Positions 1 through 64,000 of a DNA stretch of 64,000 bases are shown here, piece by piece. Both the position numbers and the translations under genes were made by a program. How positions within the stretch are numbered: position 1 is the first letter of the stretch; every line of letters starts with the position of its first letter. Under the pieces are notes generated by a model. That model searched no databases. It was not told where the DNA came from and worked only from the letters and a program-made list of their open reading frames with translations. Origin of the DNA: an uncultured Acidimicrobiaceae bacterium (GTDB lineage: Bacteria > Actinomycetota > Acidimicrobiia > Acidimicrobiales > Bog-793); contig CAWDDW010000003.1 in NCBI GenBank assembly GCA_963801185.1, positions 1,788,353-1,852,352 on the forward strand. Reading direction: 5' to 3'.

Positions 1-240
1 GGCCGGCGGCGCCCCCGAGGAAGCTCCGGCGCGAGAACCGGCCATCCGGGTCATCCGGTGGGCGCGCCGTCTCTCCTCCGGAGTCCGCTCCGGCCGGATC
101 GGCGGGTCGCCCGACGGGAACCTCGGCCTGGCCGGCTGGGTCGCCCTCGGTCACAGATGATCCCCTTCTCTTTTGGGTCGCGCGGCCGTAGTGTAACGGT
201 CGTGACCCGCGAATTGAAGAAGTTTCTTTCGTGGGGATCG

Positions 241-3200
241 ATGACTCGTGGCGTGGCCCGGCCTCTGTTCGCTTCATGCTTGCTCGTCTCCGGGCTCGGC
301 AGCGCGCTCGTCGTCGGGGCCGGCGGAAGCGCTGGCGCGGCTTCGCGCGACCGTGCCGCCATCGACCACTCGCCGTCGGGCGCGCCCCGGGTGCGCCTGT
401 CGGCGGGTTCCCGCTCGAGCGAACAGCCCCGCTACGTACCGCCGCCGCCGAACTCGCAGCCGAACGAGATCATCCGTGTCGCCGGCGGAGCGCCTCTTTC
501 GAGGTTCACCTCCGGCGTCCCCGCGATCGACGTGGCCCTCTCCAACCCCGGCGGTGTCGCGGTCAACTCGAAAGGCGACTTGTTCATCGCCGACACGGAC
601 GACAACGAGGTCCGCGAGGTGGCGCCCGACGGGATCATCACCACGATTGCCGGCAACGGCATCGCCGGCTTCAGCGGGAACGGCCACAAGGCCGTCGACG
701 CCGAGCTCGATCACCCCGAGGGCGTTGCGGTCGACTCGTCAGGTGACGTCTTCATAGCGGACACGGGGAACGACGAGATCCGCGAAGTGACTGGCGGCGT
801 CATCTCGGACTATGCCGGCGACGGCGTGCCGGGAGACAGCGGTGACGGCGGCCTAGCGACGGATGCGACGCTAACCGACCCCTACAGCGTCGCCGTCGGC
901 CCGAACGGCGAGCTCGCCATCGGGGACACCGACAACAACGCCGTCCGTCTCGTGTACCGGCACTACATCATCAACGGCGGTGCGAAGGGTTCACACATCA
1001 CCTTCCCCTTCGTCCTCTGGATCACCACGATTGCCGGTGGGGGCGTCCTGTACGGCGAGGGCAACCTCGGCACCGACACCTACTTGTCGGAGCCGACAGG
1101 CGTAGCGTTCGACTCGGCGGGGAATGTCTTCGTCGCCGACACCGGTGACTCCGATGTGCGGGAGATCTCCGAAGCTACAGGCGACATCTCCACTGTTGCT
1201 TACTGCCCCTACCCGAACGGTGTGGCGGTGGACTCGAAGGGCAACCTGTTCATCGCCGATCCCGAGCAGCAGCGCATACTCGAGCTTCCCGTCCGGCGGC
1301 TCGCTCAAGCGGATCGCCGGGAGCGGCATCGCGGGTGACTTCGGGGACGGCGGGACGGCCCGTGACGCACAGCTCGACTACCCGGCGGGGCTCGCGGTTG
1401 ACGGCTACGACGACGTCTTCATCGCCGACACCGACAACAGCCTCGTGAGAGAAGTCGTGGCTCCTCGGGTCCCGTACTTCTACGCCGACAGCCCTCCACT
1501 CGATGCTGGCGCCAAGCAGGTGTACTACTACCAGTTCGGCGCCTACGGAGTGCCCACGCCAACTTACAAGCTCGGCTCGGGCTCGCCCTCTTGGCTCGGG
1601 ATCGACAAGACGACCGGGCAGGTCCTCGGCACGCTCCCCTCCGGCGTCACCACGTTCAGCTACTCGGTGGTCGCGTCGAATTCCACGGGCTCGACGACGG
1701 CGGGGCCGTTCACCGTCACAGTCCCGAAGCCCTTCGTCTACGTCAACACCGGGCTGGCGTCTTACTCGAATCCGTTCGGCCTCGCCGAGGCCGGCTCGCC
1801 TCTCGGCTCCAGCCTGTTCGTAGCAGACTCCGGAAGAGGACACGTCGTCAAGCTCTCATCGATAGCGCAGTTCGTCGCCGACGTCGGCACTATGGGCACC
1901 GGGGTCGGGCAATTGAAGGACCCGACCGGTGTCGCGGTCGACGGTGCCGGCAATATCTGGGTGGTCGACGACGGCAACGACCGCATGGAGGAGTTCTCGG
2001 GCACCACTGGCCACGAGATCATGACCTTCGGCTTTCCGGGGTCCAATACGGGCGAGTTCGACGACCCGGCTGCGGTCGTCTTCGGCCCGAACGGCAACAT
2101 GTACGTCTCCGACTCCGGCAACGACCGCATCGAGGAATTCACCACGAGCGGGTCCTTCGTCACGAGCTTCGGCTCAGCCGGCAACGGCCCGGGGCAATTC
2201 GAAGACCCAGCCGGCCTGGCGTTCACGTCGGCGGGTGTCCTCCTCGTGGCCGACTACGGCAACAACCGGATCGAGGCGTTCACGTCGTTCGGTCTCTATA
2301 TCGGCAAGTTCGGCAAGGCCGGCTCGGGCCTAGGGCAGTTCGACCATCCCTTCGGGGTGGCAGTCGACTCGGCCGGAGACATCTTCGTCACCGACCGGGG
2401 CAACAACCGCGTCGAGGAATTCTCCTCGACGGCCGAGCCGATCGACCAGTTCGGGACGGCCGGCCACGCAGCGGGAGACCTCGAGGGCCCGACCGGGATA
2501 GGCATCTCCTCTAGCGGCATCCTCTCGGTCGTCGACACCGGGAACAAGCGCGTCGAGCAATTCGCCGAGCCCGCCAAGCCGGTGTTCACCACCGACAGCC
2601 CGCCTCTGTCCGACGCACCGAAAGCCGCCTACAGCTACGACTTCCACGCGAGCGGCGAGCCACCACCCACCTACTCGCTATCGGGTGCACCGGCTTGGCT
2701 CAGCATCAACTCGAACCTCGGCGACGTGACCGGCACGCCCCCGAGCCAGACGCTCACCTTCAGCTACTCGGTCGTCGCCAAGAACGCGAGCGGCGCGACG
2801 ACGGTCGGACCGTTCACCGTCACCGTCTCGACTCCCCTCGGCTTCATAGGCCAAATCGGGTCGTACGGGACGGGCAACGGCGAGCTCGACGCGCCGATCG
2901 GCGTGGCGGTCGCTCCCAACGGGAACTACTACGTGGTCGACCGCCTCAACAACCGGATCGAGGAGTTCAGCCCGTCCGGCACGTACGTGAGGCAGTTCGG
3001 GACCGAGGGCACCGGTGACGGCCAGCTCGATCTTCCCGTAGGCATCGCGGCTGACCCCGCGGGGGACATCTGGGTCACCGACTACGACAACAGCCGGGTC
3101 GAGGAGTTCTCCTCCACGGGCGCCTACATGTCCCAGTTCGGTTCGTTCGGACCTGCCACGGGCGAGTTCGACTCTCCCGAGGGCATCGCCATCGATCCCA

Positions 3201-4519
3201 CGACCGATGACGTCTACGTGGCCGACACCGAGAACAACCGGGTTCAGGAATTCTCTTCCAGCGGTACGTTCATCCACCAGTTCACCTCGATCCTGACGCC
3301 GGTCGGCGTCGCGGTCACGCCGGCCGGGGAGATGTACACGGGCAACGACGCCAACGGCGAGATCCTCGGGTACAACGCCAGCGATGTGCAGAACGCGACG
3401 TACGCCGGAGCGGGCTCGGGCCCTGGCGAGGTCGACGGCTTCAGCGGCATGGCTGTCGACTCGGCCGGGAACATCTGGGTGTCGGACTACCCGAACGAGC
3501 GGATCGAGGAGTTCTCGAGCACGGGGGCGTTCGTCACCCAGTTCGGCTCCTTCGGCTCCGGCAACGGCGAGTTCGAGGACCCTGAAGAGCTCGCCGTGAC
3601 CTCGTCGGGCATCGTGCTCGTGGCCGACCTCGGCAATGACAGGATCGACGAGTTCCAGGCGCCGCCGAACGCGCTCGTCTACACCGGCCAGTTCGGTACG
3701 AAGGGGACCGGTAACGGGGACTTCGAAGAGGCAGCCGACGTGGCGATAGGGCCGAACAACGACTTCTACACAGTGGATTACGGCAACAACCGGATCGAGG
3801 AGTTCAGCCCGACAGGTAAGTATTCAGGACAGTTCGGGACCTCGGGCTCAGGCACGCTCGACGAGCCGGCAGGAATCGCATTCGACTCGCTCGGAGACGC
3901 CTGGGTCACCGACGAGGTCAACTGCCGCGTCGTGGAGTTCTCCTCTTCGGGCACTTACATGAGCCAGTTCGGGACGTGCGGGTCGTCCACGAACGAATTC
4001 GACAATCCCGTCGGCATCGCAATCGACCCGACCACGAACGACATCTTCGTCGCAGACGAAGACAACAACCGCGTCGAGGAATTCTCCTCCGCCGGGACGT
4101 ACATCACCGAATTCAGGACAACGTCGTACGGCTCCCTGAGCGGTCCGATCGCCGTGGCTGTCACTTCGACAGGCGAGCTGTACATCGCCGACTCCGGCCA
4201 CGACGAGATCGTCGGCTTCGACACATCGACCGATGCCCAGAACGTGGTCTTCGGCGCGCAAGGCTCCGGTGAGGGACAGTTCGAGGATCCGACCGGGCTT
4301 GCTGCCGACTCCGACGGCAATGTGTGGGTCTCCGACGCTGACAACAGCCGGGTCGAGGAGTTCTCCAGCATCGGCACTTACCTCTCGCAGTTCGGGGCGG
4401 AAGGAAGTGGCGACGGCGAGCTCAATGTTCCGGTCGGACTCTGTGTGAGCTCGGCCGGAGTCCTGAGCGTTGCGGACCTCAACAACAACCGTGTGGAGCA
4501 GTTCGGCCCGGCCCCCTGA
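241..4519 (+). CDS. Secreted NHL-repeat (multi beta-propeller) protein with two putative Ig (He_PIG) domains, about 1425 aa; +1 frameshift near 1285
   Basis: Signal-like N-terminus MTRGVARPLFASCLLVSGLGSALVVGAGGSAGAA. Dozens of NHL repeats (PxGVAVDSxGNIxVxDxxNNRIEEF). Two He_PIG-like segments (PSWLGIDKTTGQVLGT, PAWLSINSNLGDVTGTP). ORFs 58-1338 and 1124-4519 join as RILEFPSGG if one C after CTCGAG (1279-1284) is removed. Confidence 0.85.
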
Positions 4520-4582
4520 CGGTTCCGGTCGCCTCGTCGACCGCACGTGGCACCGAGCGCGATCACACCTAATCTCGCGGCC

Positions 4583-4846
4583 ATGTGCCGGAACATAACG
4601 ACCCTCCGCGGGTTGCAGCCCGAGGCCACCGACGAGGAGATCGAGGCAGCCGCTCGCCAGTACGTGCGCAAGGTGAGCGGCGTGCAGTCGACGTCCAAGC
4701 TGACCGAGGAGTCCTTCGAAAGGGCGGTGTCGAAGGTCGCCCGCGCCACGGCCGAGCTGCTCTCGGCCCTGCCACCCCGCCAACAGCCGCCGCCGAGCCT
4801 CCCGCCCCTTCGCCGCCTGAAGGCCAAGGCCGAACCGCTGGCATGA
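4583..4846 (+). CDS. DUF2277 family small protein
   Basis: MCRNITTLRGLQPEATDEEIEAAARQYVRKVSG is the typical family N-terminus; TAATCT lies 7 nt upstream of the ATG. Confidence 0.8.
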   Translation: MCRNITTLRGLQPEATDEEIEAAARQYVRKVSGVQSTSKLTEESFERAVSKVARATAELLSALPPRQQPPPSLPPLRRLKAKAEPLA

Positions 4847-5568
4847 CCGGGCCGACCGAGGGCGCCCGGACGGCGTCGCAGTACGACGCCATGGCACGTG
4901 CCTACGCCGACTACAACGCCGTCAACGCCGCCAACGCTCACTACGAGCGTCCGGCCACGATGGCCATGCTCGGTGAGGTCGCTGGCAAACGCGTCCTTGA
5001 GGCGGGCTGCGGCGCGGGGTCGCTCACCGAGTGGATGGTCGACGGCGGCGCGGACGTAACCGCCTTCGACGTGAGCGGCGGGATGGTCGGGCTCGCTTCG
5101 GAGCGCCTCGGCGCCCGGGCGGCAGTGTTCCGCCACGACCTCCACGATCCGCTCGAGTTCGCGGCTGACGGGTCCTTCGACATCGTGGTCGCCTCACTCG
5201 TCCTCCACTACCTGCGCGACTGGGAGCCCGTGCTCACGGAGTTCCGCCGCGTGCTCGCCCCGGGTGGCGTGGTGATCTTCTCGACTCATCATCCGGCCTG
5301 GGACTGGCAGGAGTTCAACCCGGACGACTACTTCGCCGTGAAGCAGGTGACCGACACGTGGATACGAGCGGGGAGGCCCTTCGAGGTGACGTTCTGGCGT
5401 CGCCCCCTCCGGGCGATGACGGCTGCGGTAAGAGCGGCCGGTCTCGTGATCGACGATCTCGTGGAACCCGAGCCGCTCCCCGAGCTCGCCGCGCAGGACC
5501 CCGAGGACTACGAGCAGTTGCGGACGAGCCCGTTCTTCTTGCACTTCCGCCTCCGGGCACGACCGTGA
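4843..5568 (+). CDS. Class I SAM-dependent methyltransferase
   Basis: Motif I VLEAGCGAG, FDIVVASLVLHY, RVLAPGG; ATGA overlap with the upstream gene. Confidence 0.9.
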   Translation: MTGPTEGARTASQYDAMARAYADYNAVNAANAHYERPATMAMLGEVAGKRVLEAGCGAGSLTEWMVDGGADVTAFDVSGGMVGLASERLGARAAVFRHDLHDPLEFAADGSFDIVVASLVLHYLRDWEPVLTEFRRVLAPGGVVIFSTHHPAWDWQEFNPDDYFAVKQVTDTWIRAGRPFEVTFWRRPLRAMTAAVRAAGLVIDDLVEPEPLPELAAQDPEDYEQLRTSPFFLHFRLRARP

Positions 5569-5614
5569 GCTGACCGGCCGCGCGGGGACCGGCTCGCTCT
5601 GGCAGGATCGGAAG

Positions 5615-6277
5615 ATGGATCTCTACGAAGCGCTCTATACGACCCGTGCCATGCGCCGGGTCCGGCCCGACCCGATACCTCACGAGACCCAGGCCCGTAT
5701 CCTCGACGCGGCGATCCGGGCGCCGAGTGGTGGGAACACACAGCCGTGGCGTTTCGTCCTCGTGGACTCGCCCGAGATCAAGGCTGAGCTCGGTCCCCTC
5801 TATCGCCAGAGCATCGCCACCTTGTGGGATGTCTACTACCGGGCGCGGCTCGAGCAGGCCAACGCCGATCCCGACAAGCCGTCCAACCGGTCGCTTCTGA
5901 TGGTGCAGCGTTCGGCGCAGTGGCTGGCCGACCACTATGAGGAAGTGCCGTTGTACCTCTTCTGTTTCGTGCGGTCGGACGGCGGCGCGGGCTCGATCTT
6001 CCCGGCGGCCTGGAGCGCCCAGCTCGCTGCCCGCGCGGAAGGGATAGGAAGCTCGCTCACGTCGGTTCTCGGGATGATGCACGCGGACGAGGTCCGCAGG
6101 GTGCTCCAGGTGCCGGACACCACGTGGGACAACGCCTGCATGCTCTCCTTCGGCTATCCGACGGGCCGCTGGGGCGTCGCGCAGCGGCTCCCCGTGGACA
6201 AGGTTGCCGCGAGAAACACCTGGTCCGGCTCCCTAGCCTTCTCCGTCCCGGAGCCCCTGTGGCACGGAGGCGCCTGA
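5615..6277 (+). CDS. Nitroreductase family protein
   Basis: TTRAMRR and AAIRAPSGGNTQPWRF FMN-binding motifs, LAARAEGIGS, FGYP. Confidence 0.9.
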   Translation: MDLYEALYTTRAMRRVRPDPIPHETQARILDAAIRAPSGGNTQPWRFVLVDSPEIKAELGPLYRQSIATLWDVYYRARLEQANADPDKPSNRSLLMVQRSAQWLADHYEEVPLYLFCFVRSDGGAGSIFPAAWSAQLAARAEGIGSSLTSVLGMMHADEVRRVLQVPDTTWDNACMLSFGYPTGRWGVAQRLPVDKVAARNTWSGSLAFSVPEPLWHGGA

Positions 6278-6298
6278 GCAGGCGATGACGGGACCGCG

Positions 6299-7981
6299 AT
6301 GACCCGAGCATCGCAGCGCGCAGACGCCGCCATCTTCGGGGCGACCGTCTGCACCGTAGATCCGCTGCATCCCGCGGCCGAGGCGGTCGCCGTCCGCGAT
6401 GGGCGGATCATCGCGGTCGGTGCCGCGGGCGACGTCCGCGCCTTGTGCGGACCCCACACCGAGGCGATCGACGGGACCGGCAGGTTGGTGCTCCCCGGGA
6501 TCGTCGACGCGCACGTGCACCCGCCGATGGCCGGCATCGAGATGCTGCGCTGCGACCTCACCTCGGTCAGCACACGGGCGGAGTACGCCGCCGCCGTCGC
6601 CGCCTATGCCAACGCGCACCCTGGCACCGAGTGGATCCGCGGCGGCGGCTGGTCGATGGCCGCCTTCCCGAACGGACTCCCGGTGGCGGACGACCTCGAC
6701 ACCGCCGTCGGGAGGCGCCCGGTGTACCTGCCGAACCGCGACCACCACAGCGCCTGGGTGAGCTCCCGGGCGCTCGAGCTGGCCGGCATCACGGCGTCGA
6801 CTGCCGACCCACCCGATGGACGTATCGAGCGAGACGGGAACGGCCGGCCGACCGGGGCCCTCCACGAAGGCGCCATGAAGATCGTCGAGCGGCTACTCCC
6901 GCGTCTGTCAGTCGACGATTACGCCGACGGCCTCCTCGCGGCGCAGGCGTACCTTCACTCGCTTGGCATCACGTCTTGGCAGGACGCCTGGGTGCCGCTG
7001 CACGGCGACGGAAGGGACGCGTTCACGGCCTACCTCGATCTTGCCTCATCGGGGCGCCTGACGGCTCGTGTGGTGGCAGCGCTCTGGTGGGAGCGGGACC
7101 GCGGCGAGGACCAGGTTGACGACCTGCTGGCGGCACGGGAGCAGGCGGCTGGCGTCGGGTCGGACAGGTTTCGCGCGACGAGCGTGAAGATCATGCAGGA
7201 CGGGGTTTGCGAGACGTTCACGGCTGCCATGCTGACGCCTTATCTCGATGGCCATGGGCACGAGACGGGCAACTGCGGGCTCTCGTTCGTCGAGCCGGAT
7301 GCGCTCAAGGCCTACGTGTCCCGGCTCGATGCGGAGGGCTTCCAGGTCCACGTCCACGCACTCGGCGATCGTGCGGTGCGGGAGGCGCTCGATGCCCTCG
7401 AGGCTGCTCGGGCAGCAAATCATTCCGGCGAGCGGCACCACATCGCGCACCTGCAGGTGGTCCATCCAGACGACCTGGAGCGGTTCGCGCCGCTCGGGAT
7501 CACCGCGAACTTCCAGCCGCTGTGGGCGTGCGAGGACGCGCAGATGGTGGAGTTGACGATTCCGTACCTCGGGCCCGAGCGATGTGCACAGCAGTACCCG
7601 ATCGGCAGTCTCCTCCGCCGAGGGGTCCCGCTCGCATTCGGTAGCGACTGGCCGGTGTCGACGCCGAACCCGCTTCACGAGCTTCACGTCGCGGTGCACA
7701 GGACGCCACCGGGCAAGCAGGAGCCGGGGGAACAGCCGGCGTTCCTCCCCGATGAGCGCATCTCGCTCGGGGCCGCTGTCGCGGCCTTCACCCGGGGGTC
7801 GGCCATGGTCAATCATCTCGAGCACGTGTGCGGGTCGATCGAGGTCGGCAAGGCCGCGGATCTCGTCTTGATCGACCGGAACGTGTTCGAGCTCGACGCG
7901 GCGGACGGCGACATCGCCGGCGGTCGGGCTCTCCTGACGATGGTCGGCGGCGAGGCGGTCTTCGAGGCACCCGGTCTCTGA
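6299..7981 (+). CDS. Amidohydrolase 3 family (YtcJ-like) metallo-hydrolase
   Basis: PGIVDAHVH, VHVHALGDRA, HHIAHLQ, FGSDWPVS, GSIEVGKAADLV. Confidence 0.9.
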   Translation: MTRASQRADAAIFGATVCTVDPLHPAAEAVAVRDGRIIAVGAAGDVRALCGPHTEAIDGTGRLVLPGIVDAHVHPPMAGIEMLRCDLTSVSTRAEYAAAVAAYANAHPGTEWIRGGGWSMAAFPNGLPVADDLDTAVGRRPVYLPNRDHHSAWVSSRALELAGITASTADPPDGRIERDGNGRPTGALHEGAMKIVERLLPRLSVDDYADGLLAAQAYLHSLGITSWQDAWVPLHGDGRDAFTAYLDLASSGRLTARVVAALWWERDRGEDQVDDLLAAREQAAGVGSDRFRATSVKIMQDGVCETFTAAMLTPYLDGHGHETGNCGLSFVEPDALKAYVSRLDAEGFQVHVHALGDRAVREALDALEAARAANHSGERHHIAHLQVVHPDDLERFAPLGITANFQPLWACEDAQMVELTIPYLGPERCAQQYPIGSLLRRGVPLAFGSDWPVSTPNPLHELHVAVHRTPPGKQEPGEQPAFLPDERISLGAAVAAFTRGSAMVNHLEHVCGSIEVGKAADLVLIDRNVFELDAADGDIAGGRALLTMVGGEAVFEAPGL

Positions 7982-8008
7982 GCGTTCCTGCCCCGGGTGA
8001 TCACAGGA

Positions 8009-8257
8009 TCAGAAGTGGCGGCGCCTGCGGCCGGTCACGAGGAGCACCATCGACACCGCGAGCAGGACGACGCCGACACCGAGCCCGGCGATGCCTCGCC
8101 TGGGGTGCTTTCCGACGACGAGCGCGTCGGCGGAGTGCCCTGGGATGAACGCCGGGAGCGAGTGCGCCGGGACGACGAAGTAGATGACGCCCACCGCCAG
8201 CGCTGCGAGCGCGACGACAAAGAGCACTCCCGCGATAAACGTCCGACCAGATTTCAT
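8009..8257 (-). CDS. Small membrane protein (82 aa, 2 TM helices)
   Basis: MKSGRTFIAGVLFVVALAALAVGVIYF...GIAGLGVGVVLLAVSMVLLV; TATGGT 6 nt upstream of the ATG. Confidence 0.7.
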   Translation of the reverse strand: MKSGRTFIAGVLFVVALAALAVGVIYFVVPAHSLPAFIPGHSADALVVGKHPRRGIAGLGVGVVLLAVSMVLLVTGRRRRHF

Positions 8258-8355
8258 TCGTCCACCATAGGACGGCGCGGTGCTCTCCGAAAGGGTCTCC
8301 GCTGAGCACGACGCCGGCGTGCTCCGACTACGGGAAGTGGACGACAACGCCCAGG

Positions 8356-8805
8356 TTAGGGCAGCTCCTGTTCGTACACCACGATCGACACGCGCTGTGC
8401 AACCTGGTCGTACAGCGACCGTGCGCGGCCGTTGAACTCCTGAGTGTGCCAGTAGAGCTTTTCCGCTCCCCGCCGCGCGGCCTCTACCGCGACCGCCTCG
8501 ATCAGCTCGCGGGCTGTCGGGGTCCCGCGGGACTCGGGGGCGACGAAGAGGTCCTCGAGGTAGCAGTAGGACGCCGTCGTCCACGTCGAAGTGTGCAGGA
8601 GCGCATGCACGATGCCGACGAGCTCTCCGTCAGCCCCCTCGGCAACGAAGCCGAACATCTCGTCCCGCTGCTCACAGAGGCGATCGAACGTGGCCCGGGT
8701 CACGTCCTCGGGCAGCCCCTGCCGATAGAAACGCAGATACCCCTCCCACAACGCCCTCCATGAACTCCAGTCCGGAGCGGCGATCGGCCGGATCACGACG
8801 GTCAC
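8356..8805 (-). CDS. GNAT family N-acetyltransferase
   Basis: CYLEDLFVAPESRG, LYWHTQEFNGRARSLYD. Confidence 0.9.
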   Translation of the reverse strand: MTVVIRPIAAPDWSSWRALWEGYLRFYRQGLPEDVTRATFDRLCEQRDEMFGFVAEGADGELVGIVHALLHTSTWTTASYCYLEDLFVAPESRGTPTARELIEAVAVEAARRGAEKLYWHTQEFNGRARSLYDQVAQRVSIVVYEQELP

Positions 8806-8858
8806 GGCACGAGCCTAGATTGAGCAGGTCTTGGGGGCGAGGGAGGGGAGGAAGAGCC

Positions 8859-9593
8859 GTGGGGCGTTTCGAGCAGAAGGTCGTCCTGATAACGGGATCC
8901 TCGAGCGGGATCGGCGAGGCCACGGCCCGGGCATTCGACGAAGAGGGCGCGAGCGTGGTCGTCAACTCCGTGACCTCGGTCGAGGCCGGCGAGAAGGTCG
9001 CCGCCTCGCTGTCGGACGGCCATTACGTGCAGGCAGATGTCGCCGACGCCGGAGCCTGCGAGCGGCTGGTCGCACAGACGATCGAGCGCTACGGCCGTCT
9101 CGACGTTCTCGTGAACAACGCCGGGGTGACGAAGGTCATCGCACATCACGATCTCGACGCCGTCGACGACGAGATCTTCCGTCGCATCCTCGAGGTGAAC
9201 GTGATCGGCACGTTTCGCCTCACGAGGCTCGCCATGCCGCACCTGAAGGCCTCGGGCGACGGCAGCGTCATCAACGTGACCTCGGTCGCCGGCGTGCGGC
9301 CGAGCGGCAGCTCTGTGCCCTACGCCGTCTCCAAGGCTGCGCTCAACCACATGACCGCCTTGCTCGGCAACGTCATGGGACCCGGGGTGCGCATCAACGC
9401 TGTCGCACCCGGCCTCGTCCGCACGCCGTGGACGGCGGACTGGGGCCCCATCCACGATGCGATGTCGACCGCCGCTCCGCTCGGGCGCTCCGGTGAGCCG
9501 GAGGACATCGCGCAGGCGATAGTCGGCGTGGCCGCCAACCGCTACATGACCGGGCAGGTCGTCGTCGTCGACGGCGGCGTCAGCCTCCGTTAG
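8859..9593 (+). CDS. SDR family oxidoreductase
   Basis: TGSSSGIG, LVNNAG, YAVSK catalytic motif; GTG start after a GGAGGAAG RBS. Confidence 0.9.
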   Translation: MGRFEQKVVLITGSSSGIGEATARAFDEEGASVVVNSVTSVEAGEKVAASLSDGHYVQADVADAGACERLVAQTIERYGRLDVLVNNAGVTKVIAHHDLDAVDDEIFRRILEVNVIGTFRLTRLAMPHLKASGDGSVINVTSVAGVRPSGSSVPYAVSKAALNHMTALLGNVMGPGVRINAVAPGLVRTPWTADWGPIHDAMSTAAPLGRSGEPEDIAQAIVGVAANRYMTGQVVVVDGGVSLR

Positions 9594-10215
9594 GGCTGAA
9601 GGCCTTCCCACCGCTGCTGGCATAGAGGCTCTTCTTGGCCGAGGCCAGCTGTGCCCGCACGAGCGGCTCGAAGTGCTCGAGGGGCAACGTGTCGTACGCC
9701 GGGTCGAAGGCCGCCTGGTCGTACTCCTCGCAGAACTCGGCCGTGTAGTCGAACCACTCGTGGCCGCGGTACTTCTCGCGGGCGTCGCGGTCGAGGCCGA
9801 GGTAGTGGAAGAAGTAGTAGCCCTGGAAGACGGCGTGCTTCTCGACCATGAAGTGGTTCTGCTCGGAGACGAAGGGCTTGACGATCGCGGCGGCTATGTC
9901 GGCGTGGTTCGCCGGGCCGAGCGTGTCGCCGATGTCGTGCACGAGGGCGCAGAAGACGTACTCGTCGTCCCGGTTCGCCCGGTAGGCGCGAGTCGCTGTC
10001 TGCAGCGAGTGGGTCAGCCGGTCGACCGCGAAGCCCCCGAAGTCACCTCCGAGGAGCCGCAGGTGGGTGAGGAGGCGGTCCGGCAGGCCCACGAAGTTCT
10101 CGATGGCTGCGCCGCCGATGATGGCCCAGTCCTCCTTCGTGCCCTCGGTCATGGTGTGGAACTTGGCCTTCTCGGGTGTCTCGGTCTGCGTCGACATCTG
10201 CCCAGTCTCGGCCAT
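9580..10215 (-). CDS. HD-domain metalloprotein (PhnZ/TmpB-like subgroup)
   Basis: THSLQTATRA, ALVHDIGD, NHADIA, VEKH, DQAAFD metal-ligand pattern. Confidence 0.75.
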   Translation of the reverse strand: MAETGQMSTQTETPEKAKFHTMTEGTKEDWAIIGGAAIENFVGLPDRLLTHLRLLGGDFGGFAVDRLTHSLQTATRAYRANRDDEYVFCALVHDIGDTLGPANHADIAAAIVKPFVSEQNHFMVEKHAVFQGYYFFHYLGLDRDAREKYRGHEWFDYTAEFCEEYDQAAFDPAYDTLPLEHFEPLVRAQLASAKKSLYASSGGKAFSPNGG

Positions 10216-10228
10216 CGCGCCGATGGAT

Positions 10229-11704
10229 TCAAGCTCCGCCAGCGGCCGGAGCGACACCGTCGGGGCCGAGGTCGGCTTTGACGGTCTTCCCGAGGGCGTT
10301 CCTCGGTAGCTCCGGGACGAATCGGACGACCTTCGGCCTCTTGTAAGGAGCGAGCCTCTCGAGTGTGAACGCGATCAGTTCGGCTTCTGTCACGCTCGCC
10401 CCGGGAGCCCGTTCGACGAAGGCGACCACCTGCTCGCCCCACTCGGCGTCGGGCCATCCGACGACTGCGGCGTCCGCCACGCCAGGATGCTCGCGGAGCA
10501 CGTCCTCGACCTCGCGCGGGTAGACGTTGAACCCGCCGCTTATCACGAGATCGGTCTTCCGGCCGACTATGCGCAGGTACCCGTCGGCGTCGAAGGCGCC
10601 GACGTCGCCGGTGCGGAACCAGCCGTCCTCGAACGCCGTCTCCGTCGCCTCGGGCCTCTCCCAATAGCCGCCGAACACGTTCGGGCCACGCACGAGGATC
10701 TCGCCGCTCCCGTCGTCGCGCACCTCACCGAGACGCAGGCCGACGCCGGGCAGTGGAAAGCCGACCGTCCCCGGCCGGCGCTCGCCCTCGTAGGGATTCG
10801 ACGCGATCATGAGCGTCTCGGTCATCCCGTATCGCTCGACAATGCGCTGGCCGGTGCCCTCTTCGAACCTGCGGTGCAGCTCGGCGGGGAGCGGAGCCGA
10901 GCCTGAGACGCACAACCGGAGCCGCCGCAGCCTCGGCTCGGCCGCGAGCCGTGCGTACATGGTCGGCACTCCGAACAACATGGTCGCCGAGTGCCGCTCG
11001 ATCGCCTCGCCCACGTCTTGCGCGTCGAAACGTGCCCGGAGCACCACAGATCCTCCCACCGCCAACGTCCCCTGCAAGCCGATCCCGAGCCCGTGGACGT
11101 GAAACAAGGGGAGGGCCGACACGAGGCGGTCCTCGGGGGTCCACTGCCACGCGGTCCGGACCGCCTCGCAACCCGCGACGAGGTTGCCGTGGCTGAGGAG
11201 AGCGCCTTTCGGCTGGCCTGTCGTGCCGGACGTGTAGACGAGGAGGGCGGGGTCGCCCGGCGTCGTGCCGTCGAGCATCGCCTCGGCGTGTCCGGTCCCG
11301 GGTGGCACGACGAGGTCTTCGCCGTCAATGGCGATCGTCAGGATCGGCATGTCGCCCGCCGCCTCTTCGACGAGGCGAGCTCGATCGGGGCTGTCCGAGA
11401 CCACCGCCTTCGGCCGAGCGTCCCCGACGACGTGGCCGATCTCGCGAGATCGATACGCCGGGTTCATGGGCACGACTACGAGCCCGAGGCGGAGCGCCGC
11501 CACGTCGGCGACAGCGAGTGCGATCGACGGCGCGGCCGACATGACGACACGGTCGCCGGCCCGGAGCCCTGCCGCCGTCAATCGTCGCGCCAGCCGGCGA
11601 GTTTCCGCCTCGAAGCCGCCCACCGTGATCCAGCCGCGGTGGTCGTCGAAGATGACCGGCTTGTCCGGCGAGCTTGCAAGGGTTCGCGCGAACAGGCCGG
11701 ACAT
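10229..11704 (-). CDS. AMP-forming acyl-CoA synthetase (malonyl-CoA synthetase-like)
   Basis: YTSGTTGQPKG, LPLFHVHGL, ERYGMTET, GWFRTGD, LPRNALGK. Confidence 0.9.
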   Translation of the reverse strand: MSGLFARTLASSPDKPVIFDDHRGWITVGGFEAETRRLARRLTAAGLRAGDRVVMSAAPSIALAVADVAALRLGLVVVPMNPAYRSREIGHVVGDARPKAVVSDSPDRARLVEEAAGDMPILTIAIDGEDLVVPPGTGHAEAMLDGTTPGDPALLVYTSGTTGQPKGALLSHGNLVAGCEAVRTAWQWTPEDRLVSALPLFHVHGLGIGLQGTLAVGGSVVLRARFDAQDVGEAIERHSATMLFGVPTMYARLAAEPRLRRLRLCVSGSAPLPAELHRRFEEGTGQRIVERYGMTETLMIASNPYEGERRPGTVGFPLPGVGLRLGEVRDDGSGEILVRGPNVFGGYWERPEATETAFEDGWFRTGDVGAFDADGYLRIVGRKTDLVISGGFNVYPREVEDVLREHPGVADAAVVGWPDAEWGEQVVAFVERAPGASVTEAELIAFTLERLAPYKRPKVVRFVPELPRNALGKTVKADLGPDGVAPAAGGA

Positions 11705-11737
11705 CGGTTTCAGCCTAGGGCGCCCCCTCGGTCGGGC

Positions 11738-13024
11738 TCAGTGCTGGCCGAGGTAGAACGCGGTCCCCTGGTCGTCCTCGCACTCCGAGCTCCATCCGTA
11801 GGCCATGAGCTCCGGGTCGGTGGCGGTCCCTCCTTCCGCCCGGATACGGGCGACAGCCGACTGGATGTCGTCGACGCGGTACATGGGAAGGACGCGAGGA
11901 CGGTCCGAGCCGCCGGCGAGGCCGGTCATAGGGGCGACGCCGACCGGCCCCCAGCCGTCCTCGCTGTGCCCAGGCTCGAATTCCCAGCCGAGCACGGTGC
12001 CGTAGAAGGCGCGGGCGACGGCGGAGTCGACGACGTGCATCGTGATGTAGGAGACATCGCCGTGCCGTTCGCCGTTCAGAGCCGGTCTCTCCTGGCGGCC
12101 CTCGGCCGGGGACAGCTCGTAGAGGGCGAAGCGCATGCCCTCGGGGTCGGTGCACATGGCCGAGCGTCCCCACGGTTCGTCGCTCACCTCCTCGACCGAC
12201 CCGCCGGCCTGGCGGACCCGATCGACCGCTGAATCGAGGTCGTCGACGCCGTAGTTGCAGAAAAGGGTCGGGTGCTCGACTCCACCGGCGAAGCCGTGAG
12301 GCACCGCACGCCAGGGGACGTGGCGATGACCGTCTTCGGGCCATCCGAGAACCACGGCAAAGAAACGCCGCGCCCGCGCCTCGTCCGGCACCCACAACGA
12401 CACGTACCCGGTGTCACCGTGGCGGATCTTCTCGGTGAGCGTCGGTCCCGCCACCATCCACCGGTGGGCGAAAGGGTCCCGGATGACGGCGTTCCTGCCA
12501 TAGGGATAGTCGGCGGCCGGCCGCTCCAAGGTGGCGCCCTCCGCGAGGGCTCGTTCGACGGTCGCGTCGACGTCGGCGATGTTGAGCACGAGCGTGACGG
12601 TCGCGTCGGCACCCGGGACGGGGCCGGCGACGTGGCTCGCGGGCGATTCGTCCGACAGGTATACGAGCGTGCGACTCAGCTCCAAGGTGCAGTGGCCGAT
12701 GCGGCCGTCGGGCATGAGTATCGGGTCGTCGACGAGGCGTGCGCCGAAGGCGGCGGCATACCACTCAATGGCGGTCTGGGCGCCACGGACCGCAAGGTAC
12801 GGGACCACGCCGCCGGGGGCCAGCGGGTCGGGCGAGTCGGTTGCCGGGGAGGCCGCAGAGGCGCGTCGGGGGAGGGAGACGGTTGTCATGAGGGTGCTCG
12901 TTTCTCGCGTGGTGGACTGGGTGGAGAGTGCTTGTTCGAGACGGGTGCGGAGCCGGGCGGCGAAGGCTGGATCGGGGTCGACGGGCGCATTGTCGGAGCG
13001 CAGGCTCAGGAACGGATCAGGCAT
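11738..13024 (-). CDS. Multi-domain VOC/glyoxalase protein with anti-sigma-like N-terminal segment
   Basis: Repeated VOC modules (IRDPFAHRW, CTDPEGMRF, CEDDQGTAF; ARRFFAVVLGW, ARAFYGTVLGW); start overlaps the ECF sigma stop. Confidence 0.8.
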   Translation of the reverse strand: MPDPFLSLRSDNAPVDPDPAFAARLRTRLEQALSTQSTTRETSTLMTTVSLPRRASAASPATDSPDPLAPGGVVPYLAVRGAQTAIEWYAAAFGARLVDDPILMPDGRIGHCTLELSRTLVYLSDESPASHVAGPVPGADATVTLVLNIADVDATVERALAEGATLERPAADYPYGRNAVIRDPFAHRWMVAGPTLTEKIRHGDTGYVSLWVPDEARARRFFAVVLGWPEDGHRHVPWRAVPHGFAGGVEHPTLFCNYGVDDLDSAVDRVRQAGGSVEEVSDEPWGRSAMCTDPEGMRFALYELSPAEGRQERPALNGERHGDVSYITMHVVDSAVARAFYGTVLGWEFEPGHSEDGWGPVGVAPMTGLAGGSDRPRVLPMYRVDDIQSAVARIRAEGGTATDPELMAYGWSSECEDDQGTAFYLGQH

Positions 13025-13571
13025 GGTCAGCCTCCCCAGCGAGGTAAGCGATCCTGAACGCGCTCCGGGCGCGGGCGAGCAAGGACTCGGTCCCGTGCTC
13101 CGAGCGGCCGAGCGCCCTCGCGACTTCGGTCACCGGAAGATCGTCGACATAGCGGAGCACGAGCGCCGCCCTGTGATTGGGAGACAGCTGCCCGAGGATC
13201 TCCCGGGCGTACAGCAAGTCGAGCTCGCCGACCCAGGGGTCCTCGTTCTGGGCCGCGGTCGTCTCGGAGCTCGCCACCGCCCGGAGGTTACGGTCCTCAC
13301 GCTGGAGCTTGCGCCAGTGGTCGATGAGCTTGTGGCGGGCCACGCCGATCAGCCACGCCGTCGAGATCGTGGGCACGCTGTGGTGCATGCCAGGAGACGG
13401 CTCCTTGAGCGCTGCCGCTGCCGCGAGCCAGGTCTCCGATGTCAGCTCCTCCGCCGTCGCCACGTGGTGGCATCGCGCGAGCAGGTAGCCGTAGACGTGG
13501 GGCAGGGCCTCGTCGTAGAGGCCGAGCAGCGCGCCCGGGCTCTCTGGGCTCGCAGCCGGCTTTCCCGTCAC
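13017..13571 (-). CDS. ECF sigma-70 factor
   Basis: Region 2 AEELTSETW...AWLIGVARHKLIDHWR; region 4 LSPNHRAALVLRYVDDLPVTEVARALG...LLARAR. Confidence 0.92.
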   Translation of the reverse strand: MTGKPAASPESPGALLGLYDEALPHVYGYLLARCHHVATAEELTSETWLAAAAALKEPSPGMHHSVPTISTAWLIGVARHKLIDHWRKLQREDRNLRAVASSETTAAQNEDPWVGELDLLYAREILGQLSPNHRAALVLRYVDDLPVTEVARALGRSEHGTESLLARARSAFRIAYLAGEADHA

Positions 13572-13653
13572 ACTGTCATTGTCGTCCGGAGCGGGCTGTT
13601 TCCGTCGGCCCGATCGCAGATTCGTCGGGGGGACGCCTCAGGTCAACGCCGCC

Positions 13654-14322
13654 TCAGGCGGCAGCGTGCTCGGCCTCGCGCTCGGACAGCCACTCCCACC
13701 AGGCGTTCGCTCCACGGCGCATGCCGTCGGCGACGAGGCGGCTGTCGTCAGAGTCAGAGCCGGATCTGCAGCAGGACTGAAGTGCCTCGAGCGTCCAGGA
13801 GGCGTGGTCGGCCTCCATCGTGGCGTGGACGTCCCAGAACTCGGTCGTGGTCTCGTCGCAGCCGTAGTGCACCCTGAGGCCGTCGCCCTTCGACCGGGCG
13901 ATGGCTGCTGCCTGACACTCGTAGGAGGCGAGGACGCCGAGGGCTGCGAGGGGACTCTCGATCGCGGCCGACTCGTAGGTGGCGACGAGCTCGGTGGTCT
14001 TCGGTGTCGCTGCCACGCCAGGCTCGGCGCCGACCCCAACGGCGAAACCCTCGAACAGCTCGACGTGCGCCCTCGGCTCGGACAGCTCGTCTGCCAGGTT
14101 GGCCTGGACCAGCGAGCGGGCAGTCCCGGCGGGGAGGCCGTCGGCTATCGACCGCAGGGCACGAGGCAGGGCCGCCTCGACGTGGCGGTACTGCTCGGCG
14201 TAACGGGCGAGCTCGCCGGTCTCGAGCTCGCCGGCCTGCCACCGTTGGTAGAAGGGGTGATCGAGGAGCCGGCGGTCGGTCAGTGCTGCGGCGAGTGCCG
14301 CGTCGAAAGGAGAGCTGGCCAT
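13654..14322 (-). CDS. CADD/PqqC/TenA-like heme-oxygenase-fold diiron enzyme
   Basis: LLDHPFYQRWQAGEL, NLADE...H, SYECQ...K, FWDVHATMEADH align by eye with CADD ligands. Confidence 0.8.
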   Translation of the reverse strand: MASSPFDAALAAALTDRRLLDHPFYQRWQAGELETGELARYAEQYRHVEAALPRALRSIADGLPAGTARSLVQANLADELSEPRAHVELFEGFAVGVGAEPGVAATPKTTELVATYESAAIESPLAALGVLASYECQAAAIARSKGDGLRVHYGCDETTTEFWDVHATMEADHASWTLEALQSCCRSGSDSDDSRLVADGMRRGANAWWEWLSEREAEHAAA

Positions 14323-14403
14323 GGGCCGACGCTAGCTCGCGCGGCAGGTGCCGCGTGGCTCTTTCGGCTCTCCGGTGACATGCTTGCGCCATAGGAGGCA
14401 ACG

Positions 14404-15489
14404 ATGACGACGATCGAGCCGGCACTCAGGTACCCAGGGATAAGCGCGCAAGGTTTTGCTCACCCGGCTGACCGGGCGGCCGCCGCCGCCATCCACTCGA
14501 TCCCGATGCTCGACCAGGCGATCAAGTGGCTCTCTGAGTTCCAGGGCGAGCGAGTGATGCGCCAGCTCTACCTCGGCCAGGCGGTTCGGCTCGGCGAGGA
14601 CCAGCTGCCGGCGATCTGGGCGATGCAGCGCCAGTGCGCCAATACCCTCGACGTCGCCGAGTGCCCGAAGCTCTACGTCACCCAGCACCCGTTCGGCAAC
14701 GCAATGACGGTCGGGACGAAGGAGCCGGTGACCCTCGTGCTGTCCGGGCTCGTCGGCGGCTACTCCGAGGAGGAGCTCCGCTCGGTGCTGGCGCACGAGA
14801 TGGGCCACGTGCTGGCGGACCACGTCGGGCTCACCACCGCTCTCGTCATCGTGCACAACGCACTGAGCGGCGTGCTCGCGACCCAGCCCTTCTCCAAGAT
14901 CCCCCTCCAGGCGCTGTACTACGCGCTCCTCGAGTGGTCCCGTGCCGCCGAGCTCACGTGCGACCGGGCGGCCGCTCTCGTCGTCGCCGACCCTCGCATC
15001 CCCTGCCAGACGCTCATGAGGATCGCCGGGGGCCCGGTGAAGGACATGAGCCTCGATGCTTTCATCCGCCAGGCGACCGAGTACGAGAACGAGGAAGACC
15101 CGTTCGCGCGGTGGTCGCGCTTCTTCCGGGAGATCAGGTCGACGCACCCATTCCCGGTCCGGCGGGTGAAGGAGCTCATCAACTGGGTGGCCGTCGGCGA
15201 CTACGACCGCATCCGTTCGGGTGACTACCTCCACCGGGGTCAGGAGCCGCCACCGTCGGAGGAGTTCGACAAGATGTTCCGGCACTACCGGTCGCGTTTC
15301 TCGACGATCCTCGATCGTGCCGGGTCGGGCATCCAGACGGTCGTCGGCCGCGTGAGCACGTGGCTCGGCGGGACCGGTGGCGCTGGTGCGGCCGGTGGGA
15401 CTGGCGGAGCTGGTGCGGCTGGCGGGGCCGCCAGTGGCAATGGGGATGACGACGACTTCGGCGACTTCGACGACGACGGAGACGCGTAG
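14404..15489 (+). CDS. M48 family zinc metallopeptidase
   Basis: VLAHEMGH (HExxH), WSRAAELTCDRA, STHPFPVRR; RBS GGAGG. Confidence 0.9.
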   Translation: MTTIEPALRYPGISAQGFAHPADRAAAAAIHSIPMLDQAIKWLSEFQGERVMRQLYLGQAVRLGEDQLPAIWAMQRQCANTLDVAECPKLYVTQHPFGNAMTVGTKEPVTLVLSGLVGGYSEEELRSVLAHEMGHVLADHVGLTTALVIVHNALSGVLATQPFSKIPLQALYYALLEWSRAAELTCDRAAALVVADPRIPCQTLMRIAGGPVKDMSLDAFIRQATEYENEEDPFARWSRFFREIRSTHPFPVRRVKELINWVAVGDYDRIRSGDYLHRGQEPPPSEEFDKMFRHYRSRFSTILDRAGSGIQTVVGRVSTWLGGTGGAGAAGGTGGAGAAGGAASGNGDDDDFGDFDDDGDA

Positions 15490-15491
15490 TC

Positions 15492-18400
15492 TCAGGTCGC
15501 CGGCCTCTGCGGGCGCACCGACGCCCTCGCTGTGAGACCTACCCCGTACTCGTTGTGCGCGGTGACCATGATCGTCCACTTCACGCCCCAGTCAAGGCCA
15601 TGGAAGTGGTGGGAGACGGCATCTGGCGAGAGCTTCGCCACCTGTTCAGGCAGCCCCTCGGCGATCGCGCGGACGCGGTAGTACGTGATCGGGCTGCCGC
15701 CGTCGCTCTGTGGAGCTTGCCAGCCGATAGAAGCGGAATCAGGGCCGACTCCGACGACCTCGATCTCGGGCCTGCTCGGAGCGCTGTCGGTGTAGCCGAA
15801 GACGGCTGTCTTCACTGCCTTCGAAGCGCCGTACCCGGTCGCGCCGGACTCGACGGTCTCGAGCGTGATGGCGACAGTCGTTCCCGCGGTGCCGGGCGGA
15901 GCACGAACCTCGACGGAGTTGTACGAGCCGCAGTCAAGGAGCGCCTGAGCGTTGGCGAAATTCTCGGCGAGCGTCTTTCCGAACCACACCGAGGTGACGC
16001 AGCCGAGATTCTGGCCGGTGATGGTCACGTGGGTCCCCCCGTGCGCCGGCCCGGAGGCCGGGCTAGCGCTCGTCACGACCGGGTTGCCGGGCGGGTAGAT
16101 GATCATCGAGGTCTGCGCGTGGGACCTGCTGCAGCCGGTAGCGGTACAGAGCCGGACCTTTACGACAGCAGGGTTCTGCTGCGGGTTGAGAAGTGTCGCC
16201 TCGCGGTCCGACCCGATGTCGAGCGTGTACTGGGTCGCGAAGGAGTACGGCGTGTAGGCGTCAGTGAATTCCGCCATGATCGTCCCCTCGAGACCGTTGC
16301 CGATGACCGTCACCTTCTGCCCTCCGAGAGCGGTAGCCGCCGACGGGGACACACTCACGAGGTATGGCCGGCCGGCGTAGGTGGCCTGCTCGGAGCCGGA
16401 CGTGCCTCCAAGTGTCTCGATGGAGACGGGTACATCCAAAGTGTCCGTCGTCACTTGCTCGGGCGGCGCTGTCACCTGGATCTCGGTTCCCGAGACGTAG
16501 CTGTAGTTGGCGTCGAGCGAGTACTCGGACGAGGTCGGCCCGAAGAACAGGCCTTCGATGGCGAACAGGTTGAGGCCCCTGCCGTCGATGGTGACGGTGG
16601 TCGTGCCCTTCTCGCTCGCGTACGAGGCCGGACCGCCCTCTGCGGTCGACAGGCTCGTGATCGCCGGCGCCGGGAAGTAGTCGTACTCGCTCGGCGCGGG
16701 CACGACCTCGCAGCCACATCCCGGTGGTGCCGGGATGACTCCGTTCGGGTTGAACACGGTCGCGCCTTCGTAGGCAAGATCGATCGGGTACTGCTCGCTC
16801 GAGCCGTTCGCGTTGGCCACCACGACCTGTGTCTGGCACATGTCGTCGGCCGAGCTGAGGCTCGTCTCGCACTTGGTGCCCGAGGACGAGAAAGCGGGAA
16901 CGACTGCAGTGATCTCGAAGGGGTTGTCGACCGTGAATCTCGTCGCCGTCACCGTCCCGAACGTCACCGAGCTGACGGCGACGCCGTCACCGGAGAAGCC
17001 GGACCCGAGGATCGTGACCTTGTTCCCACCGGCCTCGGCTCCGCCGTAGCTGCTGATGCCCGTGACAGCAGGCACGGGGCCATTCGTGTCGTTGTCGACA
17101 CTGTCGATGATGCTCGCCGGGGTGATCGGGCTCGATTCGCCGTCGGTGAGCGTCACCGTGAGGACCGCCGGCCCAGAACCGTCGCTCGTCGGATCAGTGG
17201 GCACGAGATAGTCACCAGGCGGAGCGTCGAGCGAGATCGTGGTCGGGCTCTCGACGGTGTAGGCGTCGGCCGGCAGGAGGATGTTGTTGACCCAGATCTT
17301 GCTCACGTCGGGAGCGCTGCCTTTCTCGAAGCCGGTGCCCGTGACGGTGACCGTAGACGGGCTCCCGTTCGTCTCGACGACAGAAGGGTCGACGTTCGAG
17401 ATGGTCGGTCGTGTCGCCGAGACGGCGTACGAGCAGAGGTAGTACGCGAGCCCGTCTCCGCCGCTCGGCGTCGTGAGCTGCGGGCTGCCCAGTCCTGACG
17501 CCATGTCGTAGCCGGTCGTTGACGCGAACACCTTGCCGTTGTCGATGTCGTAGCTGTCGTTGTTGCCGGTCGTGATGTCGTTGAACGAGGCGGCGTACGA
17601 AGCCCGGCTCGATGCGACGGCGTAGAGGAGCGGGCTGACGAAGCCCACGCCGCTCGTCGTCAAATCGTTGCCCTGGCAAGTCACTGACGCATTCACGTCC
17701 GCCAACAACCCGGCCCATATCGGTGCGGAGGAAGAGGTCCCTCCGATCGTGGTCCACCCCGATGCCCCGGGACCGAAAGAGGCGCTGTAGACCGTCACCG
17801 CTCCGGTGAACTCGTCAGCCTGTGCCGAGACGTCAGGAACTTCCCGGCAGGGATCGTCACCGGTCGCGCCGCCGAAGGTCCCTCCGTCCGGGTTGCCCTG
17901 GCAGAAGTGGTCCCCCTCCACCTTCTCGGCGGTCGCTACGGTCGCCGCCGGATCGACGCCGGGGACGGTCGCGCCGGCCTGCCATGAAGGCATCACCCAG
18001 GAGTTCGAGATCCCGCCCCCACCCGCGCCGCCGAGTGCTCCGTCGTTCCAGACGTGCTCTTCCGGAGGTTGGGTGGCGTCCTCGATGGTGGTCCCACCCA
18101 CCGAGACGACGTACGGCTGGCTTCCCGGATCGTCAACGGAAAGGTACGGGGCCACCGGGACCGATGTCTCGAAGCCGTTGCAGTCGTCGCTCCCACTGTC
18201 GCCGGCGGCCGCGAACACACTCTGGCCCTGGGCTGCGGCCTCCTCGAAGAGGGCATTTTCTTCCTGTTGGAAACCGGGCTCGCCCTGCTGGAGCGCGGTC
18301 TCGCAGAAACCCCAGCTCACCGTGACGACCTCGTCCCTGTCGGACGAGATGATCTGGTTGAACTCGTCCAGGCCGCCGAAGGCCGTGTTCGGCGCCTCGT

Positions 18401-19446
18401 AGACGTCGATGGTGGCACCGGGTGCCATCGCGGAGACGTCCTCGACGTCGAGGATCGACTCACCGGAACCAGGGCCCGGCGGCTGGCCGCCGTCGAGGCT
18501 GTGCACGTGGAGGCGGGCAGCCATCTCGGATGCCTGGGCCTTCCCGAAGTAGCACTGATCGAACGTCTTGACGTCCGACGGCCTGAGCGACTTCGAGCTC
18601 GTATACCGCGATCGACTGGCCTCGACCGGTGTCGCCGGTTCTGTACAAGCCGAACGCCCCGTAGGCATTCGCGATCTGGTCGTCCGTCAGGCCGCCCAAC
18701 GAAGTGGCAGCCGCCTTCGCCGCCGGGCAGGCAGACGGTGCGCCGGTCACGTGCTCGACGGTGCCCGCCTTGGCCGGGGGATGGGACTCAGCCTCGGCCT
18801 TGGAGGCGCGGAGCAGCCCCTCGGGAGTGGCCCGCACGAGGTCGTCGAGCCCGACCACGAGGTTTACCTGCGAAGCGAACCAACTAGGAAGCCGGACGGC
18901 GGTAGTGGTGGCACGGCCGACGGTCCCGTCGGGCAGCCGGAAGTCGGCGAGCCCAGTGTGGAACGCCGCCTCCATCTGGCGCGCACTGCCACTGAACTTC
19001 ACGAGCAGGCCGTTCGGCGACAGGCCGTCGACTCGCAGGCCGTCGCTCGTGAGCGAGGCCTTCACTGCGTCGATGGTCGCCTCTGTCGGCCCGAACCTCC
19101 GGGCGAACTCGCCGCCTCTCAGGTACCGGTGGAACTCCGGCGAGCCCTTCGTCGTCGCCGAGGAGATGAAGCGAACGAGGCCGGCCTCGTCGCGCGGTCG
19201 TAGGCCGATCGCAGCCTCGATGTTCGTCGACGGGCTGACTGGCCCGATCAGCTCGGACCGGCCGATGACCGCCGGAGCCCGCATGACCGTCTCGAGCCGG
19301 TTCATCTGAGCGGGCGGGGCGGACACAGACGCGGATGCGGTCGAAGCCACGGCCCCGAGCCACGGCAGCGACATCGCCACGACGATCGCCGAGACCGTCA
19401 CAAGTCGTGTGCTGATCGGTGCCGTGCGCACTGTCTGTCCTTTCAT
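15492..19446 (-). CDS. Secreted S53 (sedolisin/kumamolisin) protease with pro-domain, IPT/TIG repeats and C-terminal Fn3, about 1317 aa; frameshift near 18592
   Basis: Signal peptide, pro-domain FARRFGPT, catalytic ESILDVE / AAAGDSG / GGTSSSAP, GYDMASGLGSP, IPT motifs (SPASGPAHGGTHVTITG), Fn3 (WQAPQSDGGSPITYY). Frames join as YELESLRPSD if CTCGAAG is read as CTCGAG. Confidence 0.88.
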
Positions 19447-19459
19447 CGCGTCCAAGTAG

Positions 19460-21418
19460 CTAGGCGGTGCTGCCGAGTGAATCGAGGAATTGGGCGACGA
19501 TCGGGCCGTCGGTCGGGCCACCGTTGCCCGGCGAGTCGATCACGACCATGGCGAACGCTATGTCACCGTTGAACCCCATGAGCCAGGCGTCGATCGGAAG
19601 TGGATTGCCGGTGCCGTACTCGGCCGTTCCCGTCTTGGCGTAGGTGCCTGCCGGGAGGCCCGTGCCCGCGGCGGTCCCGGACTCCACGACCGAGAGCATC
19701 ATCTCGTGAAGATCGCTGACGAGGAGTGAGGACAGGGGAGCTGTTGGGGCGCTCTCGGCGGGGGCACCCTCGGTGATCCACGGAGTACGGACGGTGGAGG
19801 TGTCGATGTCAGCGGCGACCATGGCGAGATCGAGCGGGCTCATGACGACCTTCGACTGCCCGATCGCGCTGGCGGCAAGATCGGTCTGGCCGACGTTGAC
19901 CGGTACCGACCCGCCGAAGACCGGCATGCCGACCTGAAGGTTGGTGCCGAGCCGGTAGATCGATGCCGCGTCGTGGAGGCTGCTGTAGTTGAGGTTGGCC
20001 ATTGTGAGGCCGATGAACGCGGTGTTGCACGAGACGGTGAACGCTTGGAGCAGGTTGGAGACGGGGCCCTCGCTGCCGGCGTTGTGCAGGTTCTCGCCGT
20101 CGACGTCTATGACGGAGGGACACGTCGCCGGCGAGGCGGGGGTGAGGCCGCCGTCGATCAGGGCCGTGGAGGTGACCACCTTCATGGTCGAGCCGGGAGG
20201 CTGCTCACCTTCGAGCGCGAGGTCGCTTCCTTGCGAGGTGTTCGCGACGGCGAGGATCTTCCCGGTCGAGGCTTGGATCGCGACGAGGGCGGCCTCGTTC
20301 GGCGCGCTCGCGAGCGCGTCGCTCGCGTCCTGCTCGATCGTCGGGTCGATGGTTGTCCGCACAGGAGTGCCAGGGGAGTCGGGAAACGTCGCGAGGAGGG
20401 TCGTGACAGGCGTCCCGCTGGCGGTACCCCTGGTCGTGCCGGTGCCTGTGCCTTTCCGCTGCGTGACTGCCGAGATCTGTGCCCCGGCGGTGCCGGCGAG
20501 CTGGCTCTGGTAGGCCTGCTCGAGTCCCCCCTGCCCGACGGTGCTCGTCGAGTCGTATGGGCGACCGAGCTTTTTGAGCTCGGGCTTCGTGATCACACCG
20601 AGCGTCCCTACGACACCGACGAGCGCAGTCGGCGTCGATCCGGTGCCGCCCAGTGACTCGAAGAACACACCGGGAATCGGATAGAGCGTCGCTTCCAGTT
20701 GCTGGTACCGGCCCCAAGTCACGGTGATGACGGGCTCGAAGGCCGTCGGGTCGGCCGTGGCCGCCGTGATGGCCGCGCTCGTCTCCGGGGCGGTCGCGCC
20801 CGCGGCGATGAGCGACTTCGCAAGCGAGGTCGCGTTCTTGATGTAGCTACCCCGCAGCCCGATCACGACTGACACGGGCACGGCCGGCGAGATCGGAGTG
20901 CCGTCGGCCGCCAGGATGGGTGCGCGCTGAGGCCACTCGTAACTGAGCTCGTACCGTCCACCGGACCCGAAAGCCGGGTTGATCGTGGCCGGCGACCAGA
21001 TCACGCGCCAACGGCGCCGAAGGTAGCGGAGGTCGACCGTTGTGTGGACGGTCCAGGCACCGACGACGGCCAGGTCGAGGTGCTCGGTGACTGACACGCT
21101 CGCGCGCGACCGGCGTGTGTGAATTGACCCTCGTGTGTAGGACTCGGAGCTAGCGCCGAGGGTCGAGAGTGCCTGGGCGTTCTGGGACCGGAAGTCCGCC
21201 GGCGGGTCGTGGACGAGCTTCGCGAGAGCGCCCCAGTCATGGCCGCTCCACGCAGCTAGGTACTCCGAGACGACGGGCGCCGGACTGGGTATCGGAGGCG
21301 GCCCGGCAAACACGCTGCACCCGGTCAGGCAACCGGCGAGCACCGCCAGTGAGACAGATACGCGACCGAGCTGCGTGCGGCTCGCCGAGCGCCGCGCCCC
21401 CGCACCGCTTCGTCCCAT
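19460..21418 (-). CDS. Penicillin-binding transpeptidase (class B-like, NTF2/MecA-N domain), probable lipoprotein
   Basis: PGSTMK (SxxK), SCN (SxN), AKTGT (KTG); LTGC lipobox. Confidence 0.9.
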   Translation of the reverse strand: MGRSGAGARRSASRTQLGRVSVSLAVLAGCLTGCSVFAGPPPIPSPAPVVSEYLAAWSGHDWGALAKLVHDPPADFRSQNAQALSTLGASSESYTRGSIHTRRSRASVSVTEHLDLAVVGAWTVHTTVDLRYLRRRWRVIWSPATINPAFGSGGRYELSYEWPQRAPILAADGTPISPAVPVSVVIGLRGSYIKNATSLAKSLIAAGATAPETSAAITAATADPTAFEPVITVTWGRYQQLEATLYPIPGVFFESLGGTGSTPTALVGVVGTLGVITKPELKKLGRPYDSTSTVGQGGLEQAYQSQLAGTAGAQISAVTQRKGTGTGTTRGTASGTPVTTLLATFPDSPGTPVRTTIDPTIEQDASDALASAPNEAALVAIQASTGKILAVANTSQGSDLALEGEQPPGSTMKVVTSTALIDGGLTPASPATCPSVIDVDGENLHNAGSEGPVSNLLQAFTVSCNTAFIGLTMANLNYSSLHDAASIYRLGTNLQVGMPVFGGSVPVNVGQTDLAASAIGQSKVVMSPLDLAMVAADIDTSTVRTPWITEGAPAESAPTAPLSSLLVSDLHEMMLSVVESGTAAGTGLPAGTYAKTGTAEYGTGNPLPIDAWLMGFNGDIAFAMVVIDSPGNGGPTDGPIVAQFLDSLGSTA

Positions 21419-21514
21419 CGGCGGGATGTTAGGAGACGCCGTCTCTTTCCCAGTGGCAGCAGGCGGTACGGGAACGACAGACCTCGCAGGCCGTCAGCCC
21501 GCGCCCGGACGCGA

Positions 21515-21557
21515 CGAAGCCGCCGGTGCAGTGGGGGGAGCTGCGCCGGCGGCTTCG
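21515..21557 (-). terminator. GC-rich hairpin just downstream of htrA
   Basis: CGAAGCCGCCGGTGCAG (21515-21531) pairs with CTGCGCCGGCGGCTTCG (21541-21557): 17-bp stem with 1 mismatch and a 9-nt loop, 10 nt past the stop codon; no U-tract. Confidence 0.6.
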
Positions 21558-21567
21558 CGGGAGGGCC

Positions 21568-23130
21568 TCAGGCGGCTGGTCCGGCCGCCAAGACGATCGA
21601 GGCCGTGTGCCTTGTCCCGGAGGTGTCCACCCAGGTGACCGAGACGGTCTTGCCTGGCTGGTCGCCCTTCAGCGCCGCCGCCAGCGCCGCAGGGTCGGCG
21701 ATCCGATTGCCGTTCAGTGCCACGATGACATCACCGGCGGAGATGCCGGCATTGGCGCCGGGATACTGGCTGACCGCCTGGGCGACCACGGCTCCGTAGC
21801 TGACGGGTAACGACAAGCCGCCGAAGGCGTTCTGCTGGGCTGCCGCAACGCTCTCGACGTCGACGCCGATGATGCCTTTCTGCCCGATCAGGATGGTGTT
21901 CGAGGCCTTTCCTTGCTGGATCTGCTGGGCGATCAGGATCGCTCGGTCGATCGGAATGGCGAAACCTATGTTCGACGCCGTCTGCGCCGCCGACCCGGTA
22001 GCGGCCGCCGTGTCCATGCCGATCACCTGACCGGCTGCGTTGACGAGGGGTCCGCCGGAATTACCGGGGTTGATCGGCGCATCGGTCTGTAGCAGGCCCT
22101 TCAGATGCTCCGACGTGGTTGCACCTTCGTCGCTCGCCGTGATGGAGCGCCCGAGCGCCGAGATGATGCCGCTCGTGACGGTGGGCGTGCCACCGAGCCC
22201 GAGGGCGTTGCCGATGGCGACGACAGGGTCTCCGACCTTGACAGCCGAAGAGTTGGCGGTCGTGACGTGCGGGAGGCCCGACGCGCCTTCGAGCAGGACG
22301 AGGGCCACGTCGTCAGTCGGGTCGGCCCCGAGCACCTTCACAGTGAACTTCTGGCCCTTTCCGTCGACCTGGGCGGTGATGGTCGTCGCGCCCGCGATCA
22401 CGTGGTTGTTCGTGAGCACTTCGCCGTTCGAGGTGAGGATCATGCCGGTGCCTTCGGCCTCGGCGTCCTCAGTGCTCAGGATGGACGTGATGTCCACCGT
22501 TGCAGGGTCGACCTTGGCAGCGATGGCGGGGATGTTGAGCTTCGTCTGAGACGCGCTCCTCGGGTTCGTGGGCGTGGGGATCGTCTGTGTCGGGGTGTGC
22601 CCGGCAGTGTTGGTCTGGCCGCGGCCGATGAGTGCGCCGGCGGAGGCGGCGGCAGCGATCAGTGCGACGACGACCACACCGGTGAGGACCCGGCGCGAAG
22701 TGCGAGACGGAGGCGTTGCCGGGGCGGAGGGCTCGTACCCCCCGTAGCCACCCGGTCCGGAAGGGCCACTCGGGCCGGACAGGTCGCCCGGCCCGCCGAA
22801 TGAAGGCTGAGCTCCATAGGGCGTCTGGGAGCCGTAGCCATAGGGAGGCTGGGCGCCGTAGGGAGGCTGTGACCCGTAGGGAGGCTGTGACCCGTAGCCC
22901 GGCTGCCACCCGGGAGGAGCGCCGGGCACAGGCGGGGCAGGGGGTGCCCAGTTCCCGCCTGGCAGAGGTTGCCACTTGGGCTGATCGTCGCCGGCGGGTT
23001 GGCCCGGCTCAGGTGTGGCCGGCGTGACGGCCGTCACCGGCTCGCCGGCGGCCGTCACCGGCTCGCCGCCTGTGAGGGTCTCGTCGGCGTCTTGTTCGTT
23101 CTCGCCCGGATCGAATGGGTTGGTATCCAT
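21568..23130 (-). CDS. htrA: HtrA/PepD-like membrane serine protease with PDZ domain
   Basis: Pro/Gly/Tyr-rich N-terminus, TM helix, LTNNHVI, DVAL, TDAPINPGNSGGPL, C-terminal PDZ (AGISAGDVIVALNG). Confidence 0.92.
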   Translation of the reverse strand: MDTNPFDPGENEQDADETLTGGEPVTAAGEPVTAVTPATPEPGQPAGDDQPKWQPLPGGNWAPPAPPVPGAPPGWQPGYGSQPPYGSQPPYGAQPPYGYGSQTPYGAQPSFGGPGDLSGPSGPSGPGGYGGYEPSAPATPPSRTSRRVLTGVVVVALIAAAASAGALIGRGQTNTAGHTPTQTIPTPTNPRSASQTKLNIPAIAAKVDPATVDITSILSTEDAEAEGTGMILTSNGEVLTNNHVIAGATTITAQVDGKGQKFTVKVLGADPTDDVALVLLEGASGLPHVTTANSSAVKVGDPVVAIGNALGLGGTPTVTSGIISALGRSITASDEGATTSEHLKGLLQTDAPINPGNSGGPLVNAAGQVIGMDTAAATGSAAQTASNIGFAIPIDRAILIAQQIQQGKASNTILIGQKGIIGVDVESVAAAQQNAFGGLSLPVSYGAVVAQAVSQYPGANAGISAGDVIVALNGNRIADPAALAAALKGDQPGKTVSVTWVDTSGTRHTASIVLAAGPAA

Positions 23131-23195
23131 CTCTTCGCTCCTGATGCGGCACCATGCGGTGCCTCGCTCGTATGCCCCCATGATTCCCGACCAAC

Positions 23196-23233
23196 CTGGG
23201 AGATCTCTGAGACGCCGCTGGGGAGTTCTAAGG
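23196..23233 (-). promoter_or_regulatory. MprA-box-like tandem hexamers upstream of htrA
   Basis: Minus strand CCTTAG-N4-CCCCAG-N5-TCTCAG-N5-TCCCAG, about 11-bp period. Confidence 0.45.
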
Positions 23234-23300
23234 ACTTTAGAGGCGCCGGCGTATCGGCCGGAGCAATCGTGGTCGGGCCGGCACCTGGCAAGATCATCGG

Positions 23301-23606
23301 ATGGTGCTCGAACACGCAGTCCTCGACGTGAAGCCAGCCGAGACCGAAGGCTTCGAGGATGCCTTCGCCGCGGCCATCCCTCTCATCGCCACGTCGCCCG
23401 GGTGTCGTTCCGTCCGGCTGGAGCGTTGTGTCGAGCAGGGGAGTCGCTACCTGCTCCTCGTCGAGTGGGACTCCCTCGAGGCCCACACGGAAGGCTTTCG
23501 CGGGTCGCCCGTCTACCAGCAGTGGCGGGCATTGCTCCACCACTTCTACGAGCCGATGCCGACCGTCGAGCACTACGAGGCGGTGCTCGGGTCGGCGACC
23601 TCGTGA
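23301..23606 (+). CDS. Antibiotic biosynthesis monooxygenase (ABM) family protein
   Basis: MVLEHAVLDVKP...YLLLVEWDSLEAHTEGFRGS. Confidence 0.88.
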   Translation: MVLEHAVLDVKPAETEGFEDAFAAAIPLIATSPGCRSVRLERCVEQGSRYLLLVEWDSLEAHTEGFRGSPVYQQWRALLHHFYEPMPTVEHYEAVLGSATS

Positions 23607-23613
23607 CCGATCG

Positions 23614-24807
23614 ATGAAGGCTCTCGTCTTCCGTCACGATCTCCGTCGGGAAGCTGCCGCCAAGCTGGCAGGCGCCATCGACCCCCGAGGGTTCGTCGCC
23701 GGCTTTGCGCCCGTCCGCCTGGAGGACGTGCCCGAGCCGCAGGTCCCGGGCCCGGGCTGGGTGACGTGCCAGACCATCATGAGCGGGCTGTGCGGTTCCG
23801 ACGTCAAGCAGATCGTCCTCAATGGCCGGCGCGACAACCCGCTCACGGCGCTCGTCTCTTTTCCCCACATCCTCGGGCACGAGGCGGTGGCACGACGCCT
23901 CGACACCGGCGAGCGCGTGGTCCTCAATCCGTGGCTCTCCTGCGTGCCGAGAGGTGTCGACCCGCCCTGCTCGGCGTGTGCAGAAGGCCGGTATCCGTGG
24001 TGTCGGAGTTTCGCCGTGGGGCCGCTGCCAGTCTCGATCCACCTCGGGAACTGCTCAGGCGCGGGAGGGGCGCACGCCGAGCGCTTCGTGGCGCACGAGA
24101 GCCAGCTCTTCACCGTGCCCGACGGTGTCCCCGATGAGGCTGCCGTGCTGGCGGATCCGGTCAGCGTGTCATTGCGGACGGTGCTGTTGGCGCCGCCCCG
24201 CGAGGGCGCGCCCGTGCTCGTGTACGGCTCGGGGCCGCTCGCGCTGGCGGCCGTGGCACTCGTGAAGAAGCTGTACCCGTCCTCGCCGGTGTGGGCCGCG
24301 ACGCGGGCCGGGCCTAGGGCCGAGCTGGCGCGGGGGATGGGTGCTGACGAGGTGTTGCCGACCGGTCCCGACGAGCTCGTGGCGGCCGTTGCCGGCAGAT
24401 GCCGGGCGACGCCGATCATGCCGTGGAGCGGGAAGGCGTGGCTGCAAGACGGGCCTTGTGCGGTGTACGACACGATCGGGAGCACCGAGACCGTCGAGAC
24501 CTCCCTCAGGCTGCTCGAGACGGGCGGCACCTTGGTCATCTCGGGTGTGGAGCCGCCCGGCCGGTTCGAGTGGACGCCGCTCTACTTCAAGGAGCTGCGG
24601 GTGATCGGCTCGAACGCGTTCGGCGTCGAGGACGTGGCCGGCTTACGCCAGCACGCTTTCTCCCACTACCTGTCCTGGGCGCTCGGGGGGCTCGACCTCA
24701 CCCCGCTCGTCACCCACAGCTTCCCCCTCGAGAATTGGCGGGACGCCGTGCTGGCGGCGAAAGATGCCCGCCGCAGCGGAGCAGTGAAAGTGCTGCTCGT
24801 GCCGTGA
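23614..24807 (+). CDS. Zinc-dependent MDR alcohol dehydrogenase-like protein
   Basis: GLCGSD, ILGHE, four-Cys structural Zn site, VYGSGPL. Confidence 0.85.
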   Translation: MKALVFRHDLRREAAAKLAGAIDPRGFVAGFAPVRLEDVPEPQVPGPGWVTCQTIMSGLCGSDVKQIVLNGRRDNPLTALVSFPHILGHEAVARRLDTGERVVLNPWLSCVPRGVDPPCSACAEGRYPWCRSFAVGPLPVSIHLGNCSGAGGAHAERFVAHESQLFTVPDGVPDEAAVLADPVSVSLRTVLLAPPREGAPVLVYGSGPLALAAVALVKKLYPSSPVWAATRAGPRAELARGMGADEVLPTGPDELVAAVAGRCRATPIMPWSGKAWLQDGPCAVYDTIGSTETVETSLRLLETGGTLVISGVEPPGRFEWTPLYFKELRVIGSNAFGVEDVAGLRQHAFSHYLSWALGGLDLTPLVTHSFPLENWRDAVLAAKDARRSGAVKVLLVP

Positions 24808-24844
24808 CGGTGTACAGGCGAGCTGTGGCGGTGGGCGGCGGCCG

Positions 24845-25348
24845 TCAGCCCCGCGGGCTCCGCGCCGGCAGGCCTAGCTTGCGGTGGTCCCACGTGACCG
24901 TGCGCGACACGTGCAGCTTCACGACGATCCGCTTGTTCAACATGGCCTGGACGAAGGGCTCCATGTCCCCGGAGTAACCGCCGTAGTACCGCTCGAAGAC
25001 GCTGACGCCGAGGGCCAGCAGGCGCTCGGGCTCCTCGACGATCTCGGCCGTCCCGACGAGCTCGACGCCGCGGAGCGTCTCATAGGTGTCGCCCGCCTCC
25101 ATGAGGACGGTCATGTTCGGGTTCCTCTTGAGGTTCTGTGCCTTCTGAGACTTGGCCTTCGTCTCGACTGCGATGCATCCTTCGAGGAAGCCGTACCACA
25201 TGGCGACCGCGTGGATAGTCCCGTCGTGGTTGAGGGTGCACATCGTCATGGCGCGTCGCTCGGCGAGGAAGGCCGACACCTCGTCATCGGTCATCTTGAT
25301 CTGGGCACGTTGATTCACTCCGTGACCCATCGCAGGCGTTGAGCTCAT
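24845..25348 (-). CDS. Pyridoxamine 5'-phosphate oxidase-like (probably F420-dependent) oxidoreductase
   Basis: MTDDEVSAFL, TLNHDGTIHAVAMWY, SQKAQNLKRNP, YETLRGV, TWDHRKL. Confidence 0.85.
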   Translation of the reverse strand: MSSTPAMGHGVNQRAQIKMTDDEVSAFLAERRAMTMCTLNHDGTIHAVAMWYGFLEGCIAVETKAKSQKAQNLKRNPNMTVLMEAGDTYETLRGVELVGTAEIVEEPERLLALGVSVFERYYGGYSGDMEPFVQAMLNKRIVVKLHVSRTVTWDHRKLGLPARSPRG

Positions 25349-25471
25349 GCCGCATCCTTCCTGGTCCTGGCAGCCTTTGGCAACAATGTGGGTGTCGCGG
25401 GAGCCGGGGGCGGACCCAGGAGAGGCCCTTTTGGCCCTAAACTTGTGGTTTCCGTGCACCCCGGACCTCCT

Positions 25472-26233
25472 ATGAGAATGTCGATCACTCCTCCTTTTCG
25501 CGCGAGAGCACCATGGCGCGCCCGTGCCGCACTTGCCGGCTCTCTCGGCGCCATCGCCCTCGTGGCGGCGTCGTGTGCTGCCGCGTCGGCAGCAGGGAAC
25601 GGGTCCCACCACGACCCCTCGGTGGGGACGGCTCGAGACTCTTCACGTCACGCCGGGGTCGACGTCAGCGCTCGATTGTTCCCGCGTCCGGAGTGGCCGG
25701 GATCGCCGGCAGGGACGACCGCCACCTCTACGACGTCCGAGCTGCCGGCCCCCGCACCCGGCCTCGTCGCCGGGCGCGTGACCGTCGTGGGGGACTCGGT
25801 GACCGTCGACGCCGGGCCCGCCCTGCAGGCGCTCGTTCCGGGCTGCCAGTTGGACGCGCAGGTGGGAGAGCAGTGGGAGACGGGCATCGCGGCGCTCGAG
25901 CAGCTCCGCTCGTCGGGCCAGCTCGGGTCGATCGTCGTCGTCGCTCTCGGCACGAACGGTCCTGTCTCGGCCGGCGAGTTCGCCCAGATGATGTCAGCCC
26001 TGCGAGGAGTGAGCCGGGTCGTGTTCGTCACCGACCATGCGCCCGACAACTGGGAAGAGCAGAACAACGCGATGTTCAAGGCCGAGGTCCCTCACTACCC
26101 GACAGCCAGGATCGCGGACTGGGACGCCGCAGCCAAGGCGAACCCGTCGTGGCTCTACTCCGACGGCACCCACATGCCGATCGGGGGCGCCGGGGCGTAC
26201 GCGTGGGCACGGCTCGTGAAGGCGCAGATCTGA
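25472..26233 (+). CDS. Exported SGNH hydrolase resembling the OatA C-terminal domain (start uncertain)
   Basis: VVGDSV, ALGTNG, SDGTH blocks; hydrophobic N-terminus with LVAASC. Confidence 0.75.
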   Translation: MRMSITPPFRARAPWRARAALAGSLGAIALVAASCAAASAAGNGSHHDPSVGTARDSSRHAGVDVSARLFPRPEWPGSPAGTTATSTTSELPAPAPGLVAGRVTVVGDSVTVDAGPALQALVPGCQLDAQVGEQWETGIAALEQLRSSGQLGSIVVVALGTNGPVSAGEFAQMMSALRGVSRVVFVTDHAPDNWEEQNNAMFKAEVPHYPTARIADWDAAAKANPSWLYSDGTHMPIGGAGAYAWARLVKAQI

Positions 26234-26268
26234 ACCGGAAGCGCCGACCAGAGCGGTAGACAGGAACG

Positions 26269-27321
26269 ATGGCACCGATCCGAGCAGTGCTCGCGGCCGA
26301 GCCGCCGGCCGAGCCCGATCCGCAGGCCGAGCTGCCTGACGGCCCTGCCGGCCCTGACGGCCGGCTCCCCGGGCGCCTCGGCGAGGTCGAGGAGTCGGAT
26401 CTGCCCGAGGGCGACGTCACCGTCCGCGTCCACTGGTCGAGCCTCAACTACAAAGACGGCCTCGCCGTCACCGGCAAGGGCAAGGTCGTGCGCAGCTTCC
26501 CCATGGTGTGCGGGATCGACCTCGCCGGAGTGGTCGAGCAGTCGACTGCGCCCGGAGTCGAGCCGGGCCAGGAGGTCATCGTGACCGGGTGGGGTCTCGG
26601 AGAGGATCGCTACGGCGGGTATGCCGATCTTGCGCGCGTGCGCGGCGAGTGGGTGATCCCAGTGCCAGACGGTCTCGACATGCGCAGGGCGATGGCGATC
26701 GGCACCGCCGGTCTGACCTCGATGCTGTGCGTGCTCGCTCTCGAGCGCCACGGCCTGACGCCCGAGGTCGCGGGCGGGATGCCGGTGGTGGTCACAGGCG
26801 CCGCAGGAGGAGTCGGCAGCGTCGCGGTGGCGCTGCTGGCTCAGCTCGGCTACGAGGTCACGGCCGTGAGCGGAAGGGTCGAACAGGGGGAATACTTCCG
26901 GGAGCTCGGGGCCACGGGCGTGGTCGCACGCTCGGAGCTCGCGGAGGCCAGCCCGCGAGCGCTCGACCGTGAGACGTGGTCCGGAGGCGTTGACGCCGTC
27001 GGCGGCGCGATCCTCGCAGCCATCCTCCGCCAGACGCGGTACGGGGGTTGCGTAGCCGCCTGCGGGCTCGCAGCGGGCACCGACCTGCCTACGACCATCC
27101 TCCCGTTCATACTCCGCGGGGTTGACCTGGCCGGAGTGGAGTCCGTGCGCTGTCCGACCGAGCTCCGGGTCCGGGCGTGGGACCGCCTGGCGGGCGACCT
27201 CCCGCGGGACCTGCTCGATGCCATGACGGTCGAGGCCTCACTCGAGGACGTTCCGGCGCTTGCAGAAGAGATCCTCGCCGGGCGCACCCGGGGCCGGGTC
27301 GTGGTGGCGGTCAACCCCTGA
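26269..27321 (+). CDS. acuI: Acryloyl-CoA reductase AcuI/YhdH family MDR
   Basis: WSSLNYKDGLA, GIDLAG, AMAIGTAGLT, VVTGAAGGVGS, PFILRGV. Confidence 0.88.
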   Translation: MAPIRAVLAAEPPAEPDPQAELPDGPAGPDGRLPGRLGEVEESDLPEGDVTVRVHWSSLNYKDGLAVTGKGKVVRSFPMVCGIDLAGVVEQSTAPGVEPGQEVIVTGWGLGEDRYGGYADLARVRGEWVIPVPDGLDMRRAMAIGTAGLTSMLCVLALERHGLTPEVAGGMPVVVTGAAGGVGSVAVALLAQLGYEVTAVSGRVEQGEYFRELGATGVVARSELAEASPRALDRETWSGGVDAVGGAILAAILRQTRYGGCVAACGLAAGTDLPTTILPFILRGVDLAGVESVRCPTELRVRAWDRLAGDLPRDLLDAMTVEASLEDVPALAEEILAGRTRGRVVVAVNP

Positions 27322-27322
27322 C

Positions 27323-28369
27323 ATGCCTGTGTACGGCGTCCCCCCGAGCGTGTACCGGAACGGTGGTGTCGCCGGGCCGGCGCCGGGGACGTGGCCGGGC
27401 ACACCGGTCGAGACGGCCGTGGTGCTCGCAGGGGGAGGCAACCGCGGCGCGGTGCAGGTGGGCATGATGCGGGCGCTCGTGGAACGCGGCGTGATCCCCG
27501 ACGTCTTCATCGGCACCTCCATCGGGGCGATCAACGGCGCTGGGTTCGCTGGGGCTCCAACCCTCGAGGGCGTGTACCTGGCGGCCGACGTCTGGCGGCG
27601 GATCGCGGCGAGCGATGTGTTCCCGAGGAGTAGGTTTCACGGAACCTGGCGTTTCTTGGACAAGCGGCCGTCTGTGTTCCCGATCGACGGCCTCCGCGGG
27701 GTTGTCGCCGCGTACTTGCGTTTCGAGCGGTTGGAGGACGCGCCCGTCCCGCTCCTGCTGATAGCGACACGGCTCGACGACGGTGCCGAGGAGTGGTTCA
27801 CGACCGGTTCGGCCCTCGATGCCATCATGGCCTCGGCTGCCCTGCCAGGCATGTACCCCTCGATCGAGATCGGCGAGCACCGATATTTCGACGGCGGTGT
27901 GCTCAACAACGTCGGCATCTCCGCCGCGCTGGCTACCGGCGCCAAGCGGGTTTACGTCCTGTTGTGCGACCGGGTCGATGCGTCGGCCCCGTCGTTCTCC
28001 CGCCCCTTCGAGGCGATGTTCGCAGCGTTCTCCCTCGCTCTCGGCGCACGCGTACGCCGCGATCTCGCAAGCGTGCCGTCCGACGTGGACGTCATCGTCA
28101 TCGAGCAGCCCGGCTCGGCGATCTTCGATCCGCAGGACTTCTCGAAGACCGACGACTTGATCGAGCAGGGCTACCTGGCGGCGCGTGAGGTGCTCGACGA
28201 GTACGAGCGTGCGCGGCGGGTGGCAGGAGGCGGTTCGGGTGGCTCAAGTGAGCGCGAGCGGGACCTCGTGGCACGGCTCCGGAGGGTCGGCGCCGCCCGA
28301 CGCAGGGATCACCCTTTGCCGAACGCTGCCTCGCGAGCAGACGAAGTCCCGCCGGGGTCGACTCGGTAG
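27323..28369 (+). CDS. Patatin-like phospholipase
   Basis: GGGNRG, GTSIG, FDGG motifs. Confidence 0.9.
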   Translation: MPVYGVPPSVYRNGGVAGPAPGTWPGTPVETAVVLAGGGNRGAVQVGMMRALVERGVIPDVFIGTSIGAINGAGFAGAPTLEGVYLAADVWRRIAASDVFPRSRFHGTWRFLDKRPSVFPIDGLRGVVAAYLRFERLEDAPVPLLLIATRLDDGAEEWFTTGSALDAIMASAALPGMYPSIEIGEHRYFDGGVLNNVGISAALATGAKRVYVLLCDRVDASAPSFSRPFEAMFAAFSLALGARVRRDLASVPSDVDVIVIEQPGSAIFDPQDFSKTDDLIEQGYLAAREVLDEYERARRVAGGGSGGSSERERDLVARLRRVGAARRRDHPLPNAASRADEVPPGSTR

Positions 28370-29493
28370 GCCAGCTGCCCGCCCGCGACCTCGACTCGCT
28401 CGGCATCGCCCCGGAGCCGAAGAAACTCGAGGTGGGCAAAGGTCTCGCTCTCTGCCATCATCCCCCAGAGCGGCTTTCTGAAGAGTTGCTGCGAGAGCTC
28501 GACGACAGTCGCCTGACCGGCCGAGCGCCCGATCTCTCGCAAGGAGGCCAGCCGCTCGTCGTGATGATCGACGATCTGCCGCACCCGCTCCTCGAGGGCA
28601 GGGAAGGGATGACCGTGGGCGGGGAGTACGTTCGTCACGGGTCCGAGTGTCAACAACAGGGCCAACGACTCGAGAAACGAGCCCAGCGGATCCCGCAAGG
28701 GCGACAACCCACCTACGTGCGGCGTGATCGTCGGCAGCACGTGGTCGCCGGAGATCAACAGCCCCTCGGAGGGGTCGTAGAGGCAGAGGTGGTCGCCGGT
28801 GTGGCCGGGGGTGTGGACTGCCCTCCACTCGCGGCCCGCGAGGACAAGCGTGTCGCCGTCGTCGACTCGCCTGGTCGGGATCGGTGGTCGGAGGGCCGGC
28901 ACGAGGCCGCGGGTCGCCAGGCGCCTGAGCGCCTTCTGGCGGCGGCTAGTCGGGAAGGGGGTCCCGCCCCAGGGGGTGCGACGGGCCCTCATCAGGGCGA
29001 AGTAGCCCGTGTCGTCTTCTTCTGCCTCGCCGGCTGCGTCGCCGGCTGCGTCGCCGGCTGCGTCGCCGGCTGCGTCGCCGGCTGCATCGGCATGAGAGTG
29101 CGAGTGCGAATGCGAATGCGGCTGCGAGCGTTCGAACCAGGTGTGGAAACGTCGCTCGGCGACGAGCTCCGCATCGGCTGCGTGAGCGAGCCGGCCGGCC
29201 GAACCGAAGTGGTCAGGATGGGAGTGGGTGATGAGGACGGTATGGACATCGGACAGTTTGAGGCCCGCGTCCTTCAGGCGGGTGCGCAACGCTGACCAGG
29301 TCTCTTTGCCCGGAAGACCGGCGTCGACGATGGCGGCGCCCTTGGCGTCGATGAGGGCGTAGGAGTTGACGTGGCCGAGACCGGTGAAGTTGATCGGGAT
29401 CTGCAGGCGCAGGACGTTGTGGGCGACCTCGGTTATCTCGGCGGACGCCGGCTCTTGCTCCTGCTTTCGAGGCCGGCCGGGGGCACCGCTCAC
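28309..29493 (-). CDS. MBL-fold metallo-hydrolase with C-terminal winged-helix-like region
   Basis: THSHPDHFG, HTPGHTGDH, SGDHVL, LPAHG; GTG start overlaps the orn stop. Confidence 0.88.
   Translation of the reverse strand: MSGAPGRPRKQEQEPASAEITEVAHNVLRLQIPINFTGLGHVNSYALIDAKGAAIVDAGLPGKETWSALRTRLKDAGLKLSDVHTVLITHSHPDHFGSAGRLAHAADAELVAERRFHTWFERSQPHSHSHSHSHADAAGDAAGDAAGDAAGDAAGEAEEDDTGYFALMRARRTPWGGTPFPTSRRQKALRRLATRGLVPALRPPIPTRRVDDGDTLVLAGREWRAVHTPGHTGDHLCLYDPSEGLLISGDHVLPTITPHVGGLSPLRDPLGSFLESLALLLTLGPVTNVLPAHGHPFPALEERVRQIVDHHDERLASLREIGRSAGQATVVELSQQLFRKPLWGMMAESETFAHLEFLRLRGDAERVEVAGGQLAYRVDPGGTSSAREAAFGKG
29027..29086. repeat. 12-bp tandem repeat x5 (encodes AAGD) inside the MBL gene
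   Basis: (TCGCCGGCTGCG)4 plus TCGCCGGCTGCA, next to a (SH)n tract. Confidence 0.9.
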
Positions 29494-30059
29494 TCGGCGG
29501 CCTTGCTCGGGGTGCCCGGCTCGCTTGGTTGGGGACGGAGGAAGTTCTGCTTGTAGAAGGCCAGCTCGGCGACGCTCTCCCGGATGTCGTCGAGGGCTCG
29601 GTGAGCGGTGAGCTTGTGGGGCCGGGAGGAGTACACCTTGGGGTTCCATCGCTTGCAGAGCTCTTTCATCGTCGACACGTCGATGCTGCGGTAGTGGAAG
29701 TGCTCGTCGAGCTCGGGGATGTAGTGCCGCAAGAAACGCCGGTCCATCGCGATCGAATTCCCGCACAGCGGGGTCTCTCCGGCCGGTACGTGCTGCCGGA
29801 CGAAGTCGAGGGTGGCCTGGCCTGCCGCCTCGATGGTCACGGCCGACTGCTGGATCAACGGGAGCAAGCCCGAGCTGGTGTGCATGCGCCGGACGACTTC
29901 GTCCATGTCAGCCAGCTGCTCTTCGGTCGCGTGGACGACGAGATCGGGACCTTCGGCCACGACGGCGAGATCGTCGTCCGTCACGAGGGTGGCCATCTCG
30001 ACGATCACGTTGCGGTCCGGGTCGAGGCCGGTCATCTCAAGATCCATCCATACGAGCAC
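29490..30059 (-). CDS. orn: Oligoribonuclease
   Basis: LVWMDLEMTGL, MHTSSGL, PLCGNSI, DRRFL, HYRSIDVST, HRALDDIRES. Confidence 0.97.
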   Translation of the reverse strand: MLVWMDLEMTGLDPDRNVIVEMATLVTDDDLAVVAEGPDLVVHATEEQLADMDEVVRRMHTSSGLLPLIQQSAVTIEAAGQATLDFVRQHVPAGETPLCGNSIAMDRRFLRHYIPELDEHFHYRSIDVSTMKELCKRWNPKVYSSRPHKLTAHRALDDIRESVAELAFYKQNFLRPQPSEPGTPSKAAE

Positions 30060-30065
30060 GGGCGG

Positions 30066-30090
30066 ATCGTAACGATCCCTCAACTACGGT
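30066..30090. promoter_or_regulatory. Back-to-back -10 boxes for leaderless orn and dut
   Basis: Minus-strand TACGAT (30066-30071) 6 nt before the orn GTG; plus-strand TACGGT (30085-30090) 7 nt before the dut GTG. Confidence 0.55.
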
Positions 30091-30097
30091 GCGAGAC

Positions 30098-30538
30098 GTG
30101 GCCGAGATCCCTGTCGTCCGACTAGACCTCGACATGCCGCTGCCGGAGCCTGCGCGTGAGGGCGATGCCGGCATCGACCTGCGGTCGCGCATCGACGTCC
30201 TGCTCCCGCCGGCGGGCGGCCGGGCAGTTGTCCCGACCGGTCTTGCCATACAGCTGCCACCAGGTTCGGCGGGCCTCGTCCTGCCCCGGAGCGGACTGGC
30301 GCTCCGGCACGGGGTCACCTGCCTCAACACCCCTGGGCTGATCGACGCTGGCTACCGCGGCGAGGTGTCGGTCATACTGGTGAACACAGATCCGGCCGCT
30401 GCGTTCCAGGTCGAGCGAGGGGACCGGATCGCCCAGCTCGTGGTCGTCGACGTGATGGCGGTCAGTCTGGTTGCGGTTCCCGAGCTCACTGCTAGCGAGC
30501 GCGGAGACGGAGGATTCGGGCATACCGGCCGGAGGTGA
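30098..30538 (+). CDS. dut: dUTP diphosphatase
   Basis: GDAGIDL, PRSGLA, PGLIDAGYRGE, GDRIAQL, RGDGGFGHTG. Confidence 0.97.
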   Translation: MAEIPVVRLDLDMPLPEPAREGDAGIDLRSRIDVLLPPAGGRAVVPTGLAIQLPPGSAGLVLPRSGLALRHGVTCLNTPGLIDAGYRGEVSVILVNTDPAAAFQVERGDRIAQLVVVDVMAVSLVAVPELTASERGDGGFGHTGRR

Positions 30539-30588
30539 GGGGCTCTCATCACCCGTGAGCTTTCAGCACTCCCGAGGAGAGGACAGCG

Positions 30589-32088
30589 ATGCAGCGACTG
30601 AGCGGACTTGATGCGATGTTCTTCTACCTCGAGACGCCGAGCTCGCACATGCACGTGACTGGCGTCTACGTCATGGAGCCGGGTGACCGGGCCACCTCGT
30701 TCCAGGCCATCCGTTCAATGGTCGAGGAACGGTTGCCGTTGGCGGCTCCGTTTCGCCGGAGGCTCGTCGAGGTGCCTCTCAAGCTGTCACACCCCTTGTG
30801 GATCGAGGACCCGGACTTCGACCTCGACTATCACGTGCGGCGTGCGGCCCTGCCCGCGCCCGGAGGCGTGCGGGAGCTCGAGGAGTTCGTCGCGCAGGTC
30901 GTAGGCCTGCCCCTCGATCGGTCGCGGCCGCTCTGGGAGATGTACTACGTAGAAGGGCTCGAGGGCGGCAGGGTCGCCGTCGTGACCAAGATGCACCACG
31001 CGGCGATTGACGGCGTCTCGGGCGCCGAGATCGCGGCCACCTGGCTCGACCTCGAGGCCAACCCGCCCGACCGCCTCATCGTCGACCCCTGGCGGCCGGA
31101 GCCCATCCCGACCGACGGGGAGCTCATGGCGTTCGCCATGGCGTCGCTCGTCGGCCACCCGCTCAAGGCCGTCAAGACGGCGCGCCGCGTGCTCGAGTCC
31201 ACCCTGCACGTGACCGAGCGCAACCGTGAGCCCGGGATGCAGCCGCCCCCCTCACCGTTCTCGGCGCCGAAGACGTCGCTCAACCAGTCGATCACCCCGC
31301 ACCGGCGGGTGGCGTTCTCCGAGCGCTCCCTCGAGGACTTCAAGGCGGTGAAGAACCACTTCGGCTGCACCGTGAACGACGTGGTGCTCGCAGTGTGCGC
31401 CGGTGCGTTGCGCCGGTACCTGCTGGAAGGCGGTGAGCTGCCCGACGAGCCGATGGTCGCGATGGTCCCCATGTCCGTGCGGACCGAGGAGGACCGGGGC
31501 ACCCACGGCAATCGCATCTCGGCGATGCTGAGCTCGCTCGCCACCGACGTGGAAGACCCGATCGAGCGACTGAAGGCGATCTCGGAGGGCATGCGCTCGG
31601 CCAAGGAGCAAGAGCAGCTGATCGGCGCCGCGACGCTGACCGACTGGACCGAGTTCACGTTCCCGGCCCTCGTCGGGCGAGCGTCCCGCCTGATCTCCTC
31701 GACACGAGTCTTCGATCGGGTACGTCCGGTCTTCAACGTCACGATCTCGAACGTGCCGGGTCCTCCGTTCCCGCTGTTCCTCGGAGGCGCGCGCATGGTC
31801 GGGTTCTACCCGCTCGGGCCGATCGCTGAAGGTGTCGGGCTCAACATGACGGTGATGAGCTATTGCGGGATCGTCTACTTCGGCCTCAACGGGTGCCGGG
31901 AGACCGTGTCGCGCATGGGCGACCTGCCCGGCATGATCAACGAGTCGCTGGACGAGCTCCTTGCAGTGGCACGGCCACCGCGGCGCAAGCGCCGGCCTGG
32001 GTCGCCTGAAGCGACCCCTGCTGCTGGCGCTGATGGCGACGCCGGCTCTCTCGCCGGCGGCGACGCCGGCCTGGAGGAGACCGGCTGA
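30589..32088 (+). CDS. Wax ester synthase/diacylglycerol acyltransferase (WS/DGAT)
   Basis: MQRLSGLDAMF, KMHHAAIDGVSG (HHxxxDG), TVNDVVLA, ISNVPGP. Confidence 0.95.
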   Translation: MQRLSGLDAMFFYLETPSSHMHVTGVYVMEPGDRATSFQAIRSMVEERLPLAAPFRRRLVEVPLKLSHPLWIEDPDFDLDYHVRRAALPAPGGVRELEEFVAQVVGLPLDRSRPLWEMYYVEGLEGGRVAVVTKMHHAAIDGVSGAEIAATWLDLEANPPDRLIVDPWRPEPIPTDGELMAFAMASLVGHPLKAVKTARRVLESTLHVTERNREPGMQPPPSPFSAPKTSLNQSITPHRRVAFSERSLEDFKAVKNHFGCTVNDVVLAVCAGALRRYLLEGGELPDEPMVAMVPMSVRTEEDRGTHGNRISAMLSSLATDVEDPIERLKAISEGMRSAKEQEQLIGAATLTDWTEFTFPALVGRASRLISSTRVFDRVRPVFNVTISNVPGPPFPLFLGGARMVGFYPLGPIAEGVGLNMTVMSYCGIVYFGLNGCRETVSRMGDLPGMINESLDELLAVARPPRRKRRPGSPEATPAAGADGDAGSLAGGDAGLEETG

Positions 32089-32294
32089 AGCCTTGCCGCG
32101 GCGGTTTGGAAGTCGGGGGCGGCCCTCGGTCGCGCACGCGGCGCGCCTTGGGTGCCGTGCGGGCATGTTTCGCGCGACGGGCGCAACGCGTTTTGCCACG
32201 AGTCGGGTGAGGGCACGAAGGCGGCATGGGCGCACTCGCGCCACGCCGTGAAGACCCAGACGAGGCTTTACGCCCCCAGCACGATCGCCTAGCA

Positions 32295-32313
32295 TTGACT
32301 GTATGGTCAGTCA
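32295..32313. promoter_or_regulatory. Putative TetR operator overlapping the Rieske gene start
   Basis: TTGACTGTATGGTCAGTCA, imperfect palindrome matching the sites at 34743 and 53099; -10-like TAGCAT at 32290-32295. Confidence 0.65.
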
Positions 32314-33541
32314 GTTACCCGATCAGTCACCCGATCAGTCACCCGGGCAGTCACCCGAGCGTGCACCTCTCGACCCTGCTGAGCTCGAGAAGTCCCTGCG
32401 CCCCTTTGGGCAGAGCCGCATGTTGCCCCGCGACGCCTACACGAGCGAGGCCGTATTCGAGTGGGAGCAGCGCAACTTCTTCGAGGCCGGTTGGATCTGC
32501 CTCGGCCGCAGCAGCATCGTCGCGGACGCGGGCGATCAAAGGGCGGAGGCTTTGGGGCGCGGGAGCGTGTTGCTCATGCGAGCGAAGGACGGTACGGCGA
32601 GGGCGTTCGCCAACGCCTGCCGCCACCGCGGCCACGAGCTCCTGCCGTGTGGCGAGACGGTGAACCGACCGATCGTGCTCTGCCCCTACCACGCATGGTC
32701 GTACCGGCTCGACGGGCGGCTCCGGAAGGCGCCGGGCTTCGACAGGCGCGATCACTTCGACCCGCTCGAGAACGGCCTCGTCGAGCTGCCGTGCGTGGAG
32801 TGGCACGGTCTGTTGTTCGTGGACGGCTCCGGGGCGGCCGGGCCGTTCGAGGACCACGTCGCCGGGCTCGAGGACGTCGTCGGCCCCTACGAGCTCGAGC
32901 GGCTCGTCACGGCGGGCCGCCACGACTACGTCGTGTCATCCAACTGGAAGATCCTGACCGAGAACTACCAGGAGTGCTACCACTGCCCGGTCATCCACCC
33001 GGAGCTCTGCGCCGCCAGCCCGCCGAAGAGCGGTGACAACTACGATCATCCCTCCGAAGGCAAGTGGGTCGGAGGATGGATGGACATCCGGGACGACTTC
33101 GCCACGATGTCGCTCGACGGCTCGACGTCCGGCACGCCCCTGCGGGCGCTCGACCCTCACAGGCGCCGCATCGTCGACTACATCGGCCTGTTCCCGAACG
33201 TGCTCATCAGCCTTCACCCCGATTACGTGATGACCCACGTGATCACCCCGCTCGGGGCGGACCGGACGCGTATCGTCTGCGAGTGGCACTTCTCGCCTGA
33301 GGACGTGGCACGGGAGGACTTCAGCCCGGCGTTCGCAGTCGACTTCTGGGACATCACCAACCGCCAGGACTGGCTCGCCTGCGAGTCGGTGCAGCGCGGA
33401 CTCTCGAACCCTCACGCCATCCCCGGCCCGCTGTCGGCCGAGGAGGATGGCGTGTACCAGTTCGTGACGATGGTCGCCCGGGGTTACTCGGGCCTGGCGC
33501 TCAAGCCGGCGGGAGTGGCCGCGGCTACACGAGCGCGCTGA
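32303..33541 (+). CDS. Rieske non-heme iron oxygenase alpha subunit (quaternary-amine N-demethylase-like group)
   Basis: CRHRG...CPYH Rieske ligands; NWKILTENYQECYHCPVIHPE; QDWLACESVQRGL. Confidence 0.9.
   Translation: MVSQLPDQSPDQSPGQSPERAPLDPAELEKSLRPFGQSRMLPRDAYTSEAVFEWEQRNFFEAGWICLGRSSIVADAGDQRAEALGRGSVLLMRAKDGTARAFANACRHRGHELLPCGETVNRPIVLCPYHAWSYRLDGRLRKAPGFDRRDHFDPLENGLVELPCVEWHGLLFVDGSGAAGPFEDHVAGLEDVVGPYELERLVTAGRHDYVVSSNWKILTENYQECYHCPVIHPELCAASPPKSGDNYDHPSEGKWVGGWMDIRDDFATMSLDGSTSGTPLRALDPHRRRIVDYIGLFPNVLISLHPDYVMTHVITPLGADRTRIVCEWHFSPEDVAREDFSPAFAVDFWDITNRQDWLACESVQRGLSNPHAIPGPLSAEEDGVYQFVTMVARGYSGLALKPAGVAAATRAR
32312..32359. repeat. 12-bp tandem repeat x4 at the Rieske N-terminus
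   Basis: CAGTTACCCGAT CAGTCACCCGAT CAGTCACCCGGG CAGTCACCCGAG. Confidence 0.85.
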
Positions 33542-34690
33542 CGCCGCGTTTCGCCAGCTGTGCGGCGATGATCACCCGTTGGATCTCGCTCGTCCCCTCC
33601 CAGATCCGCTCGACCCGCAACTCACGGAAGTAACGCTCCGCCACGTTCTCGCGCATGTAACCCCTCCCACCGAAGATCTGAACCGCACGGTCGGCCACCC
33701 GGTTCGCCATCTCGGACGAGTAGAGCTTCACCATCGACGCCTGCGCATGCTGCACCTTCTTGTCCCTGCCCTCGTCGACGCCCCGCGCCGCCTCGTAGAC
33801 CATGGACCGGGCGGCGAACAGCTCGGTGACACTGTCGGCCAGCATCGCCTGGACGAGCTGGTACACGATGATCGGCTGGCCGTACACCACTCTCTCGGAG
33901 GCGAAGCGGGTGGCCTCGTCGATCAACCGCTCCGCCGCCCCGAGGCATCTTGCCGCCACCATGAACCGCTCGAAACGGAACCACTCGTACGCGAACCCCA
34001 TGCCGCCACCCTCGTCCCCGATGAGATGGGAGGCCGGCACCCGGACGCCTTCGAACGCGACTATCGGGTGGTGATGGGCGATGGTGTGCGAGTAGGCGGG
34101 CGTGCGGACGACCCGGACACCGGGCGACGGGAGGTCCACCACGAACATCGCGTGCTCGCCGGCATGAGGCCCGGCGGTGAGCCGGCCCTGGAAGAGGGCG
34201 TAGGTTGCCTCGTTGTACGAGGTCACGTGCCACTTGACTCCGTCGAGCACGTAGTAGTCGCCATCCCTGCGAGCAGTAGAGGTGATCGCGTCGACGTCCG
34301 AGCCGGCGTTCTCCTCGGTGATCGCGTAGCACTCCGAGGCCTCGCCGTCGATGGTGGGGACGATCCAGCGCTCCATCTGGTACTCCGTCGCGACCTCCGG
34401 CCACCACTGGGGAGGTGTCGAGAGCATCCAACTGAGGGCGTTGGTCGCGCGGCCGACCTGCTCTTGCACGAGCACCTGCTGGAACATCGAATACCCTCCA
34501 CCGCCGAGGGAAGCCGGCATGTTCGTCGCGAGGAGCCCTTCGGCTTTCGCCCGTCGCTTCATGGCGGGCGCGACGTCGGGCGGAGCTCTCCTTCATCGAG
34601 CTCGGCGTTGGCCTCGTAGGGGATCAGGTCGTTCACGAACGCCCGCGCCCGCGCCCTTATCTCCAGATCTTCCGGCGTCATCTGGTACAT
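33525..34690 (-). CDS. Acyl-CoA dehydrogenase, about 388 aa; frameshift near 34585
   Basis: MYQMTPEDLEIRARARAFVNDLIPYE joins PPDVAPAMKRRA; YAITEENAGSD, IFGGRGY, RIWEGTSEIQ. Confidence 0.9.
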
Positions 34691-34742
34691 GCGATCTCCT
34701 CAAGGGAAGCGCCACGGTGTGCCGGCGCGGGTGGGGGACGGG

Positions 34743-34759
34743 TTGACTGACTGTTCAGT
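34743..34759. promoter_or_regulatory. Putative TetR operator between divergent ACAD and FAD-oxidoreductase genes
   Basis: TTGACTGACTGTTCAGT, exact 17-bp copy of 53099-53115; TTGACT-N17-CAGGGT also fits a -35/-10 for the GTG at 34778. Confidence 0.75.
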
Positions 34760-34777
34760 TTATGCCAGGGTTCAGCT

Positions 34778-36010
34778 GTGCGCACGAGTTCTCGCGCGGC
34801 TGACGCCGTGGTGGTGGGTGGTGGGACGATAGGCGGCTGGTGCGCGTGGTTCTTGCGGCGAGCCGGCCTCGAACGTGTTGTCGTGGTCGAGCGGTCGACG
34901 CTCGGGCGGGGAGCAAGCAGCCGGGCTTCGGGGATGGTGCGATGCCAGGGCGGCACCCCTTGGACCGTCAAGCTCGGGATGTGGAGCCGGGACTTCTATG
35001 TGTCGCAGCCCGACGTGGTCGGGGTGGACTCCGGGTTTGTCGCACAGGGCTACCTCATGCCGGCGCTTTCGGAGATGCAGGTCGCTCACGGGCTTGCCCG
35101 GGTCGCGATGCGGCGCGAGCTCGGGCTCGATGTGACCTGGCTCAGCCCCGCCGAGGCTGACGAGCGCCACCCTGCGATGGCCCGGGGCACTCATCTAGGC
35201 GGTTCGTACGCGCCCGGCGACGGGTACATCGATCCCCCGCGCAACGTGCTGGCGTACGCGACCGCACTCGTCCGGGACGGCGTCGAGTTGCGTGAGCGCA
35301 CGGAGTTCCGCGGCTTGTGCATGGCGGCCGACGGAGCGTCGGTGACGGGCGTCGACACGTCCTCGGGCGTCATCTCGACCGGACGTGTAGTCCTCACGGG
35401 TGGCCCGGAGCTGGCTGAGGTCGGCGCTCTGGCCGGGATCCGTGTCGCCGCCGGTGGTACCCGTCACCAGGTCGCTGTCACCGAGCCGCACCCCGAGGTG
35501 GCCCCGGAGCGGCTCGGCATGGTCTTCGACGTGGCCGAAGGCCTCTATTGGCGGCCCGAGGAGGGCGGTGTGTTGTTCGGGATGACCAATCCCGACGAGC
35601 TGCCCGGGCTCGCGCGTGAGGTCGACTGGCCATATCTCACGAAGATGCGCGAGCGGCTGACCGAGCTCGTGCCGATCTCACGCTCGCTCGCGTTGAAGCG
35701 CGTCTGGGCGGCGACCATCGATTACACGCCCGACCACCTGCCGATCGTCGGCCCCGGGTTGCAGGCCGACGGCGCACCGCTCGGCGGGGTTACCGTGGCC
35801 TCGGCGGGCGGTCACGGGATGATGTGGGGCCCTGCGCTCGCCCGCGTGGCCGCCAACCTCGCCCTTGACGGCTCGACCGGCGTGTTGGACGTGAGCGAGC
35901 TCGGGCTCGGGCGTTTCGACGCCGAGGGCCGCAGCCGCCTCGATCCGGATCCGATCGCTCTCCCGGTGCCAGAGGCTCTCTCCGTTCCAGAAAGGACATC
36001 TGTTTCATGA
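34778..36010 (+). CDS. FAD-dependent amine oxidoreductase (sarcosine oxidase beta/DAO family)
   Basis: VVVGGGTIG, GASSRASG, DGYIDP, DYTPDHLPIVG, GGHGMMWGP. Confidence 0.88.
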   Translation: MRTSSRAADAVVVGGGTIGGWCAWFLRRAGLERVVVVERSTLGRGASSRASGMVRCQGGTPWTVKLGMWSRDFYVSQPDVVGVDSGFVAQGYLMPALSEMQVAHGLARVAMRRELGLDVTWLSPAEADERHPAMARGTHLGGSYAPGDGYIDPPRNVLAYATALVRDGVELRERTEFRGLCMAADGASVTGVDTSSGVISTGRVVLTGGPELAEVGALAGIRVAAGGTRHQVAVTEPHPEVAPERLGMVFDVAEGLYWRPEEGGVLFGMTNPDELPGLAREVDWPYLTKMRERLTELVPISRSLALKRVWAATIDYTPDHLPIVGPGLQADGAPLGGVTVASAGGHGMMWGPALARVAANLALDGSTGVLDVSELGLGRFDAEGRSRLDPDPIALPVPEALSVPERTSVS

Positions 36011-36381
36011 CCGACAGTTCAGCCCTTGCCGCCTTCGCGGAGTCCCTCCCGGTACTCCGCGACGCCGCCACCACAACAGAGCTCGACGACTGGGGCCCGC
36101 TCGCCGAGGCGACAGGCGACATGATGTCGACGTCTGGGATCACCTTGTGGGAGGACGGCAACGGAGCCGAGACGGGCATCTGGGAGTGCACTCCTGGACC
36201 TTCGCATTGGAGCCTCGAGACGCACGAGTTCGTCCACGTCTTGTCGGGTTCGATGACCGTCACCGCCGACGGCGGGGATGCCGTTCACCTCGGGCCGGGC
36301 GACACCGTCCTCTTTCCCAAGGGTTGGTCGGGGGTCTGGCAGATCCACGAGACACTCCGGAAGCTGTACGTGATCTTCTAG
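36007..36381 (+). CDS. Cupin (DUF861/EutQ-like)
   Basis: TGIWECTPG, EFVHVLSG, FPKGWSGVW...RKLYV; ATGA overlap. Confidence 0.88.
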   Translation: MTDSSALAAFAESLPVLRDAATTTELDDWGPLAEATGDMMSTSGITLWEDGNGAETGIWECTPGPSHWSLETHEFVHVLSGSMTVTADGGDAVHLGPGDTVLFPKGWSGVWQIHETLRKLYVIF

Positions 36382-36622
36382 GAGTCGTTGCTGGCAGGCA
36401 CCGCCGCGTCGATAACGGCGTCCCACGCTCCGCCTCTGTAAACCGGGCAAGCAGCACTCGACCAGTCCATCCGAGTTGATGGCATTGGCTAGGCCGGTGC
36501 CGGCGAGACGCGCAGAGGGAGCCGCAGATGGACAGCACCGTAATCAGAATTTCAAGATTCGCCCCTTGATTTCGTGGGCGATTGGACCTATACAAGGCCC
36601 CAAAGCGGAAAGGGGGGCTGTC

Positions 36623-39600
36623 GTGGGTAACGACGCTCGTCTGCCAGTACTCCTGACCAAAGCTCAGGAGACGGTCCAGGATCGGGGGTCGCCGCAGACG
36701 GCGGAGCAAGCGGCGGAGTCCGCGCGCCCCGGCGAGATGAACCGGCGTACGGCTCTCAAGGTGATCGGGTCGACCGGTGTCGCGGTCGGGCTGGCGTCCT
36801 ACGGTGCTCGCCTGCGCGCCGGCCGCCGGGCCATCCGCAACGCGATCGAGACCGGTGCGCGACTCGTCCCCCATGGCGGGGCGACCACGTCGGTCCCGAG
36901 CCTGACGGTAGATGTCTACCGACGGGACGACTTGTTCGATCTGAGCTTCGACTTCTTCAACCTGCAGCTGACAAGCGGTGGCGGCACGCCTGAGCTCACC
37001 AAGATCTCGGCGACCAAACCTACCTACGTCGTGGTCAACTTCCCGATGCAACACCTCGGCGAGGAGGCGGTCCCGAGCCCGCCGGCTCCGCCGTTCCTGG
37101 CGACGCCGCTCGGTGCCTACGCGGCGGGGCCGTCACAGCTCGTGTTCGAGGTACCGAAGACCCTCGAATCGATCCCGTTCACTCTTGAAGGCCTCCTTAG
37201 CTGGATGACACTGATCCCGGAGATAACGACGGCCGAGAAGATCAGCGCATCCGGGCTCGGCGCACCAAGCCAGTTCGAGACCTTCATCGAGGCGCCATGG
37301 CAGCTGTTCCTGTCGCCGCAAGTCGCGGGCAAGTGGTACCACTCGGCGACGCCGGTGACCCACGGGGAGTGGACCGAGCTCTGGCAGACCCGGCTTGGCA
37401 CCGCAAAGGGCGAATACCCCGCCGTTACGCCGGAGATCGCCGCGATCTGGGCACCGGACTGGCCCGAGGTCGGCCCGGAGGACCCGTTCGTGATGCCGCT
37501 TTTGAACACCGACCGCCGGGACATCGTGTTGCTGTCGTCCGGCGGCACGAACAGCCAGACCGGTGGGGTCGTGACAGGCATCCCCATCCCGATACACGTC
37601 TTCATGCTCACGCCGCTCGGCGCCACAATGGACCTCGACGGCCGGTGGAACGAGCCGAGCGTGTCGTCACTCATCGAGTGGCGCGAGCGGATGACGACCG
37701 GGCGTGACAGCTACGTGAGGATCGTGCGCGCGGGTTTCATCTACCCCTTTGGCCACAAGGCAGTCTGGATCACGATCACGGACCGGGAGTTCCAGGTCAG
37801 CCCGGACGGAGATGTCGTCGCATACCTCGTGCAGGAGCAGTTCGTCGAGATCACCGAGCCCGAGAAGACCTATCCCGGCAAGTCGCCCGAGCCTTACAGT
37901 GGGCGTCAGAACCCATTCCGCTCGATCAAGGCAAAGACCGCCACCTCTCCGGCGCTCGACTCGCCGTCGTTCATCTCGACGGCCTACACCGACGGCGCGT
38001 TCTGGCCGATGTCCGACGGGGCGCCGATCCCGTTCTCCTTCCAGGGAATCGACGTCGAGGGCCGGACCATCGACTTCACGACGAACGTCATCTGGGTCGA
38101 CGAACTGGCGGCATACGACTACACGACATCAGTGCCGAGCGTTGAGACCGAGTACACGGCCGGAGGCAACACTGCCAGGCGCAGCCCCACGCTGAACGGT
38201 CAGCTCGTGGCATTCGCTCCGCCCTCAGCCGCCGAGCCGGGGGCCACGGCCCACCACGCCGACGCGATGGAATTCGACGCCATCGTGATCAACGATGCCG
38301 GCCAGTACCAGCCGGCCTGGTTCCCCGTGATGGCGAACGTGACCGTGCGCATCCCCGCCGCCGAGCAGGTGACCGGCGCCGAGCTTCCTGGGTCGCCGCC
38401 TGTGTTCGACTACGCCACGCAATACCTGACGAACGGCTTCCAGGCTGGCGTCCCCGAGGTGTTCTTCACTCTCGACGCGTCGTCGACAGCCGCTCCGCTC
38501 ACCTTCCCTGCGGACAAGTCGGGCGGCATGGTCACCCCGAACTTCAAGATCGACGGCCTCTCCCGCCAGCACGGGCCGACGGCGGACTCGCACAACCTGT
38601 TGGCGAAGAACTTCAACCCGACCAACTACTTCGGCGGCCTAGAGGCGAAGATCCTCGGCGGCCTCGACCTTTTTTCGATCATCGAAGCAATCCTCGGCCC
38701 CTCGGTCTCGAGCAAGTTGCCGAAGATCAAGTCACACCTCGTGTTCCCCGCCAACAACTCGAAGTTGGCGCCGACCGGGCTCCAGACGACCGTCGACTGG
38801 AAGCCGAGCGTCTCGCAGGACCCGACGGGGACCTTCGACCCGAAGGGATCCGCCTCGAAGACGCTCGACATCCATGTCAAGATCTTCACGCCTTTCGCCG
38901 ACCCCTCCGCCACGACCTTCCAGATACAGGGCAAGCTCGTCAACTTCGACGTGAACCTGTTCGGGTCGGACGCGAAGGGCGGGCTGACCTTTCTCGACAT
39001 CCACTTCAAGAAGCTGCTGTTCACTGCCAAGACCGGAGCAAAGGCGCAATTCAGCGTCGACATCAGCACGGTCACGTTCGAGGGCCCGCTCACTTTCATC
39101 AACGACCTCGAGCAGTACCTCGCCTCTCTCGGCGGTCCGAGCATCGACATCCAGCCGTCGGGACTCACGGTCAGCTACACGCTCCCACTGCCGGACATCA
39201 CAGTCGGCGTCCTGGCGATCGAGAACATCTCGCTCTTCGGCAAGCTAACGCTCCCCTTCGACGGGACGCCCGTCCGCCTCGAAGTGGACTTCTGCACCCG
39301 GGACAACCCGTTCCTGTTGACCATCTATTGCTTCGGGGGCGGGGGCTTCTTCGGTATAGCGCTCGGCACCGACGGGATCGAGCTCATCGAGGTGAGCCTC
39401 GAGTTCGGCGCGGCGATCGCGATGGACCTCGGCGTCGCCTCCGGGAGCGCGTCGATCATGGCGGGGATCTACTTCTCGCTCGCTCCGAACACTCATCCGA
39501 CGGGAGCACACCCGCCGGCCGACGTGGTGACGCTGACCGGCTTCTTGCAGGCGAACGGGGACCTCGAGGTGCTCGGCATCATCAGCATCTCCATCCTCTT

Positions 39601-39800
39601 CTACCTGGGCTTCACATACCAGGACCCAGGTAAGTGCACCGGGACGGCTACCGGTCACCGTGACGGTGAAGGTGCTCTTCTTCTCCGCGTCGGTCAGCTT
39701 GACGGTGACGAAGACCTTCGGAGGGAGCGGGGACCCGAGCTTCGCGCAGGCGATATCGCAGAGCGACTTCGACACCTATTGCGCCGCCTTCGCGGCGTAG
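36623..39800 (+). CDS. Giant hypothetical protein A (about 1058 aa) with Tat-like leader and beta-strand-rich C-terminus; +1 frameshift near 39652
   Basis: RBS GAAAGGGGG then GTG; NRRTALKVIGSTGVAVGLA twin-Arg motif; strong GC3 codon pattern. Corrected C-terminus reads VTVTVKVLFFSASVSLTVTKTFGGSGDPSFAQAISQSDFDTYCAAFAA*. Confidence 0.8.
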
Positions 39801-39802
39801 TG

Positions 39803-39838
39803 ACGGGAATCGGTACGGGAATCCGCACGGGAACGAAG
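39803..39838. repeat. Degenerate 12-bp repeat x3 in the A-B spacer
   Basis: ACGGGAATCGGT ACGGGAATCCGC ACGGGAACGAAG. Confidence 0.7.
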
Positions 39839-39852
39839 AACGGGGCGCAGAC

Positions 39853-42800
39853 ATGACCATCAATCAGCGGCTCATCTGGACGGCGCTGCCGAACGGCATC
39901 ACGCCCGACAACCTGAACTACAAGCTCTCGGTCTTCGTCTCGCCGAGACTGTTCACGGACGAAGGGAGTGCGAGCGAGCGGCTGTCGAGCTTCCCGGACT
40001 TCCTCGACTGGCCGGCAACACCTATCACCTTCTCGGTGCACCTAGCGTCGAAGTCACCCACTGTGACGGTGACCAGCCCGGCCCCCAACCGCACCCTCTG
40101 GAAGACCCTGTTCCATCCGACGACGTTCGTCGAGCCCTATGTGTACACGAGCATCGCCGACCAGAATTTCCACTCGTACCCGACGAACTTCCTCCGGGAC
40201 TGGTTCGTGAGCACGTACGCAACGCTGTTCAACGCCAACCCGACCGAGTACCCGTCCCTCTCCGACCTCGGCCTCGGCCCGGGTGGGGCGCAAGGGCCGT
40301 ACAGCCAGCTCCCCATCAATCCCGCCGCGGCGATCAGGGAGATAAACGACCAGCTCGCACAGGGGGTGTCCCCACCGGCCGGCGGGCCGGCAGTCCACGC
40401 CATCGGGCCGGCGGCGAGCGCCAACCCACCAACCGACTTCGAGCAGGCTCGAGCTCTTCCTCCAACCTCTCACGACCACGCCGCCCACCTACAACCCGAA
40501 GGTTCACCCCGCCAAGCCTTCGATCGACTTCCACAAGATGGTCTCGCTGCTCGGTCAGTACCCGTCGTTGCTCCGGCTCTTCGGGCTCGTCTACGACTTC
40601 GAGGTCCCGATCCCGAGCGGATTGTCGGGCCCCGTGATCGTGAGCGTGACGCCGACGTGGACCCCTGTTCTTGCCGCCACGACGAATGTGGTGCCGGCGA
40701 CGTATGCGGATCCGGTCACGTTTCTCCCGTATCCGCGGGCCACCAACCCGGAGATCGCAGAGGGCCTGCTCCGGATGAGCGACTCGGTCCCTTCGCAGCC
40801 CTCGCAGCCCGGCTATCCCCTGCTCAAGGCTCGAGATCGACGGGTCGACGCTGAAGACCCTCAACTTCGCCCGGGGCGTCCAGCGGGCGACGACGACGAT
40901 GGCCTCGAGCGCCACACCGAGCGCGTATGCGGTGCCGGCGCTGCGCTCGGCTGGGCTCGCCGTCGCCCACACGGGCCAAGCTCTCGACTTCGGCCAGGGC
41001 ATGCAGCAGGCCGACTCGCTCGATGCGGCGGCGGAGTCGAACTCCCCGATCTTCCTCTACGCAGAGGACATCGTCCGCGGCTTTCGGATCGACGCCTGGG
41101 ACAGCGGCTCGAATGCGTGGCACCAGCTGTGCGCCCGCTCGGCTGCACCGGCGCTCGGCGGTTACCTCATCGGCAAGGCGCCACACGCGATAGTCGAGCC
41201 GGTGCCGTCGGGGGAGGAGGGCTGGGTCGAGCTGTCTCTCGCGCAAGGCGACGCCGGCGGCTCGAACGACTCCTACATGAGCGAGCTGATCTTCCGGTGG
41301 CAGGGATGGAGCCTCGTCGCGCAGCGACCTGGTCAGCACCTCTCAGACGACCCGTCCGATGGTCTCGAGCCCCCCAGAACAACCCCCCGACAGGGGTGTT
41401 CCCCTTGCAGGTCTCCTTCGCCGCGACCCCTGGGACGTTGCCGCTCTTGCGTTTCGGCCTGGAGTACGCCTTCCGCGCCAGGGCGGTCGACCTCGCCGGC
41501 AACAGCATCGCGTTCGACCCGACGGCGACGGCCGTCTCCTTCACTTACGCGACGCCGACGCTTCGATACGGCCGCGTCGAGCCACTCCAGAGCCCGCCAC
41601 TCGTGGCGCACGACCCGCGCGGAGAGCTCGTCGGCGGCGTCCTGCAGATCATCTCGCCCGGTGAGCACCTCAAGCGCCTCGTCATCCGGAGCGAGATGTA
41701 CGACACGCCCGACTCGAGCGTCAGCCCGACCTCCCGCCACGTAGTCCCGCCCTCGACGAGCGAGTTGATGGCAGAGACGGCCGGACAGCTCGACACCTCT
41801 ACTCACTCGCCCGACCCCTCGCTCTACCCGACGATCGCCGCGCTCGCCGGTGTCACCTATTCGGACTCGGCGGTCATCACCGCCCTCGGGGGCGCGACCG
41901 ACCCTGGGAGCGCCGGGGCCCCGTATTACACGGTCGACAACCTTGCGGTGCCCTACCTGCCCGACCCGTACGTCGCCGGCGCCTGCCTGCAGAACGTCCC
42001 CGGCTCGCCGGCGCCCTTGTTGATCCCCTTCGGCGGCTCGGGTTACAGCTGGCCGGCGACGCTCGCATTCCGCATGGAGATTCAGGCGGGTCCCGGTGCT
42101 CCGATCCTGCCGATCGCCGGCAACAACTACACCCTCTCGCTCTTCGCGCCGAAGGCAACCGTCCAGACCATGCTCCTCTCTTCGTACCTCGACGTGTCGA
42201 GCCTCGACTCGATGGCTCTGTGGGAGTGGTTGCAAGAGGCGGGTTTCGACACGCCGGCGAACCAGTCGGTGCTGTTGTCGGGCGAGGCGTACATGATCAC
42301 GCCGTACCGCAGCCTGACCATCGTCCACGCCGTGCGCCAGCCGCTGACGGTCCCGCAGTTCACGGCGCCGTACATCACCCGCGACCTTGGGAAGACGTTC
42401 GCCTTGCTTGGCGACACGATCAAGGTCGACTACATGTCCAGCCAGAAACTCGACGTCTACGCAGTCTGGTCCGAGCCCTTCGACGACGGCGTCAACCCGA
42501 TCGGGTCGGTGGAGCTCGCGTTCAACTCTCCCGTGGGCGAGGTGACGCTCGATCTCACGAACGACACGGCGACATCGGTGACGATCCCGGCCGCCGGCCC
42601 TCCGGCGGTGCCGGCCCTCCGCCACGACTTCGGGGACACGAAGTACCGGCTCGTCTACTACGAGGCGAGGTCGACCTCCCGGTTCCTCGAATACTTCACA
42701 CAGGCCGTGTCGGTCACCCTCACCGACGCGAACCCGGCGACGGTGTACGGTTCCGCGCTGGCGACCGGCACCGTCGTCGTCTCGACCGAGGGGAGCGGCT

Positions 42801-43966
42801 CGACGCCGCCCGACATCTACCAGCCGACGATCGACTACACCGAGGACGACGCCGGCGGGACCATCACCGCGATCGAGGGCGGGGCGATCATCCCGTCTGG
42901 AGGCGGTTCGGCGACCGTCGACGTCTCCTTCGTGCCGGCGCCGGTGACACGTTCCAGCCTGGAAGAGGTTGTGTCGCCGGCGACATCGACGGGCTACCCG
43001 CTCATAGTGCCGAGCACTGCACGGCCGAGCGCGCCCGACGTCCGCTACGTGTTGCCGCTCTTCTCGTTCACCGACGAGACCTCGACGTCACCGCCGGGGA
43101 TCACGAGCACCCGCACGGGCAACGCCGTGCGGGTCTACCTCGGGCGGCCGTGGTGGTCCTCCGGGGACGGCGAGCTGCTCGGCGTGCTCGTCTTCGAGGC
43201 TCTCGGCGGGCCCTTCCCGCCGGCCACCTACGAGCCGTTCGCGACCCGCTACGGGCGCGACCCGCTGTTCGAGACGAATCCGGTCGAGACAGTGCCCTCG
43301 CTGGCGAACTTCTCCCTGGCCGAGACGACGGCCGTGAACCTCACGATTCCAGAGACCGGCTCGGCGACGGCATGGAGCGTGGCCGGGCACACTGTCAGCT
43401 TCGATACGACTCACCAGCTCTGGTACGCCGACATCGCCATCGACACCTCGGTGCCGTCGGGTTCGGGAAGCGTGGACTCCTACTGGCCGTTCGTCCGCCT
43501 CGGGCTCGTGCGGTACCAGCCGAACTCGCTAGGCGGTGTCGAATGCTCGACGGTCGTGGTCGCCGACTTCGTGAAGCTGGCATCCGATCGGACAGCCAGC
43601 CTGACGTTCCCGACTCCGACTCAGGTGGCCATCTCCGTCAACGGCGTGAGCTTCGGGAGCGGGCCCGCTCCGCTCGACGGCTCGAGCGTCATGTATGCCA
43701 CCGTTGAGGTTCAGCGAGGTGGCGGAGTCTCGGATCCCGACCTGATCTGGGTGGCAGTGCCTGGCTCGACCGTCGAGCTCGGGTCGGCCGCTACCGGCAG
43801 TTACGGCGTGAACTGGACGGGAACAGTCGATCTCCCCGGCCCACAGGGCAGCCAGCCTTTCCGCATCCGCCTCGAGGAGTTCGAGCTCATCCCGTCGGCC
43901 GTGCCGACGCTCACGGTCCCGCCGCCGGCACAGCGCCGGACCTACATCGACACATTGCAGATCTGA
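39853..43966 (+). CDS. Giant hypothetical protein B (about 1370 aa); three frameshifts near 40448, 40830 and 41370
   Basis: ORF pieces join seamlessly: MTINQRLIWTALPNG...QLELFLQP...IDFHKMVSLLGQYPSLLRLFGLV...LEIDGSTLK...PALRSAGL...LYAEDIVRGFRIDAWD...FRWQGWSL...LPLLRFGLEYAFRARAVDLAGNS...LGRPWWSSGDGELLGV...YWPFVRLGLVRYQPNS. Confidence 0.8.
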
Positions 43967-43990
43967 TTGCAGATCTGATTGCAGATCTGA
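43955..43990. repeat. Perfect 12-bp repeat x3 that triplicates the stop codon of gene B
   Basis: (TTGCAGATCTGA)3; each unit reads LQI* in frame. Confidence 0.95.
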
Positions 43991-44012
43991 GCTGTGCCGC
44001 AGCGGCGGGCTG

Positions 44013-45315
44013 TCAGCTCCCGATCGCCACGGCGGACCAGGTCGCGCCACCGTCGTCCGACTCGTACAGCCGCGACGTGACTGCCGAACCCGAATCGGAC
44101 GTCGCGAGCAGGGCGTAGGCGCGATCCGGGTCGCTGTAACCGGCCCAGGTGATGCTCGAGCTCGCCGATCCCGAGAGCACGACCGAGAAGCTCGCACCTC
44201 CGTCTGTCGTCTCCTCGAGTGCGTTGGGCGATGCGCCGGGCGCCGCTTGGGCGGGCCAGGCGAGCGCGACTGCGGCGGAGGCAGCCGTGAGTTGCATGTG
44301 GTTGTCGAAGCCCCCTGCCTCCGGGCGCCAACCTGCACCGCCATTGGTCGACACCCACGCCTCGGCCTCCGTCCCCGTCGGGCAGGCGGCCCAGAGCGTG
44401 GGTGTGCCATCGGCGGTAGCCGTCACCCTGCCCCCGAGAGAGGCAGTGCAGGGATCGGCCCGCTGGCTGAAGCTCGCCCCCCTGTCGTCGGAGTACAGAA
44501 GGGAAGCTCGGCCAGAGCCGCTCAGGACGTACAAGTTCGGGCCGCTCAGGGCGATCTCCGCGCCCACGCCGAGCGCTACCGGCGTCGGCACCTTCTCCCA
44601 CCTGCGTGATCCGAGCGCAGAGCGGAGGAGCTCGGGTGACTGGCACCTCGCGGAGCCGGCCGCGCAAGCGAGCGCGTACGTCTCGCCATCGGCGGTCTCA
44701 GCGCCCGTGACGGTCGCGCCCGAGAGGGCGATCCTGACCCAGCTCGACCCTCCGTTCGTCGTCTCCCACAACTCCGGGTCAAAGGCGTATCCGTCGAGGC
44801 TCGTTGGCATAACCCAACTGGGTCACCGCACTCGCGCTCACCGGCGGGCTCGGGATGCCGCTGAACTTCGACCCTCCGTCGGTCGTGCGGACGATCGCGC
44901 CGCAGGTACCCGTGCCTGTGAGGCAACGACCCGTCCCTAGCAACCACCACTCGTCGAGGCTCACCGCCGTGAACGAGCTCGGCTGGAAGTCTGCCGGGAC
45001 CACGCCTCCGGGCGGACCGGTCGCGTTGCTCGGCAGGGTGGTGGTACCGGCAGCCGGCGAGGTGGTCGTCGTGGAGGTTGGCGAGGTGGTCGCCGTGGTC
45101 GATGTGCTCGGCCCTCCGACGCTTGTCACATCGGGTCCCGACCCACCCTTCGAGGAGCCGGCCGAGCCGATGAGGACGATCGTGCCCGCCAGGACCGCCG
45201 CGGCAACAGTGCCGGTCAGGCCGATGCGGAGCCGGGAGCGCCGCCGGCGGAGCCGGCGACCGCGATCGAGCGCCTCTCGGACGACTTTTTCGACACTGCT
45301 CTCGGGTACGTTCAT
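44013..45315 (-). CDS. Probable single-pass anti-sigma factor with extracytoplasmic BNR/Asp-box propeller, about 433 aa; frameshift near 44800
   Basis: MNVPESS...RGRRLRRRRSR, TM helix, Thr-rich linker, Asp-boxes (RTTDGGSKF, TTNGGSSW, SDDRGASF, STNGGAGW, SDDGGATW); ATGA-coupled to the sigma gene. Confidence 0.78.
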
Positions 45316-45894
45316 TTCGCAACCTCTCGAGCCCGCTCCCCGAGTGAGATGCGCAGTGAAGCGAGTGCCCTCTCGAGATGCTTGCGAACCGTTCCCGGCG
45401 AGATCCTCATCACCCGCGACGTCGTCTACGGCCAGGTCTGCGATGTGGTGGAGAACGAGTGCCTCCCGCTGCTTCGCGCTGAGCCGCCTGAGCGCGGAGA
45501 CCAGGTCGGCTCGCAGATCGGACCGGTCGTCGAAACTCTCGGCTGTCGCTTGCTCGGGGGCGACCCGCAGTGAACGGGCCTCCCGCCTCCCGGCGTCGTA
45601 CGCCAGGTTCATCGCCACACGGTGCACCCAGGCGACCCTGTAAGGGGCAGCCGCGATCCGATCCCAGTGCAGGTACGCACGAGCAAGAGCCTCCGACGCG
45701 ATTCCCTCTACGTCAGAGCCGCGAGGAGCCAGCTTGCCGGCCGCACGGAGCAGGCTCGGCGTGGCCTCTCGAGCGAACGAGACGAACTCCTCGTCGCTCG
45801 TCGACGACCGGCCCCGGTGTTCGTCGGCGACGAGCGTGAGCGCCAGAGGAGTGACCGGGTGGGGGTCTTCGACCACTCCTGCATTGTTGCTCAC
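45312..45894 (-). CDS. ECF sigma-70 factor; frameshift near 45415
   Basis: EALARAYLHW...AWVHRVAMNLAYD; LSAKQREALVLHH; the shifted frame restores VMRISPGTVRKHLERALASLR...EVAK*. Confidence 0.85.
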
Positions 45895-45900
45895 GCCTTG

Positions 45901-45931
45901 TCTAACGCTCGGCCACGCGGATCTGCGTACA
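45901..45931 (-). promoter_or_regulatory. ECF-type autoregulatory promoter TGTACGC-N17-CGTTAGA
   Basis: Ends 6 nt before the sigma GTG; identical heptamers recur on the opposite strand. Confidence 0.7.
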
Positions 45932-45957
45932 AGGCTCCCGAAAAATCTTCGAGCACC

Positions 45958-45989
45958 TGTACGCGGCTCGAGCGGACCTGACCGTTAGA
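45958..45989 (+). promoter_or_regulatory. ECF-type promoter TGTACGC-N18-CGTTAGA for the BNR protein operon
   Basis: Both 7-mers identical to the divergent copy; 26 nt upstream of ATG 46016. Confidence 0.7.
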
Positions 45990-46015
45990 AAGACGTTGTC
46001 GATGAACGGAGCGCG

Positions 46016-47170
46016 ATGAATCGATCCATCAGCCAGACTGTCACAGGCGTCGGTGGCGCCCTGTTGCTGGGCGCGGCGGCGCTGCTTGCGCCTGCGGGAG
46101 CCGCCTCGGCCGGGACCGGCACAGCCAGCCGGCCCGTTCCGAAGGGGTTCAAGGTCAACTCCGTCACGTGGCTTACGAAGGACCAGGGTTGGGTGCTCGG
46201 TGCAGCTCCGTGCGGGTCGAAGTCGAAGCTCTGCACCGATGTCATCGGCACCACTGACGGGGGCGCGACGTGGAGCCTGCTCGGCGGCGTCAAGGCGCCG
46301 ATCCCGAAGGTGTCGCTCGGAGAGCCAGGCGTGACGGAGATTCGTTTCGCAACACCTGAAGATGGCTGGGTGTTCGGGCCAGGGCTGTTCCACAGCACCA
46401 ACGGCGGCCGCTCCTGGTCGGCCGAGAGGATTCCCGGCCACGCGAAGCAGGTGAGAGCTCTCGCCGTGAACTCGGGAGCGGCTTACACCGTTGCCTCGAC
46501 GTGCGACGTGGGTGTGGTGTGCAAGGCCTCGCCGAGCCTGTGGACGACCTCCTCGTTGACCGGCAGCTCGTGGAAGGCAGTCGCGCTGAAGCTTCGGAGC
46601 TCGCCCATCGTCACAGTCACCGTCTACGGCCAGACCGTCTACGTCCTCAATGGGAGGACGGACACGGGCGGCAACAAGCTCTGGGCCAGCACCGACGGTG
46701 GTTCCCACTTCTCGTCTCGGCCCGTGCCGTGCGACAGCACCGAGGACAACTCGCTCATCTCGGTCGCCGCCTCGTCGGCCACCGACGTCGCCCTCCTCTG
46801 TGAAGGGGCCGCGGCAGCATCCGACGCCGGCAAGGCCGTCTACAGGTCGGACAACACGGGGAAGACCTACACGTACGCCGGCGCGCTCGGCTTGCCCGGG
46901 ATCCAGGCTCAACTCGCCATGTCGCCGTCGGGGAACCTGGCGGTCGCGGCGACCTCCACCGGCTCGTTCATGTACATCAACGACAACCACAAGACGGCCT
47001 GGACCCTTGCGATCGCCGACTCCGACGGCGGAGCCGGATGGAACGACCTCGTGTACACGACCGACAGCGAAGCCTTCGTCGTCTACTCACCCGCAGACGG
47101 TTTCGTAGACACCGCCGAGCTCTACATCACCCACGACGGCGGTCGCCACTGGAGCGTCGTCACGCTGTGA
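46016..47170 (+). CDS. Secreted BNR/Asp-box (Ycf48-like) beta-propeller protein
   Basis: Signal peptide ending ASA; TTDGGATW, STNGGRSW, STDGGSHF, SDNTGKTY, THDGGRHW. Confidence 0.85.
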   Translation: MNRSISQTVTGVGGALLLGAAALLAPAGAASAGTGTASRPVPKGFKVNSVTWLTKDQGWVLGAAPCGSKSKLCTDVIGTTDGGATWSLLGGVKAPIPKVSLGEPGVTEIRFATPEDGWVFGPGLFHSTNGGRSWSAERIPGHAKQVRALAVNSGAAYTVASTCDVGVVCKASPSLWTTSSLTGSSWKAVALKLRSSPIVTVTVYGQTVYVLNGRTDTGGNKLWASTDGGSHFSSRPVPCDSTEDNSLISVAASSATDVALLCEGAAAASDAGKAVYRSDNTGKTYTYAGALGLPGIQAQLAMSPSGNLAVAATSTGSFMYINDNHKTAWTLAIADSDGGAGWNDLVYTTDSEAFVVYSPADGFVDTAELYITHDGGRHWSVVTL

Positions 47171-47175
47171 TCCCC

Positions 47176-49254
47176 ATGACGGGTCTCGCTCGCAGCCTGC
47201 GTTGGGCCGGCGCCGGGCTGGCAAGCCTGACGATGGGCTCCCTCGGGCCAGTGATCGGCACGGCCTCGGCGAGCAGCCAACAGCACCGGTCGGTCGCGGC
47301 CGCGGCGTGGAAGACCGAGAAGGCTTACCCGGCATACCTCGCTTACGTGGCCGGCGTGTCCTGCCCGACGGCGACCGACTGCTGGGCCGTGGGAGACACC
47401 GTCTCCGGCACGGGTGCCGTCGCGGTCACAAAGGACGGCGGCAGCCGTTGGAGCGCCGAGACACTCCCGAGCGGGACCGGTCTACTGGGCTCGGTGTCGT
47501 GCCCGACGACGACCGACTGCTGGGCCGTCGGGCTGACCTCGGGACTGGGAGGAGTCGTCGTGGCGACGGTCGACGGGGGCCGCTCCTGGGAGCTCCAGGC
47601 GGTCCCGAATGGGACGATCGGCCTGAACGGCGTGTCGTGCGCGACCACCACTGACTGTTGGGCCGTCGGAGGCGACCCTTACACGGTCGGAACCGCAGAC
47701 ATCGTGGCCACGAGCGACGGAGGAGCGACGTGGACTACCCAGACCATCCCGACCGATCTCTGGTACCTGAGCGGCGTCGCGTGCCCGTCTGCCACCGACT
47801 GCTGGGTGGCGGGCAAGACGGAGAACGCCACCGGTGCCGTGCTCGTCACGAGCGACGGCGGCAGTCAATGGAAGGCCCAGCAGCTTCCCCGCGGGATCGG
47901 CAACCTCACCGGCGTGTCATGTGCAGGCGTCAGTCGGTGCTGGGCGGTGGGATACGGCGCGGGATACCCGAGACCCGTGCCGCCGAGGCTGGACGGAGTA
48001 GTCGTCGCCACCACCGACGGAGGGAGCACCTGGAGGTACCAGGCCCTCGGCGGTGACGTCCGCGGGCTCGGAGGCGTTTCGTGCCCGACGACGACCGACT
48101 GCTGGGCGGTGGGCGGCACCACGTCTAACGCCGGGGCAGTCGTGGCGACCACTGACGGCGGCAAGCGCTGGAAGCCCGAGAAGCTCCCGAGCAGGCTCGG
48201 TGACCTCGCTTCGGTGTCGTGCCCGAGCACCACCGAATGCTGGGTGGGAGGCGCGACAGCGTCGAACATCGGGGCCCTCGTCGTGACCACCAACGGGGGC
48301 AGCACGTGGAAGTCCGGAGCGCTGCCGGCCGGGGTCAACTTCCTTCGCGGCGTGTCGTGCCCTACCAGCAGCGACTGCTGGGCCGTGGGCGGCACCTCGT
48401 CGGCGGCCGGGGCGGTCGTGGCGACCACCGACGGTGGCACGAGCTGGAGGCCGGATAGCGTCCCGGGACGGCTCAGCATCCTCGAGGGCGTGTCCTGCCC
48501 GAACAGAACCGACTGCTGGGCCGTGGGGGCCACCGTCACAGGCGAGGGGGCGATCGTCGGCACCACCGACGCCGGCCGTACCTGGAGGTCCGAGGCGCTC
48601 CCGGACGGGATAGACGAGCTTCTCGGCGTCTCCTGCCGGACCAGTACCGACTGTGTCGCGGTGGGGGGCACCGCGACCGGTCAGGCCGCTGTCGTCGTCA
48701 CGACGGATGCCGGCCACACCTGGAGATCGGAGTCGTCGGCTCTCCCGAGCGAGATCCGCTACCTGAATAGCGTGGCGTGCCCCAACACGAGGGACTGCTT
48801 CGCGGCGGCGGGCACGACAGGCGGGCCGCCAGCGGAGTTCGGAGCCATCGTGGCCACGACCGACGGCGGTATCCACTGGAAGACCCAGGCAGTCCCGCCA
48901 GGTCTCGGCTACCTCTACGGCATCTCCTGTCCGACCAGCGCCGACTGCTGGGCGGTGGGCAACACTGCAGTGGCGACGACCAGCGGGGGCAAGCACTGGG
49001 AAGCCGAGGACCTCGGGCCTGGTATCGGCTACCTCTATGACGTGTCGTGCAGGAACAGCACCCATTGCACGACGGTGGGCACCACGCCATGGGGTGAGGG
49101 AGTCGTGGCGGCAACCTCTGACGGCGGCCGCACGTCCACCTTCCAGCCTCTGGAGGGCATCGCCGTGCTCCTCGGGGTGTCCTGCCCTACGAGCACCCGA
49201 TGCTGGTCGGCAGGCCTGACGAGTAGCGGCGCTGCAGTGATCACGTCGAGCTGA
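47176..49254 (+). CDS. Secreted Cys-rich BNR repeat protein with 14 repeats
   Basis: 14 copies of GVSCPTxTDCWAVG...VVATTDGGxTW; N-terminal signal peptide. Confidence 0.88.
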   Translation: MTGLARSLRWAGAGLASLTMGSLGPVIGTASASSQQHRSVAAAAWKTEKAYPAYLAYVAGVSCPTATDCWAVGDTVSGTGAVAVTKDGGSRWSAETLPSGTGLLGSVSCPTTTDCWAVGLTSGLGGVVVATVDGGRSWELQAVPNGTIGLNGVSCATTTDCWAVGGDPYTVGTADIVATSDGGATWTTQTIPTDLWYLSGVACPSATDCWVAGKTENATGAVLVTSDGGSQWKAQQLPRGIGNLTGVSCAGVSRCWAVGYGAGYPRPVPPRLDGVVVATTDGGSTWRYQALGGDVRGLGGVSCPTTTDCWAVGGTTSNAGAVVATTDGGKRWKPEKLPSRLGDLASVSCPSTTECWVGGATASNIGALVVTTNGGSTWKSGALPAGVNFLRGVSCPTSSDCWAVGGTSSAAGAVVATTDGGTSWRPDSVPGRLSILEGVSCPNRTDCWAVGATVTGEGAIVGTTDAGRTWRSEALPDGIDELLGVSCRTSTDCVAVGGTATGQAAVVVTTDAGHTWRSESSALPSEIRYLNSVACPNTRDCFAAAGTTGGPPAEFGAIVATTDGGIHWKTQAVPPGLGYLYGISCPTSADCWAVGNTAVATTSGGKHWEAEDLGPGIGYLYDVSCRNSTHCTTVGTTPWGEGVVAATSDGGRTSTFQPLEGIAVLLGVSCPTSTRCWSAGLTSSGAAVITSS

Positions 49255-51388
49255 CGCCGAGCGTCTCGACCAACACGTCGAGGGCGAAGATGCCTGCAGG
49301 ACTGCACGAGAGCGGGTTGACGTCGAGGGCTGCGATGTGGTCGCCGAGCTCGACGGCGATGGTCGACACCGCCGTGACGGCCGCCAGGACGCCGCCAAGA
49401 TCCACCGCCGGCGATCCACGGAAGCCGTCGAGCAGGGGGCGGACCCGCAGGCGATCGATCATGCGGCGGGCGCCGGCCAGATCCACCGGCGGGAGGCCGA
49501 TGGCGCGATCGGCCAGCAGCTCGACGAGCACGCCCCCGGCGCCGACGACGACGAGAGGCCCGAGCATCGGGTCCGACACGATCCCTAGCTCCAGCTCGAG
49601 GCCGGGCGCAGCCATCGCGACGACGTCCACCTGGCTCCCGAGACGCGACGCCAGATCGTCGTAGGCGGAGGCGACCTCCTCGCCCGACCCGAGCCCGAGC
49701 ACCACGCCCCGAGCCTCCGACTTGTGGGCGATCTCGGGCGACGCGGTCTTGAGCACGACCGGGAAGCCGAGGCGCTCGGCAGCAGCCACGGCCGCGGTCC
49801 GGTCAGCGACCGTGACCGAGGCGGGCGAGGGCACGCCGTACTCGTCGAGCAGCGCAAACGAGTCCTGACTCGTGAGCTGTGTCGCGCCGCCTGCCTCGAG
49901 CCGCTCGAGCCGCTCGAGCCACCTCCGGCGCCGGCTCTCGTCGACCTGAGGAGCCCCGACCGGAGGGCGCTCGCGGAAGTCACGCAGCTCGACGAGGTGA
50001 CCGAGCGCCCGGAGCCCCGACCGGGTCCCTTCGAGCACCGGGATCCCGAGCGCGCGAAGCCGCCCCGCCGCGTCGCGGTCGAGCGCGCTCGGCACGTTCG
50101 AGAGCACGCAGAGCGGGACGTCTGTCGCCCCCCAGGCCGCCACGATCGAGGAGCGGTAGGACTCGTCTCGGTCGAACTCGGGCACGAGGTCGACCGCGAG
50201 GGCGACGGCGTCCACGCTCTCGTCGTCCGCCATCGCGAGCAAGGAGCCCGTGAACAGCTCCTCGGTCGAGCCTCCCGTGCCCCACACGTCGAGCGGGTTG
50301 CCGGGCTCGAGTCCCGGGTCGAGCAGGTCGCCGAGCCGTTTCATCGTCACGGGCGAGATCTCGGAGAAACCCACGCCCACCTCCTCGGCCACGTCGACCA
50401 CCAACGCCCGCTCGGCCCCCGAGTCGAGGACGGCAGCGATCCCACGGCCCCGCCGCCCCGACGAGGACGGCGCGCGGCGACCCGCAGCCAGAAGCTCCAG
50501 CGTGTCGCACATCTCGGCGAGGTCGGCGACCCGCAGCACGCCGTAGGCGTCGAAGAGGGCCTCCCAGGCTCCGTCGTTCCCGGCCAGTGCGCCCGAGTGC
50601 GCAGCGACCATCGCGCGCCCGGGCTCGGAGGCCCCGACGGTAAGCGCGACGACCGGGATGCCGGCTTCGGCGGCGCGTGAGAGGGCGGTGCGGAGTGGCT
50701 GGGGAGCGCGGAGGGCCTCTAGGAGGAGTGCCACCACGCGCGTGCCCGGGAGCGCCAGCGCGTAGTCGAGGTACTCGGCAGCCGTCGTGACGAGCTCCTG
50801 GCCGGAGGAGACGGCGAGCGAGAAGCCGAGGGCACGATCGGTGCGCAGGAGCGCCGAGAATGCCGAGCCGGAGTGGGTCACGAGCGCGATCGGGCCTAGC
50901 GGGAGAGGGGTGCGCTCGAGGTACCCGATCGCCCGTAGGCCGTAGGTCGGGTTGACGAAACCCATGCAGCCTCCGCCGCACAGCGCCATACCGGCGTCGC
51001 TGGCGGTCGCCGCCAGCCGGGCACGGAAGGCGGTGGAGTCGGTGGGGGAGGCCGGGTCGATGGCGCTCCCGAAGACGACGGCGCTGCGGTCGCCTCGCCG
51101 GGCGGCCCGGCCGAGCTCAGCCTCGAGGCTCGCGTCGCCGACACAGAGGAGGACGAGGTCGACGGGTTCGCCGAGGTCGTCGAGGGACGAGCGGAAAACG
51201 CGCCCGTTGACGGTCTCGCCGGATCTTGCGTAGCGCGGGTTTACGAGATGGATGACAGGGCGCGACGGGCTCCGTTCGAGCTCGATCAGCACTCGCTCGC
51301 CGAAGCTGTCAGGGCGGGGGCTTGCCCCTACGAGTGCGACCGAGCCCGCCTCGAGCATCGCGGAGAGGCTCGAGGAGCCTTGTGTCAC
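49241..51388 (-). CDS. Acetate/acyl-CoA ligase (NDP-forming), fused CoA-binding and ATP-grasp domains
   Basis: SVALVGAS, HSGALAG, NPLDVWG, FPVVLK...HKSEARGV, LDVNPL; GTG overlaps the upstream stop. Confidence 0.9.
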   Translation of the reverse strand: MTQGSSSLSAMLEAGSVALVGASPRPDSFGERVLIELERSPSRPVIHLVNPRYARSGETVNGRVFRSSLDDLGEPVDLVLLCVGDASLEAELGRAARRGDRSAVVFGSAIDPASPTDSTAFRARLAATASDAGMALCGGGCMGFVNPTYGLRAIGYLERTPLPLGPIALVTHSGSAFSALLRTDRALGFSLAVSSGQELVTTAAEYLDYALALPGTRVVALLLEALRAPQPLRTALSRAAEAGIPVVALTVGASEPGRAMVAAHSGALAGNDGAWEALFDAYGVLRVADLAEMCDTLELLAAGRRAPSSSGRRGRGIAAVLDSGAERALVVDVAEEVGVGFSEISPVTMKRLGDLLDPGLEPGNPLDVWGTGGSTEELFTGSLLAMADDESVDAVALAVDLVPEFDRDESYRSSIVAAWGATDVPLCVLSNVPSALDRDAAGRLRALGIPVLEGTRSGLRALGHLVELRDFRERPPVGAPQVDESRRRRWLERLERLEAGGATQLTSQDSFALLDEYGVPSPASVTVADRTAAVAAAERLGFPVVLKTASPEIAHKSEARGVVLGLGSGEEVASAYDDLASRLGSQVDVVAMAAPGLELELGIVSDPMLGPLVVVGAGGVLVELLADRAIGLPPVDLAGARRMIDRLRVRPLLDGFRGSPAVDLGGVLAAVTAVSTIAVELGDHIAALDVNPLSCSPAGIFALDVLVETLGVSST

Positions 51389-53031
51389 CGCCGGACGAAC
51401 AAGCTCTTCGCCCGGGCGCGGCGGTCGTTCGCCTTCTCGTCCGAGAGGGCGGCCTTCGCCGCTTGCCAGCCGGGGATCCCGCAGACGCCGCCGCCCGCGT
51501 GGGTGGCCGAGCTGGCGTTGTACAGCCCAGCGATCGGGGTGCGGTAATCGGCGTAGCCCGGCGCAGGGCGCATGTGGAACAGCTGCTCGACCGAGAGCTC
51601 CCCGTGGAAGATGTTGCCGCCGATCAAGCCGTACTCCTGTTCCATCTCGTACGGGCTCACGATGTCGCGGTGCAGGATCGACTTCTTGAAGTTCGGCGCC
51701 ACCTCGTCGTAGCAGTCGATCAGCCGGTCGGCGTACGCCTCGAGCTCGGCAGTGTGCGGCTCGTTCGCCCATTCGGCCGGGACCCACTGCGTGAACAGCG
51801 ACATGATGTGCGTGCCCTCGGGGCACAACGTCTTGTCGAAGGTGCTCGGGATGACCGAGTCGCTGAAGGGGCGCTCGGCCGCCTTGCCCTCCCGCGCGTC
51901 GAGAAACGCCCGCTCGATGTACTCCATCGACGGCGCCATCTCTACCGACCCCGTGTGATGAGGCTGCTGGTTGGTGCCGGGGTCGGCCGTGAAGTTCGGG
52001 AGCTCGGAGAGAGCGAGGTTGATCTTGACGACCCCGCTGCGAGTCTTCCAGTGCTCGATGTCCTTCACGAAGTCGTCGGGGAGGTTGGCGCTGCCGACGT
52101 GGTCGAGGAAAGCGGTGCGCGGGTGGAGGCTCGTGACCACGATCGGCGCGTAGAGCTCGTCGCCGTTGTCGAGCACCGCCCCTTGCACGCGCTCGTTGCG
52201 CACGATGACGCGCGAGACCCGGGCGTTCGTGCGCACTTCCACGCCGAAGTTCGTCGCCGCCCGGGCCATGGCGTCCGCCACCGCCCCCATGCCACCCTCG
52301 GGGAAGCCCCAGCTGCCGAGGTGGCCGTCGCCCACGTCCCCGATCGAGTGGTGAGCCATGACGTAGGCGGTGCCCGGCTCGTAGGGACCTGCCCAAGTCC
52401 CGATGACACCATTGACGGCAATCGGCGCCTTGACCTGCCACGCTTCGAACCAGTCGTCGAGGAGGTCGGCGATCGACATGGTCATGAGGCGCGTGACGTC
52501 GGCGATCGTGCGGACGTCGACGCCGCGGTTGCGCCAAGCGAGGCGGAGGAGGTCGGCAATGTCGCCCGGCCTCTTCGAACCGATCTTCGGCGGGACGGTG
52601 AGCAGCATCGGGCCGAGCACGTCGGCGAGCCCACCCAGCCAGGCATCCCACTTCGGCATCGCCTCGGCGTCGTGCTTGGACCACTTCGCGATCTCGTCGT
52701 AGTTCTTCTTCGCGTCGTCGGACCAGACCTTGATCGAGCCGCCTTCGGCAAAGGCCTGGTAGTACGGGCCCATCGGGAAGACCTTGTAGCCGTTGCGCTC
52801 GAGGTCTAGGTCCCTGATGATCGTCGGCGGGAGGAGGCTCATCACGTAGGAGAGCCGGGTCACCTTGAACTCGGGCGCCTCCGGCCAGGGCGACTCGGTC
52901 GTAGCGGCGCCGCCGGTCTTGTGGCGGGACTCGAGGACAACGGTGCGATGCCCCGCTCTGGCCAGATAGGCAGCGGCCACCAGTCCGTTGTGGCCTCCAC
53001 CGACGACTATCGCGTCGTAGTTCGCTGACAT
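51385..53031 (-). CDS. Phytoene-dehydrogenase-like (PYROXD2/COG1233) FAD oxidoreductase
   Basis: YDAIVVGGGHNGLVAAAYLA, PEGGMGAV, GLIGGNIFHGEL, THAGGGVCGIPG. Confidence 0.9.
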   Translation of the reverse strand: MSANYDAIVVGGGHNGLVAAAYLARAGHRTVVLESRHKTGGAATTESPWPEAPEFKVTRLSYVMSLLPPTIIRDLDLERNGYKVFPMGPYYQAFAEGGSIKVWSDDAKKNYDEIAKWSKHDAEAMPKWDAWLGGLADVLGPMLLTVPPKIGSKRPGDIADLLRLAWRNRGVDVRTIADVTRLMTMSIADLLDDWFEAWQVKAPIAVNGVIGTWAGPYEPGTAYVMAHHSIGDVGDGHLGSWGFPEGGMGAVADAMARAATNFGVEVRTNARVSRVIVRNERVQGAVLDNGDELYAPIVVTSLHPRTAFLDHVGSANLPDDFVKDIEHWKTRSGVVKINLALSELPNFTADPGTNQQPHHTGSVEMAPSMEYIERAFLDAREGKAAERPFSDSVIPSTFDKTLCPEGTHIMSLFTQWVPAEWANEPHTAELEAYADRLIDCYDEVAPNFKKSILHRDIVSPYEMEQEYGLIGGNIFHGELSVEQLFHMRPAPGYADYRTPIAGLYNASSATHAGGGVCGIPGWQAAKAALSDEKANDRRARAKSLFVRR

Positions 53032-53098
53032 CGCTCGCATCTCCGATCCGACTTGCCCGGTCAGGCAGACTGGCTACGTTGCAGTGTCCGCCACATGT

Positions 53099-53115
53099 TT
53101 GACTGACTGTTCAGT
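53099..53115. promoter_or_regulatory. Putative TetR autoregulatory operator
   Basis: TTGACTGACTGTTCAGT between the divergent oxidoreductase and tetR genes. Confidence 0.75.
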
Positions 53116-53179
53116 CTAAGCGAAATGCTAAGGTCGGCACAAGCGTCATGACACGGGGCGGCGGCTCCGAGGAAGGTGG

Positions 53180-53932
53180 ATGGCCGTGACCACGACCCCG
53201 ACTACAACCACGACCCCGACTACAACCGCGCCTGCGCCGGCTGAGATAGCTGCGCCGGCTGAGATGCCTGCGCCGGTCGACGGCGCCTCGGATGCCCGGC
53301 GGGTGCAGATGCTGGCCGCGACGATCGACGTCATAGTCGAGCGAGGCTTTCCCGAGACTCGCATCGCGGACGTCGCGGAGCGAGCCGGGGTAAGCCCTGC
53401 CCTCGTCATCTACTACTTCAAGACGAAGGACAACCTGCTGGCCGAAGCGATGCGCTACTCCGAGGACGGCTGGTATGCCGAGATGGCCCGGCGCACCGCC
53501 GACATCGAGTCCGCCGCCGGCCGGCTCGAGGAAGTCGTCTCGATGTGCTGCCTGCCGTCGTCGGAGGCCGAAGAGGCCGGTGCCATCGAGGAGTCCTGGG
53601 CGGTTTGGCTCGACCTCTGGGCGCAGGCGCTGCGCGACCCCGAGGTGCGCCTCGTCCGCGAGGAATTCGACGAGCACTTCCGCCAGACGATCCGCCAGAT
53701 CGTGCGCGACGGGATCACCGCTTCCGAGTTCAAGGAGGTCAACGAGGACGACTTCGCGGTCGGGTACTCGGCACTGCTCGATGGTTTTGCCATCCAGATC
53801 GCGCTCGGGGACCCGGTCGTCGACGCACGGCGGGCCTTCGAGCTCGCGATGCGGGTGGCCGCCCAGCAACTCGGCTACGAGTGGAAGCCGAAGCGCGGAG
53901 CCGGCCGGCGCGGGGGCGCCGCCAAGCGCTGA
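53180..53932 (+). CDS. TetR family regulator with BetI-type C-terminal domain
   Basis: ERGFPETRIADVAERAGVSPALVIYYFKTKDNLL; WLDLWAQALRDP; ALLDG. Confidence 0.92.
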   Translation: MAVTTTPTTTTTPTTTAPAPAEIAAPAEMPAPVDGASDARRVQMLAATIDVIVERGFPETRIADVAERAGVSPALVIYYFKTKDNLLAEAMRYSEDGWYAEMARRTADIESAAGRLEEVVSMCCLPSSEAEEAGAIEESWAVWLDLWAQALRDPEVRLVREEFDEHFRQTIRQIVRDGITASEFKEVNEDDFAVGYSALLDGFAIQIALGDPVVDARRAFELAMRVAAQQLGYEWKPKRGAGRRGGAAKR

Positions 53933-53948
53933 TCATCATCGATGAGTG

Positions 53949-54518
53949 TCAGTAGCTGTAGCCGCTGCTCGTGCTCGAGGTGGTCGAGCCTCCTCCGCCG
54001 CCCTTCGAAGCCGACTCGCCGACCTTGACGACGTACCACGTACCGCCACTGCCTTGGCCGTTCGTCTGGCCTGCGGCCGAGTCACCCGCGTACGTGTAGA
54101 GGGGGATCCCGTTGTAGGCCACCTGGAGCCCCCCGCCAGAGCGCGTGAAGGTGCCGAAACCGGACATTCCCGACGCAATCGTGGCGGTCGCGCTCGGGGC
54201 CGTCAGCGGGGGCCAGAGGGATGCGCACCCGCCGGTGCAGACCGACTTGTTCTTCGAGTCCGGCGTGTAGCGATAGAGGGTGAAGCCCTTCGAGTCGACG
54301 AGGATCGTCCCGAGTTTGGCGTTCTTGACGGTCTTCACGAGCGCCGACCCGCCGCCGCCCCCGCCGGCCGCCGCACTCGAGGTGGTGGTGGAGCCGCTGC
54401 CGCTGGTACTCGTCGGCGTTCCGCTGGACGACCCGCACGCCGCCGCCAGGAGCGCGATCGCGACGAGGCCGCCGAACGCCCCGAGCCCCCTGCGCGGCGT
54501 GAACTCGATCTCTGCCAT
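53949..54518 (-). CDS. COG4315-type lipoprotein (secreted Y-X4-D repeat)
   Basis: LLAAAC lipobox; GFTLYRYTPD, CTGGCASLWPP, QVAYNGIPLYTYAGD. Confidence 0.88.
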   Translation of the reverse strand: MAEIEFTPRRGLGAFGGLVAIALLAAACGSSSGTPTSTSGSGSTTTSSAAAGGGGGGSALVKTVKNAKLGTILVDSKGFTLYRYTPDSKNKSVCTGGCASLWPPLTAPSATATIASGMSGFGTFTRSGGGLQVAYNGIPLYTYAGDSAAGQTNGQGSGGTWYVVKVGESASKGGGGGSTTSSTSSGYSY

Positions 54519-54877
54519 TGTGATCTGCCTCCGTTGTGGGCGATTTCATCGTCGGGACCGCTGCCCCACGCTCAGGATTACGGCCGAGTGCGGTATCTGG
54601 ATTCCCGGTCCTGTCTAGAAGGTCATCTATTAGCACCGAGAGACGGTCGCGGACCTTGGGGGAGCTGCGCGGGCCATGTGATCGTGACGCTGTGGAGGAT
54701 GCCGATTGGCGAGATCTCTCTCTCCCACGGCTAGGCGGCACAGGGGCGTATACACTTTTGGTCGGGGCATCAAGGGGGCAATCAAGCAGTTCACACTCTT
54801 CCCCGGACGTGGACCCTACTCTCCACCTGCTCGTGCGGCTTGGTGGGCGCTAGCGGAGATGTGCTTCCATAGAACGG

Positions 54878-57800
54878 ATGACTGTCATGCGAGGACGAGT
54901 GCGGATCGGGTTGGCCATGGTGATCGGAGGGGGCGGCCTCGCCCTCGGTGTCTTCACTCTTTGGATCTTGGGCTCTGCCAGCCCGGCGCAGGCCGACTCG
55001 GCCTGCACGATCAACTGGGTTGGTCCGAGCACCGGTGGTCCTTGGGCGACCGCGAGCAACTGGAGCACGGGACAGACGCCCGGCACTGGCGACGTCGTGT
55101 GCATCTCAGGAGTGACCGGGACCGTGACCTTCGATGGGTCGGGCGACACGTCGACGACCTTGATCTCCGAGCTGCGCAGCTCGGCTCCGCTCGCGATCAC
55201 GGGGGGCGAGCTCGGGCTGACGGACGCTGCGGCCACTGGCAACACCGTCGCCGGCTTCTCGATGTCGGGCGGCCAGCTCGGTGACACCACCAACGCGCAG
55301 GGCTCGCTCATCGACACCGGGGACTTCTCTTGGACAGCCGGGTCGTTCCACGCCCCGGCCGGCGAGAGTCCCCAGCCGACGTTCACGCAGTCCTCCTCGA
55401 CGAACGCTGCCACGATCGCCGACCCGGACTTCCTCGACAACTGGAACCTCGACCTCGGGAGCCCGCTCGGTGTCTCGGGTGTCTTCGCCTTCGAGAACGG
55501 CGGGAGCATCACTGAGTCGAACACGGTCACACTGGCCGACGACACGTTCATCAACGACGGGGGTTCGGCCGGTCCGTTCACGATCACCGGTGCCGGGACC
55601 TTGACGAAAGCAGCGACTAGCGGGACCGCCGTTGTCGGTGTCCCGGTCGCGAGCGCCGGCAGCCTCACTGTGCCCGGCGGCGCGATGCTCCTCGACGAGG
55701 GCGGCACCCTCGGCGGCTCCTTCTCCGCCGCCGCAACTGCCACCCTCGAGCCTCGAAGGCCCGGCCACGATCCCGAGCGGGACCACCGACTCGGGGGCGG
55801 GCACCTTGGACCTGAGCGGCAACATCACCGACGACGCCTCCTTGGACGTTGCCGACGTGACCGAGACGAGCGGCATCACCACCGTCGGCGCCCCTCTCGA
55901 TCTGTCCGGCACCCTCTCGCTCACGAGCGGGGAGGTCAACCTTTCGGCCACTGGCAACACCGTCGCCGGCTTCTCGATGTCGGGCGGCCAGCTCGGTGAC
56001 ACCACCAACGCGCAGGGCTCGCTCACCGACACCGGGGACTTCTCTTGGACAGCCGGGTCGTTCCACGCCCCGGCCGGCGAGAGTCCCCAGCCGACGTTCA
56101 CGCAGTCCTCCTCGACGAACGCTGCCACGATCGCCGACCCGGACTTCCTCGACAACTGGAACCTCGACCTCGGGAGCCCGCTCGGTGTCTCGGGTGTCTT
56201 CGCCTTCGAGAACGGCGGGAGCATCACTGAGTCGAACACGGTCACACTGGCCGACGACACGTTCATCAACGACGGGGGTTCGGCCGGTCCGTTCACGATC
56301 ACCGGTGCCGGGACCTTGACGAAAGCAGCGACTAGCGGGACCGCCGTTGTCGGTGTCCCGGTCGCGAGCGCCGGCAGCCTCACTGTGCCCGGCGGCGCGA
56401 TGCTCCTCGACGAGGGCGGCACCCTCGGCGGCTCCTTCTCCGCCGCCGCAACTGCCACCCTCGAAGCTCGAAGGCCCGGCCACGATCCCGAGCGGGACCA
56501 CCGACTCGGGGGCGGGCACCTTGGACCTGAGCGGCAACATCACCGACGACGCCTCCTTGGACGTTGCCGACGTGACCGAGACGAGCGGCATCACCACCGT
56601 CGGCGCCCCTCTCGATCTGTCCGGCACCCTCTCGCTCACGAGCGGGGAGGTCAACCTTTCGGCCACTGGCAACACCGTCGCCGGCTTCTCGATGTCGGGC
56701 GGCCAGCTCGGTGACACCACCAACGCGCAGGGCTCGCTCACCGACACCGGGGACTTCTCTTGGACAGCCGGGTCGTTCCACGCCCCGGCCGGCGAGAGTC
56801 CCCAGCCGACGTTCACGCAGTCCTCCTCGACGAACGCTGCCACGATCGCCGACCCGGACTTCCTCGACAACTGGAACCTCGACCTCGGGAGCCCGCTCGG
56901 TGTCTCGGGTGTCTTCGCCTTCGAGAACGGCGGGAGCATCACTGAGTCGAACACGGTCACACTGGCCGACGACACGTTCATCAACGACGGGGGTTCGGCC
57001 GGTCCGTTCACGATCACCGGTGCCGGGACCTTGACGAAAGCAGCGACTAGCGGGACCGCCGTTGTCGGTGTCCCGGTCGCGAGCGCCGGCAGCCTCACTG
57101 TGCCCGGCGGCGCGATGCTCCTCGACGAGGGCGGCACCCTCGGCGGCTCCTTCTCCGCCGCCGCAACTGCCACCCTCGAGCTCGAAGGCCCGGCCACGAT
57201 CCCGAGCGGGACCACCGACTCGGGGGCGGGCACCTTGGACCTGAGCGGCAACATCACCGACGACGCCTCCTTGGACGTTGCCGACGTGACCGAGACGAGC
57301 GGCATCACCACCGTCGGCGCCCCTCTCGATCTGTCCGGCACCCTCTCGCTCACGAGCGGGGAGGTCAACCTTTCGGCCACTGGCAACACCGTCGCCGGCT
57401 TCTCGATGTCGGGCGGCCAGCTCGGTGACACCACCAACGCGCAGGGCTCGCTCACCGACACCGGGGACTTCTCTTGGACAGCCGGGTCGTTCCACGCCCC
57501 GGCCGGCGAGAGTCCCCAGCCGACGTTCACGCAGTCCTCCTCGACGAACGCTGCCACGATCGCCGACCCGGACTTCCTCGACAACTGGAACCTCGACCTC
57601 GGGAGCCCGCTCGGTGTCTCGGGTGTCTTCGCCTTCGAGAACGGCGGGAGCATCACTGAGTCGAACACGGTCACACTGGCCGACGACACGTTCATCAACG
57701 ACGGGGGTTCGGCCGGTCCGTTCACGATCACCGGTGCCGGGACCTTGACGAAAGCAGCGACTAGCGGGACCGCCGTTGTCGGTGTCCCGGTCGCGAGCGC

Positions 57801-59245
57801 CGGCACTGTCATGGCGGGAGGCGGCGCGCTGAATCCTGAGCTCACTCACGAATACGGGGACGCTGGATCTCGCCACCGGGATCGTCAGCATCTCGTCGTC
57901 CTACTCTCCAGCAGATGGCTCCGCGCTGGCCGTGACCCTCGCCGGAACCACCGCCGGGACGACGTATGGCCAGCTGGAGGTCGCCGGCACCACCACCCTC
58001 GCGGGCTCTCTGGTCATCACGACCGCGTCCGGCTTCATCCCGACGATCGGGCAGACCTTCGCAATCACCGAGTCGGCGGTTAGCAGTACCGGCAACTTCT
58101 CGTCCGTCGTGGAGCACGACAGTCCCTCCGGGCTCGGGTACCTCGAGACGGGTACACCGTCCGGGGTGGTCCTGACGGCAACCGCAGTTGCAATTTCTCC
58201 GTCGACGCTGCCCGAGGCAACGACAGGCGAGGCCTACTCGGCCACGCTTAACGCCACCGGTGGCAACTCGCCGTACACATGGGCTCTCACTTCGGGCACC
58301 TTGCCCGCCGGGCTGTCCTTGCACACCTCGACGGGAGTGATCTCGGGCACACCCACTGCGGTGGGAACTTCGACCTTCACCGTTCGGGCGACCGACTCTT
58401 CGAGCCCGGCGCTGAGTGCTACGGCGACCTACTCCCTGAATGTCGTCAAGTTCGCCATCGCCCTCTCGTCGCTTCCCACGGCAACGGTGGGTGATGCCTA
58501 TTCGTCCACGCTCACCGTCACCGGTGGCACTTCGCCGTACTCCTGGGCTCTCACTTCGGGCACCTTGCCCGCCGGGCTGTCCTTGCACGGGTCGACAGGA
58601 GTGATCTCGGGCACGCCCACCACTGCAGGAGCCTTCAAGTTCACGGTTCGGGTGACCGACGCCGCGAGACCGGCCCTCAGCACCACCAGGACCTACACCC
58701 TGACTGTCAAGCTGGCCATCTCCCCGTCGTCGCTGTCAAACGCCACGACGGGCGAGGCCTACTCGGTCACGCTCACCGCCACCGGTGGCTCCTCGCCCTA
58801 CACGTGGGTGCTCGTCTCGGGCGGCTTGCCCGTGGGGCTGTCGTTGCACGGATCGACAGGAGTGATCTCAGGCACGCCCACCGGCACAGGTACTCGGACC
58901 TTTACCGTTCGGGCGACCGACTCGTCGAGCCCGGCCCTCAGTGCTACGGCGACCTACTCGCTGAAAGTCGTCAAGCTCGTCATCTCACCTTCGACGCTGC
59001 CCGAGGCGACGGTAGGTGACCTGTACTCGGTCACGCTCTCCGCCACCGGTGGCATCTCGCCGTACACGTGGGCTCTCACTTCGGGGAGCTTGCCGGCCGG
59101 GCTGTCACTGCACGGGTCGACGGGAGTGATCTCAGGCACGCCCAGCCACGCCGGAACGTCACGATTCACGGTTCGGTTGACGGACTCCGCCAGCCCTGCG
59201 TTCAGCGTCACGAAGACCTACTCGTTGACCTGCGCTTCAGGGTAG
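54878..59245 (+). CDS. Large secreted surface protein (about 1454 aa): passenger-like beta-rich 238-aa repeats plus four He_PIG Ig domains; +1 frameshifts at 55751, 56464 and about 57836
   Basis: Signal peptide ending AQA; WATASNWSTG; Gly/Thr/Asn-rich repeats; YGQLEVAGTTTLAGSL; four ISPSTLP...GGxSPYTW...LPAGLSL...TGVISGTPT units. Confidence 0.85.
55230..57805. repeat. 714-bp direct tandem repeat, about 3.6 copies, near-identical
   Basis: Units start at 55230, 55945, 56660 and 57374. Differences I could see: one T/C (LIDT vs LTDT) and two 1-bp insertions at the same CTCGAG. Confidence 0.95.
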
Positions 59246-59280
59246 CTGGACTTCGCGCCACACAGCGGACGTGCTCGGAG

Positions 59281-60447
59281 CTAGGTCAGCGCTGGCGACA
59301 CGTCCCCGAAGGTCTCCTCGCGGATCTCCTCGACGGAGGCATCCCCCGGTGCGAGCACTCGTAGGGCGTCGATCGGCAGCTGCACCTGTACCGGCGTGCC
59401 CGCCTCGAAGACTGAGACAGCCCCGTCGTTCTGGACGAGCGCCTGCAAGCTGACGCCTGCCGCCAGGCGGACGACGAGCTGGGTCGAGTTGCCGAGGAAG
59501 ACCGTCCGCTCCACCATGCCGGGCACGCGGTTCGAGCCGGTCTCCTCGAACGCGAACAGGGACACTCGCTCTGGCCTGATGGCGATCTTCACCGGTCCCG
59601 AAGCGGTAACGGCGCCACACGCAGCCTCGACGCTGAATTCGCCGATGGTCACCTCGCAGGGTTGTGTCGCCGACCCGGCTCGTGTCACCGCAGCGTCCAT
59701 CAGGTTCGAGACGCCGAGGAAGTCGGCCACGTAGGCGTCCGCCGGCTCCTCGTACACGACGCGAGGCGTGCCGAGCTGAGCGATGTGGCCGTTCGACATA
59801 ACCGCTAGGCGGTCCGACATCGTGAGGGCCTCTTCCTGGTCGTGGGTCACGTAGAGGAACGTGATGCCGACCCGCTCCTGCAGCGCCTTCAGCTCGAGCT
59901 GCAAGGACCGGCGCAACTTTGCGTCGAGCGCGCCGAGCGGCTCGTCGAGAAGAAGCACAGCCGGCTTCAGCACGAGCGCCCGGGCGAGCGCCACACGCTG
60001 CTGCTGGCCGCCCGAGAGCTGGCCTGGGCGGCGTCGTTCGTACCCGGTCAGCTGGACGAGCTCGAGCGCCTCGGCTACCCGCTGCTTGGCCTCGTGTTTC
60101 GAGCAGTCCTGGTACCGGAGGCCGAACGCCACGTTGTCGGCCACGTCGAGGAAAGGGAACAGCGCGTAGCTCTGGAAAACCGTGTTCACTTTGCGTTTGT
60201 TCGGCGGGAGGTGACCGACGTCTGCTCCGTCGAGGACGATCTCGCCGCTCGTCGGCTCCTCGAAACCCGCCACCATCCGCAACGTCGTCGTCTTCCCACA
60301 TCCCGACGGTCCGAGGAGGGAGAAGAACTCCCCGCCGTCGATCTCGAGTGAGATGCCGTCGACCGCAGTGTGGTCGCCGAACCGCTTCGTGAGCTGTCTC
60401 AGGGTAATGGTGCCTCCGGCCATGGTCTCTTGGGGCTCCTTGGTCAA
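59281..60447 (-). CDS. potA: Polyamine ABC transporter ATPase (start may be ATG 60423)
   Basis: [49 protein letters not shown] domain. Confidence 0.92.
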
Positions 60448-60453
60448 CTGGAT

Positions 60454-61400
60454 CTAGATTCCGGCGAAGTCGGTCAGCGCCTGAGTCGTGCTCTGGCGCT
60501 CACCCTTGGTCATGAGACGGAACGCTACGTAGCCAATCGCGGCCACGATGACGGAGAACGCCAGCATCAACGTGGCGAGCGCGTTGAGGGCCGGGCCGTT
60601 GTTGCCGCCGTGCGTTTGGGAGTAGATGAGGACGGCCATGGTCTGGGTGTTGGCCGTCGACGACAGCAGGTCGACGAGGACGAAGTCGTCGATGCAAGTC
60701 GCGAACACGAGCACGGCGCTCGCGAAGATGGCCGGCATGAGGAGCGGGCGAAGCACCCGCCAGATCGCCCTTCCCGGGAGGCACCGAGATCGGCGGCCGC
60801 CTCCTCGTAGGACTTGCCGATCGTGGTGAGGCGCGCTCTCACGATGATGGCGGGCCATGAGATGTTCCAGACGACGAGTGCCGCCACTTCGGCCGGCGTG
60901 CCGAGGGCGACGAACTTGAAGGACTGCTGGAACAAGAACAGGAGGGCCACGCCGAGCAGCAGCTCGGGGATCACGAACGAGAAGATCATGAGGAGGTTGA
61001 GGTTGTTCGAGGTGCGGCTGCGCCAGCGGTCGATGCCGATCGCGAACCCGACCCCGAGCGGGACCGTGATGATCGTGACGAGGAACGCCAGCCACAGGGT
61101 CTGGATGACCGCCGCGTGCAGGTTCGCGGCATGCAGAACCGACGGGGTCTTTGTCGACGCCGAGATGTACCACTCGAGCGAGAAGCCCTGGAAGACGCTC
61201 TGGGACTTGCCGTGGTTGAACGAGAACAAGACCGCGAGAGTGATGGGCAGGATCGACCACGCCAGGTAGACCCACGTGAAGATCTCGAGCCCGACGGGGT
61301 GGCGCCACTGCCGGTTGCGGCGGCGCCTCGGTCGGGTGACCTCGGGCGGTGTGGCCACCGCTGCTGTGACCGGGACAGGTGCTTCGGCGACGGTGGCCAT
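60454..61400 (-). CDS. potC: Polyamine ABC transporter permease; frameshift near 60775
   Basis: LPITLAVLFSFN, GFSLEWY, YEEAAADLGA, then shifted AIWRVLRPLLMPAIFAS...IDDF. Confidence 0.85.
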
Positions 61401-62350
61401 CAGGCGTTCTCCCGCGACGCTCTCGCCGTCGACCGCACGTAGTAGATCATCGGCACCATCAACACGACTAGCAGCACGATCGAGAGCGCGGCGCCTTCCG
61501 GCTCGAGGCTCGGGACGCCGAGCTGACCCTGGATCTCGTTCCCGATCATTGTCGTGCTCGGCGAGGCCGACAGGAGCTGGTTCGTGAAGAAGTCCCCGAT
61601 CATCGGCAACACGGTTATGAATGCCCCGGCGAGGAGCGTCTGGCGGCTGAGCGGGATGGTCACGTGCCAGAAGGTCTTCCATTTCGACAGGCCGAGATCC
61701 TGCGAGGCCTCGAGAAGGCGCCCGTCGATCCGGTCGAGCCCGGCGTAGAGGACGACGATGAGATAGGGGATGTAGCCGTAGACGAGGCCGAGGATGACGG
61801 TTATCGACTTGCCGCCGATCCACGCGTACGGATGGGCCGAGGACATGAGGTGAAGCGACTCGAGGATCTTGTTGACGTAGCCGTTGGTCTGAAGGAGGTC
61901 GATCCAGGCCAGCATCCGCATCATGTAGCTGATCCAGAACGGCGCCACGAGCAAGATGAGGAAGAAGCTCTTGCGCCGGCCTCCGTAGCGACTCACAAAG
62001 TAGGCGACCGGGTAGCCGATGCTGAGCGACAGGGCGGAGGCGGCGGCGGTGTACCAGATCGTGCGGATCATGGGAGGGAGGAGGAAAGCGTCGCGGCCGA
62101 CGAACTCGTGCCAGAGCTGGACGAACGTCGACCCGTTCCACTGGAAGGGGTTCCAGACTGGTATCGGCGACTGGAACAGCGGGTCGATCGTACCGAGGGC
62201 GACGCAGAGCACCACGTAGACCGGGACGAGGATGAGCACGGCCAACCAGGCCCCGCCCGGGACTGCCATCGTCCCCCAGAGCCAGCGAGGGCGCCAGGAC
62301 TCGATCCGGTTCTGCAGGGTGCGCTCGCGGTAGCGGTCGCGACCGCTCAC
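61400..62350 (-). CDS. potB: Polyamine ABC transporter permease
   Basis: IGYPVAY, PFWISYMMR, LLEASQDLG, TFWHVTIPLS. Confidence 0.9.
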   Translation of the reverse strand: MSGRDRYRERTLQNRIESWRPRWLWGTMAVPGGAWLAVLILVPVYVVLCVALGTIDPLFQSPIPVWNPFQWNGSTFVQLWHEFVGRDAFLLPPMIRTIWYTAAASALSLSIGYPVAYFVSRYGGRRKSFFLILLVAPFWISYMMRMLAWIDLLQTNGYVNKILESLHLMSSAHPYAWIGGKSITVILGLVYGYIPYLIVVLYAGLDRIDGRLLEASQDLGLSKWKTFWHVTIPLSRQTLLAGAFITVLPMIGDFFTNQLLSASPSTTMIGNEIQGQLGVPSLEPEGAALSIVLLVVLMVPMIYYVRSTARASRENA

Positions 62351-63633
62351 AGCCCGCCGCCGAATTGGGTCCAGGCGAGCTCCCAGGCGCTGTTGGCCGC
62401 CGGCGGGAGGGCGAGCTCCTCGATGCCGTTGTCGAAGTACGACGGGAGCACGACCGTCGAGGCGAGCGTCTCGGGGAGGATCTTCCGGTGGACCAGCGCG
62501 TCGGGTGTGACGCCGTAGATCGGCTGCATGTAGCCGTTGAAGCTGATGTTCGTGAAAACGACGTCCAGGTCGAGCAGGTAGTTGAGGAAGAGGTGGGCGA
62601 GCACAGGATTCTGGCTCGAGTGCGGGATCGTGATCGTGTCGTTCGCGACCGGCCCCCTGCCGTCCTCGGGGAACCAGTAGCCGACGTACTTCACCGGAAC
62701 GCCCTTCGGCATGTAGTACTCGGCTGCCGCCATGTCGCCCGACCAGGCGTGGTGGATCCACGTCTGCCCGTCGGGGATCTCGGTGTAGTCGTTGTTGTCG
62801 ATGAGGACGTCGACGAGTTCTTGAAGATCCTGCAGCTCGTGGTACGAACTCGTGATCTGGTCGAGGCTCGTCGTGTTGAGGTCGTAGATGCCCTGCTTCA
62901 TGAGACCGAGGCAGATCCCCTCGCGGTAGTCGTCGAGTATCGCGACCCGGCCGCGGTACTTCTCCTGCCATGGCATCGCCCAGGGATTCTCCATCTTGTA
63001 CGGGTCCTCGTCGACGAGGTCCTTTCGCCAGGAGATGCCGGTCGTGTAGATCGTGTACGGCACGGTGTAACGCCAGTGCCGGTCGTAGAACGGGTCGGCG
63101 TAGGCCTTCCATGCCTGCTCGATGTTGGGGATGTAGGAGTGGGTGAGGGGGCGGAGCAGCTTGGCCTCGATCAGCGGTCCGAGCACGTCGACCGTCACTC
63201 CCATGAAGACGTCGAAGTTGAGCTCGCCGGTCTGCATCTTCGCGATCGCCTCGCTCATGGTGTTGAAAGTCGTGATCTGGTAGTTGCAGTCGTACTTCTT
63301 GCAGAAGCTCTCGCACACCGCGATGTTGATGTACTCGACCCAGTTGTAGATCTGCAGGGTCGGCTTGCCCGACTCCGGAGCCAGGCCAGACTTGATCGGC
63401 TCGTTGTCGTCGAAGATCGGCCAGGTGACGGGGTTGTCGCGACGGGGTAGCGGCAGCTTGAAGGCCGAGTCGCCTGGTCTCTGACAGCCGGCGAGGAGCT
63501 CGCTGAGCGAGCCGCCGAACCCTGCTAGAGCCAGGCCTTTTGCCCCGAGGGACAGGACGTCGCGCCGGGACCAGTTCGTGGCGCCGCCTCGGCTTCGGCG
63601 ATCGCCCGAGCTCGCTGGCGTGCCGGCGCTCAT
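62347..63633 (-). CDS. potD: Polyamine ABC transporter substrate-binding lipoprotein with Tat leader
   Basis: SRRDVLSLG twin-Arg motif, LLAGC, LQIYNWVEYI, YTVPY, AWSGD, AHLFLNYLL. Confidence 0.9.
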   Translation of the reverse strand: MSAGTPASSGDRRSRGGATNWSRRDVLSLGAKGLALAGFGGSLSELLAGCQRPGDSAFKLPLPRRDNPVTWPIFDDNEPIKSGLAPESGKPTLQIYNWVEYINIAVCESFCKKYDCNYQITTFNTMSEAIAKMQTGELNFDVFMGVTVDVLGPLIEAKLLRPLTHSYIPNIEQAWKAYADPFYDRHWRYTVPYTIYTTGISWRKDLVDEDPYKMENPWAMPWQEKYRGRVAILDDYREGICLGLMKQGIYDLNTTSLDQITSSYHELQDLQELVDVLIDNNDYTEIPDGQTWIHHAWSGDMAAAEYYMPKGVPVKYVGYWFPEDGRGPVANDTITIPHSSQNPVLAHLFLNYLLDLDVVFTNISFNGYMQPIYGVTPDALVHRKILPETLASTVVLPSYFDNGIEELALPPAANSAWELAWTQFGGGL

Positions 63634-63740
63634 GGTCTTGCCGGAACCGGAGCCGATTCCGGATCGGGCGCGCCAGAGCCCTCCTCGGCCGAGCCCTCCT
63701 TGTCGAGGATGAGATGTCATCCCCGGCACCACCCCTCCCG

Positions 63741-63799
63741 GTCGACTGCTACTCGCTTGTGTGACTGCTACTTCACTGGTGTGACTGCTACTTCACTGG
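63741..63799. repeat. 20-bp tandem repeat (2 near-perfect copies plus 1 degenerate) upstream of potD
   Basis: GTCGACTGCTACTCGCTTGT GTGACTGCTACTTCACTGGT GTGACTGCTACTTCACTGG. Confidence 0.85.
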
Positions 63800-63846
63800 C
63801 ATGCGTACCGGTAGCGCTGAACCGTCGATCAATGAGTCAACTCTCT

Positions 63847-63999
63847 TCAGTTGGCGTTCGCAACCAGTGGTCGGACTGCCTGGGCGAAACGCTCGAAGTT
63901 CTCCGTGAACCGGTCGATGTCCTCCTCGTCGTGTTGCACCGAGATCATCCACTGCTCGGTCTTCCCCCATGGTGGCAGGAAGACCCCACCGTTGTGCTG
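63847..63999 (-). CDS. C-terminus of a class III (GSA-aminomutase-like) aminotransferase, truncated by the window edge
   Basis: Not in the ORF track; reads QHNGGVFLPPWGKTEQWMISVQHDEEDIDRFTENFERFAQAVRPLVANAN*. Confidence 0.65.
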   Translation of the reverse strand, partial: QHNGGVFLPPWGKTEQWMISVQHDEEDIDRFTENFERFAQAVRPLVANAN

Positions 64000-64000
64000 G

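Follow-up and report, generated by a model that had tools for sequence, protein, structure and literature searches.

Tc/ABC and binary toxins have very large co-transcribed subunits, are patchily distributed and plasmid-borne, and occur in several copies per genome. Bacterial alpha-2-macroglobulin and PBP1C form a two-gene module with a giant beta-rich extracytoplasmic protein and a patchy distribution. Rv2525c is itself a Tat substrate. For the Tat system, two sources establish that a signal-less protein can be exported together with a Tat-signal-bearing partner (PMC4273604, PMC10924467), and a third describes natural Tat cargo only up to 'over 140 kDa' (PMC13673990). Here we describe two genes, A and B, in a 64,000-nt stretch of DNA that was analysed as a whole (the window). 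They are intact genes of a very large, widespread and unnamed family pair.

Layout, families and pairing of the two genes

Gene A (36623-39800, plus strand) starts with GTG at 36623 and ends with TAG at 39798-39800; an ATG at 36737 is an alternative start. Gene B (39853-43966, plus strand) runs from an ATG at 39853 to a TGA at 43964-43966. The spacer between them (39801-39852, plus strand) is exactly 52 nt long and contains three ACGGGAA words, in agreement with the original prediction of co-oriented genes 52 nt apart. In relatives, the gap is mostly 0-40 nt. The predicted lengths of 1058 aa for A and 1370 aa for B are those of the intact database proteins P0001 (A) and P0194 (B), in which all eight motifs quoted in the prediction are also present, within conserved columns of the family alignments.

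Upstream of gene A, the stretch that separates it from a cupin gene (36007-36381) is likely a promoter or leader (36382-36622, no strand assigned). It is less GC-rich than the window (0.614 vs 0.679), as had been noted from the sequence, and ranks among the lowest 3.8% of 241-nt windows. It carries no coding signal by GC3 and the codon-usage Viterbi path, and neither a sigma-70-like consensus nor an Rfam match was found in it. At and behind the stop of gene B, Tandem Repeats Finder detects a perfect 12-nt unit repeated 3.1 times (43954-43990, plus strand), and no other tandem repeat. This unit is a copy of the last three codons of gene B plus the stop, each with the palindrome CAGATCTG, and the array folds no better than shuffled versions of it. 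Direct repeats of at least 30 nt are limited to a single 36-nt pair at 75% identity.

A comprises 1058 aa (112.9 kDa) without the spurious base near 39653 and appears beta-rich, with period-2 hydrophobicity in 48% of 14-residue windows and helical periodicity in 15%. Its region of highest conservation is C-terminal, glycine-rich and moderately hydrophobic. B comprises 1370 aa (145.1 kDa) after correction of three indels and is conserved over its whole length, strongly so at the N-terminus (M-x-x-Q-x-x-x-WTALPNG). The A family has 6401 representatives at 50% identity with E<=1e-3, 3406 of them at E<=1e-30, and the B family has 964 relatives among 8000 scored candidates. The A and B profiles show no relation to each other, and neither family alignment contains a conserved Cys/His cluster suggestive of a cofactor.

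The pieces of A and B in the window match no Pfam or NCBIfam family over the curated cut-off. Single scans of 33 A and 33 B relatives returned only TAT_signal (4 of 33 A-family members, best E 1.7e-4) and Big_3_2 (4/33, best E 2.9e-4). Profiles of 33, 33, 91 and 51 sequences gave no match to PDB chains better than E 0.077 at the sequence and profile level. Four proteins (two A and two B) matched none of the PADLOC families, and four proteins compared with PHROGs gave a single weak match (P0083, E 1.9e-4). None of 50,697 phage records contains a relative, and IMG/VR holds one in 2.9 million contigs. The original view that A and B belong to no recognizable family is thus confirmed in Pfam, NCBIfam, PHROGs, PADLOC and PDB sequences, and these collections do not place the two among phage structural proteins.

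A and B are almost never apart, and the order is always A then B, with a short gap or none. Among 76 assessable loci from many phyla, 75 have A immediately upstream of B. Counted over 80 loci from at least eight phyla, 75 show this order, and four of the five misses are contig ends. In a phylum sample of 401 genomes, ten carry both genes, always adjacent, co-oriented and with A first; the sole A-only case stops 60 nt short of the contig end, and B alone is found once, as a 150-nt fragment. The obligate pairing that had been proposed is supported by these counts. One of the ten pair-bearing genomes (G148) is unpublished. A conserved third gene is lacking: the best flank cluster, made up of generic families, occurs in only 10 of 80 loci. 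A weak search for A-B fusion proteins found none; the longer relative P0343 is A with an insertion.

The genome under study (3.85 Mb) encodes four divergent A-B pairs that are 32-43% identical in the A core. B relatives occur at a minimum of 472 places in data with one genome per species, in Actinomycetota, Bacillota, Chloroflexota, Pseudomonadota, Acidobacteriota, Armatimonadota, Chlorobiota and other phyla. They are also found on 18 plasmid records. Seven of these are from Bacillus, including B. cereus, B. wiedmannii, B. tropicus and B. pseudomycoides.

Export signal and proposed role

From the alternative start ATG 36737, A opens with a Tat-type signal, MNRRTALKVIGSTGVAVGLASYG (36737-36805, plus strand), in which an RR motif is followed by a hydrophobic stretch. 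The Tat motif, S/T-R-R-x-F-L-K-like and then moderately hydrophobic, takes the form NRRTALK plus VIGSTGVAVGLA here and is found in all four A paralogues of this genome. The Tat machinery is represented by TatC (G000:C1:405394-406053, 209 bits). Among full-length close relatives of A, 57 of 63 have an RR within the first 70 residues. A rough pattern finds RR plus a hydrophobic region in 37 of 62 diverse A loci (about 60%) and no signal in the other 25, and a stricter rule, under which some clear cases are missed, scores 76 of 146 A-family representatives as Tat-like. With 25 of 62 homologues and about half of the 146 lacking a signal, export is not shared by the family as a whole.

Among the 78 loci that cover the N-terminus of B, none encodes a signal there. 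In all of them the conserved motif of B starts only a few residues into the protein, leaving no room for a signal peptide. Hydrophobic segments are absent from B and from 87 of 96 full-length relatives. The extracellular location given in the original prediction is therefore only partly supported: the Tat-type signal on A, its four paralogues and 37 of 62 loci speak for it, and the remaining A homologues and every B lack a signal. As B never has one and some A homologues do not either, the export of B can only be inferred.

The Tat system exports folded proteins, and the signal on A thus makes it probable that the pair builds a structure outside the cell membrane. We tentatively favor, at somewhat less than an even chance, the reading that A and B are a self-contained module of two genes that moves horizontally and encodes giant unnamed proteins, A being Tat-exported and B its passenger. 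The folded A+B complex, or A alone, would be exported through Tat and act at the cell envelope. Both proteins would be produced together, A would cross the cytoplasmic membrane folded, through the Tat system, and B would most likely exit bound to A by the 'hitchhiker' route. The two would then form a complex of about 254 kDa (108.9 + 145.1 kDa) at the external face of the membrane or within the wall. B resembles a hitchhiker in being a signal-less, always co-encoded partner (0/78 signals, adjacency in 75/76 loci), but the combined mass lies outside the known size range of such cargo ('over 140 kDa').

Add-on domains that a few A homologues carry hint at a glycan-related role of the putative complex. 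A CBM_4_9 domain is inserted in P0250 (38.7 bits, cut-off 25.9) and P0328 carries a fused Rv2525c-like glycoside-hydrolase-like domain (32.0 bits, cut-off 27.2); this lead comes from two of 17 long homologues scanned. Furthermore, a DUF1906 gene adjoins the pair on a plasmid of Bacillus bombysepticus. The complex may accordingly have a capacity to bind or process cell-wall or other glycans, judging from these accessory domains. Its role may be structural, hydrolytic or directed against other organisms. A more specific version, which we hold to be doubtful, is that A and B assemble in the cytoplasm into a heterodimer of about 254 kDa that lacks a cofactor, is exported whole by Tat and acts on the walls or glycans of its own cell or of neighbors. 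It would be encoded by a mobile cassette that is spread over at least eight phyla and is often present as multiple divergent copies in one genome.

It is possible, though unlikely, that only A is exported. B would then be cytoplasmic and aid A before export by folding, modification or holding, or would serve as the inner half of a pair that spans the membrane. This would suit the lack of a signal on B (78/78 loci) and the size of the proteins, given that A alone (about 109 kDa) falls within the range of known Tat cargo and the two combined (about 254 kDa) exceed it. However, B exceeds A in size and is conserved throughout, unlike a dedicated chaperone. Moreover, the pairing is just as strict in loci where A lacks a signal, so the role of B cannot be linked to export as such.

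The patchy spread (10 of the 400 further phylum-sample genomes), the several very divergent copies in this genome (32-43% identity in the A core) and the 18 plasmid records with B relatives, seven from Bacillus, could also indicate a secreted two-component toxin or pore used against other organisms. This was the first option of the original prediction and is a special case of the exported complex. The glycine-rich, moderately hydrophobic C-terminal region conserved in A and the lectin-like or hydrolase-like add-ons of a few homologues would fit as well. We consider a toxin or pore quite unlikely, as Pfam and PDB reveal no likeness to toxin families at the sequence level, no conserved immunity-like small gene accompanies the pair and many homologues lack the export signal.

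The same patchy, mobile and multi-copy distribution could be that of a conflict system, for example phage defense, located in the cytoplasm or at the membrane, in which the Tat signal was a later addition in some lineages. About 40% of A homologues are signal-less, and on a plasmid of Bacillus sp. PGP15 the pair lies beside genes for helicase-domain, HEPN and GTP pyrophosphokinase proteins. This defense-like context comes from a single locus, though, and the four proteins searched fit none of the PADLOC models. A conflict system is improbable in view of these results, the lack of a nuclease, ATPase or other defense-typical enzymatic domain and the Tat motif in all four A copies of this genome.

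Frame changes in the assembly

As originally described, four frame changes split A and B into five ORFs in this assembly; one break is in A and three are in B, which yields the five pieces. The GC3 and codon-usage Viterbi path places them at about 39651, 40446, 40830 and 41370. The intact P0001 and P0194 were also walked along the window, and the errors were compared with contigs of four public runs from two studies, the likely source sample being among them.

All errors are given on the plus strand. The first is one extra base at 39652-39654 (about 39653) that shifts the last 48 codons of A in the P0001 walk and is omitted in 4/4 runs. The second, at 40449-40451 (about 40450), is also one extra base and is omitted in 3/3 covering runs. 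The third (40826-40828) combines an A for G at 40826 with one extra base; 4/4 runs have the G and omit the extra letter. In the fourth (41369-41376), one C is missing from a C run and is inserted in 4/4 runs. The fifth is a substitution of A for G at 41672 that changes E607 of B to K, with G in 4/4 runs.

The original prediction had allowed for genuine indels in a decaying locus, which would have refuted it. The contigs of the four runs lack all four indels and both substitutions. A second assembly encodes intact A (1058 aa) and B (1370 aa), and its proteins are those of the window except at the errors. The A protein equals P0001 save for the frame break, and the B protein equals P0194 save for the breaks and one substitution.

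Across the genome, frame switches without a stop number about 663 in this assembly. Eleven are in the window, seven of these outside A and B. The indel error rate is roughly one per 6 kb, and broken genes in this assembly should therefore not be read as pseudogenes. We conclude that the frame changes in A and B are errors of this assembly and do not belong to the organism's own DNA. A decaying pseudogene pair, suggested by four frame changes in 7.3 kb where about 1.3 are expected from the contig average, can practically be dismissed, as the changes are missing in the contigs of 4/4 runs (3/3 covering at 40450) and in the second assembly, coding-like codon usage persists in every piece and the proteins match intact database forms exactly outside the errors.

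Comparison with known systems

The databases used give neither A nor B a name, domain or structure. A strictly paired cassette of 2400 codons that is present in four copies in a 3.85-Mb genome represents a large cellular investment. If B is indeed the passenger of a Tat-exported A, the two would be by far the largest known Tat cargo, at nearly twice the known size limit. The pair offers a way to learn whether Tat moves such a large complex, and what purpose this widespread, unnamed and putative envelope complex serves in soil bacteria.

The likeness of A and B to Tc/ABC and binary toxins is one of lifestyle only, in the very large subunits, the patchy and plasmid-borne occurrence and the multiple copies. 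The Pfam domains of these toxins are absent from A, B and 66 aligned relatives, and there is no PDB sequence match. With the alpha-2-macroglobulin/PBP1C module, A and B share a giant beta-rich protein, a two-gene arrangement and patchiness, but Pfam scans of A and B find no A2M or transpeptidase domains. The Rv2525c-like/DUF1906 domain, fused to P0328 and encoded beside the pair on one Bacillus plasmid, is absent from A and B of the window and is an occasional add-on outside the core.

From Tat hitchhiker pairs such as the hydrogenase small and large subunits, DmsAB and PaoABC, A and B differ in having no sequence relation to them and no conserved Cys/His cofactor cluster. They also differ in their combined size, which is about twice that of the largest described cargo, and in the many signal-less members of the A family. 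What A and B have in common with these pairs is the arrangement as neighboring genes, the signal on one partner and the ever-present signal-less partner.

Coding content and frame breaks of the A-B locus

Genes A (36623-39800, plus strand, 1058 aa when intact) and B (39853-43966, plus strand, 1370 aa) are co-oriented. On the left they are flanked by a cupin gene ending at 36381, on the right by a BNR/sortilin-like gene on the minus strand, starting near 44013. The ORF listing divides them into plus-strand pieces at 36476-39856, 39853-40854 and 40538-43966, with an out-of-frame stretch within the last piece. Across both genes, the coding signal is unbroken in a GC3 plot and in a Viterbi path for codon usage that was trained on the source genome (G000); it shifts frame, without a stop codon, at about 39651, 40446, 40830 and 41370. 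The listing, the plot and the path bear out the original prediction of two genes disguised as five fragments by four indels. Its observation is confirmed as a whole: the 52-nt spacer was measured at 39801-39852, the region upstream of A is less GC-rich (0.614 vs 0.679), the quoted motifs occur in the intact database forms of A and B, and the locus lacks internal repeats.

These intact forms, P0001 (1058-aa A) and P0194 (1370-aa B), are protein database entries from another assembly. The window's own products are P0192 (1077-aa A with a shifted tail) and P0070 (853-aa B fragment), which share 90% clusters with P0001 and P0194. When the intact proteins were walked along the window, the only protein differences came from four indels of one base each and two substitutions. 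All six are missing from contigs of four public soil runs (two studies; one is the possible source sample), in 4/4 runs at five places and in 3/3 covering runs at 40450. The window matches G000 exactly, so the errors sit in the deposited assembly; the frame breaks in A and B are errors of assembly.

G000 comprises three contigs (3.85 Mb, 85.6% completeness) and carries, by the Viterbi path, about 663 same-strand, stop-free frame switches. Their rates on the three contigs are 18.8, 7.7 and 17.7 per 100 kb, which makes roughly one per 6 kb for contigs 1 and 3 and half as many for contig 2, a load that fits the completeness estimate of this three-contig assembly. Eleven switches lie in the window. 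The seven outside A and B, all same-strand and without a stop codon, are at ~1284(+), ~10278(-), ~18576(-), ~55749(+), ~56463(+), ~57831(+) and ~60780(-), and probably reflect assembly indels of this kind in other genes. The A-B locus has four switches vs about 1.3 expected from the contig average, a mild excess. A CTCGAG/GAGCTC methylation motif was rejected as the cause of the indels (1.5 per kb in the locus vs 1.48 genome-wide). The idea that the assembly breaks every gene was also rejected: rpoB and rpoC are each one open frame, so the errors are frequent rather than universal.

The end of B coincides with a perfect 12-nt tandem repeat (43954-43990, 3.1 copies) in which the last three codons and the TGA stop recur in frame, three times in all. 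The palindrome CAGATCTG (8 nt) is part of every unit, contigs from other runs are identical there, and the predicted RNA fold of the repeat is no better than that of shuffles. The spacer (39801-39852) holds the word ACGGGAA three times, spaced roughly 12-13 nt. An Rfam search upstream of A found no riboswitch or leader RNA at E<=1, and a promoter scan of the locus found no promoter-like site. The single terminator-like site, fewer than in shuffles, is on the minus strand within B. No RNA run appeared among 8 runs found for the locus, an outcome neutral on its expression. Downstream, 44013-45894 (minus strand) encodes the BNR/sortilin-like repeat protein. The same stretch contains an ORF for an ECF-type sigma factor whose C-terminus is extended by a long segment, and a second BNR/sortilin-like gene follows (46016-47170, plus strand). 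Conservation of the BNR/sortilin-like and ECF sigma neighbors beside A-B was not found at 80 loci elsewhere.

Family identity, pairing and distribution

Pfam searches over cut-off with the window pieces, 33 A relatives and 33 B relatives, one by one, matched only two models, a Tat (twin-arginine export) signal in 4/33 A and a bacterial Ig-like domain in 4/33 B. NCBIfam, PHROGs and PADLOC returned nothing except one weak PHROG match, and no PDB chain matched profiles of 33, 33, 91 and 51 sequences better than E 0.077. In the Protein Atlas, an A homolog (P0044) falls only in ‘hypothetical protein’ clusters without Pfam, and no named cluster was found for a B homolog (P0141). RefSeq/GenBank leave homologs on five inspected plasmids as ‘hypothetical protein’ or unannotated, and literature searches by six accession numbers of annotated homologs and by descriptive terms did not find the family in print. 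Kinship of A and B to each other was rejected (hhalign probability 0.1). No A-B fusion protein was found; the sole longer relative is an A with an insertion. The original prediction that the proteins are undescribed is supported, as A and B lie outside every described family by the sequence methods used. Because the comparison was at the sequence level, a known machine may still prove a distant structural relative, which is the chief threat to the claim of novelty.

The two families are large. Searched against clusters at 50% identity, the A profile matches 6401 representatives at E<=1e-3, of which 3406 remain at E<=1e-30. B has 964 relatives among 8000 scored candidates and at least 472 matching places in a one-genome-per-species collection, where the carriers include the cultured Streptomyces herbicida, Paenibacillus amylolyticus 27C64 and Geobacter hydrogenophilus. 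Among 401 genomes drawn evenly from the phylum, 11 have A, 11 have B and ten have both, always as A then B, adjacent and in the same orientation (9/9 without one unpublished genome, G148). In the sole A-only genome, A stops 60 nt short of the contig end; the sole B-only genome has a 150-nt match in an assembly of 370 contigs. Across phyla, 75 of the 80 best loci have A immediately before B in the same orientation, which supports the claim that the genes are obligately paired. Four of the five misses start at a contig end, and one Chlorobiota MAG (L066) is truly without A within 10 kb. The gap between the genes is mostly 0-40 nt, and in many relatives they overlap or abut.

No third conserved gene was found beside the pair at the 80 loci, where the top flank cluster occurs in 10/80. 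Recurrent flank families are all generic (ABC exporter, STAND/cyclase, GGDEF-EAL, SDR and glycosyltransferase). A recurrent upstream minus-strand ORF (9 loci) was rejected as a partner; it overlaps the N-terminal extension of long-form A and, by its coordinates, is read as a shadow ORF.

G000 itself encodes four A-B pairs: the window pair, an unbroken pair on contig 2, and a further two on contig 3, which frame switches of the same sort have fragmented. Identity among the four A cores is only 32-43%. In a tree of 62 A sequences, those among 118 matched pieces that span 80% or more of model positions 530-935, copy 1 of A has closer kin in other Acidimicrobiales MAGs than among its own paralogs.

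Of 72,556 plasmid records, 18 carry relatives of B: 7 from Bacillus, 3 each from Streptomyces and Rhizobium, 2 from Cupriavidus, and others. No relative was found in 50,697 phage records, and a single one among 2.9 million IMG/VR contigs. On plasmid p1 of Bacillus sp. PGP15 (L099), the pair adjoins helicase-domain, HEPN and GTP pyrophosphokinase genes; on plasmid pRlX2 of Rhizobium ruizarguesonis (L100), it adjoins a patatin-like phospholipase and a SHOCT gene. These surroundings, each a single locus, are possibly a conflict-island context.

Export signals and the proposed role of the pair

The N-terminus of A reads NRRTALK, followed by a moderately hydrophobic stretch. A Tat-type motif occurs in all four A paralogs of G000, which encodes TatC. 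One of these paralogs begins in the window (5′ end at 1-469, minus strand; Tat-like motif FSRRSFLGG), and its pair, fragmented by frame switches, runs leftwards out of the window (G000:C3:1780986-1788821). By a rough pattern, 37/62 diverse loci from several phyla carry a Tat-type signal, counting those that contain the N-terminus of A (62 of 75); the other 25 open either with the conserved core itself or with another kind of extension. A stricter rule, which misses some evident cases, scores 76/146 A representatives as Tat-like. The close-relative count for this signal took in only A relatives of at least 950 aa (63 of 69).

The A profile is conserved end to end, most in its glycine-rich C-terminal region, and its mainly period-2 hydrophobicity suggests beta structure. 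Many A homologs have an additional N-terminal part of 400-750 residues without a Pfam match. Scanning 17 long homologs identified an inserted CBM_4_9 carbohydrate-binding module in one, a C-terminal Rv2525c-like glycoside-hydrolase-like domain in one, and a sub-threshold cohesin match in one more.

No signal was found on B and almost no hydrophobic segment, with one weak segment in 9/96 relatives (those of at least 1250 aa, 96 of 121). The conserved B motif begins within a few N-terminal residues in all 78 loci (of 80) with a B match that starts at model position 10 or earlier. The expectation that both proteins are probably exported thus holds in part: A has a Tat-type signal, whereas B has none and many A family members are signal-less.

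The A-B module is intact, co-encoded and strictly paired; A has a Tat-type signal, and B has no signal. We tentatively propose that A is exported in a folded state and that B leaves bound to it, as in hitchhiker pairs, since B would always be made with A and lacks a route of its own. The complex would act at the envelope, perhaps on glycans. Export of A alone is unlikely. That A-B is a secreted toxin, one form the exported complex had been predicted to take, is more doubtful still; the signal-less family members speak against it. An intracellular conflict system would suit those signal-less members and the two plasmid loci, is at odds with the signal on A, and strikes us as improbable. A decaying locus with real indels is refuted by the absence of the breaks from the soil-run contigs, and we give it practically no credence.

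Our preferred reading, hitchhiker export, concerns a very large, widespread and unnamed two-gene cassette, for which the export prediction is unusual and testable. Two papers document signal-less proteins that leave with a Tat-signal-bearing partner (PMC4273604, PMC10924467). Another puts the largest known Tat cargo at ‘over 140 kDa’ (PMC13673990), vs about 254 kDa for A plus B. This size and the many signal-less family members are the chief counterpoints to hitchhiking. The pair exceeds the known cargo size and its partner binding is putative; Tat hitchhiking is the only known mechanism that A-B resembles.
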